11,684 nucleotides of DNA, taken from a virus (taxonomy: Duplodnaviria; Heunggongvirae; Uroviricota; Caudoviricetes). This document shows, one piece after another, positions 1 through 11,684 of the stretch. How positions within the stretch are numbered: the stretch's first letter is position 1; each line of letters begins with the position of its first letter. The position numbers and the translations under genes were made by a program. The notes beneath the pieces were generated by a model that searched no databases, had not been told where the DNA came from, and saw nothing but the letters and a program-made list of their open reading frames with translations. The stretch lies in the IMG/VR virus record IMGVR_UViG_2585427784_000006, one strand, 5' to 3'.

Positions 1-591
1 ATGTCTCGAATTTTTGCTTACTGTCGGATATCAACGCTGGATCAGACCACCGAAAATCAACGCCGGGAAATCGAAAGTGCAGGTTTTAAAATCAAACCTC
101 AGCAAATAATCGAAGAACACATTAGCGGCTCAGCAGCAACCAGTGAGCGTCCTGGTTTTAACCGGTTGCTTGCTCGCCTGAAATGTGGTGATCAATTGAT
201 TGTGACAAAACTGGATCGCCTTGGTTGTAATGCAATGGATATCAGGAAAACAGTGGAACAACTGACCGAAACAGGTATCAGAGTGCATTGCTTAGCATTG
301 GCTGGCATTGACCTGACCAGTCCAACAGGAAAAATGATGATGCAAGTAATTTCAGCAGTCGCTGAATTTGAACGAGACCTTTTACTTGAACGCACTCATT
401 CCGGGATAGTAAGAGCCCGCGGCGCAGGGAAACGTTTTGGTCGACCACCTGTGTTAAATGAAGAACAGAAACAGGTGGTATTCGAACGAATTAAGTCAGG
501 TGTAAGTATAAGTGCCATTGCCCGGGAATTCAAAACCTCGCGGCAAACCATTTTAAGAGCCAAAGCAAAACTTCAGACACCTGACATATAA
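1..591 (+). CDS. pinQ: Serine recombinase / DNA invertase of the Pin/Gin/Hin family
   Basis: 196-aa ORF, ATG at 1-3, TAA at 589-591. N-terminal catalytic motif YCRISTLDQ (serine nucleophile) and C-terminal helix-turn-helix region typical of small serine invertases. Lies next to a tail fibre assembly gene. Pin paralogues (pinE, pinR, pinQ) are near identical, so the Q suffix rests on the surrounding Qin-type genes. Confidence 0.9.
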
Positions 592-688
592 AAAATAATC
601 TCGGTGTGAGATGCTTTACGTCTTCCAAGCCCCCTTCCTTGCCGTAAATGGAAAGATACATCTAATTATAGAATTTATATGTTTTACC

Positions 689-1264
689 CTACGGCAGTGC
701 TGGCCATTCAATATCCTGTGCAGTTGACGTATCAACACGGTTCAGCAACACCCGATACTTTTTCCAGGCTTCCAGCAATGAGGTTTCTTCCTCCGTTGCG
801 ATTTCCAGATCTACAGCATCCTGAAGTGGCGCAATATGCTCACTGGCTACCTGCATCAGGCTGTTTTTTGTTTCTTCCGCCTCTCGGATCCGGAACAGTT
901 TTTCTGCTTCTGCATCTTTCACCCAGGCTGTGCCGTTCCACTTCTGAAACTCCCCTTCCGGCGATAACCAGGTAACATTTTCCGGTAACGGACCGAGTTC
1001 AGAAATAAATAACGCGTCCCCTGACGCTACGTCATAAACCGTTTTACCCCGATGGTCTTCATCGAGATGCCACGATGCCTTATCACTGTTGAAAACAGCC
1101 ACAAAGCCAGCAGGAATATCTGGTGGTGCAATATCGGTACTGTTTGCTGGCAGACCTGTATGAGGCGGAATATATGCGTCACCTTCACCAATAAATTCAT
1201 TAGTTCCGGCCAGCAGATTATAAATTTTTATGGTCCGTGGTTGTTCACTCATTCTGAATGCCAT
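689..1264 (-). CDS. tfaQ: Tail fibre assembly protein (Tfa family)
   Basis: Track ORF 689..1270 begins at a TTG; first ATG is at 1262-1264, giving 191 aa starting [18 protein letters not shown], which I recognise as lambdoid Tfa. Its start overlaps the end of a short upstream stf-like frame, as at stf/tfa junctions. Confidence 0.85.
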
Positions 1265-1325
1265 TATCAAGGCTGTTCAGATTGCGGATGGCATTCTCAA
1301 GCCCCTTCATCCCACACCTCTTTAC
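1245..1325 (-). pseudogene. Possible 3'-terminal remnant of a side tail fibre (stf) gene
   Basis: A 26-codon open frame ([26 protein letters not shown], stop TGA at 1245-1247) ends 15 nt inside tfa, the overlap expected of stf/tfa. Upstream it is closed by a stop at 1326-1328, directly beside the stop of the preceding head-tail gene. Positional inference only. Confidence 0.3.
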
Positions 1326-1597
1326 TCAATAAAGATCATTGGCTTACCGTTAAAACGTTCATGCCGTGTGACCGTCCATTGTTGTCCGTCATAAACAACG
1401 CGATCCCCGCGCCGTGGGCGGTATCCCGAAGAAAACACCACCAGAGAGACCGCAGGTCCGGACAGAGCATTCAGCTCTGCCAGTGTTTCTCCCGGGATCA
1501 CAGTCATATCGACATCATTAATCGAGGCTGTCTTTCCCATCTTTCTGACCGTGATCGCATCCATACGCGCTGCCAGCCGGGAAAAGGGATCAGACAT
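1322..1597 (-). CDS. Putative phage head-tail joining / tail attachment protein (gpFII-like)
   Basis: 91-aa ORF, ATG at 1595-1597, overlapping the stop of the upstream gene by 8 nt (translational coupling). Contains a PRRGDRVVYDGQQWTV segment resembling the RRGD region of lambda FII from memory. Confidence 0.5.
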   Translation of the reverse strand: MSDPFSRLAARMDAITVRKMGKTASINDVDMTVIPGETLAELNALSGPAVSLVVFSSGYRPRRGDRVVYDGQQWTVTRHERFNGKPMIFIE

Positions 1598-1913
1598 TGA
1601 GTTTTACCGGCACTTCTTCTGCACTGGTTCCGGCATCTGCCCAGACAACCCCGACCAGCGGCTCAGAGCCGCTGTTAGTCAGCTGAACTTTTCCTGACTT
1701 CAGATAAACCTTCTTACCCGTTTTCATGTCATCCGTTTTCAGCTTAGGCAGCATAAACACACCTTCGGTTATGCCGTCGCCTGTTTCTCCCTGTGGAATA
1801 TCGGTCAGCGCCACCGCAAAAACATCCCCCACCTGCACCAGATCTCCGCTGCTGATGGCTGCACTGGCAACAATCGCCACCGTTTTTCCTTCTTCTACAA
1901 AATTCTTTGCCAT
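1590..1913 (-). CDS. Small phage head-associated protein (DUF2190-like)
   Basis: Track ORF 1590..1958 begins at a TTG. ATG at 1911-1913 is preceded by GGAGA and gives 107 aa starting MAKNFVEEGKTV. Gly/Val/Thr-rich; resembles the DUF2190 family usually encoded just after a major capsid gene. Confidence 0.5.
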   Translation of the reverse strand: MAKNFVEEGKTVAIVASAAISSGDLVQVGDVFAVALTDIPQGETGDGITEGVFMLPKLKTDDMKTGKKVYLKSGKVQLTNSGSEPLVGVVWADAGTSAEEVPVKLNV

Positions 1914-1999
1914 AACTGTCTCCGCACAGCCCCGTTCAGGGGCTGATTTCAGGTACAAAAAAAGCCCTTACGGGCCATCAGAGTTGTTGTCTGCGACGT

Positions 2000-3985
2000 T
2001 TACGCCGTACATTTCACCAGGCCGCGGTGATCAACTGGCGCAACACCAGCGTCAATACGCACTTTCGTTGTCACGCCATCCACACTGAAGCCCTCCATCT
2101 GATCAATATATGGCGTATCCACACCGTTGAGATAAGCCACTTCAATCGTATCGGAGCCTTTGGACGCAGCCAGGTAGAAGGTGGTCTGGCTGTTATCATC
2201 AAGACGAGGCTCTGCAATAACGGTCGCAAAATCTTTCACCGGGTTAATAATACCGGCGTTAATGTCAGCCCCCTTGACACTTGAGGAGCGAATGACCTGG
2301 TTAGCAACAGACTCCATCGCCGTCGGTACCAGTACGAACGCAGGACGAATATTCAGATGACGCTCACCCTCTTTCTGAACGCGCATCAACTGGCGGGCTT
2401 TATCCAGCGATGCCACGTCCATTGCCGCGCTCTCCAGTACGTTTGCATGTTTCGCTTTATCGAACAGACTTACATTATCTGTGGAGATTTTCGGGTTAGA
2501 CGTCAGAATGGCATAAACCAGATCGGCAATAGTGGATTTCGCCGCACGGCCCAGCTTCATCGGGACATCGGTCAGCATATTCAGATCATCATTGATAATG
2601 GCCTGACGGGTGATACTGAACAGCTCGCCATAGGTCGCCAGTGCAATAGTGGCCTGTTTATCTCCGGTGGTGACGTATTTATATTCTGCCCCTTCACGCA
2701 CCTGACGCAGAGCACTGAAGCCCCCCATACCCACACGATGGGCAATTTTAAAATCAGACAACTGACCTTTCCGCGTCCACTGTTCATAGGTTTCAGGGGC
2801 ATCTTCCCAGCCCTGCAGAATGGCTTTGTTCGCAACATCCAGCAGAATATTACCGAAGTCAGACGTACTGTGTGTGAACGCCGCACCGACCATCTGCATC
2901 GGGTTATAACTGGAAACACCAATACCACGTTCAGTCAGTGACATACGGGCATATTCACGCAGGGTCATCCCGTTGTAGACATTATCACGTTCAGTTTTTT
3001 CAAACCCGGCGCGCGCCATCAGCGCCTGGCGGATCCCGTCCCCCACAAAATTACCGTTACCGGCATAAATATGAGCCGGGGGATTTTTATTGGATGGCGT
3101 GGACTCGCGCCCCATCTCGTTCAACAGCTTTTCGCGGGCCTGCTCCAGCGAACATTCAGGATCGGCAAGACACTGAGCCTGCAACGACTGATAGCCGGTC
3201 ATGGCATCCATAGCTGGCTGAAAATATTCACCGCAGTGCGGACATGGCCAGTACCAGCGGCGGCGGTCACCACGATTGTAAAGGGAAAGAATACCAGTCG
3301 TCGGTGGCGCTTCATGAGGCGACTTACGTCGCCATTTGCTGTCGCAGATGTCACGTCCCGGCGAGCTCTCCACCAGAGTCATCCCGGCGGACATAAATGT
3401 GGTGGTACGTTTTGAGGCCAGGGAGAAACCATCACCCTCGCTGTCGATATTCTCCGGAAAACGGTCGTAATCGGTTAAGGCGACAAACCGGTAATCCGAC
3501 GACGACATAATGTTGACCGAGGGCCAACCAATTTTAAGGAACGAGCCATCCCTGAACGTCTTATCATGGACATTATTGTCGTTACGACGTGGACTCATTC
3601 TTTTCTTTACCGCCGCACTGCTTCTGAACGTTCTGTCGAGGCGCTTTTTAGAATGCTCGCGGGCCTTATCTTCGGTCATCTGCACAACGAGCATGTCCGA
3701 AGGATCGCAAACGATGGTATAGACAATCCATCCATCGATCAGACCAATGGTCTTCCCTGTTCGCGCAGGACCAACAAAAATCACCGCATCGTATTCACGC
3801 GATGCCAGGCAGTTCATGGGCTCAATGATGTAGGGTGTCAGTTCAGGATCCCATGGCACCGAGTTACCAGCCCCCTTGGGAACACGCATGAATTTTTTAA
3901 CAGCCTCCGAAATCGGCATGCGACGTGGTGGGGAAAATCCTGCCGATATGTCCCTTCCCAAATTTCGGGCTGATGAAAAACCCAT
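2000..3985 (-). CDS. Terminase large subunit (lambda gpA family N-terminal ATPase); identity of the C-terminal half uncertain, possibly capsid-derived
   Basis: 661-aa ORF, ATG at 3983-3985 preceded by AGGAGG, TAA at 2000-2002. First ~290 aa align by eye with lambda gpA: Walker A-like VGPARTGKT and a WYWPCPHCGEY ... CLADPEC zinc-finger region. The remaining ~370 aa is Ala/Ser/Thr/Val-rich and looks capsid-like rather than nuclease-like. Confidence 0.7.
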   Translation of the reverse strand: MGFSSARNLGRDISAGFSPPRRMPISEAVKKFMRVPKGAGNSVPWDPELTPYIIEPMNCLASREYDAVIFVGPARTGKTIGLIDGWIVYTIVCDPSDMLVVQMTEDKAREHSKKRLDRTFRSSAAVKKRMSPRRNDNNVHDKTFRDGSFLKIGWPSVNIMSSSDYRFVALTDYDRFPENIDSEGDGFSLASKRTTTFMSAGMTLVESSPGRDICDSKWRRKSPHEAPPTTGILSLYNRGDRRRWYWPCPHCGEYFQPAMDAMTGYQSLQAQCLADPECSLEQAREKLLNEMGRESTPSNKNPPAHIYAGNGNFVGDGIRQALMARAGFEKTERDNVYNGMTLREYARMSLTERGIGVSSYNPMQMVGAAFTHSTSDFGNILLDVANKAILQGWEDAPETYEQWTRKGQLSDFKIAHRVGMGGFSALRQVREGAEYKYVTTGDKQATIALATYGELFSITRQAIINDDLNMLTDVPMKLGRAAKSTIADLVYAILTSNPKISTDNVSLFDKAKHANVLESAAMDVASLDKARQLMRVQKEGERHLNIRPAFVLVPTAMESVANQVIRSSSVKGADINAGIINPVKDFATVIAEPRLDDNSQTTFYLAASKGSDTIEVAYLNGVDTPYIDQMEGFSVDGVTTKVRIDAGVAPVDHRGLVKCTA

Positions 3986-3993
3986 TATTCCTC

Positions 3994-4521
3994 CTAGAGA
4001 CTCTCTCCTTCCTCATCAGGAATTAATTCAGCAGCACAAGCCTCGTAGGATTTTTCCTGAAGAGTGTATCGCAGGTCATCAATGGCCTGCTGTACAACGC
4101 CGACGGCCTGAGGAGTCAGGGCGCAATCGCGTTCAAGAACATCCGGAATTGTCTCCAGAACCTGGACGACAGCCTTTCTCATGGACGAATAGACGATGAC
4201 TACTTCATCAACTGGGATGAGTTTTCGCTGCTCCTTTTCCAGCTTGATCCTTTCATTTTCAGACTGGTACCAGTCCTTTCTCTCTTTCGGCTCCATACGG
4301 GATGGATCATGAACAGAGTCTGCTGCCTCATGCTTCACACTAAACAGGGCGGGCCCGACATGCTGCAGGGCGTAAACGGGGTTCCCCCTGACAGTCGCAG
4401 CCACAGGAGTGTTGGCCGCGAGGAGCCGTTTTTTTACTGTGTCCCGGTGAAGCCCAAAGGCCTCGGCGATTTTAAAAACACTCCAGTAATAAGCATCACC
4501 GATCCCGCTCACATTTGACAT
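3994..4521 (-). CDS. nohA: Terminase small subunit (lambda Nu1-like, NohA family)
   Basis: Two in-frame ATGs, at 4531-4533 and 4519-4521; the second has a GGAG at good spacing and gives MSNVSGIGDAYYWSVFKIAEAFGLHRDTVKKRL, an N-terminal HTH like Nu1. Stop TAG at 3994-3996 lies inside the RBS of the large-subunit gene. A cos site lies ~185 bp upstream. Confidence 0.8.
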   Translation of the reverse strand: MSNVSGIGDAYYWSVFKIAEAFGLHRDTVKKRLLAANTPVAATVRGNPVYALQHVGPALFSVKHEAADSVHDPSRMEPKERKDWYQSENERIKLEKEQRKLIPVDEVVIVYSSMRKAVVQVLETIPDVLERDCALTPQAVGVVQQAIDDLRYTLQEKSYEACAAELIPDEEGESL

Positions 4522-4533
4522 AAGCAACTCCAT

Positions 4534-4724
4534 CTGGCAGGTGAAAATCAGGTTTATTTATATATTTCAATTAATTGCAAACTGGTCTAATGACAGGGAG
4601 AAAAAAATATTGTACAGGTGAAAAGAGAAATAACTTTTAATTATCAATAAATTACCAAACATGCTGCCGCCGCCATGGAAATGCAAAAACTAGTCTTTTT
4701 CCGCGACGCTCCCGCCCCGTGGCA
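4534..4724. other. cos site: cosN-like core plus cosB-like TerS/IHF binding region
   Basis: Minus strand reads CGGGTCCTCCCAGTGGGGGTCCCTGCCACGGGGCGGGAGCGTCGCGG, close to the lambda cos junction as I recall it (...CGGGTCCTTTCCGGTG...TTACGGGGCGGCGACCTCGCGG). The 12-mer aligned to the lambda cohesive end is + 4706..4717. Between it and terS: IHF-consensus TATCAATAAATTA at 4642-4654 and two exact direct repeats CAGGTGAAAA at 4538-4547 and 4615-4624. Confidence 0.7.
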
Positions 4725-5083
4725 GGGACCCCCACTGGGAGGACCCGACAGCCTGACAACCGTGACGAGCATCTGAAACAGAGCTTTACATAATGGCATG
4801 GGGATAATTCAGAAGGACATCACAGCATGCCCACACAAATTAGTGTGAGTGTCCTGTTTCTTACTACGCGCAGGACTGACGAGCATGAGGGGAAAATACG
4901 CGAACCGAAATGCCTTATCTTCAGAAATGCAGCCGGCATCCGAACTGGACGATATTGTAAATTCACCTAAATACGAGGCATTGCTGTAGTTGAATTGCAG
5001 TACTGTATTAGCCTTACAGTGACAGAATACGATATTGACTCTGTCACTTGTGAAATGGTCAGAATGGTTAGCAGTTATGGTGA

Positions 5084-5290
5084 TCAGTCAACCACCAGGG
5101 AATAATCCTTCGTATTCTTATCGTGCTTTACTAACGCGGCCTCAATTGCCCTGAATGCTTCCAGAGATACTTGATGTTCTATACATGCAATTACAACATC
5201 CGGGTAACCCATCGAAATGGTGCTATTAAGCATAGTTTTTACACGAACCTGCTCCTGGGAGGGGGCATCAGTGTATTGATCTTTATGCAT
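5084..5290 (-). CDS. Conserved lambdoid right-arm small protein (homologue of the ~68-aa ORF near the lambda right end)
   Basis: 68-aa ORF, ATG at 5288-5290 with GGAG upstream, TGA at 5084-5086. Protein (..[46 protein letters not shown]) and the first ~150 bp downstream closely match the lambda right-end sequence as I recall it. Confidence 0.6.
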
Positions 5291-5585
5291 TTTGTCGCTC
5301 CATTCGTTTGCTCTTCACTTGCGGCTAAAAATATAACGTCAAATCACTCAGCATGAAAGAGTGAAAGTTTCAGCGCGTTTCCCTTACATAATCTGTCGTT
5401 TGTATTCTCTTCAGGCATACCGGAAAGACTAGGTATTGTCACACAACCAATACCATCGACAATCGAGATTTATATCTATTCGGTAATGTTTAAATATAAC
5501 AAAACCCCGTAAAAACGAGGTTTATGGGTAATTTGTATTGTTGAATAGCATCTGATGAGAAATTGATGCTAATACTATAAACATG

Positions 5586-5759
5586 CTAGATTAAATCAAT
5601 CTTGATATCATAGCTTTCAAGACCAGTCATTTTTTCCCGTGCAGTAAACTGGATACTGGTAACTTCTTTCCCGGTCTTTTTCTTAAGCTCAATGATTTTT
5701 TTTGTTATATATTCAGAAATATCTGCTTCTGTTTTTGTTTTTAACTCTTCAATGTTCAT
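5586..5759 (-). CDS. gnsB: GnsA/GnsB family protein
   Basis: Track ORF 5586..5852 has an upstream extension; ATG at 5757-5759 after AGAGGAA gives 57 aa MNIEELKTKTEADISEYITKKIIELKKKTGKEVTSIQFTAREKMTGLESYDIKIDLI, matching GnsA/GnsB. Confidence 0.85.
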   Translation of the reverse strand: MNIEELKTKTEADISEYITKKIIELKKKTGKEVTSIQFTAREKMTGLESYDIKIDLI

Positions 5760-5931
5760 CATTTCCTCTTTTAGTCTGTTATGACTGTCCTGGTACACAG
5801 TAGTGTCAATTATATGGAGCAAACGTATAAAAGATAAGATGAAACATCGCAATAATCAACATACGACGGTCTAAATTTCACACAAACAGATAAAGATGAT
5901 TATCATTTATTATCAATGCATTAGAATCAAA

Positions 5932-6162
5932 TCAATTCAAGAGTCTCATTGCTGCTTCCAGAATTTCTTCTGAAGTTACATGTCGATCCGCTGCTACATA
6001 AATGACTTTATGATCTCCGGTCAGAGATGGAAACCCTGCGGCCATTACAGTAAGGTATGTTTTTTCGCCATTTGGATATTCACGCATGATGGTGTTAACT
6101 CCAGTCATCGCTGGCACTACCACTGCTGGTTCAGAGTTAAAAAAAACTATGATTTTTTTCAT
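5932..6162 (-). CDS. ynfN: Small protein, YmcE/YnfN-like (cold-shock-associated partner of gns genes)
   Basis: Track ORF 5932..6204 begins at a TTG; ATG at 6160-6162 gives 76 aa starting MKKIIVFFNSEPAVV. Sits between cspI and gnsB as ynfN does in Qin. Symbol assigned from memory of length and synteny; weak RBS. Confidence 0.45.
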   Translation of the reverse strand: MKKIIVFFNSEPAVVVPAMTGVNTIMREYPNGEKTYLTVMAAGFPSLTGDHKVIYVAADRHVTSEEILEAAMRLLN

Positions 6163-6433
6163 GATGTTACCGTAGTATGTGAGTATCCATCGAATAGATA
6201 CCAAGCAAAAAAGCTCCCGAAGGAGCCTTCATTTTCACTTTTTTAAATCCAACGACAGACGGCTGGCATTTAAGTATTGTGAAATATTATCAAATGTAAT
6301 CATCATTGATTTACAAAAGATACATTTTGCCCCGAAAGGATTCATGTCAGAAACATCAAAAGATGATGTTCTATACTGGGAACCATGACAACACGGGCAT
6401 CTAAAGTGAATATGGTTTGTAATATTGTCTACC

Positions 6434-6646
6434 TCAAAGCGCCACTACATGAACAGCGGCAGGACCTTTAGGTCCGTTCTCAATACCAAATTCAACTTCC
6501 TGATTCTCAGTTAATGTTTTGAAATCGTTGCTCTGAATTGCTGAGAAATGGACAAACACATCTTTGCTGCCATCTTTCGGCGTGATGAAACCAAAACCTT
6601 TTTCAGGGTTAAACCATTTCACTAAACCAGTCATTTTGTTAGACAT
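6434..6646 (-). CDS. cspI: Cold shock protein (CspA family)
   Basis: 70-aa [41 protein letters not shown]... with RNP1 (KGFGFI) and RNP2 (VFVHF) motifs. ATG at 6644-6646 in an AAAAGGTAATAAT-ATG context typical of cspA-family genes. Sequence matches my memory of CspI. Confidence 0.9.
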
Positions 6647-7009
6647 AATTATTACCTTTTGAAGAAATTAGCCCTTGGGCAGAATGGTCCGAAAAAAAAT
6701 ATCAGAGAGAAAAACCAACAAGGAAATCTCAAGAGGTACAAATAATAAAATTATAACAATGACTGCTTCAGATAAATTTGTAACAAACCAGAACACCATT
6801 AACGCATGATTAACCACCCATAGCAAGGATTACTTTTGTAAAGAAAAAAACAGCAATGAAAGAATAGCTTTATTTATTAATAATAACGTGTCATTCTGAT
6901 TAAGACCTTTTATCTTACCCTTAAGATTTCAGGAATTTTGGCTCATGGAAGAGTCCTTTTTATTTAAATTTTACATTCCGCGATGTAAATGTTCCGATTT
7001 AATATTACC

Positions 7010-8033
<1,024 letters not shown>

Positions 8034-8037
<4 letters not shown>

Positions 8038-8345
8038 ATATATTTATGATGAGGACGCTCGTGCTTATTGGCAGGATTTTCAATCTTAAAGGAGTACTGA
8101 TGCTGCAGATAAGACTCAACTTTTTCTGACAATTTTTCTGCTACTTCCAGGAAGACTTGCCGGACGCTCCTTCTGGCTGCTGCCTCATAAAACTCCAGCG
8201 CAGCTCCTTCAACACGGTCCATGGCGACATCCAGGTCAAAAATTTCACCGTCAAAGCGTTCCTTGTCCTGTAAGGCTACAGTTACCGTAACTTTATTCTC
8301 AAAATTACGGACTCCTTTCACAACCAGTTCATAGTCTTGAGTCAT
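8034..8345 (-). CDS. ydfR: YdfR-family protein of unknown function, encoded between holin and endolysin
   Basis: 103-aa ORF MTQDYELVVKGVRNFENKVTV..., ATG at 8343-8345 preceded by GAGGAGAG, stop overlapping the endolysin start. Matches my memory of K-12 YdfR. Confidence 0.75.
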
Positions 8346-8349
8346 TGGA

Positions 8350-8565
8350 TTACTCTCCTCTCGCAGCCTTACGCCTGTCTTCTTTAATCTTGAAATAAAG
8401 ATTTGTCAGATACGTCAGCAGGCCAAAAACCAGGCTACCCAGCACACCGATTGCAGCCCACTGTGACGGAGTTACTTTATCGAGTAACTGCAATGCCCAG
8501 AAACCAGCATTCCCCGCCGATGTGCCATAGGCAACACCTGTTGTTAACTTATCCATTGATTTCAT
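8350..8565 (-). CDS. essQ: Class II holin (S21-like pinholin)
   Basis: Track ORF 8350..8643 has an upstream extension; ATG at 8563-8565 preceded by GGTGAGGA gives 71 aa [71 protein letters not shown] with two transmembrane segments and a basic C-terminus. Pairs with the SAR endolysin. Confidence 0.85.
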
Positions 8566-8785
8566 ATCCTCACCCCGATGTACACGGATGGTGCAATATG
8601 TTTGAAAAAGATCGGAGTCTACGGGGTAGTTTTGACAGCACACGTTGTTCTCAACGGCGCTAAAGAAACATACACATTAAAAATGTGAGTAATTATTTTG
8701 AAAGAAAGTCATATATAAAATAATAATACGAGAAATGTTTTCATATTTAGTGTACTGTATACGGCCATTTATACAGGAAAAGCCT

Positions 8786-11684: not shown

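Follow-up and report, generated by a model that had tools for sequence, protein, structure and literature searches.

The first gene in the stretch of prophage DNA analysed here (11,684 nucleotides, hereafter the window) encodes a small serine recombinase and faces a tail-fibre assembly gene, which raises the question of whether it is an invertase parted from its invertible segment or a recombinase of different descent. The preliminary description of this DNA took the gene for an invertase of the Pin/Gin/Cin type, whose segment was either lost or located upstream of position 1, and saw an element resembling a Fis site inside its coding region, roughly where a recombinational enhancer would sit. 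We consider another explanation likely, namely that PinQ/PinR is a resolvase-clade recombinase residing in lambdoid prophages, with a decayed res, a catalytic arginine replaced by cysteine, no segment to act upon in cis and a Fis-like element that is a by-product of coding.

Gene identity and prophage context

The 196-residue product matches the Pfam families Resolvase (3e-36, 125 bits) and HTH_7 (3.8e-11, 43 bits), and both the N-terminal catalytic domain and the C-terminal HTH_7 domain of the small serine recombinase class (PF00239 and PF02796) are present, while matches to NCBIfam protein names all scored well under the cut-offs and gave no useful name. At the DNA level, bases 1-700 share 99-100% identity with genes annotated as pinQ or pinR and are matched in 2844 of 5426 complete E. 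coli genomes, with an identity of at least 99% in 2640 records. The gene is the E. coli prophage recombinase pinQ/pinR, long annotated and widespread. The features discussed below are collected in Table 1.

Table 1. Features at the start of the window and the evidence on which each is placed.
Feature	Position	Strand	Basis
pinQ/pinR-type small serine recombinase ORF, intact, 196 aa	1-591	+	Pfam Resolvase and HTH_7
Codon of catalytic serine Ser11 (Hin S10, Tn3 S10)	31-33	+	Invariant alignment column
Palindrome GGTTT-N7-AAACC with Fis-like 15-mer core at 83-97	82-98	+	Sequence
Codon TGT of Cys76, at the position of the Tn3/gamma-delta catalytic Arg71 (Hin R69)	226-228	+	Alignment
Convergent pin-tfa intergenic spacer	592-688		No Din-type, res-type or terminator-like site
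tfaQ tail-fibre assembly gene	689-1264	-	Pfam Caudo_TAP (3.2e-44), RefSeq tfaQ coordinates, tblastn
Deletion junction	1265-1321		Alignment to Qin/Rac stf, Pfam on 1322-1597, StfR unmatched

The reading frame of tfaQ can be extended mechanically to position 1270 from a TTG start. In line with the preliminary description, tblastn found no second tfa in the window, and a homologue of stf (StfR as query) is absent as well. Homology to the standard Qin/Rac stf ends at about position 1267, directly after the tfaQ start, and therefore stf and all tail genes are gone; tfaQ now abuts the remnant of a head-tail gene of the Gifsy-2 family (Pfam on 1322-1597). Further downstream the structural region is wrecked and contains a fusion ORF of terminase ATPase and capsid at 2000-3985, followed by bases 4000-11684 with 99% identity to the Qin cryptic prophage (DUF1441, rzpQ, rrrQ, ydfT, ydfU). 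No complete RefSeq genome carries at least 80% of window positions 1-4000 in one place. The window is a heavily deleted remnant of a Qin-type cryptic prophage.

Since the window begins at the ATG of the recombinase gene, the DNA upstream of it was deduced from copies that are at least 99% identical. In those copies pin is preceded by ydfK (ynaE), ynfT (ynaM) and then the junction of prophage and host, marked in Qin by a truncated ydfJ and in Rac by uspF. The apparently intact phage HannyBb (45 kb) carries a 99.5% identical gene between its tail-fibre module and attP-int-xis, and the same layout in this phage means that the arrangement around pin is ancestral and not the product of a deletion. 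The supposition of a segment lost or hidden upstream of position 1 is not supported by these copies, where ydfK, ynfT and the prophage/host junction stand instead.

Crossover sites, invertase signature and the Fis-like palindrome

For a Gin/Hin/Pin-type invertase whose tail-fibre segment has been deleted or lies just upstream, and for which the element at 82-98 would be one Fis site of the enhancer, the adjacency of pin to tail-fibre genes is suggestive, and the layout known from P1, where cin is followed by cixL and the C segment, makes even a site downstream of pin conceivable. The search for Din-type crossover sites was calibrated on e14 (stfP-tfaP / tfaE-stfE / pinE), D108 (G segment / gin) and D6 (cin / C segment) as positive controls. 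Allowing at most 4 mismatches to the Din consensus in 410 kb of loci, both sites were recovered in each of the three, and the sole further match was one singleton with 4 mismatches, as expected by chance. In the window itself, the 26-bp Din consensus TTNTCNNAAACCNNGGTTTNNGANAA and the e14 pix repeat gave 0 matches each with up to 3 mismatches, and the pattern AAACCNNGGTTT, when up to 2 mismatches were allowed, matched 6 times versus 6.5 expected, never in 1-1300. All three scans agree with the earlier observation that neither the spacer at 592-688 nor the remainder of the window holds a recognisable gix-type site. A Din-type site in the spacer after the P1 layout was considered as a candidate and none was present there. 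Paired inverted 26-bp sites (TTNTCNNAAACC-NN-GGTTTNNGANAA) were likewise absent from the window and from four further loci (L001, L034, L002 and L007).

A scan for inverted repeats that does not depend on the consensus recovered pix (21 bp), gix (34 bp) and cix (80 bp or more) beside the control genes, whereas the E. coli PinQ/PinR loci examined contained only chance repeats of 15-18 bp; K-12 Rac, where stfR is intact, has 1 repeat of at least 16 bp versus 1.07 in shuffled sequences. Inverted repeats that would pair pin with stf, tfa or upstream DNA were rejected as candidates, being of chance-level length (14-18 bp) in K-12 Rac, A0 34/86, E. ruysiae and HannyBb. In the copies of at least 99% identity, among them some with intact stf as well as the intact phage, no Din-type site was found within 8 kb upstream and 12 kb downstream; this range covers the roughly 3 kb upstream in which the preliminary description had proposed to look for gix-like repeats. 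Within the explanation that we favour, it is likely that no invertible segment adjoins pinQ/pinR and that the tail-fibre region has not lost one.

The protein itself also sets PinQ apart from the Din invertases. PinQ shares 34.8-37.5% identity with PinE, Gin, Cin and Hin, which are 65-82% identical to each other, and in the DNA-binding region consisting of arm and HTH the identity to Din invertases drops to 17-22% (the numbering of the Hin sequence used agrees with PMC3798978, and PinE, Gin and Cin were taken from database loci). Residues that contact the enhancer and Fis, and whose conservation is peculiar to Fis/enhancer-dependent invertases, have been listed in Hin numbering (McLean et al., PMC3798978): helix B contributes K47, R48 and K51, and helix 1 of the DNA-binding domain contributes Q151, R154 and L155. 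In PinQ the corresponding residues are N54, R55, A58, V159, E162 and R163, so that five of the six are missing, and helix B reads N-R-D in 73 of the 120 nearest protein clusters. Of the earlier assignment, the serine recombinase gene is real, while membership in the Din class does not hold at this level of identity and without the signature residues: judged by its sequence, PinQ is not an invertase of the Gin/Hin/Cin/PinE type.

The palindrome GGTTTTAAAATCAAACC is present where the preliminary description had placed it and measures 17 bp in full, with the 15-bp G...C core inside. The core fits the Fis consensus at 10 of the 11 specified positions and the element lies approximately where an enhancer would be sought, 6-12 bp from the aligned distal Fis site of Din genes (about 77-91); beyond this, nothing speaks for an enhancer. 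Its density, however, is that of chance, as 15-mers with at most one mismatch to GNNYRWWWWWYRNNC occur 32 times in the window versus 31.2 expected, and perfect palindromes with 5-bp arms number 20 with a 7-nt loop and 199 with loops of 3-11 nt. The Hin/Gin enhancer comprises two Fis sites about 48 bp apart, and pinE, gin and cin have in common a consensus-matching pair at exactly this spacing, with centres at 30 and 78. For the PinQ element, centred at 90, no partner scoring at least 8 of 11 exists at centres 40-44 or 136-140, that is, 46-50 bp to either side.

The flanks are poor as well. The arms GGTTT and AAACC place a G at -8 (position 82) and a C at +8 (position 98) of the core, and a G at ±8 inhibits Fis binding, raising the Kd from 33 to 250 nM in the INV context (Hancock et al., PMC4784862); in addition, the left half of the core lacks a Y-R step at -4/-3. 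The element is not conserved either, as an allele with 90% nucleotide identity reads GGTTTTAACATCAAATC and a plasmid allele with 83% identity reads GGTTTTAACGTCAGACC, the palindrome being lost in both. It is lost in all more distant homologues too, which retain no more than 1-3 of the 5 arm pairs and reach scores of 6-9 out of 11. A literature search for Fis ChIP or footprint results on pinQ/pinR returned no relevant paper. The stretch encodes G28-F29-K30-I31-K32-P33 with AT-rich codons and forms part of an insertion of four residues that Din proteins lack; of the 120 nearest protein clusters, only those of PinQ/PinR have the peptide AGFKIKPQ, the majority form being AGFNVRPQ. With the Fis/enhancer-contact residues missing too, the proposed enhancer is not upheld, and as part of the favoured explanation the element at 82-98 is in all likelihood a by-product of the G-F-K-I-K-P codons with no enhancer role. 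An invertase that has been deprived of its own segment hence appears very improbable to us.

A resolvase clade with a res-like array of its own and a replaced arginine

The nearest homologues of PinQ, at 76-86% identity, are genes annotated as recombinase or resolvase, mostly located on conjugative plasmids of E. coli, Salmonella, Klebsiella, Providencia, Vibrio and Shewanella; the module with Arg at position 76 was found on 291 PLSDB plasmids, 242 of which are conjugative. When the 150 bp upstream of the ATG were aligned in nine loci, the half-site TGTMCGAAA appeared at -115, -98, -75, -52, -34 and -21 in seven non-prophage loci (L006, L017-L021 and L023). The half-sites at -115(+) and -98(-) make up a 26-bp dyad, TGTCCGAAA-N8-TTTCGGACA, those at -75(+) and -52(-) a 32-bp dyad and those at -34 and -21 a site of about 22 bp, with a TATAAT between the second and the third subsite in these non-prophage relatives. 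Such half-sites number 3-8 in the 170 bp upstream of the gene versus 0.2-0.5 per kb elsewhere, and the exact site I was found in L006, whose intact array spans 4886-4990. A res consists of three dimer-binding sites, of which site I is catalytic and sites II and III are accessory (PMC2794168), and the geometry of the upstream array in the non-prophage relatives suggests a three-subsite res like that of Tn3/gamma-delta. A literature search on the half-site TGTCCGAAA gave noise only.

Carriage of the PinQ relatives as cargo of Tn3-family transposons had been considered on account of 38-bp GGGG...TAAG repeats in Budvicia and Photorhabdus and was withdrawn: in Photorhabdus the repeat interrupts the gene, and in Budvicia the gene is a pseudogene whose large neighbouring ORF encodes an autotransporter and not TnpA.

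Upstream of pin, the sequences of Qin, Rac and HannyBb can still be aligned to those of the relatives, but each half-site there has 1-5 mismatches. The single half-site left with at most one mismatch in these three is the promoter-proximal TATACGAAA, and an intact three-subsite res is absent from the Qin, Rac and HannyBb copies that are at least 99% identical to the window. As these copies hold a decayed array, what lies upstream of window position 1 is presumably a decayed res and not gix. In part this echoes the earlier guess of an invertible segment upstream, in that DNA connected with a recombinase would stand there, though of another kind. A res-type site I dyad was also sought as a target of PinQ in the window, e14 and Rac, and none was found with up to 3 mismatches.

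The prophage branch departs from its relatives in the active site as well. The motif KLDRLGR of Gin, Hin, Cin, PinE and the gamma-delta/Tn3 resolvases corresponds to KLDRLGCN in PinQ. Of the catalytic set of Tn3 (Y6, R8, S10, D36, R68 and R71), all but D36 were compared: PinQ keeps Y7, R9, S11 and R73, and R71 corresponds to Cys76. Arg occupies this position in 115 of the 120 nearest protein clusters, and the five with Cys are those of prophage PinQ/PinR together with a variant of 84-90% identity; Cys is present in K-12 PinR as well. In Tn3 resolvase the substitutions R71A and R71K abolish recombination and lower cleavage about 1000-fold (PMC2794168). With the res decayed and R71 replaced by Cys in the Qin/Rac lineage, the resolvase function of prophage PinQ/PinR has probably been lost.

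Decay has not been uniform along the protein. PinQ deviates from its relatives at 17 positions that are at least 90% conserved among them, all but one located in the N-terminal 140 residues, and 40 of 48 residues in arm and HTH are identical to the family majority. The dN/dS is 0.37 between two Cys-bearing alleles and 0.16 in comparison with an Arg-bearing plasmid allele, from which it follows that selection on pinQ is relaxed and not absent, and with some selection still acting at 0.37 the gene is not a plain pseudogene.

Taking homology, upstream DNA and active site together, our favoured explanation, held with fairly high confidence, would make PinQ the prophage branch of a mostly plasmid-borne resolvase clade. 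Lambdoid prophages of the Qin/Rac type would have captured a recombinase of this clade in their terminal module, ynfT-ydfK-pin facing a convergent tfa-stf, where its own res would have decayed and the equivalent of Tn3 R71 would have become Cys while the DNA-binding domain was retained. With an ancestry in the resolvase clade and not among Din invertases, there would be no adjacent invertible segment to find, and any genuine activity of PinQ would be exerted in trans or be non-catalytic.

The same observations lend themselves to a more specific interpretation, which we regard as possible and rather less than probable: having lost the catalytic Arg and its res, the prophage lineage may have kept the DNA-binding domain under purifying selection as a domesticated non-catalytic factor, either as an autoregulator or as a PinE-dependent modulator that biases PinE-catalysed inversion. 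The restriction of Cys76 to the prophage lineage, the concentration of nearly all 17 deviations in the catalytic half beside a family-like arm and HTH, the retention of the promoter-proximal half-site alone and a dN/dS below 1 would all fit such a factor. Its regulatory target, however, is putative only, and the apparent selection could reflect the recent spread of near-identical prophage copies. Moreover, Tn3 R71 mutants keep trace cleavage (PMC2794168), and hence weak activity of PinQ is possible.

Inversion in trans and comparison with known systems

A recent study (Kirigo et al., NAR 2025, PMC12529663) reported that PinQ inverts no DNA beside itself and that the inversions seen by BLAST were confined to e14, with none in Qin or Rac, and the orphan state of PinQ is therefore already known. 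The only activity reported for PinQ is the stimulation in trans of P-segment inversion in e14: over-production raised inversion from about 30% to 88% and deletion of pinQ lowered it (PMC12529663). The 1797-bp inversion, which is carried by survivors of T2 infection, gives rise to a chimeric StfE2 that blocks T2 adsorption, while deletion of stfP, stfE or e14 had no effect and deletion of pinE locked the P segment (PMC12529663).

These results argue for a PinQ that acts on Din-type sites in spite of Cys76 and of a DNA-binding domain of the resolvase type; they count against the explanation favoured here.

The published view sees PinQ as an invertase that is active in trans and serves as a switch against phages by recombining e14 pix directly, perhaps together with Din-type sites of other prophages. 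We hold it to be a serious but somewhat unlikely reading. In addition to the T2 survivors and the effects of over-production and deletion, it can draw on the fact that roughly half of the E. coli genomes have genes or sites of Din-type invertases, so that targets in trans would often be available. It has to accommodate the Cys at the position of catalytic Arg71, however, as well as a DNA-binding domain that matches those of relatives with TGTMCGAAA dyads, which are unlike pix and of which e14 contains none. A simple invertase would moreover be expected to yield an equilibrium of about 50:50 and not 88% unless selection acts, and a text search of PMC12529663 found neither a catalytic-serine mutant control nor a test of PinQ over-expression in a pinE-free background. 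Given Cys76, the resolvase-type DNA-binding domain and the dyad-free e14, direct catalysis by PinQ at pix seems doubtful. The locked P segment of the pinE deletion is also what a modulator of PinE would produce, and if PinQ were such a non-catalytic factor, a tentative reading as said above, the reported inversion would be indirect and not the chemistry of PinQ at pix.

Under the resolvase-clade explanation that we prefer, 'Pin invertase' is a misleading name for a protein whose clade is one of plasmid-type resolvases and has a res architecture of its own. The annotation of pinQ/pinR and its orphan state are known already, and what is worth following up is only the assignment to a res family and the change of Arg to Cys. 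The substitution and the decayed res together provide a concrete and testable reason to revisit PinQ catalysis of P-segment inversion in e14.

Set against known systems, PinQ resembles Hin, Gin, Cin and e14 PinE in its small serine recombinase fold, its C-terminal HTH, its residence in a prophage and its position beside tail-fibre genes, and Gin is its best sequence match in the PDB (105 bits). It differs from these Din invertases in the insertion of four residues at the palindrome, and the 26-bp crossover sites and the two-site enhancer of those systems are both absent at PinQ. With Tn3/gamma-delta, the clade shares three dyads directly upstream of the gene in the order medium, long and short (about 26, 32 and 22 bp in the relatives); the subsites of Tn3 res measure 28, 34 and 25 bp, and the half-site TGTCCGAAA presumably resembles TGTCCGATAA of gamma-delta. 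The similarity of PinQ to the Tn3/gamma-delta resolvase protein is modest, however (82 bits), and no transposase was seen in consistent linkage with genes of the PinQ clade. The closest counterparts are PinQ of Qin and PinR of Rac in K-12, which have the same palindrome and the same Cys76; K-12 PinR differs from the window protein by a single amino acid, Ala101 of the window being Gly in all relatives. Qin, Rac and the window type also have in common the order ynfT/ynaM, ydfK/ynaE and pin followed by convergent tfa-stf, the upstream half of which is deduced for the window from its relatives, whereas in the window the adjacent stf and all tail genes have been deleted.

Res-like arrays and Tn3-type repeats at PinQ-like genes

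Upstream of the pin-like genes that encode non-prophage homologues of PinQ, a three-subsite array with the half-site TGTMCGAAA is conserved, which we call res-like because its geometry is that of the Tn3/gamma-delta-type resolvase site res. At the pin genes of Qin and Rac the homologous upstream DNA has decayed and one half-site remains (positions 7870-8000 of L001, a Qin locus whose pin copy is at least 99% identical to that of the window). In the same locus, direct repeats of TTTTCCAC lie at 7700-7760, immediately 3' of ydfK and 5' of the decayed res region.

Repeats of the Tn3 terminal type also occur at PinQ-like genes. In Photorhabdus, such a 38-bp repeat cuts the gene short near codon 160, and in Budvicia a PinQ-like pseudogene is placed just within one of the terminal repeats.

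Coordinates of the features at pinQ and its homologues
Feature	Locus	Position	Detail
Cys76 codon	window	226-228	TGT
Ala101 codon	window	301-303	CLALGG to CLALAG
Res-like array	L006	4886-4990	
Res-like array	L017, L018, L019, L020, L021, L023		within 130 bp upstream of pin-like ATG
Tn3-type 38-bp terminal repeat	L019	5253-5290	GGGGTCCGCTTGGAAA...CGCTAAG
Tn3-type 38-bp terminal repeats	L026	7876-7914, 11229-11267	GGGGTCCGCTTGGAAA...CGCTAAG

Paralogues and further pin copies

Erwinia oleae carries two PinQ-like paralogues back to back in divergent orientation (L021 1250-2649), and the 200-bp intergenic region between them holds mirrored res-like half-sites, eight within 170 bp. Shigella flexneri SFBU0723 (L027 8001-8587) and E. 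coli ECGI0523 (L028 8001-8583) each have a frameshifted pin pseudogene as well as an intact copy. Short contigs binned into Alistipes, Draconibacterium and Caldithrix MAGs (L009, L012, L013) carry pin genes that share 98-99% identity with pinQ of E. coli, most simply explained as E. coli DNA introduced by contamination or mis-binning.

Deletions in the Qin remnant

On the minus strand of the window, the ATPase domain of terminase gpA (residues 40-263) and a phage major capsid domain (residues 363-658) are encoded by a single ORF of 661 aa (2000-3985). The two were evidently fused by an in-frame deletion inside the Qin remnant. At about 1267, tfaQ is joined to a remnant of a Gifsy-2-family head-tail gene (1322-1597). 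No complete E. coli RefSeq genome held at least 80% of window positions 1-4000 in one place, and this particular deletion pattern appears to be rare.

Residues distinguishing PinQ from its relatives

Residue 101 of the window's PinQ is Ala, whereas K-12 PinR and 100% of the 115 relatives with Arg76 have Gly. At position 76, Cys takes the place of the catalytic arginine (R71 in Tn3/gamma-delta, R69 in Hin). Of the 120 protein clusters nearest to PinQ, 115 have Arg here, and Cys76 is confined to prophage PinQ/PinR clusters, including K-12 PinR.

Follow-up and report, generated by a model that had tools for sequence, protein, structure and literature searches.

The closest described systems are the cryptic prophage Qin of Escherichia coli K-12 and the phage mEp460_ev081 (LR597641.1; mEp460/cdtI group). 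Qin is without most of its replication, head and tail genes, and the phage mEp460_ev081, which is functional, has genes that resemble dicB, dicF, dicAC and rem of Qin (PMC10448788). The gene order of Qin in K-12 is ydfJ - ynfT - ydfK - pinQ - tfaQ - stfQ - nohA ... cspI - rzpQ - rrrQ - essQ - cspB - ydfT - ydfU. In the undeleted mEp460_ev081 genome, the late genes run in the order cement, Hc1, Z, U, V, G, T, H, M, L, K, I, J, lom, stf, tfa and serine recombinase.

The window, by which we mean the whole stretch of viral DNA that was analysed (11,684 nt), derives from contig JORW01000047.1 of the draft assembly GCA_000713395.1, and the junction described below is known from the assembled sequence, not from reads. 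The window is collinear with Qin of K-12 MG1655, with 97.7-98.7% identity over pinQ-tfaQ (1-1271) and over gnsB to ydfU (5581-11684); it differs in 1272-5580 and lacks 258 nt of the K-12 prophage at 10035/10036. The missing stretch takes in the whole of ynfS and the final bases of cspF, a further small deletion specific to this strain. Beyond the pin start the contig continues for 318 nt, and the ydfK/ydfJ flank is not on it. The prophages of the close relatives PK8566, NH-21 and H5 adjoin ydfJ.

We read the window, with a probability of about 0.9, as a strain-specific allele of the Qin cryptic prophage that descends from an ev081-type ancestor and lost ~15.05-15.12 kb by illegitimate recombination mediated by an ATA triplet. 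The ancestor would have carried the morphogenesis genes of the functional phage mEp460_ev081. Microhomology-mediated recombination would then have joined nucleotide 46 of gene Z to the stf stop codon within the shared triplet, leaving behind non-functional debris of the late operon. This debris consists of the intact cement, FII-like connector, tfa and pin genes, together with the ribosome-binding site and start codon of Z, which now open a chimeric frame of 21 codons. The features of the remnant are collected in the table.

Table. Features of the late-gene remnant, in window coordinates.
Feature	Position	Strand	Basis and remarks
pinQ-type serine recombinase gene, intact	1..591	+	196 aa; Pfam Resolvase 3e-36 and HTH_7
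tfaQ-type tail fibre assembly gene, intact	689..1264	-	191 aa; Pfam Caudo_TAP (PF02413) 3.1e-44; ATG 1264-1262
Chimeric 21-codon ORF	1245..1310	-	ATG 1310; 15 gpZ codons and 6 out-of-frame codons
Deletion junction, 3-nt microhomology ATA	1265..1267	-	Three-way alignments
AAGAGG, native ribosome-binding site of gene Z	1317..1322	-	6 nt before ATG 1310; read from the sequence
Head-tail connector gene (FII-like; 'Hc1 head closure'), intact	1322..1597	-	91 aa; Pfam Gifsy-2 PF13856 1.8e-17
Cement/decoration protein gene, intact	1590..1913	-	107 aa; Phage_cement_2 (formerly DUF2190) PF09956 2.7e-20
Terminator-like hairpin and T-run, between capsid and cement genes	1953..1976	-	Terminator scan; stem 1976→1963, TTTTTTGTAC tail
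In-frame fusion of TerL N-terminus to capsid C-terminus ('first scar')	2000..3985	-	661 aa; Pfam GpA_ATPase residues 40-263, Phage_capsid_4 residues 363-658
DUF1441 small-terminase-like gene	4533→3994	-	Upstream of the TerL/capsid fusion in transcription order

All genes of the scarred region, from DUF1441 through tfa, lie on the minus strand, with pin alone on the plus strand. Between the head-completion genes and tfa the window contains no tail genes. The pin gene is collinear with K-12 pinQ (97.7% identity), and tfa, with the Caudo_TAP domain and the full length of the tfaQ genes of K-12 and H5, is a complete member of its family; both are intact. A reading of this DNA from its sequence alone had proposed that the deletion left these two genes. 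The FII-like connector ends in a TAA stop (1324-1322) and equals its phage homologues in length, while its match to Phage_attach, the lambda FII family, is weak (0.0018) and falls below the curated cutoff. It shares 8 nt (1590-1597) with the cement gene. The sequence-only reading had both this overlap and the stop at 1322 right, and also recognized the DUF2190-like gene; the end that it gave to that gene, 1958, corresponds to an upstream TTG, and the homologues start at the ATG at 1913.

No minus-strand promoter-like site was found by a promoter scan of 550-2100, so that transcription of these genes, if any, would come from upstream. The equivalent in mEp460 of the hairpin between the capsid and cement genes is an annotated rho-independent terminator. 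Another terminator-like hairpin lies on the minus strand inside the tfa coding sequence (1014-1027) and is probably a chance occurrence, since the two terminator-like hits in the scanned region are close to the 1.3 expected from shuffled sequence.

Comparison with phage genomes separates the two sides of the deletion. In a megablast search with 1200-2000, genomes of the mEp460 family align to 1265-2000 at 98.6-99.6% identity, and lambda-type stf/tfa sequences align to 1200-1274. Within mEp460_ev081, window 3193→1265 corresponds to 5118-7046 (99.79%), a segment made up of the 3' part of the capsid gene, the cement gene, the FII-like gene and the beginning of the gpZ gene (46 nt); window 1274→1 corresponds to 22152-23426 (97.8%), comprising the stf stop, tfa and pin. 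Three-way alignments of the junction region, in which the window was set against mEp460, lambda, E. coli NH-21 and E. coli H5, place the crossover precisely. Identity on the Z side is exact down to 1265 and on the stf/tfa side up to 1267, with an imperfect CTTG(C)ATA around the shared ATA (1267-1265). The left breakpoint is 46 nt into gene Z, not at the FII-like stop as had been proposed. Nor does the right one lie 27 codons from the end of stf; it is the stf stop codon itself, with stf identity ending 3 nt upstream of the tfa ATG.

Measured as the distance between the two ATA triplets, the missing DNA amounts to 15,116 bp relative to mEp460_ev081, and to 15,050 bp relative to the Qin-locus prophage of E. 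coli NH-21. The lost genes are Z from codon 16 onward, U, V, G, T, H, M, L, K, I, J and lom, together with the whole of stf. The earlier claim that a tail module of about 15 kb is missing between the head-completion genes and tfa is borne out in its size and position. It was also described as a single deletion, which cannot be demonstrated from the one junction that can be seen, the last. In intact relatives, the FII-like gene and tfa are not adjacent; the genes from Z through stf intervene there.

The two sides of the junction differ somewhat in their similarity to the reference genomes. The tfa-pin side is 97.4-97.8% identical to NH-21 and mEp460_ev081, compared with 98.9-99.8% for the head side, indicating that the true parent had a somewhat different tfa/pin allele. 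A much closer match for this side is found in E. coli H5, with 3 mismatches in the 1267 nt of window 1..1267; H5 itself is without Z. On this comparison, an H5-like tfa/pin allele and head and tail genes like those of ev081 would have come together in the exact parent. As a reference for the right side, mEp460 proper (NC_019716) was dropped because it has a different, tfa-less fibre gene, and mEp460_ev081 and NH-21 were used instead. There is no annotated tfa in mEp460 (NC_019716.1). An unannotated stretch of 123 nt just downstream of its fibre gene (22732-22854) is 90% identical to the 3' end of tfa (window 703-825), and resembles a remnant of tfa, carried by a functional phage.

The join contains no inserted DNA, no IS element and no long repeat, and, CTTG(C)ATA aside, its flanks are unrelated. 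A seamless join at a 3-nt identity points to a microhomology-mediated illegitimate deletion, which probably took place by end joining or replication slippage. The mechanism is put no more firmly than this because a blunt join can show a microhomology of only 3 nt by chance. We also infer that the loss occurred in one step. An undeleted sister genome of the same lineage was not found.

A possible, if clearly less likely, course of events is that two or more successive nested deletions removed the tail module and that the visible junction is only the last of them. At the same locus, PK8566 displays several internal junctions (V' :: 636-nt tape-measure fragment :: stf'), a pattern of stepwise erosion, and the first scar of the window lacks 242 nt that are still present in NH-21, which is compatible with a nested second deletion. 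The multi-junction state of PK8566 and the extra 242 nt of NH-21 show that the Qin locus does lose DNA stepwise. For the present junction, however, no intermediate genome with either breakpoint was found, and one event is the more parsimonious account.

An assembly artefact, in which the draft contig wrongly joins two prophage fragments, appears very improbable. The assembly is indeed a draft, the contig comes to its end 318 nt beyond pin, and the junction is found in no other genome searched. Nevertheless, the two sides share only 3 nt at the join (7/8 with one gap), much less than the k-mer of any assembler; both flanks are collinear with Qin, and two samples with contig JORW01000047.1 are counted in the collection.

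Recombination by the adjacent invertase or between homologous segments carries slightly less weight still. An intact pin gene lies ~700 nt away, which brings to mind its invertase acting on crossover sites, and E. coli genomes contain several copies of tail genes (a median of 3 places per genome match window 600-4600), which could allow homologous recombination between two prophages. Scanning for the invertase crossover core (AAACCNNGGTTT, up to 2 mismatches) gave no match within 1-3700, and the matches in the whole window stay at chance level; a Pin-mediated deletion was dismissed on these grounds. Against homologous recombination stands the lack of homology between the parental sequences at the breakpoints beyond CTTG(C)ATA.

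Between the FII-like gene and tfa, the open frame 1325→1245 consists of 26 sense codons and a TGA, and extends 20 nt into tfa in another reading frame. An open frame of 27 codons is unremarkable by chance, and the evidence for its origin is homology, not openness. Its real start is the ATG at 1310 and its stop the TGA at 1247-1245. From 1310 to 1265, all 46 nucleotides agree with the gpZ gene's 5' end in mEp460 phages and E. coli NH-21, and in a short-peptide BLAST search residues 1-15 match the N-terminus of mEp460 and NH-21 gpZ at 15/15 positions. The location agrees with this assignment: the ORF lies directly 3' of the FII-like connector, with the same spacer and ribosome-binding site as in mEp460, mEp460_ev081 and NH-21 (the AAGAGG motif itself is the same in mEp460 and NH-21). 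In full-length relatives, Z has 192 aa and matches Minor_tail_Z (PF06763) at 1.7e-76. With 15 of 192 codons left, the ORF falls well short of the full-length domain (~190 aa), and reads as a gpZ remnant rather than a functional member of the Z family. Its last 6 codons run out of frame across the tfa start, up to a stop 17 nt inside tfa.

The sequence-only reading had taken the frame 1245-1325 for a tail-fibre remnant that overlaps the tfa start as the 3' end of stf would. A lambda-type stf ends in the pentamer TAATG, with a 1-nt overlap with the tfa ATG. This pentamer persists in the window at 1266-1262, but the short ORF reads past it in a different phase and takes up 20 nt of tfa, including its stop at 1247-1245. 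Comparison of the peptide with Stf C-termini, the check which that reading had suggested, gave no match to Stf of lambda, NH-21 or H5 (blastp-short; the lambda-type C-terminus is ...NIAFNYIVRLA), and against mEp460 Stf just a 5-residue chance match with an E value of about 0.5. This lack of similarity is one of the two observations that the sequence-only reading had itself named as counting against it. The frame is composed of 15 gpZ codons followed by out-of-frame tfa sequence, and of stf at most the stop codon survives. A deletion with its left end at the FII-like stop and its right end 27 codons short of the stf end, which would make 1245-1325 the last 26 fibre codons, is the least probable of all the explanations: the frame is open, overlaps the tfa start and retains TAATG, but it continues from the upstream gene into Z exactly as in intact phages, has no resemblance to the Stf C-terminus, passes the pentamer out of phase, meets stf identity only up to 3 nt from the tfa ATG, and would need an stf allele with the genuine 3' end ...AACAGCCTTGATAATG. 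The hypothesis of an Stf C-terminus was ruled out by the DNA alignment and the peptide BLAST together. The region is correctly annotated as a fragment of a Z pseudogene that is fused to the start of tfa, rather than as an stf remnant, and it has little import beyond that.

The deletion would also have consequences for tfa. The native 3' end of stf contains a GAGG 8 nt upstream of the tfa ATG. It is absent at this place in the window because CAGCCTTGATA replaces GAGGCTTGCATA. With stf and this motif gone, tfa is left without both its partner fibre gene and its usual translation signal, and is probably poorly translated now. A very doubtful alternative is that the ribosome-binding site of Z and the chimeric ORF serve as a leader, with termination at the TGA (1247-1245) allowing re-initiation at the tfa ATG (1264) or at Met5 (1252-1250). 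Expression of a domesticated Tfa chaperone and of Pin would thereby be kept up, serving the fibres of other resident prophages. If this were true, the scar would not be neutral debris.

The first scar, at 3192/3193 on the minus strand, shows a TA microhomology and leaves the parts of TerL and capsid protein in one frame of 661 aa. At the same place NH-21 has 242 nt more, in two out-of-frame pseudogenes, and PK8566 carries a third, different TerL'::capsid junction in a 670-aa ORF, giving three distinct TerL/capsid junctions in three strains. The TerL remnant of the window (3216-3889) is only ~73% identical to TerL of mEp460 and mEp460_ev081, compared with 99.8% for the segment from capsid to Z' (1265-3193). 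This sharp contrast in identity indicates that the packaging genes of the ancestral phage were of the Qin type and its head and tail genes of the mEp460 type.

Searches for the tail-module junction found it in no other sequence. A 181-nt probe gave no junction-spanning match in 5,426 complete E. coli genomes, and the exact 24-nt junction pattern was present neither in the GTDB species representatives nor in the JGI metagenomes. An exact-protein look-up of the 661-aa TerL/capsid fusion returned the source contig only.

Set beside the known systems, the window shares its gene order with mEp460_ev081, which differs in having the complete 15.1-kb Z-to-stf block and intact TerL, portal and protease-capsid genes. 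The prophage of NH-21 (NZ_CP148034.1) occupies the Qin locus next to ydfJ and has, like the window, a Qin-type DUF1441 gene and a TerL remnant joined to a capsid remnant, at 98.9-99.4% identity to the window. It still has the complete tail module (Z-J, lom and an stf of 3,024 nt) along with tfaQ and pinQ. The minor tail gene L of NH-21 (10506-11204) has an internal stop, in addition to the TerL/capsid scar, and this prophage is also defective despite its tail module.

PK8566 and H5 belong to the same locus and sequence family and have likewise lost tail genes, but with different breakpoints. In PK8566, Z, U and 96 nt of V are joined to a tape-measure fragment and the 3' part of stf; in H5, TerL' is joined directly to the 3' end of J, and fragments of lom and stf are kept. 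K-12 Qin resembles the window in having lost the tail module and kept tfaQ and pinQ. It differs in that a 963-nt stfQ fragment abuts nohA and that it has no cement, FII-like, capsid or TerL remnants, whereas DUF1441, TerL'::capsid', cement, FII-like and Z' are still present in the window, from which stf is missing altogether. The scars of the window and of K-12 Qin are independent. Different scars at the same locus in PK8566, H5 and K-12 are consistent with ongoing independent decay. The junction in the window is an ordinary scar of known prophage decay, the familiar independent and progressive erosion of a cryptic prophage. Together, the window, NH-21, PK8566, H5 and K-12 offer a tidy example of independent erosion of one locus in different E. 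coli lineages through deletions at short microhomologies, with mEp460_ev081 as the undeleted reference.

Follow-up and report, generated by a model that had tools for sequence, protein, structure and literature searches.

The window, that is, the whole 11,684-nt stretch analyzed (IMGVR_UViG_2585427784_000006, Caudoviricetes), to which all window coordinates refer, was 100% identical to contig JORW01000047.1 of draft assembly GCA_000713395.1. It was collinear with a prophage bearing Qin gene names beside ydfJ (99.3% identity over 8.5 kb), and the Qin gene order was kept, namely, ydfU, quuQ/ydfT, cspF, cspB, essQ, ydfR, rrrQ, rzpQ, cspI, ynfN, and gnsB, and further on tfaQ and pinQ. Directly upstream of the prophage the source contig carries a phage integrase gene and a Zn-ADH-like gene, which we take to be rspB from the K-12 map. 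An intact prophage with the complete gene set occupies the same chromosomal site, the Qin locus, in E. coli MEI1O2-23. The ancestral order of the head genes is terS, terL (699 aa), a DUF6148 gene, the portal gene, a gene for a ClpP-protease/scaffold/capsid polyprotein (675 aa), and the decoration gene.

In the window, the place between terS and the decoration gene is taken by a single open reading frame (ORF) of 661 codons, whose product is identical to RefSeq WP_050491757.1 by exact database look-up (Table 1). The gene terS ends 8 nt upstream of it, and farther upstream lies a cosN-like stretch, ACGGGGCGGGAGCGTCGCGG, that would resemble the lambda cosN (ACG GGGCGGCGACCT CGCGG). A terminator-like hairpin follows the ORF stop codon, and in phage mEp460 a rho-independent terminator is annotated at the same position after the capsid gene. 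The readable frame, the terL ribosome-binding site, terS, and the terminator were all kept. The 91-aa gene beyond the decoration gene is labeled a minor tail protein in PHROGs and had been called head-tail joining in an earlier note made from the sequence alone.

Table 1. Features of the chimeric head gene and its surroundings in the window
Feature	Window position	Strand	Residues of the 661-aa product	Basis or remark
Serine invertase gene pinQ	1..591	+		Pfam Resolvase and HTH_7; annotation of relatives
Tail fibre assembly gene tfaQ	689..1264	-		Pfam Caudo_TAP; annotation of relatives
Deletion junction 2, ATA microhomology	1265-1267	-		L005 16871/32294
Z-like tail gene, first 15 codons, up to junction 2	1265..1310	-		BLAST blocks versus intact prophage
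91-aa gene, Gifsy-2 (PF13856), phrog_153, intact	1322..1597	-		Pfam, PHROGs
Head decoration/cement gene, DUF2190, Phage_cement_2, intact	1590..1913	-		Pfam, PHROGs, source-contig gene call
Terminator-like hairpin	1963..1976	-		Just past the ORF stop codon
Chimeric ORF terL'::'ClpP/MCP, ATG start	2000..3985	-	1-661	ORF list; Pfam and PHROG domain split
ClpP/scaffold/capsid polyprotein-derived part (parent aa 279/280-675), through stop codon	2000..3191	-		BLASTP, Pfam, DNA identity
Phage_capsid_4 domain, complete	2012-2899	-	363-658	Pfam
Linker/scaffold stretch of capsid polyprotein			266-362	
Deletion junction 1, TA in codon 265 (TAT, Tyr)	3192..3193	-		BLAST blocks abut and overlap by 2 nt; fusion compared with both parental sites
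Terminase-derived part, codons 1-264 and TA of codon 265	3192..3985	-		Identity to intact terL
First CPHC	3233-3244	-	248-251	
Walker A GPARTGKT	3749-3772	-	72-79	
Small terminase subunit gene terS, DUF1441, 175 aa, intact	3994..4521	-		Pfam E 1.7e-44, phrog_141; source-contig gene call
cosN-like sequence upstream of terS	4701..4720	-		Read from sequence

The product was split between two proteins of the head module. In Pfam, GpA_ATPase (PF05876) matched residues 40-263 (E 3.6e-73; profile positions 2-212 of 247, so that the last ~35 positions are missing), and Phage_capsid_4 (PF25209) matched residues 363-658 (E 1.1e-54; profile 7-261 of 262) together with PF10124 (E 4.1e-08). Neither GpA_nuclease (PF20454) nor the ClpP/S14 protease domain CLP_protease (PF00574) was found by Pfam in the 661 residues. 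PHROGs assigned residues 2-264 to the terminase large subunit and residues 263-661 to the protease/capsid family phrog_133 (profile positions 267-667 of 668). Terminase and capsid domain matches within the ORF far exceed chance. The earlier note had read it as a possible in-frame fusion of a gpA-type ATPase N-terminus with a capsid-like C-terminus devoid of nuclease, and the profile searches it proposed for the two parts bear this out, with the switch at residue 265.

A sequence search against solved structures found no match for the gpA part, and the C-terminal half gave a weak match to the Mu-GpT-domain capsid chains 8rkx/8rkc (E 3.5e-4). AlphaFold2 modeled the chimera with a mean pLDDT of 30.9 (20-sequence alignment), leaving the capsid part unusable; in the intact polyprotein (31 sequences) it was confident only for the ClpP domain and helices 250-305, with pLDDT <50 in residues 307-675. 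An HK97 fold of the C-terminal part is thus suggested by profile matches.

Residues 1-265 were identical to the same residues of the 699-aa intact terL of strain MEI1O2-23, and the similarity ended there. Residues 266-661 were ~99% identical to residues 280-675 of the intact 675-aa ClpP-protease/scaffold/major-capsid protein (397/403 identities in BLASTP with residues 261-661). The intact terminase has GpA_nuclease at aa 325-643 (E 1.8e-86) and a second CPHC of a zinc-ribbon-like motif ~30 residues past the first; the intact polyprotein has CLP_protease at aa 31-191 (E 2.9e-36), a domain that also matches solved ClpP structures (E 4e-20). Its first 278 residues, this domain included, are missing from the chimera. 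The gpA-like portion had earlier been extended to about residue 290, with the transition near 3090-3130; its N-terminal gpA character was right, and the switch was misplaced, as the true junction lies ~25 codons upstream and the stretch past residue 265 is the linker/scaffold of the capsid polyprotein. Of the zinc-finger region noted at CPHCG, the first CPHC was kept and the second deleted.

That the ORF is simply an intact gpA-family large terminase, the alternative raised in the earlier note, would agree with its 661 aa (near 699 aa), its good ribosome-binding site, and its position directly after terS. This reading is refuted and retains a practically negligible probability: GpA_nuclease, so strong in the intact relative, is missing, the intact terminase can be aligned over its first 265 of 699 residues rather than end to end, and the other 396 residues belong to the capsid polyprotein. 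The similar length of the chimera and its parents (699 and 675 aa) is a coincidence because both parents break at nearly the same residue number.

At the DNA level, the intact Qin-type prophage aligned to the window in two collinear blocks (99.3% and 98.5% identity) abutting at 3192/3193, which is the deletion junction that an alignment to intact relatives had been expected to locate. Between the blocks, the intact prophage has 3,803 bp (L005 11142-14944 in intact-prophage coordinates), which begin at codon 265 of terL, take in the small DUF6148 gene and then the portal gene, and end at codon 279 of the polyprotein. Their loss cost the terminase its last ATPase segment and entire nuclease domain and the polyprotein its ClpP domain, together with the two genes in between. 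The earlier suggestion that nuclease domain, portal, and protease had been deleted therefore stands, except that the capsid N-terminus was thought to be gone too and the capsid domain is complete. Strain B2 showed an equally sized gap and both exact parental junction sequences, and its intact prophage was 99.2-99.7% identical to the window. Terminase-side DNA up to 3192 was 99.2-99.3% identical to intact prophages, and the capsid-derived part was 99.0-99.9% identical to mEp460 and many E. coli prophages; from junction 1 onward, identity to mEp460 was 99% and took in the decoration gene and the 91-aa gene of the Gifsy-2 family.

At the breakpoints, the parental sequences have only the dinucleotide TA in common (terL GGCTA/CCGT and MCP CGTTA/TCAG). 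The frame is kept across the join, as 3,803 leaves a remainder of 2 on division by 3, which matches the offset of 2 between the parental frames. A homology-driven deletion was rejected, as similarity around the join was at chance level (5/20 positions, null mean 5.0). Microhomology (TA at junction 1 and ATA at junction 2), zero extra bases, and no insertion sequence (IS) at either junction fit short-homology illegitimate recombination. With a probability of about 0.9, the ORF is a remnant chimeric gene that one illegitimate-recombination deletion produced in a Qin-type lambdoid prophage of E. coli; the deletion would have struck the late operon and fused the 5' part of terL, with the frame kept, to the 3' part of the protease/capsid gene. 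No comparison made gave a result contradicting the deletion origin.

The source being a draft assembly, the junction might be an artefact of a chimeric contig, which is hardly credible: ~35 contigs (NCBI, ENA, and Logan; one of 4.7 Mb) encode proteins with the same junction, the 2 nt common to the parental sites are too few for a k-mer graph to join them, and analogous junctions are present in finished genomes. These proteins comprise six variants that, aside from two being of an N-terminally shorter 629-aa form, differ at three residues. The junction was absent from complete RefSeq E. coli genomes (0/5,426). It is real, young, and restricted to one lineage, in which sequence variation is too small for a test of selection; elsewhere, one Citrobacter-phage-like prophage comes within 3 nt of the terL265/MCP279 pair.

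It is quite unlikely that the origin had two steps, a first deletion joining terL and MCP out of frame, as in strain NH-21 or strain 573, and a small second one (242 bp relative to NH-21) restoring the frame. The deleted interval fully contains those of NH-21 (L005 11294-14851) and 573 (L005 11736-14901), and NH-21 has the same prophage arms as the window. However, intact prophages such as that of B2 were at least as similar to the window as NH-21 was (98.8-98.9%), and independent one-step deletions to the same capsid nucleotide were seen in four other prophage backgrounds.

One illegitimate event thus remains the preferred origin of the chimera, and two further deletions struck the same prophage. 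Junction 2 abuts the tfaQ ATG at 1264, where the intact prophage has 15,422 bp of tail genes, and a third deletion removed the early/regulatory region, leaving intQ directly beside a truncated ydfU in the source contig. With tail genes and early/regulatory region deleted, the prophage presumably makes no particles and is dead. The chimeric product itself would be incapable of terminase activity, given the incomplete ATPase domain, the halved Cys4 motif, and the missing nuclease domain, and equally of building capsids, since the prophage has lost its portal and maturation protease and a 265-aa foreign N-terminus replaces the protease. The likeliest status of the ORF is that of an inert remnant, a neutral pseudogene, still readable probably because the deletion happened to keep the frame and is recent. 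Readthrough of the late operon from the Q-dependent promoter could yield a predicted 73-kDa fusion protein from the terL ribosome-binding site, for which no function is required.

The Q antiterminator gene quuQ and the lysis genes were kept in this prophage. Together with the kept frame, ribosome-binding site, terS, and terminator, they make expression of the chimera possible, a point against calling it inert. So is the reuse of its capsid-side breakpoint by several independent chimeras, which may in principle reflect selection as well as a mutational hot spot.

Public data hold about 25 other chimeras of this head module that arose independently. On the capsid side, their breakpoints were concentrated on a few nucleotides (codons 111, 264-266, 279, 324, 371-375, and 423; pile-ups at L005 14439/40, 14901-04, 14943-46, 15078-81, 15221-31, and 15376/77), with the break in the window belonging to one such pile-up. 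Several terminase- or portal-side sites were also reused, among them terL codon 463 with three different partners. Microhomology at the junctions was 0-7 nt overall and 0-4 nt in most, and out-of-frame junctions used the same sites as in-frame chimeras. The pattern G-Y-T-A-Y-C, broken at TA or right beside it, fits many of the sites. In the Citrobacter-phage-like prophage, which is 61-67% divergent, terL264 was joined to MCP279 with zero microhomology.

Such recurrence bears on whether the chimera has been kept as useful; for example, its scaffold and capsid fragment, with translation beginning at the terL start, might poison head assembly in superinfecting relatives, or its ATPase stub might titrate the small terminase subunit. 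The intact frame, ribosome-binding site, terS, and terminator agree with this, as do the many independent chimeras retaining the capsid fragment from codon 279 and the Citrobacter-phage-like prophage that independently made its join within 3 nt on both sides. Even so, usefulness is very unlikely. Each chimera is rare (1-18 contigs), that of the window being found in none of the complete genomes; breaks of the others at codons 111, 265, 324, 374, and 423 define no single conserved fragment; and the out-of-frame junctions of strains 573 and NH-21 lie at or next to the same positions, a sign that the cause is to be sought in the DNA rather than in the protein. A TAG-to-CAG stop loss that lets terS read through into the capsid fragment in one chimera was rejected as a sign of selection, being a pre-existing natural polymorphism present in 14 of the 754 genomes with that terS-terL stretch uninterrupted.

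The chimera is thus an ordinary gene remnant, and yet the same breakpoints recur in unrelated prophages. Tentatively, the junction may lie on a true deletion hot spot, with a sequence- or structure-specific breakage and rejoining activity on the lambdoid late region shaping prophage decay. Candidates for the activity are illegitimate recombination mediated by topoisomerase II (gyrase) through subunit exchange, or a nuclease; selection for translated capsid fragments is a less likely explanation of the reuse. Several other possible causes found no support. No Chi site lies in L005 9700-17000, no strong local hairpin is formed at MCP279 (z = -0.9), and the IS elements of relatives lie in ydfU, outside the head genes. 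A pseudo-cosN at MCP279, GGCGGGCGT compared with cos GGCGGGAGCGT, was suggestive, statistically weak, and absent at other hot spots. The sequence TTATCAGAC presumably resembles resolvase or Hin half-sites, and the breaks fall in the wrong register for such a reading. The pix core of the Pin invertase is CCTTCTCCCAAACCAA (PMC12529663). No AAACCNNGGTTT-like site was present at the junctions, where matches were at chance level, and the breaks would fall ~10 nt from any invertase crossover point.

The RefSeq product name of the chimera, ClpP-like prohead protease/major capsid protein fusion protein, misdescribes it, as the ClpP domain is absent. The chimera and its many cousins carry misleading names, for example, terminase large subunit family protein, for what are really dead products lacking protease and nuclease, and prophage-completeness callers that count terminase or capsid matches would overrate such remnants. 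The locus is a clean, datable case of decay through few large, microhomology-poor deletions, with intact, singly deleted, and multiply deleted versions of the prophage all at one chromosomal site. No description of terminase-capsid chimeras or of their breakpoint hot spots was found in the literature searched. If a systematic survey confirms breakpoint reuse in unrelated prophages, prophage decay would not be mutationally random, and these loci would offer a natural substrate to study illegitimate recombination in E. coli.

In comparison to the intact gpA-type terminase WP_000507029.1 (699 aa), the chimera keeps Walker A, the first CPHC, and the place after the DUF1441 small-subunit gene, but lacks the ATPase end, the second CPHC, and the endonuclease domain and is not countable as a terminase. 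In comparison to the phrog_133 capsid polyprotein (WP_097423632.1, or gp05 of mEp460) of mEp460-, cdtI-, and Gifsy-2-type phages, it keeps the full Phage_capsid_4 and has a terminase fragment in place of the first 278 residues. One example of a counterpart in kind is the 670-aa WP_232379280.1 of strain PK8566 (terL1-366::MCP372-675), an in-frame join of a terL N-terminus and a capsid C-terminus with the same type of origin. Other chimeras of the head module join a terL, portal, or terS N-terminus to the capsid C-terminus, several at the capsid-side breakpoint of the window, whereas left breakpoints and prophage backgrounds differ from one chimera to the next. K-12 Qin and fuller relatives at the rspB-intQ to ydfJ locus share the flanking genes in the same order with the window. 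At the head-module position, K-12 Qin presumably has a different remnant (nohA and stfQ fragments), whereas the packaging and head module of the window is of the DUF1441/gpA/ClpP-MCP type with its own set of three deletions.

The 661-aa open reading frame (ORF) shares its strand with all neighbouring genes except pin. In it, Pfam placed GpA_ATPase at aa 40-263 (E 3.6e-73, the profile stopping at position 212 of 247) and a nearly complete Phage_capsid_4 profile at aa 363-658 (E 1.1e-54), and the same search gave no match to GpA_nuclease. With PHROGs, aa 2-264 were assigned to the terminase large subunit and aa 263-661 to the protease/capsid family phrog_133 (profile positions 267-667 of 668). 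The terminase-like N-terminus and capsid-like C-terminus proposed in the earlier note from the sequence alone were thus borne out, with the switch moved from about residue 290 to about residue 265 by these profiles and by the alignments. The HK97 fold predicted for the capsid part is supported through profile matches only, because the capsid models from both AlphaFold2 runs were unusable.

The parents of the chimera were found in the intact prophage of E. coli MEI1O2-23 (locus L005), which adjoins a truncated ydfJ, that is, the Qin site. Its genes follow the order terS (DUF1441), terminase large subunit (699 aa), DUF6148 gene, portal, ClpP-like protease/major capsid polyprotein (675 aa), DUF2190 decoration gene, a 91-aa Gifsy-2-family gene (a minor tail protein in PHROGs, previously read as a head-tail joining gene), a complete lambda-like tail set, tfaQ and pinQ. 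Chimera residues 1-265 are 100% identical to terminase residues 1-265, after which similarity stops, and residues 266-661 align to polyprotein residues 280-675 (397/403 identities over 261-661, BLASTP). The nuclease domain of the intact terminase (aa 325-643, E 1.8e-86) and the ClpP domain of the intact polyprotein (aa 31-191, E 2.9e-36), the latter part also matching solved ClpP structures, are missing from the chimera. An intact gpA-family terminase, the alternative offered in the earlier note, is refuted by the lack of the nuclease domain, by the end of identity to the 699-aa terminase at residue 265, and by the alignment of all that follows to the capsid polyprotein.

The window aligned to L005 in two collinear blocks of 99.3% and 98.5% identity sharing a two-base overlap, with 3,803 bp absent between them, which shows the deletion origin of the chimera. 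In the three-way display, with a slash at the junction, terL reads ...ACCGGCTA/CCGTAATG, the capsid gene ...GGGCGTTA/TCAG, and the chimera ...ACCGGCTA/TCAG. The sole sequence common to both ends is TA, and the junction-flanking 20 nt gave 5 matches against a null mean of 5.0, the random level. In strain B2 (locus L009) the two parental sequences are present exactly, and with them the QSLQ allele found past the junction; its gap is also 3,803 bp, with flanks 99.2% and 99.7% identical. The offset of 2 between the terL frame and that of the polyprotein is matched by 3,803 = 2 (mod 3), so that the join is in frame, an outcome expected for about one in three random deletions. Lost were terL codons 266-699 (the end of the ATPase domain, the second CPHC of the Cys4 motif, and the nuclease), the DUF6148 gene, the portal gene, and polyprotein codons 1-278 (ClpP and linker). 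The earlier interpretation, a deletion of the terminase nuclease domain, portal and protease, is therefore supported by the two blocks once its junction is corrected; the capsid N-terminus, which it counted as removed, is not among the losses, the capsid domain being intact together with about 100 residues of linker/scaffold before it.

An assembly artefact is excluded, as many independent contigs carry the junction and the parental sites overlap by just 2 nt. A two-step origin through an out-of-frame terL-MCP (major capsid protein) deletion like those of strains NH-21 and 573 is geometrically possible, since the deletion in the window encloses both of theirs, but is not favoured, the window being no nearer to these strains than to intact prophages. 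The exact chimera protein is RefSeq WP_050491757.1, and its 90% cluster, which is found on about 35 contigs including a 4.7-Mb one, comprises six variants with three residues differing, two of them an N-terminally shorter 629-aa form. The junction was present in 0/5,426 complete RefSeq E. coli genomes, 754 of which have the terS-terL allele of the window and 390 of which cover at least 80% of it. The chimera is real, recent and restricted to a small lineage. Its RefSeq product name, 'ClpP-like prohead protease/major capsid protein fusion protein', given without a ClpP domain, and that of the 91-aa Gifsy-2-family protein, 'DNA breaking-rejoining protein', are misleading.

With 100% identity, the window matches bases 2302-13985 of the locus from contig JORW01000047.1 (GCA_000713395.1), where a Zn-ADH-like gene and a phage integrase, which we take from the K-12 map to be rspB and intQ, lie directly upstream of an N-terminally truncated ydfU. 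This gene encodes 235 aa here, against about 349 aa (1,050 bp) in the intact prophage; its truncation against the integrase indicates that a third deletion took the entire early/immunity region (dic, rel, hok, and rem genes). The second deletion fused a Z-like tail gene at codon 15 to the tfaQ ATG across an ATA microhomology and took out 15,422 bp of tail genes; a 21-codon junk ORF is left at this junction. Because the early region, portal, protease, and entire tail are lost, the prophage cannot make particles. It retains the Q antiterminator, lysis cassette, csp genes, cos, terS, the decoration gene, the 91-aa gene, tfa, and pin. The sequence ACGGGGCGGGAGCGTCGCGG upstream of terS, which we liken to lambda cosN, is probably the cohesive-end site for this phage type. 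An IS009 sRNA (226.7 bits) and cspA-type thermoregulator leaders were also recorded by Rfam.

Coordinates of the chimera, its junctions and associated features
Feature	Window	Strand	Other locus
661-aa chimeric ORF (ORF list)	2000-3985	minus	
First collinear block	11684-3192		L005 2650-11141
Second collinear block	3193-1265		L005 14943-16871
Codon-279 breakpoint	3191-3193		L005 14943-14946
Second deletion junction	1265-1267		
21-codon junk ORF	1245-1310	minus	
91-aa Gifsy-2-family gene	1322-1597		
Truncated ydfU (with the abutting integrase in L006)	10977-11684		L006 (source contig) 1034-3009
cosN-like site	4701-4720	minus	
IS009 sRNA within tfaQ	723-921	minus	
Leaders upstream of cspI and cspB	6407-6792 and 9304-9696	minus	
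Codon-111 breakpoint			L005 14439/40
Codon-423 breakpoint			L005 15376/77
terL allele-type boundary			L005 11437-11450
15-nt inverted repeat			L005 11974-11988 and 13835-13849
Additional deletion, terS::MCP prophage			L013 7529-7531 (L005 16137 to 22790)
Loci with breakpoint reuse			L007, L008, L011, L012, L013, L015-L018

The chimera product would be unable to cut or package DNA or to assemble or mature a head, and the rest of the prophage appears to offer no use for it, so the chimera is most likely a neutral pseudogene whose frame stayed open fortuitously. It could be expressed, given that the RBS, terS, terminator, and quuQ are kept; a dominant-negative effect of the product on related phages is very improbable. 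The chimera is a commonplace outcome of prophage decay that bears a wrong name in RefSeq.

A protein database search with the chimera as query yielded about 25 different chimeras, each rare and each joining a terL, portal, or terS N-terminus to a capsid C-terminus. Their joins were located on the intact proteins, and for ten also on DNA; no earlier description of terminase-capsid chimeras or their breakpoint hot spots was found in the literature. The breakpoint at polyprotein codon 279 was used in the window and in at least four other backgrounds, with terL175, terL463, portal368, and the terS end as left partners. Codon 111 served two DNA-verified chimeras and a third at the protein level only, codon 423 two chimeras, and codons 264-266, 324, and 371-375 two or three each, and terL codon 463 had three different partners. 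Microhomology was merely 0-4 nt at most junctions. For 25 events, about 24 breakpoint pairs within one codon were observed versus about 2 expected under a rough null, an informal estimate of our own. Many sites match G-Y-T-A-Y-C, a motif derived after the fact, and two of the three GTTATC copies in the 6.3-kb module are breakpoints. Since the out-of-frame junction of strain 573 falls on two reused sites and the NH-21 one is 6 nt away from another, the pile-ups argue for a DNA-level cause over selection on the protein.

No Chi site, IS element, convincing hairpin, or invertase quasi-site was found as a cause of the pile-ups, and a pseudo-cos explanation gave nothing solid. In intact relatives, the codon-279 breakpoint of the capsid gene is directly preceded on its 5' side by a partial copy of the cosN-like site (GGCGGGCGT). 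The terL allele-type boundary (codon ~366; L005 versus phage mEp460, ~70% identity upstream and ~99% downstream) falls on the left breakpoint of the in-frame chimera of strain PK8566 and on one of the module's GTTATC hexamers. From terL to portal, intact relatives carry a perfect 15-nt inverted repeat, CCTGATAACACCGGA / TCCGGTGTTATCAGG (~0.02 expected by chance), which has GTTATCAG in common with the codon-279 hot spot and whose region is deleted in the window. In the prophage of the terS::MCP chimera, another deletion joins the capsid stop codon to a tail gene.

Only the reuse of breakpoints in unrelated prophages might reward further study. A relative of Citrobacter phage Chris1, a prophage whose proteins share 61-67% identity with the E. 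coli parents, has the same terL264-MCP join at codon 279, at most 3 nt off on both sides and with no microhomology.

Follow-up and report, generated by a model that had tools for sequence, protein, structure and literature searches.

The minus strand of the window, as the whole 11,684-nt stretch of DNA analyzed here is called, very probably carries a complete lambda-type cohesive-end site between positions 4534 and 4746, with cosQ, cosN and cosB, which belongs to the lineage of phages cdtI, Tritos and HannyBb and lies in a deleted Qin-type prophage. The observations behind this assignment are the identity of the site with the termini of deposited phage genomes, the pattern of conservation, the assignment of the genes to families and the deletions in the prophage.

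cosN, cosQ and the ends of related phage genomes

The cosN element, CCACG/GGGCGGGAGCGT/CGCGG (slashes mark the presumed nicks), occupies 4701..4722 on the minus strand, and the 12-nt interval within it is 4706-4717. The lambda counterpart reads ...TTACG/GGGCGGCGACCT/CGCGG. The first-pass annotation had described a segment matching the lambda cos junction at 16 of 22 positions with an altered 12-nt core, and both statements hold: 4722..4701 matches at 16/22 in four adjacent registers, and overhang bases 7, 8, 9 and 11 differ from lambda, leaving an 8/12 match. When the alignment was anchored at the nick, the span from ACG to CGCGG was identical at 16/20 positions. The overhang predicted for the window is 12 nt long, as in lambda, with a common left half, GGGCGG, and the nick flanks ACG/ and /CGCGG are kept in both. 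A 16/20 match was obtained in 2 of 500 first-order Markov shuffles when the whole 11.7-kb window was scanned on either strand. The flank pattern CACG-N12-CGCGG has one occurrence in the window, and a search of the window for a second cos found none. Promoter-like, terminator-like and Rfam elements were also sought in the cos region and none was found.

By analogy with lambda, nicks are expected at 4718/4717 on the minus strand, which is the phage top strand, and at 4706/4705 on the plus strand, leaving a 12-nt 5' overhang. The published criteria for a lambda-like cos are a 12-base 5' extension resembling that of lambda, differences that fall mostly at bases 7-12, and a conserved cosQ (PMC4669245). 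On its sequence, the window site falls within this working definition. A search of the accessible literature for the 12-mer GGGCGGGAGCGT returned two papers on eukaryotes, both unrelated, and experimental work on the allele was sought without success.

The cosQ-like heptamer GGGTCCT is located at 4740..4746 on the minus strand and is an exact match to lambda 48473-48479 (NC_001416). Its distance to the presumed top-strand nick, 23-29 nt on the upstream side, is 1 nt shorter than in lambda (24-30 nt) and agrees with the interval of about 17-30 bp expected between a conserved 7-bp cosQ and cosN. Strong conservation of this 7-bp element across lambda-like phages has been described (PMC4669245). 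GGGTCCT occurs twice in the window, and in other genera the cosQ position is filled by GGGTCCT or AAAGGTACTCC.

The strongest evidence comes from the ends of deposited phage genomes. The genomes of cdtI (AB285204) and Tritos (OV696610, a linear record) are independent deposits, and both open with GGGCGGGAGCGT, at the base equivalent to 4717. The Tritos record terminates with ...CCTGCCACG, the equivalents of 4726..4718, that is ...CCACG. Because these records start at GGGCGGGAGCGT and Tritos ends in CCACG, the window represents the joined form of the cdtI/Tritos ends, and the lambda-like cos proposed in the first-pass annotation is strongly supported by the termini. Furthermore, the record of Hafnia phage yong2, a more distant relative, opens at CGCGG, the equivalent of 4705, which is the other nick position. 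It is possible that the ends in such records were assigned by analogy and not mapped, as was explicitly the case for LLS (PMC12315714). The authors of the Cr-LKS3 genome reported 5' cohesive ends that start with GGGC and follow CG, the two bases on each side of cos being as in lambda (PMC9303873). Cr-LKS3 is a distant phage with the same TerS and TerL families as the window lineage. No paper was found in a literature search for phage Tritos. HannyBb (PP925841) is 99.6% identical to the window across 4400-4900, and the cos regions of cdtI, Tritos and HannyBb are 98.7-99.6% identical to that of the window.

Conservation was evaluated at two distances. Close relatives were defined as viral or prophage contigs encoding a TerS at least 99% identical to that of the window (77 contigs). 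Among these, three islands are nearly invariant amid highly polymorphic flanks: cosQ, the neighbourhood of cosN (-8 to +23) and the IHF site described below. The second set consisted of orthologous loci from 12 other genera, in which TerS is 38-86% identical over the best tblastn segment. In most of these genera, from Scandinavium to Pasteurella, the layout is maintained without indels: the cosQ heptamer, CCACG and CGCGG separated by 12 variable bases, (A/G)AAACGGCTAGTTTT...ATTT.CAT, a segment of the CAGCAGCAGGTG type, and an IHF site at +64. The nick flanks are kept in the 12 genera while the inner 12 nt vary. The block that follows CGCGG across the 12 genera is GGCTAGTTTT, and in the window the cosN-proximal block conserved across genera is AAAAAGACTAGTTTTTGCATTTCCAT, at 4675..4700 on the minus strand (phage bases 18-43). 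The pattern (A/G)AAACGGCTAGTTTT..ATTT.CAT within it is kept in the 12 genera as well as in phages LLS, yong2, mEp460 and Gifsy-2. The region is widespread in E. coli, with 2050 of 5426 complete genomes matching the stretch 4400-4900 in part and 655 of them covering at least 80% of it.

cosB and the small terminase subunit

The cosB part of the site contains a candidate IHF site, TATCAATAAATTA, at 4642..4654 on the plus strand (phage bases 64-76), the equivalent of lambda I1. The IHF-consensus site reported at this position in the first-pass annotation is a perfect match to WATCAANNNNTTR, and its assignment as a candidate IHF site is supported by conservation. The window contains two perfect matches to WATCAANNNNTTR, against 0.77 expected. 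The site at 4642..4654 is invariant across the 77 close relatives; a perfect consensus also begins at +64 in Scandinavium, Providencia (two species), Proteus and Xenorhabdus, and a consensus with one mismatch is present in Edwardsiella and Phytobacter. In both lambda and the window, the IHF site is about 65-75 bp from the nick.

Two exact direct copies of the 10-mer CAGGTGAAAA had been reported between the cos junction and terS. The copies, one at 4615..4624 (copy a, phage bases 94-103, TTTTCACCTG on the phage strand) and the other at 4538..4547 (copy c, bases 171-180), both annotated on the plus strand, were found again, and there is no other exact copy in the window. A general repeat search listed weak families of 9-13 nt only and did not list the 10-mer pair, which was confirmed by pattern search. 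Copy a is at an R2-like position. Copy c is at an R1-like position, 17 nt ahead of the conserved start codon of terS. An exact direct repeat of at least 10 nt appeared in 5.7% of Markov-shuffled 191-nt regions, so that the repeat alone is weak evidence.

The positions of the repeats give comparative support. Hexamers of the CAGGTG/CACCTG/GAGGTG/CACCTC type recur across genera at +55, +98, +125 and +174, and the window 10-mers fall at two conserved positions because they carry CACCTG at +98 and +175. [C/G]AGGTG or CACCTG is found at +97/98 in Yersinia, Rahnella, Rouxiella, Providencia and Proteus, and CACCTG at +173/174 in seven other genera. Near the third of these positions the window has a degenerate element, CTGTCATTAGA (4586..4596, minus strand, phage bases 122-132), a weak candidate picked by position only; CACCTC begins at +125 in Providencia, Proteus and Xenorhabdus. 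Copy c is nearly invariant across the 77 close relatives. In 10-11 of these contigs, two positions of copy a vary. The earlier suggestion that the 10-mers are the TerS-binding R elements of cosB therefore survives in part: the copies do lie at recurrent hexamer positions that resemble R2 and R1, but copy a varies and the R3 position holds a different sequence. The two CAGGTGAAAA copies are thus partly supported, by position and sequence, as putative R2/R1-like TerS sites, but without making a complete cosB.

The R3 position is occupied by GGCGGCGGCAGCATGT (4659..4674, minus strand, phage bases 44-59). In lambda, R3 is the critical R site and covers bp 50-65 (PMC9026076). Similarity between the two subfamilies of DUF1441 TerS stops at 4659-4674, and for this reason the segment is proposed as the probable main determinant of TerS specificity. 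The corresponding sequences are CCGTCATCACCAC in mEp460, GGGTCATCATCATCAT in LLS, and GTCAGCAGCAGGTG in Yersinia and Providencia. The arrangement fits lambda cosB loosely at best: lambda has three like R sequences in the order R3-I1-R2-R1 with R2 inverted, and the window has two exact copies in the same orientation. Neither 10-mer is present at the R3 position of the window, where GGCGGCGGCAGCATGT is unrelated in sequence to them, and the cosB sequences of the window are unrelated to the lambda R sites. TerS and IHF would be expected to bind at the window cosB.

The gene downstream of the site is an intact terS on the minus strand (3994..4521), assigned to DUF1441 (Pfam PF07278, E 1.7e-44). 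The longest ORF starts at the ATG at 4533 and the conserved, RefSeq-annotated ATG is at 4521. Position 4717 is 184 nt before the former and 196 nt before the latter, in agreement with the distance of about 185 bp given in the first-pass annotation. In lambda the Nu1 start is base 191, compared with about 185-197 bp downstream of the nick for terS of the window. The TerS protein is 100% identical to that of HannyBb, Tritos and cdtI.

Similarity of TerS to Nu1 was sought in several ways. Pfam assigned the protein to DUF1441 only and gave no match to Phage_Nu1 (PF07471). BLASTP of TerS against Nu1 showed no significant similarity (E 4.6), PDB sequence searches with TerS, either as a single sequence or as a profile, did not return Nu1, and Nu1 was absent from the structural hits of TerS. 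In an AlphaFold model (pLDDT 84; 36 aligned sequences), a MerR-like winged helix-turn-helix (wHTH) at the N-terminus is followed by long helices, and as predicted it fits a layout of N-terminal wHTH and helical oligomerisation/TerL-binding region. The DUF1441 family is still labelled "unknown function" in Pfam.

The deleted prophage, possible use of the site in trans and alternative readings

Judged by its gene order, the window is a cryptic E. coli prophage of the Qin type with extensive deletions. It begins with pinQ (1-591, plus strand) and continues with tfaQ, tail and head remnants, the terL fragment, terS, the non-coding gap and gnsB/ynfN/cspI, followed by the lysis genes rzpQ/rrrQ/ydfR/ess (7010-8643), cspB and ydfT. 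The Qin order pinQ-tfaQ...gnsB-ynfN-cspI-rzpQ-rrrQ-ydfR-ess-cspB-cspF-ydfT beside ydfK/ydfJ was recovered, and the same order is found in the K-12 Qin map. Two parts of the window, 1-1271 and 3192-11684, can be aligned to the locus of the Qin type in strain H6.

The first-pass annotation had suspected a defective terminase, and the damage proved to be worse than supposed. Of the 699 residues of TerL only 1-264 are left, and their in-frame fusion to the C-terminal part of the capsid protein makes a chimeric ORF of 661 aa (2000..3985, minus strand). Pfam places GpA_ATPase at residues 40-263 (profile 2-212 of 247) and Phage_capsid_4 at residues 363-658. At the junction, at about 3192/3193, TerL codon 264 is followed by the last ~397 codons of a ClpP-like protease/major capsid fusion gene. 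Comparison with the intact prophage of strain MEI1O2-23 (CM149577) shows a deletion of 3801 bp, with loss of the TerL nuclease, the DUF6148 and portal genes and the protease; the capsid gene has also been deleted for the most part. A second junction, near 1265-1271, marks the removal of tail genes. A full-length TerL with nuclease and portal-docking regions was sought in the window and was not found; on its domain content, ORF 2000-3985 is not a terminase. By comparison, TerL is full-length in cdtI, Tritos and HannyBb (699 aa in the cdtI record) and phage base 24 is G, where the window has the deletion fusion and A; in cdtI and Tritos a portal gene is annotated downstream of TerL. With TerL cut after residue 264 and the portal, protease and tail genes lost, the prophage is unable to cleave or package its own DNA. 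The TerL-capsid junction was absent as a contiguous match from 5426 complete E. coli genomes and 81 viral contigs, which argues that the fusion is a recent private event.

By analogy with lambda, a DUF1441 TerS, with its N-terminal MerR-like wHTH, would bind cosB with the aid of an IHF bend at 4642-4654. A gpA-family TerL would then nick 12 nt apart, at 4718/4717 and 4706/4705, to give the 5' overhang GGGCGGGAGCGT. Packaging would run toward terS, i.e. toward lower window coordinates, and GGGTCCT (cosQ) together with cosN would serve termination at the genome end. Within the window only cos and terS are intact, so the site would be usable only as a substrate for the terminase of a related phage. 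Use of the cos in trans by such a phage, as raised in the first-pass annotation, is plausible, and cognate phages exist (cdtI, Tritos, HannyBb). There is a precedent in Sp4/Sp14 of E. coli O157 Sakai, where a prophage without an intact terminase was packaged and the packaging was attributed to a co-resident prophage with the same cos (PMC2669165). However, Sp4 still excises and is amplified, its defect being an IS insertion in nu1, whereas the window prophage has lost its structural genes, and any functions for excision and replication would be encoded beyond the window. Initiation is all that one cos left unexcised in the chromosome would allow, and it would not make the prophage transmissible. 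Recombinant phages can arise when packaging starts at a prophage cos and a crossover follows (PMC4669245).

One alternative is that the site descends from a cos but is now inert, a fossil that goes uncut in this host because of the G-to-A change at phage base 24, the lack of a cognate helper, or both, and that persists only as a piece not yet deleted. This is unlikely, although it deserves more weight than the other alternatives. Base 24 (4694) is A in the window, a departure from a base that is otherwise universally conserved, G being found in cdtI, Tritos, HannyBb, the 12 other genera, LLS, yong2, Gifsy-2 and lambda and in 58/77 close relatives. The A allele was sought among phage isolates in the collections and none carries it, and the surrounding prophage has at least two large deletions. 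The change might impair the cos site. On the other side, the A allele is present in 19 of the 77 related contigs, and in 18 of these 19 TerL is intact across the deletion point of the window, so that the allele circulates in prophages that are not obviously dead; as a marker of dead prophages it was rejected on the same count. Besides base 24, only phage position 120 differs from both Tritos and HannyBb in the cos region, and TerS is fully identical to that of the phage isolates. A match to lambda cos by chance, the region being a mere non-coding leader of the terS operon, is effectively refuted. It would draw on the weak significance of the 10-mer repeat alone (5.7%) and on the fact that a single match to the IHF consensus is not rare, but the site lies exactly where phage records begin and end, its architecture is conserved across genera, a 16/20 match was seen in so few shuffles of the whole window, and no promoter-like site was found in the region.

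Two further readings give the retained DNA a role of its own. The cos, TerS and the N-terminal fragment of TerL could form a selected module that interferes with the packaging of incoming phages, as a decoy or by sequestering subunits, or that mobilises adjacent DNA. The N-terminus of lambda TerL binds TerS. Independent deletions have kept cos, terS and a 5' piece of terL in the window, in strain H6 and in K-12 DLP12 (nohD and aaaD); K-12 Qin is a looser case, in which cos and nohA are kept and no terL fragment is annotated. TerS is also undecayed. The pattern could nevertheless reflect shared ancestry or neutral deletion endpoints, and the exact fusion is unmatched in the 5426 E. coli genomes and 81 contigs, which points to a private event and not to a maintained design. 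Such a module is therefore considered highly improbable. It is slightly less improbable, though still a long shot, that the cos module is itself modular, with a joint at ~base 44, and that the chromosomal copy, with its intact TerS and a TerL stump able to bind TerS, is a termination or recombination point for several phage lineages, a decoy, or the start of one-directional packaging of the chromosome on the pinQ-ydfK-ydfJ side. A complete cos of the cdtI/Tritos/HannyBb lineage, stranded in a deleted prophage, remains the preferred reading.

The finding is chiefly of use for annotation: it locates the cos of a prophage lineage that is widespread in E. coli and gives GGGCGGGAGCGT as its likely cohesive end. 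In some phage records ORFs have been annotated across cosN, and these are probably spurious. For small terminases of the DUF1441 type, the comparison of cosB regions provides candidate segments for TerS binding. The prophage of the host strain cannot make particles, yet its signal for the start of packaging is retained and could serve a related phage, and this signal bears on recombination between prophages and on possible mobilisation of adjacent DNA. The current understanding of lambda-type packaging is unchanged. The lambda-like cos class was already known, as was the identical allele at the ends of deposited phage genomes, and the new content is modest: the DUF1441 comparative cosB map and the mosaic joint at the R3 position.

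Comparison with known packaging systems

The order of the packaging genes is the same in lambda and the window lineage, terS followed by a terL of the gpA family. The intact 699-aa TerL is 24% identical to lambda gpA over 627 columns (E 5e-22). A cos of the kind used by PICI-type hijackers was also considered and was rejected: the downstream gene encodes a phage-identical TerS that is not Rpp-like, and a cosB-like architecture is present.

Phages of the Gifsy type and the mEp213/LLS type belong with the window in their TerS and TerL families, and they have the same flanks, CCACG..CGCGG, and the same GGCT(A/G)(G/A)TTTT block. However, their TerS is only about 40% identical to that of the window and the sequences diverge from about phage base 44. 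Gifsy-1, whose overhang differs at bases 8, 9 and 11 and whose cosB has the order R3-I1-R2-R1, is already classed as a lambda-like cos phage (PMC4669245, PMC9026076). Its close relative Gifsy-2 encodes a DUF1441 TerS. The mEp460 site has the identical overhang GGGCGGGAGCGT, the same cosQ, and bases 13-43 that agree with the window almost base for base, whereas the mEp460-type TerS is only ~42% identical and the cosB is different. Because mEp460 shares cosQ, cosN and bases 13-43 with the window and differs in TerS and cosB, a recombination joint is suggested at about base 44, the R3 position.

In K-12, the Qin prophage matches the window in chromosomal locus and flanking genes. K-12 Qin and DLP12 have a lambda-identical cos with GGGCGGCGACCT, lambda-type R sites and the Nu1 homologues nohA and nohD. 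The window has a packaging module of the DUF1441/cdtI type in place of the K-12 nohA and lambda-identical cos. In K-12 Qin and DLP12, as in the window, the morphogenesis genes have been deleted while cos and terS are kept.

Deletion junctions and the retained cos-terS segment

The open reading frame at 2000-3985 has the appearance of terL, the large terminase subunit gene. However, it is an in-frame deletion chimera, in which TerL residues 1-264 are joined at ~3192/3193 to the C-terminal ~397 residues of a ClpP-like protease/major capsid fusion protein. Comparison with an intact relative showed that 3801 bp are absent from the window at this junction. A contiguous match to the junction was found in none of 5426 complete E. 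coli genomes and none of 81 viral contigs. A second deletion junction lies at ~1265-1271. To its left, the sequence matches the Qin tail-fibre C-terminus, tfaQ and pinQ; to its right, it matches the end of a tail gene and then the head-tail genes (1322-1597 and 1590-1913) of a cdtI-type morphogenesis region.

The cos site and an intact terS have been kept recurrently in different cryptic prophages, namely the window (3994-4760), strain H6 (L006) and the K-12 prophages DLP12 (L128) and Qin (L129), with a different deletion endpoint in each. A 5' terL stub was also kept in the window, in strain H6 and in DLP12, where it is aaaD. In K-12 Qin, there is no annotated terL fragment after nohA. The pattern may reflect chance, shared ancestry or selection.

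Elsewhere in the window, Rfam matches on the minus strand include IS009 (RF02111, 226.7 bits) at 723-921 within the tfaQ region, and two cspA-type thermoregulator leaders (RF01766) at 6407-6792 and 9304-9696. Their positions assign the two leaders to cspI and cspB, the cold-shock genes of the prophage.

Variation at cosN and the repeats

The window has A at 4694 (phage base 24), a position within the conserved GGCTAG block that adjoins cosN. The base is G in 58 of the 77 close relatives (TerS at least 99% identical), in all three phage isolates, in 12 other genera, and in LLS, yong2, Gifsy-2 and lambda. In Gifsy-2 (NC_010393, ~18000-18030), the CCACG-CGCGG interval is 14 nt rather than 12.

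The record of mEp460_4F5 starts with CCACGGGGCGGGAGCGCGG, 3 nt fewer than in its relatives, a shortfall that may be an artefact of assembly across the cohesive ends. In the variant mEp460_ev081 (LR597641), the ~240 nt that follow cosN in phage orientation contain a ~100 bp tandem duplication in the cosB region, with two copies of GGCTAGTTTTTGAAATTTCATCCGTCATCACCAC...TTGTTTTTTGT.

A 51-residue open reading frame (4644-4799, minus strand) spans both cosN and cosQ, and the records of HannyBb and mEp460_ev081 list its counterparts as hypothetical proteins. These cos-spanning frames are probably not genes.

The closest non-E. coli relative, a Scandinavium metagenome-assembled genome with 86% TerS identity, has CG(A/C)CTG at both repeat positions instead of CACCTG. 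This single case hints that the two sites changed in concert with TerS.

A mosaic joint within cos

When window 4675-4760 is set against mEp460_ev081 (L127) and L130-L132, sequence comparison places a mosaic joint inside cos. The break between the window and the mEp460-type phages falls at the R3 position (4659-4674). The mEp460-type phages have in common with the window cosQ, an identical overhang and bases 13-43, with 98% identity from 4678 upward, whereas they differ from it in cosB and show only ~42% identity in TerS.

What the first reader, a model, noticed from the sequence alone, without database searches (positions are those of the whole stretch)
5586..6162. gnsB with an upstream ymcE-like small gene: a two-gene cassette in the position lambda uses for bor
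A 76-aa gene and a 57-aa Gns-family gene are co-oriented ~170 bp apart between the spanin genes and the conserved right-end ORF. The paralogous ymcE-gnsA pair elsewhere in E. coli has been proposed, as I recall, to act as a toxin-antitoxin-like or lipid-modulating module. Together with cspI this forms a cold-associated moron block in the late operon path.
Basis: partly seen in the sequence, partly recalled or inferred. Interest (0 to 1): 0.4.

Follow-up and report, generated by a model that had tools for sequence, protein, structure and literature searches.

The report
Qin prophage ynfN and gnsB genes
The two small genes are the already-annotated ynfN and gnsB of the E. coli Qin-type prophage, part of a five-gene cold-shock cargo block, and comparative evidence argues that they are separate passengers, not a toxin-antitoxin-like pair.

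Summary
Both genes are real, on the minus strand: a 76-aa gene (5932-6162) and a 57-aa Gns-family gene (5586-5759), 172 bp apart. They lie between the Rz/Rz1 spanins and a homologue of lambda's last ORF (lambdap79), the slot lambda fills with bor. The 76-aa gene is not ymcE-like: BLASTP against K-12 YmcE finds nothing. It is full-length ynfN; K-12 carries a T-run frameshift annotated as 51 aa.

The real unit is cspI-ynfQ-ynfR-ynfN-gnsB, paralogous to chromosomal cspG-ymcF-(ymcE)-gnsA.

In 26 species-level loci, every gns gene follows csp plus ymcF/ynfQ. ynfN is missing from 12 of them, and YnfN relatives occur without gns in other prophages, plasmids and chromosomes. A conserved terminator follows ynfQ, and a conserved promoter-like block precedes every gns gene.

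Best reading: ynfN is expressed by read-through from cold-inducible cspI. gnsB is a separately promoted lipid modulator (more unsaturated fatty acids when overexpressed). YnfN's biochemical function remains unknown, with no known fold or family.

The ymcE-gnsA toxin-antitoxin precedent is itself weak: ymcE is frameshifted or interrupted in several Escherichia species and evolves neutrally. This is known biology and of low interest.

The parts
5586..5759 (-). gnsB, 57 aa, GnsA/GnsB family
   Evidence: Pfam PF08178 E 2.1e-33 over the full length. Matches PDB 4XO2 GnsA at E 7.9e-20. RefSeq annotation is gnsB. dN/dS 0.065-0.08.
5932..6162 (-). ynfN, full-length 76-aa form; function unknown
   Evidence: RefSeq 'protein YnfN' WP_000720964.1. 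The N-terminal MKKvIVFFN motif is conserved across the family. dN/dS 0.09-0.17. No BLASTP alignment to YmcE. No Pfam, NCBIfam or PADLOC hit; PHROG 3425 is of unknown function.
6139..6146 (-). T8 run inside ynfN; it is T7 in K-12, which truncates the annotated product to 51 aa
   Evidence: Three-way DNA alignment of the window, K-12 Qin and the K-12 cspG locus.
5831..5859 (-). Promoter-like block (TTGATT-N17-TATCTT, overlapping TTGCGA-N17-TATACG), conserved about 100-115 nt upstream of 29 of the 30 gns genes examined
   Evidence: Alignment and motif scan of 30 gns upstream regions, covering both gnsA- and gnsB-type loci. Its function as a promoter is inferred and was not shown.
5809..5814 (-). 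Perfect TATAAT hexamer 50 nt upstream of the gnsB ATG (E. coli gnsB-type loci only)
   Evidence: Read directly from the sequence. It has a weak -35, so the consensus scan did not report it.
5502..5523 (-). Intrinsic-terminator-like hairpin plus T-run that ends the block after gnsB
   Evidence: Terminator scan: 9-pair stem followed by TGTTATATTT.
6206..6227 (-). Conserved terminator hairpin (GGCUCC-UUCG-GGAGCU) plus U6 run just after ynfQ, lying inside the ynfR ORF
   Evidence: Present after ymcF/ynfQ in all nine aligned loci, with a T-A, T.G and C-G series at one stem position. Predicted folding energies are -10 to -15 kcal/mol.
6167..6232 (-). ynfR, 21 aa; it reads across the terminator, and its stop codon lies 4 nt before the ynfN ATG
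   Evidence: Translation. RefSeq annotation. YnfR-SPA is cold-shock induced (PMC6001520). No ynfR match in the Citrobacter loci.
6235..6423 (-). ynfQ, 62 aa, YmcF-like CxxC...CxxC small protein with an ATT start
   Evidence: Translation. RefSeq annotation. Pfam PF23641 YmcF-like on homologues. dN/dS 0.07-0.15.
6434..6646 (-). cspI cold-shock protein
   Evidence: Pfam CSD E 1.6e-31. RefSeq annotation is cspI.
6407..6792 (-). cspA-type thermoregulator leader of cspI
   Evidence: Rfam RF01766, 112.8 bits (gathering score 78), E 8.2e-29.
5084..5290 (-). 68-aa homologue of lambda lambdap79 (the 'conserved right-end ORF'); marks the downstream boundary of the block
   Evidence: 79% identity to lambdap79, E 3e-40. 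PHROG 657.
7010..7507 (-). Rz spanin, with Rz1 embedded at 7060-7332; marks the upstream boundary of the block
   Evidence: Pfam DUF2514 E 7.7e-39. rzpQ/rzoQ annotation in K-12.

Best explanation
The interval holds ynfN and gnsB of a Qin-type defective lambdoid prophage of E. coli. They are the last two genes of a five-gene cargo ('moron') block, cspI-ynfQ-ynfR-ynfN-gnsB. The block is inserted between the lysis cassette and the lambdap79 homologue and terminase genes.

The block works as two expression units and not as a ynfN-gnsB pair.

Unit 1 starts at the cold-inducible cspI promoter and its cspA-type thermosensing leader. It makes cspI and ynfQ, then meets a conserved intrinsic terminator. 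Transcripts that read through the terminator carry ynfR and ynfN. ynfN starts 4 nt after the ynfR stop codon, so YnfN is made mainly when cspI transcription surges in the cold.

Unit 2 is gnsB. It has its own conserved promoter-like element about 100 nt upstream and its own terminator. GnsB is a small soluble protein that, when overproduced, shifts membrane lipids toward unsaturated fatty acids by an unknown mechanism, which favours membrane fluidity at low temperature.

Basis of each step. Shown here or in cited papers: gene identities, the conserved terminator, cold induction of YnfR-SPA, similar induction of cspI/ynfQ/ynfN in RNA-seq, the lipid effect of plasmid-borne gnsB, and the separability of ynfN and gns across taxa. 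Inferred: read-through as the route to ynfN expression, the gnsB promoter, and benefit to the host in the cold. YnfN's biochemical role is unknown. My working guess is a stand-alone stress-associated small protein, not a GnsB partner.
For: Identity: 99.8% DNA identity to annotated Qin loci, and the block is present in 2150 of 5426 complete E. coli genomes. Functional temperate phages (mEp460, 2H10, Tritos, HannyBb, PhiR42_1, PhiR63_1) carry the same order: Rz, csp, ynfN, gnsB, 68-aa ORF.

Unit 1: the Rfam cspA thermoregulator lies on cspI. The terminator hairpin after ynfQ/ymcF is conserved, with wobble and compensatory changes. The YnfR-SPA tag lies beyond that terminator, and the tagged protein is strongly cold-induced (PMC6001520). 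cspI, ynfQ and ynfN show near-identical induction (6.5, 5.9 and 5.8-fold) and similar SspA dependence in RNA-seq, whereas gnsB does not occur in that paper's text (PMC11228462).

Unit 2: a promoter-like block is conserved upstream of 29 of the 30 gns genes examined, whether or not ynfN is present. gnsA and gnsB are co-upregulated in late growth without their upstream genes being reported (bioRxiv 10.1101/310961). pCA-gnsB rescues cold growth of a relA fadR strain, and measured gnsA expression raises 16:1/18:1 (bioRxiv 10.1101/2024.03.27.586906).

Separability: csp plus ymcF/ynfQ precede gns in 26 of 26 loci, but ynfN is present in only 14. YnfN-family genes occur without gns. gnsB splits into two allele classes in E. 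coli (614 genomes at >=99% identity, 1501 at 90-95%), while ynfN is 95-99% in 2084 records, so a recombination breakpoint lies between them.
Against: No transcription start, termination or read-through data were available for this locus, so the two-unit architecture rests on sequence motifs and indirect expression data.

The promoter-like block scores only 8-9 of 12 against the sigma-70 consensus, and the standard scan did not report it on the minus strand.

Within E. coli, ynfN and gnsB co-occur almost perfectly (2141 and 2139 genomes). That is compatible with functional linkage as well as with shared descent.

All 14 gnsB-type loci outside the two exceptional Citrobacter strains keep the ynfN-gns order.

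Gns effects are known only from overexpression. Nothing at all is known experimentally about YnfN.
Confidence: 0.68

Rival explanations
1. One reading: ynfN-gnsB is a toxin-antitoxin-like or otherwise obligate two-protein module. GnsB would be the toxin or effector, and YnfN the upstream neutraliser or modulator, playing the role claimed for YmcE with GnsA.
For: Pfam and RefSeq name the Gns family an 'addiction module toxin'. TA surveys place the Gns partner strictly upstream (PMC10790755; PMC6265476). The two genes are adjacent, co-oriented and co-inherited in about 2140 E. coli genomes and in most Citrobacter prophages. gnsB overexpression lowers ATP and raises persister counts (bioRxiv 10.1101/310961).
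Confidence: 0.07
2. One cold-shock operon. All five genes are transcribed only from the cspI promoter. The conserved block upstream of gns is an RNA-level element (leader or processing site) and not a promoter. YnfN and GnsB act in the same cold-adaptation pathway without binding each other.
For: All genes are co-oriented, with no strong terminator between ynfN and gnsB. A microarray cluster groups gnsB with cspB, cspC and cspI (PMC2717919). The order csp-ymcF/ynfQ-...-gns is conserved in 26 of 26 loci.
Against: gnsB does not occur in the text of the RNA-seq paper that lists cspI, ynfQ and ynfN as co-induced. gnsA and gnsB respond together to growth phase without cspG or cspI. The conserved block has -35/-10 geometry with a 17-nt spacer in 29 of 30 loci. 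There is no conserved hairpin in the gns leader (inspection). Rfam finds no known RNA in 5300-6500 at E <= 1.
Confidence: 0.17
3. Phage-centred role. The block lies in the path of the Q-antiterminated late transcript, so it may serve lytic growth (for example late translation or membrane and lysis physiology at low temperature) and not lysogen fitness.
For: It lies directly downstream of holin, endolysin and spanin genes on the same strand. It is present in viable phages. Distant YnfN relatives sit in the same lysis-terminase slot of unrelated prophages.
Against: The block is retained in a prophage that has lost its structural genes in 40% of complete E. coli genomes. A chromosomal paralogue (cspG-ymcF-gnsA) exists outside any prophage. 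cspI has its own host-type cold-shock leader.
Confidence: 0.08

Closest known systems
E. coli K-12 Qin prophage locus cspI-ynfQ-ynfR-ynfN-gnsB (b1552 to b1550)
   Same: Same genes, order, strand and flanks (rzpQ/rzoQ upstream). The DNA aligns along the whole block.
   Different: The window has T8 where K-12 has T7, which gives the intact 76-aa YnfN. It carries the minority gnsB allele (93% aa identity to K-12 GnsB). Downstream it has the lambdap79 homologue and a DUF1441 gene, where K-12 has ydfO/ynfO/nohA.
E. coli chromosomal paralogue cspG-ymcF-ymcE-gnsA
   Same: cspG/cspI, ymcF/ynfQ and gnsA/gnsB are paralogous pairs (78%, 65% and 63-65% aa identity). Both loci share the terminator after ymcF/ynfQ and the promoter-like block upstream of gns.
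   Different: The cspG locus has no ynfN; about 195 bp separate ymcF and gnsA. The annotated ymcE ORF spans that gap and is unrelated to YnfN. Only its 'GAFF' segment matches YnfR's 'GAFL', because both ORFs read the 3' arm and U-run of the same terminator in the same frame.
Lambda bor region (post-lysis moron slot)
   Same: Same genomic slot, between Rz/Rz1 and lambdap79 before cos. It is host-affecting cargo that is not needed for phage growth.
   Different: bor is a single lipoprotein gene on the opposite strand. Here there are five co-oriented genes with cold-shock regulation and no sequence relation to bor.
Type II toxin-antitoxin operons (e.g. relBE, yefM-yoeB)
   Same: Two small adjacent co-oriented genes on a mobile element. 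The downstream gene is labelled 'toxin' in Pfam.
   Different: There is a large spacer with a promoter-like element, no obligate co-occurrence, no antitoxin-like fold, and gns overexpression is beneficial in several screens.

Membership tests
GnsA/GnsB family (Pfam PF08178) | Full-length match to the 54-position family profile above the gathering score | tested here: met
   114.5 bits against a cutoff of 27, E 2.1e-33, residues 1-54. 65% identity to GnsA; matches 4XO2 at E 7.9e-20.
GnsA/GnsB family (Pfam PF08178) | Overexpression raises unsaturated fatty acids and suppresses fabA6 or cold-sensitive mutants | not testable with these tools
   Reported for K-12 gnsB, which is 93% identical (bioRxiv 10.1101/2024.03.27.586906; Sugai 2001 as cited there). 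Not tested for this allele.
   BLASTP finds no alignment at E <= 100. tblastn with YmcE hits only gnsA-type loci and L026.
YnfN family | Sequence identity to annotated YnfN and the conserved family motifs (MKKvIVFFN, YPNGE, TGDH, ASDR..S.EEI) | tested here: met
   RefSeq 'protein YnfN' at 99.6% DNA identity. Family alignment. The profile search finds only 45 representatives among 1.84 billion proteins, and the full-length ones are about 70-80 aa.
Type II toxin-antitoxin module | Bicistronic operon with abutting or overlapping genes and one promoter upstream of the first gene | tested here: not met
   The spacer is 172 bp (189-350 bp in other loci) and contains a conserved -35/-10-like block. 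Transcript data are lacking.
Type II toxin-antitoxin module | Partners co-occur wherever the toxin family is found | tested here: not met
   ynfN is present in 14 of 26 gns loci. YnfN relatives occur without gns.
Type II toxin-antitoxin module | Antitoxin has a recognisable DNA-binding or antitoxin fold | tested here: not met
Type II toxin-antitoxin module | Toxin arrests growth and the cognate antitoxin neutralises it | not testable with these tools
   Needs expression assays. Published gns plasmids act as growth-rescuing suppressors.
Lambdoid moron in the post-lysis slot | Non-essential cargo between the lysis genes and cos/terminase, with its own regulatory signals and variable between related phages | tested here: met
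   Flanked by Rz/Rz1 and the lambdap79 homologue. Lambda has bor there. The block has its own thermoregulator leader and terminators. Content varies between loci.
cspA-type cold-shock transcription unit | Long 5' leader matching the cspA thermoregulator model, upstream of a CSD protein | tested here: met
   RF01766, 112.8 bits against a gathering score of 78, at 6407-6792. CSD domain E 1.6e-31.

The most novel reading that the evidence does not exclude
Two linked readings that the evidence does not exclude.

(a) The conserved terminator between ynfQ and ynfR-ynfN could be a Csp-responsive attenuator. Cold-induced CspI and its paralogues are known RNA chaperones and antiterminators. They could melt the hairpin and switch on ynfN, making the block a self-gated two-stage cold-shock operon.

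(b) The textbook 'YmcE-GnsA toxin-antitoxin system', which has propagated into Pfam, RefSeq names and TA surveys, may rest on an ORF that is not a protein gene. The conserved DNA within ymcE would then be the ymcF terminator plus the gnsA promoter.
Probability: 0.3. Interest if true: 0.35.

Novelty: already known. Interest (0 to 1): 0.15.

Why it matters
It matters little as a discovery. Both genes are annotated in K-12, occur in about 40% of complete E. coli genomes, and gnsB's overexpression phenotype has been known since 2001.

The useful outcomes are corrections:
- The 76-aa gene is full-length ynfN, and the K-12 reference form is a frameshift remnant.
- The functional unit is a five-gene cold-shock block, not a two-gene cassette.
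- The 'addiction module toxin' label on Gns proteins has weak comparative support, so TA-based inferences about Gns neighbours should be treated with caution.

The mechanism of Gns proteins and the role of YnfN remain open, but modest, questions.

Tried and rejected
- YmcE similarity: BLASTP of YnfN against YmcE found nothing.
- Domain libraries for YnfN: Pfam, NCBIfam and PADLOC gave no hits, and the PHROG hit is of unknown function.
- PDB sequence search for YnfN: nothing below E 0.39.
- Exhaustive profile search: only 45 proteins matched, the full-length ones about 70-80 aa, with no link to a larger family.
- The 76-aa ORFs next to YnfN relatives in L006 and L046 are not paralogues of YnfN.
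- Rfam at permissive threshold on 5300-6500 found no known RNA.
- A small uORF reading of the conserved block upstream of gns ('LLIIESF...') was rejected, because loci differ by indels that break the frame.
- A Fur-box reading of 5896-5907: only the 12-nt core matches, the full 19-mer needs more than 3 mismatches, and the site is absent from the K-12 allele.
- Wei 2015 and Sugai 2001 could not be read. What they contain is cited only through other papers.
- An alignment-based pair count of the terminator was abandoned because loop lengths differ between loci. Per-sequence folding was used instead.

Full report
WHAT IS THERE

The window is the late region of a Qin-type defective lambdoid prophage of E. 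coli, read on the minus strand. The 1051 bases around the finding are 99.8% identical to annotated chromosomal loci. The block occurs in 2150 of 5426 complete E. coli genomes.

RefSeq annotation of the best hit and of K-12 gives this order: endolysin, Rz/Rz1, cspI, ynfQ, ynfR, ynfN, gnsB, then a 68-aa ORF and a DUF1441 gene.

In window coordinates, all on the minus strand:
- gnsB: 5586-5759
- ynfN: 5932-6162
- ynfR: 6167-6232
- ynfQ: 6235-6423 (ATT start)
- cspI: 6434-6646
- Rz: 7010-7507, with Rz1 at 7060-7332

The 57-aa product is a full-length GnsA/GnsB family member (Pfam E 2.1e-33; GnsA structure 4XO2 at E 7.9e-20).

The position is also right. The 68-aa ORF at 5084-5290 is 79% identical to lambda's lambdap79. 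In lambda, the segment between Rz/Rz1 and lambdap79 holds bor and lambdap78.

The 76-aa gene is not ymcE-like. BLASTP against K-12 YmcE gives no alignment at all.

It is ynfN in its full-length form. K-12 has T7 where the window has T8 (6139-6146), which is why the reference annotation is a 51-aa remnant. The N-terminal 25 residues missing from the K-12 form include the family's most conserved motif, MKKvIVFFN.

A three-way alignment shows that cspI-ynfQ-...-gnsB is paralogous to chromosomal cspG-ymcF-...-gnsA. The ynfN segment has no counterpart in the cspG locus.

The only resemblance between YmcE and anything in the window is a short stretch. YmcE 'RGAFFIS' and YnfR 'SGAFLLG' both translate the 3' arm and U-run of the same terminator hairpin, in the same frame. 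So if any ORF here is 'ymcE-like', it is the 21-codon ynfR, and only trivially.

ARE BOTH GENES REAL?

Yes. Between E. coli and Citrobacter prophage copies, dN/dS values are:
- ynfN: 0.09-0.17
- gns: 0.065-0.08
- ynfQ: 0.07-0.15
- cspI: 0.015-0.03

IS ynfN-gnsB A UNIT?

I scanned one genome per species with a Gns alignment and obtained 26 loci in Escherichia, Shigella and Citrobacter. I then located CspI, YnfQ/YmcF, YnfR, YnfN and YmcE in each with tblastn.

- A csp gene and a ymcF/ynfQ gene precede gns in 26 of 26 loci.
- ynfN is present in 14 loci.
- ynfN is absent from all ten gnsA-type loci and from two gnsB-type Citrobacter loci (L026, L028).

YnfN-family genes also occur without gns:
- Phage PHB10 has csp, a small ORF, a YnfN homologue and then an unrelated 112-aa gene.
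- The 60%-identical P0042 follows a CSD gene with no gns.
- An exhaustive profile search found only 45 representatives (full-length ones about 70-80 aa) among 1.84 billion proteins.
- Distant members sit in other prophages' lysis-to-terminase slots without csp or gns.
- Others sit in a plasmid-type region beside a TraI relaxase and a Tn3-family transposase, next to HSP20, or next to a YnaE-type cold-shock gene.

Within E. coli the two genes co-occur almost perfectly (2141 and 2139 genomes). Their allele structures differ, however. ynfN is 95-99% identical to the window in 2084 records. gnsB splits into 614 records at >=99% and 1501 at 90-95%. A mosaic junction therefore lies between them.

K-12 itself keeps an intact gnsB beside the frameshifted ynfN.

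REGULATORY ANATOMY

cspI carries a cspA-type thermoregulator leader (RF01766, 112.8 bits).

Directly after ynfQ, and after ymcF in the paralogue, there is a GC-rich hairpin followed by a U-run. It is present in every locus examined, with a T-A, T.G and C-G series at one stem position. Predicted stabilities are -10 to -15 kcal/mol.

In E. coli the ynfR ORF starts just before this hairpin and ends 4 nt before the ynfN ATG. Citrobacter has the hairpin and ynfN, but tblastn finds no ynfR there.

VanOrsdel et al. found YnfR-SPA barely detectable at 37 C and strongly induced by cold shock (PMC6001520). The tag lies beyond the terminator, so cold-induced transcripts do read through into the ynfR-ynfN segment.

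In an independent RNA-seq study, cspI, ynfQ and ynfN show near-identical induction (6.5, 5.9 and 5.8-fold) and similar SspA dependence. gnsB does not occur in that paper's text (PMC11228462).

Upstream of 29 of the 30 gns genes examined, about 100-115 nt before the start codon, there is a conserved block. This holds for both gnsA and gnsB types, with or without ynfN. The block has -35/-10 geometry and a 17-nt spacer: TTGATT/TTGAAT-N17-TATCTT/TATAAC, at window 5831-5859. E. coli gnsB loci add a perfect TATAAT at 5809-5814.

gnsA and gnsB are co-upregulated on entry into late growth, without their upstream neighbours being reported (bioRxiv 10.1101/310961).

A terminator-like hairpin follows gnsB at 5502-5523.

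Rfam finds no known RNA in 5300-6500, even at E <= 1.

MECHANISM

The best-supported picture has two expression units.

Unit 1: the cold-inducible cspI promoter and leader drive cspI and ynfQ. Read-through of a conserved, leaky terminator extends expression to ynfR and ynfN. This read-through is inferred.

Unit 2: gnsB has its own promoter and terminator. This is also inferred.

GnsB's known activity is that multicopy expression raises unsaturated fatty acids. It also suppresses fabA6(Ts), secG-null cold sensitivity, and cold growth defects of relA fadR strains (bioRxiv 10.1101/2024.03.27.586906; PMC10607373). The latter paper states that the molecular basis is still unknown.

The block as a whole is therefore plausibly lysogenic-conversion cargo for low-temperature fitness. 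Because it lies in the path of the late transcript, it would also be expressed during lytic growth.

YnfN's function is unknown:
- No Pfam, NCBIfam or PADLOC hit; the PHROG hit is of unknown function.
- No PDB sequence relative.
- The one confident AF2 model (pLDDT 81; the other four scored 47-64) shows five strands and a C-terminal helix.

THE TA PRECEDENT

The idea that Gns proteins are toxins with an upstream antitoxin traces back to Wei et al. 2015. I could not read that paper. It is cited in PMC8484670 and PMC6265476 and is embedded in the Pfam and RefSeq names.

Comparative data do not favour ymcE being a protein gene. Among ten Escherichia/Shigella representatives, the frame is frameshifted or interrupted in five and lacks the ATG in two more, while ymcF and gnsA stay intact.

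In the pairs where ymcE is open, its dN/dS is 0.7-1.1. The values for cspG, ymcF and gnsA are 0.02-0.12. Its dS is low.

Low dS with neutral dN/dS is what one expects from conserved non-coding signals. The ymcF terminator and the gns promoter-like block both lie inside the annotated ymcE ORF.

VERDICT

The position and the cold-associated moron block hold up. The toxin-antitoxin-like pairing of the two genes does not.

Everything here is already annotated and largely described, so interest is low.

The residual open points are:
- what YnfN does;
- how Gns proteins act;
- whether the conserved terminator is a Csp-responsive attenuator;
- whether the YmcE-GnsA TA assignment should be retired.

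Noticed in passing
ynfQ is a YmcF paralogue with a CxxC...CxxC motif and an ATT start. ynfR is 21 aa and cold-induced.
   Followed up: yes
window 6206-6227 (-); also L015-L040: An intrinsic terminator (GGCUCC-UUCG-GGAGCU plus U6) follows ynfQ/ymcF. It is conserved in all nine loci aligned for this region, with wobble and compensatory changes. ynfR in E. coli and K-12 ymcE both translate across it. It might be a Csp-sensitive attenuator.
   Followed up: partly
L002 2348-2578 (K-12 ymcE) and L030-L040: The ymcE ORF is frameshifted or interrupted in 5 of 10 Escherichia/Shigella representatives and lacks the ATG in 2 more. Its dN/dS is 0.7-1.1, against 0.02-0.12 for cspG, ymcF and gnsA. It is probably not a protein gene, which undermines the 'YmcE-GnsA toxin-antitoxin' annotation.
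   Followed up: yes
window 6139-6146 (-): The T8 run in ynfN is T7 in K-12 MG1655, so the reference 51-aa YnfN is a frameshift remnant of a 76-aa protein. Truncated variants form sizeable clusters in the protein database.
   Followed up: partly
window 5896-5907 (-): The 12-nt core of the Fur-box consensus (AATGATAATCAT) occurs once, in the ynfN-gnsB spacer. About 0.00 matches are expected by chance in the window, but this was a post hoc check. The full 19-mer needs more than 3 mismatches, and the site is absent from the K-12 allele.
   Followed up: partly
window 5586-5931 versus 5932-6162: There is a mosaic junction between ynfN and gnsB. In E. coli genomes ynfN is uniformly 95-99% identical to the window. 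gnsB falls into two allele classes: 614 records at >=99% and 1501 at 90-95%.
   Followed up: partly
window 9304-9696 (-) and 723-921 (-): A second cspA-thermoregulator match (158.8 bits) lies at the position corresponding to cspB in the K-12 Qin map. There is also an IS009 RNA match (RF02111, 226.7 bits) near the tail fibre assembly (tfa) and pin recombinase end of the window.
   Followed up: no
window 2000-4533 (-) and 1-1270: A terminase-like large ORF and a DUF1441 gene sit within about 0.7 kb of the tail-fibre-assembly and Pin recombinase genes. The head and tail structural genes are therefore deleted, so this is a defective prophage. RefSeq marks the terminase, portal and tape-measure genes as pseudogene fragments in the near-identical locus L001.
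   Followed up: partly
L041-L050: Distant YnfN-family members (35-60% identity range) sit beside HSP20, beside a YnaE-type cold-shock gene, in a plasmid-type region (TraI relaxase, Tn3-family transposase), and in lysis-to-terminase slots of unrelated prophages. YnfN thus belongs to a small, mobile, stress-neighbourhood family of unknown function.
   Followed up: partly

Follow-up and report, generated by a model that had tools for sequence, protein, structure and literature searches.

In E. coli, the late region of a decayed lambdoid prophage of the Qin type contains two cold-shock genes, cspI and cspB, and these are very probably Qin-type genes expressed from cspA-type promoters through cspA-type thermosensor leaders. 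The prophage makes up the window, by which is meant the whole stretch of 11,684 nucleotides that was analysed. The system itself, csp genes of the Qin prophage with a cspA-type thermosensor leader, is already known. The genes, their location in the prophage, their long leaders and their cold induction have been published, and RNA-thermometer behaviour has been in the literature since 2025. According to the proposed mechanism, each gene would be transcribed from its own cspA-type promoter, made of a weak -35 element and an extended -10 element, TGnGTTAAT. At 37 °C, the leader and about the first 40 nt of the coding sequence would form one long stem-loop masking the ribosome-binding site and the AUG. 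Both would be exposed in the cold by a register-shifted fold, and translation would go up.

A preliminary description of this DNA, made from the letters, had counted three CspA-family paralogues within 3.6 kb. Two of them, cspI and cspB, are intact, and the third, a cspF-like gene, turned out to be a pseudogene. The coding sequences and the elements that directly accompany them are as follows.

6434-6646, minus strand: cspI coding sequence, 70 aa (ORF list, RefSeq annotation, Pfam CSD match of 108.4 bits)
9320-9535, minus strand: cspB coding sequence, 71 aa (ORF list, annotation, Pfam CSD match of 109.1 bits)
6235-6423, minus strand: ynfQ, encoding a YmcF-like small protein, 62 codons with an ATT start (Pfam PF23641, 109.9 bits; annotated ynfQ/ymcF)
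6207-6227, minus strand: terminator-like hairpin GGCTCC-TTCG-GGAGCT followed by T6 (read from the sequence; the same stem was called on the plus strand by the scan)
9834-10035, plus strand: cspF-like pseudogene (aligned with K-12 cspF; compared with K-12 and phage 2H10)

CspI and CspB have the make-up of CspA-family proteins, each being a single CSD of about 70 residues that scores above the Pfam cut-off (PF00313, 27 bits). With the NCBIfam models of the CspA/CspG type, the two proteins reach 127-144 bits, and both contain the RNP1 motif KGFGFI and the RNP2 motif VFVHF. Taken together, promoter, leader and coding sequence of cspI are identical to those of K-12 at 403 of 403 positions. The corresponding region of cspB matches K-12 at 419 of 422 positions, with three differences. 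The ynfQ gene begins 10 nt past the cspI stop codon. It is probably co-transcribed with cspI, and the hairpin at 6207-6227 is likely the end of the cspI-ynfQ unit. Pairs made of a csp gene and ymcF are widespread in Enterobacteriaceae.

The cspF-like gene has suffered three lesions. Its start codon at 9834 is CTG in place of the TTG of K-12 cspF, a frameshift results from the lack of one T, present in K-12, between 9910 and 9911, and a stretch of about 255 bp that K-12 and phage 2H10 possess is missing past 10035, and with it the last codons and the stop codon. The 51-aa product as encoded gave no match to the Pfam CSD model, so that an intact CSD reading frame is not found here. A CSD match of 62.3 bits and a match of 135.7 bits to the NCBIfam CspF model are obtained with a hand-repaired translation only, in which the RNP motifs are degenerate (KGLIFP and AQLHV), as they are in K-12 CspF. 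RefSeq flags the same cspF gene as frameshifted in strain SCU-102. As judged from its sequence, the cspF-like gene is dead in this copy.

The leaders were considered by scanning the whole window against Rfam, where the cspA thermoregulator, RF01766, has a gathering threshold of 78 bits. A match of 112.8 bits was obtained for cspI (6792-6407, covering the complete model, positions 1-428) and one of 158.8 bits for cspB (9696-9304, also the complete model, 1-428). The starts of the model, at 6792 and 9696, correspond to long 5′ UTRs of 146 and 161 nt, respectively. Thus, the search for cold-box similarity to the cspA 5′ UTR that the preliminary description had called for gives a positive answer for cspI and cspB, both above threshold. 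The cspA-like leaders announced there for all three genes are found in front of these two, where their motifs can be aligned with those of cspA and cspG; upstream of the cspF-like gene, none was detected in the Rfam scan of the window. The corresponding features are listed below, the promoters being putative.

6647-6791, minus strand: cspI 5′ UTR, a cspA-type thermosensor leader of about 145 nt (Rfam match; PMC6719143; PMC13271884)
9536-9696, minus strand: cspB 5′ UTR, a cspA-type leader of about 161 nt (Rfam match; 160 nt in PMC6719143)
6798-6826, minus strand: putative cspI promoter, with -35 TTGCTA at 6826-6821, a 17-nt spacer and extended -10 TGcGTTAAT at 6806-6798
9703-9731, minus strand: putative cspB promoter, with TTGCTT at 9731-9726, 17 nt, and TGaGTTAAT at 9711-9703 (aligned with cspA, cspG and cspI)
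6777-6789, minus strand: cspI cold-box-like 5′ hairpin GGTTTG-TTACAAA, aligning to the first RF01766 hairpin and degenerate with respect to cspA, cspB and cspG
9689-9679, minus strand: cspB cold box TGAAGAACAGA (from the alignment)
6671-6680, minus strand: cspI pre-SD hairpin GCCCAAGGGC, counterpart of GCCGAAAGGC in cspA, cspB and cspG
9564-9555, minus strand: cspB pre-SD hairpin GCCGAAAGGC (from the alignment)
6644-6658, minus strand: cspI SD and start context AAGGTAATAATTATG, with AAAGGTAATACACTATG as the cspA counterpart

In an alignment with K-12 cspA and cspG, cspI and cspB share a promoter of the form TTGC(T/A)(T/A)-17 nt-TGnGTTAAT, the last element being TGgCTTAAT in cspA. They also share the GGTTTG at the transcript start followed by the cold-box hairpin, the motif AAGCAG, a GCC(G/C)AA(A/G)GGC hairpin before the SD and an AAGG SD. 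The AAGGTAATAATT-ATG context that had been pointed out for cspI is indeed present (6658-6644, minus strand). On the whole, the two leaders have in common with the cspA thermosensor (RF01766) the cold-box hairpin, the GCC-loop-GGC hairpin, the AAGG SD and the pairing of the leader with the 5′ part of the coding sequence. The cspI leader differs from that of cspA in being shorter (145 versus 159 nt), in its degenerate cold box and in a middle part that is AU-rich and diverged.

Conservation of the cspI upstream region was evaluated on loci found through relatives of YnfQ/YmcF. Fifteen cspI-type upstream regions were aligned, from six genera (Escherichia, Citrobacter, Salmonella with arizonae and diarizonae, Intestinirhabdus, Scandinavium and Kosakonia). 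The motifs CTTGC, TGCGTTAAT and GGTTTG are unvarying in all 15, and the arrangement TTGCTA-17-TGCGTTAAT (6826-6798) can be aligned with the promoters of cspA, cspB and cspG. The transcript starts would lie at about 6791 for cspI and about 9696 for cspB. The cspI position follows from the start of the Rfam match at 6792 and from the UTR length of 145 nt cited in PMC6719143, a secondary source for this figure, where the 5′ UTR length in cspA, cspB, cspG and cspI amounts to 159, 160, 155 and 145 nt, respectively.

The same source describes a cold box and cold induction for CspA, CspB, CspG and CspI (PMC6719143). More recently, the leaders of cspB, cspG and cspI have been characterized as RNA thermometers by DMS-MaPseq of the K-12 RNAs in vitro (PMC13271884). 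At 37 °C, a large stem-loop takes in the entire UTR together with some of the coding sequence, and hides the RBS and the AUG. At 10 °C, a shorter, register-shifted stem-loop frees both (PMC13271884). It was also remarked in that study that the cspB UTR resembles that of cspG, whereas the cspI UTR is divergent from both (PMC13271884); the lower Rfam score of cspI and our identity figures fit this remark. Because the cspI region of the window is identical to that of K-12 and the cspB region differs from it at 3 of 422 positions, the published K-12 results apply to the window. From this identity and from the covariance-model match, we infer that the thermometer mechanism would operate here as well. 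Equilibrium folds calculated at 37, 15 and 10 °C kept the SD paired throughout and did not reproduce the published cold conformation.

The 5′ ends of cspI and cspB had been described as almost identical. This is correct for the first 39 nt of the coding sequences, 36 of which match, and for the 27-mer AAACCATTTYACTAAACCAGTCATTTT, found exactly twice in the window when none would be expected from 200 shuffles. It does not extend to the remainder, since the two coding sequences are 69.4% identical overall and their longest exact run is 17 nt.

6611-6637, minus strand: shared 27-mer in cspI, codons 4-12, in the downstream-box region
9500-9526, minus strand: shared 27-mer in cspB (pattern search)
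6758-6768, minus strand: cspI leader segment AAGCAGTCATT, complementary to the 5′ coding sequence (AATGACTGG...) in MFE folds

The 27-mer codes for the N-terminal peptide (K)MTGLVKWF, identical in both proteins, and, in the folds, supplies the 3′ strand of a long-range helix with the leader. For both mRNAs, MFE folding pairs nt 10-45 of the coding sequence with the 5′ part of the leader; in the cspI fold, AAGCAGUCAUU (6768-6758) pairs with AAUGACUGG. The leader motif AAGCAG is kept in all four paralogues. Such a pairing between leader and coding sequence is part of the Rfam model, as it is of the structure published for 37 °C.

It may be envisaged that the identity of the 5′ ends reflects protein constraint alone, through the 13-residue peptide, with no role at the RNA level. 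In this sense, the first 13 residues of CspI and CspB are all identical, as compared with 35 of the next 53, and synonymous codons are shared only slightly in excess: among identical residues that offer a choice of codon, 7 of 10 have the same one in codons 1-13 and 16 of 35 afterwards, a trend that is not significant. Compensatory changes are also nearly absent from the leader-CDS helices. Against this explanation, the codon excess goes in the same direction in all six paralogue pairs, the region pairs with the conserved AAGCAG motif in the folds of both genes, and both the Rfam model and the published probing (PMC13271884) take this part of the coding sequence into the 37 °C structure. Protein constraint as the whole explanation is considered rather doubtful.

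Comparisons with related leaders bear on the RNA side of the question. Across 12 relatives, helix 2 of the leader-CDS pairing remains paired at 82.5% and helix 3 at 71.2%. When the MFE structure of the window is projected on these relatives, it is 70.6% paired versus 33-51% in shifted controls, a score that is inflated because the structure was derived from the window sequence itself; the shuffle control was unimpressive, and the result is modest at best. RNAalifold applied to the 12 leaders yields a weak consensus of -6.6 kcal/mol, with two pairs showing compensatory change. The helices barely vary, and this accounts for there being almost no covariation in them. In our reading, the identity of the 5′ ends is mostly due to protein constraint, to which some constraint at the RNA level is added.

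The phage setting of the two genes is well defined. The preliminary description had placed the csp genes inside the late region, and a lambdoid late region is indeed what surrounds them, as supported by the following Pfam matches and annotations.

10211-10963, minus strand: Q antiterminator (ydfT/quuQ), at the start of the late region (Pfam PF03589, 181.5 bits)
8350-8565, minus strand: P21-type holin (Pfam and annotation)
8034-8345, minus strand: ydfR, in the lysis cassette (annotation)
7504-8037, minus strand: phage lysozyme (Pfam and annotation)
7010-7507, minus strand: DUF2514, Rz-like spanin (Pfam and annotation)
3994-4533: DUF1441, small-terminase-like (Pfam)
7010-8565, minus strand: lysis cassette separating cspB from cspI (Pfam matches and annotation)

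Many E. coli chromosomes match bases 5800-10400 at 99.4% identity, and the annotation there reads ynfN, ynfR, ymcF/ynfQ, cspI, rzpQ, rrrQ, ydfR, essD, ynfU, cspB, cspF and ydfT. At least 80% of this 4.6-kb segment is found in one place, with the arrangement intact, in about 1,594 of 5,426 complete E. coli genomes. A search with the left 5.6 kb of the window retrieved no complete E. coli genome having its arrangement. The gene order is that of the cryptic prophage Qin of K-12 (where cspI, cspB and cspF are b1552, b1557 and b1558), with Q, a cspF divergent from cspB, the lysis genes, cspI, ynfQ, ynfR, ynfN and gnsB. The window differs in that cspF is a pseudogene, about 255 bp including ynfS being gone beside it. 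The left part has also decayed differently, the window having a terminase-capsid fusion ORF and no stfQ.

Morons are found at several places in lambdoid late regions, stx between Q and S, and bor after Rz in lambda. cspB has the Q antiterminator on one side and the holin on the other, and cspI is flanked by the spanin gene and the packaging genes, both spots being typical of phage accessory genes. The gene order of the window also occurs in the isolated phages Tritos (98.7% identity), 2H10, PhiR42_1 and HannyBb. For most phages with a match to the lysis cassette, the match is limited to that portion of the query; Tritos and 2H10 carry the csp genes. Like morons, the csp genes lie between conserved phage modules, and some related phages have them while others do not. 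The likeness to lambdoid morons includes the two positions (Q-to-holin and Rz-to-packaging), carriage by viable phages, and the presence with each gene of an apparent promoter of its own and a terminator-like hairpin, from which it may be supposed that the csp morons have their own promoter and terminator. The cargo of the window differs in consisting of cold-shock RNA chaperones with thermosensor leaders rather than virulence or exclusion factors.

The genes cspB and cspI are direct repeats, 2.9 kb apart, so that an exchange between them would delete the lysis cassette. The near-identical 5′ ends had been seen as a substrate for homologous recombination between morons. Efficient RecA-dependent exchange in E. 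coli generally needs roughly 20-30 bp, and the longest exact run available here, 17 nt in coding sequences that are 69.4% identical, falls below this. The predicted product was built by joining the cspB upstream region and the first 39 nt of its coding sequence to cspI from nt 40 onward and ynfQ, which makes 677 nt. A search with this chimera found no recent cspB x cspI recombinant in the 5,426 complete E. coli genomes, the product of coverage and identity nowhere exceeding about 0.65, and the intact arrangement is kept in the roughly 1,594 genomes mentioned above. That the 5′ ends act as an active RecA-dependent substrate deleting the lysis cassette is, therefore, very unlikely, and as a substrate they are weak at best. 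This is so in spite of the common orientation of the two genes and of the 36 matches in the first 39 nt. Two other observations also speak for exchange: its product would have the order of the chromosomal cspH-cspG-ymcF-gnsA island, and leader types and gene-body types are variously combined in Citrobacter. A breakpoint test within the cspG coding sequence speaks against it (p = 0.23). As an ongoing process, recombination is unsupported; as ancient history, it is plausible.

The best match of the 677-nt chimera is a single 577-nt alignment of about 75.6% identity at the cspG-ymcF locus, found in 5,156 of the 5,426 genomes. The island cspH-cspG-ymcF-ymcE-gnsA, to which this locus belongs, can be aligned with Qin in three collinear blocks of 72-77% nucleotide identity. 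In the first one, the segment from cspF to cspB has its counterpart (76%) in cspH, the intergenic region, the leader and cspG up to nt 115. The second extends from nt -4 of cspG through ymcF and corresponds to cspI to ynfQ (75%), and the third relates gnsA to gnsB (73%). Sliding identities follow the same distribution. In the leader, cspG is closer to cspB (50/60 positions) than to cspI (24/60). Over the 3′ half of the coding sequence and downstream of it, the values are 43-46/60 and 38/60 for cspG with cspI, versus 35-39/60 and 24/60 for cspG with cspB. A maximum-chi-square breakpoint within the cspG coding sequence is not significant (p = 0.23), the ratio of cspB-like to cspI-like sites being 10:5 to the left of the split and 10:22 to its right; because of this result, the argument for a mosaic rests on the flanks rather than on the coding sequence.

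In contrast with Qin, the island contains no lysis genes or other phage genes, and ymcE replaces ynfR-ynfN. Its neighbours in the core chromosome are gfcA and yccM, and its GC content is 41.1%, as compared with 50.7% and 52.4% in the flanks. The split phage layout is also present in prophages of Citrobacter and Yokenella. CspI-type bodies are accompanied by cspI-type leaders in Salmonella and several Citrobacter, and by cspB/G-type leaders in the Citrobacter loci L013, L015 and L016, which combine a leader sharing 82-86% identity with that of cspB and a protein sharing 86-91% with CspI. These mixed types point to past recombination of leaders and bodies in the csp family. The comparison suggests that, if the event ran in this direction, the most economical route from a Qin-like layout to the cspG island would be a single exchange involving a cspB-type and a cspI-type gene. 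Tentatively, it may be imagined that the island, which about 95% of complete E. coli genomes possess, is the fossil of a Qin-like prophage in which an exchange within or just before the first 115 or so nt of the coding sequence deleted the lysis cassette and kept the cold-shock cargo.

Finally, the promoter assigned here to cspI is not the one initially proposed. The preliminary description had chosen a TATAAT at 6755-6750 on the minus strand, leading to a leader of about 100 nt. The hexamer is present as described.

6750-6758, minus strand: TATAAT with TGt in front (6758-6756), an extended -10 by sequence, located inside the leader

Promoters with an extended -10 can work without a -35, and the perfect TATAAT after TGt does make a full extended -10, TGnTATAAT. 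Nevertheless, a scheme in which this site is the cspI promoter, or a second, internal one, and produces a leader of about 97 nt without a cold box is highly improbable: the promoter scan found no acceptable -35 hexamer 16-18 nt from the TATAAT, as a sigma-70 promoter would have; the site lies inside the RF01766-matched region beginning at 6792 and inside the 145-nt UTR cited in PMC6719143; the hexamer varies among relatives, in which the upstream promoter keeps its core motifs unchanged; and the 97-nt transcript would be without the leader strand needed for pairing with the 5′ coding sequence. In 14 related leaders, the hexamer site reads AATAAT, AGTAAT, AATATT, AGTATT or AGTCGT. It should be kept in mind that the simple promoter scan misses cspA-type promoters, whose -10 is GTTAAT, as well as the TATAAT site, and cannot decide between them. 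With a transcript start at 6791, as deduced from the Rfam start and the 145-nt UTR, the TATAAT falls within the transcript, at 36-41 nt from its beginning. Being internal, devoid of a -35 and not conserved, it is unlikely to be the cspI promoter, and the leader length becomes about 145 nt; at most, a weak secondary start may be conceived of at this site. The idea that the TATAAT is kept for pairing with the AAUAAUUAUG start region was also tried and dropped, the surrounding helices being kept at only 46.7-71% across relatives.

For the prophage itself, these results are mainly of use for annotation, the promoter and transcript start of cspI being placed about 48 nt further upstream than had been thought and the third paralogue being dead in this copy. 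On the evolutionary side, the core-genome cspG island resembles a mosaic of the cspB/cspI type and may merit a short follow-up. If the proposed derivation is true, the 5′ coding sequence and the leader motifs would at least once have provided a joint for recombination, and the leader and gene-body modules of the csp family would have been reshuffled more than once. If the mosaic holds, the cspG island would offer a compact case in which phage cargo has been retained and the lysis genes have been lost.

Immediately downstream of cspI, the window carries three small minus-strand features.

6235-6423, minus strand: ynfQ, a YmcF-like gene (PF23641, 109.9 bits)
6227-6207, minus strand: terminator-like hairpin, GGCTCC-TTCG-GGAGCT followed by T6, read from the sequence
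6167-6232, minus strand: ynfR, an annotated gene of 21 codons (MKAPSGAFLL...)

The start codon of ynfQ is ATT, located 10 nt past the cspI stop codon, and the 62-residue product carries cysteine pairs arranged as CPCC...CIFC. The hairpin overlaps the first codons of ynfR; thus, transcription of ynfR from the cspI promoter would need read-through of this hairpin. Relatives of YnfQ were confirmed at 143 sites in a collection of species-representative genomes, and nearly all of these sites carry the label Enterobacteriaceae. Eighty loci were kept, and about half of them have a csp gene directly upstream of the YnfQ relative. Enterobacterial csp-ymcF loci were also found on contigs labelled Veillonella parvula, Mucilaginibacter and Chryseobacterium (L009, L056 and L073, respectively). 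The V. parvula-labelled contig carries a Qin prophage with YnfQ and CspI proteins that match those of the window at 100% identity. The three labels probably reflect binning or contamination errors in public records.

Two further features are found on either side of cspB and the cspF remnant.

8735-8956, plus strand (opposite to the flanking holin gene and cspB): ORF that carries two CxxC pairs
10081-10104: strong 10-bp hairpin, AAAACCCGC-TTAT-GCGGGTTTT, flanked by Q and what is left of cspF, with T-runs on both strands

The ORF is a third small accessory gene of the late region; at the corresponding position in related genomes, ynfU (171 nt) is annotated as encoding a putative zinc-binding protein. 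The 10-bp hairpin accounts for weak Rfam rnk-leader matches at the same position. It may act as terminator for a short late leader RNA, in the manner of lambda tR', for cspF, or for both.

The left end of the window contains the following features.

2000-3985, minus strand: fused terminase-capsid ORF of 661 aa, with PF05876 and PF25209 matches
723-921, minus strand: full-length match to RF02111 (IS009; Rfam, 226.7 bits; threshold, 117)

In the fused ORF, the large-terminase ATPase domain (PF05876) covers residues 40-263 and the phage capsid domain (PF25209) residues 363-658, an arrangement that looks like an in-frame internal deletion, with loss of the remaining terminase, the portal and the protease. 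The RF02111 match lies wholly within tfaQ, a tail-fibre assembly gene (689-1270, minus strand). The leftmost 5.6 kb of the window does not occur at a single site in any complete E. coli genome of the collection, the best coverage being 77%.

The prophage genes have a collinear counterpart on the chromosome. The order cspF, cspB-5′ joined to cspI-3′-ynfQ, then gnsB, corresponds to that of the cspH-cspG-ymcF-ymcE-gnsA island (K-12 locus L004, 964-2241; L007, 4274-6040). The GC content of this island is 41.1%, versus 50.7% and 52.4% in its flanks. A synthetic cspB/cspI chimera aligned to the island as a single piece in 5,156 of 5,426 genomes.

Exchange among paralogues is indicated by the csp-ymcF pairs of three Citrobacter loci (L013, L015 and L016, about 4590-5190). 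Their Csp proteins are 86-91% identical to CspI, and their leaders are 82-86% identical to the cspB leader versus only 66-68% to that of cspI. The association of a CspI-like protein with a cspB-like leader shows that csp paralogues have swapped leader and gene body.
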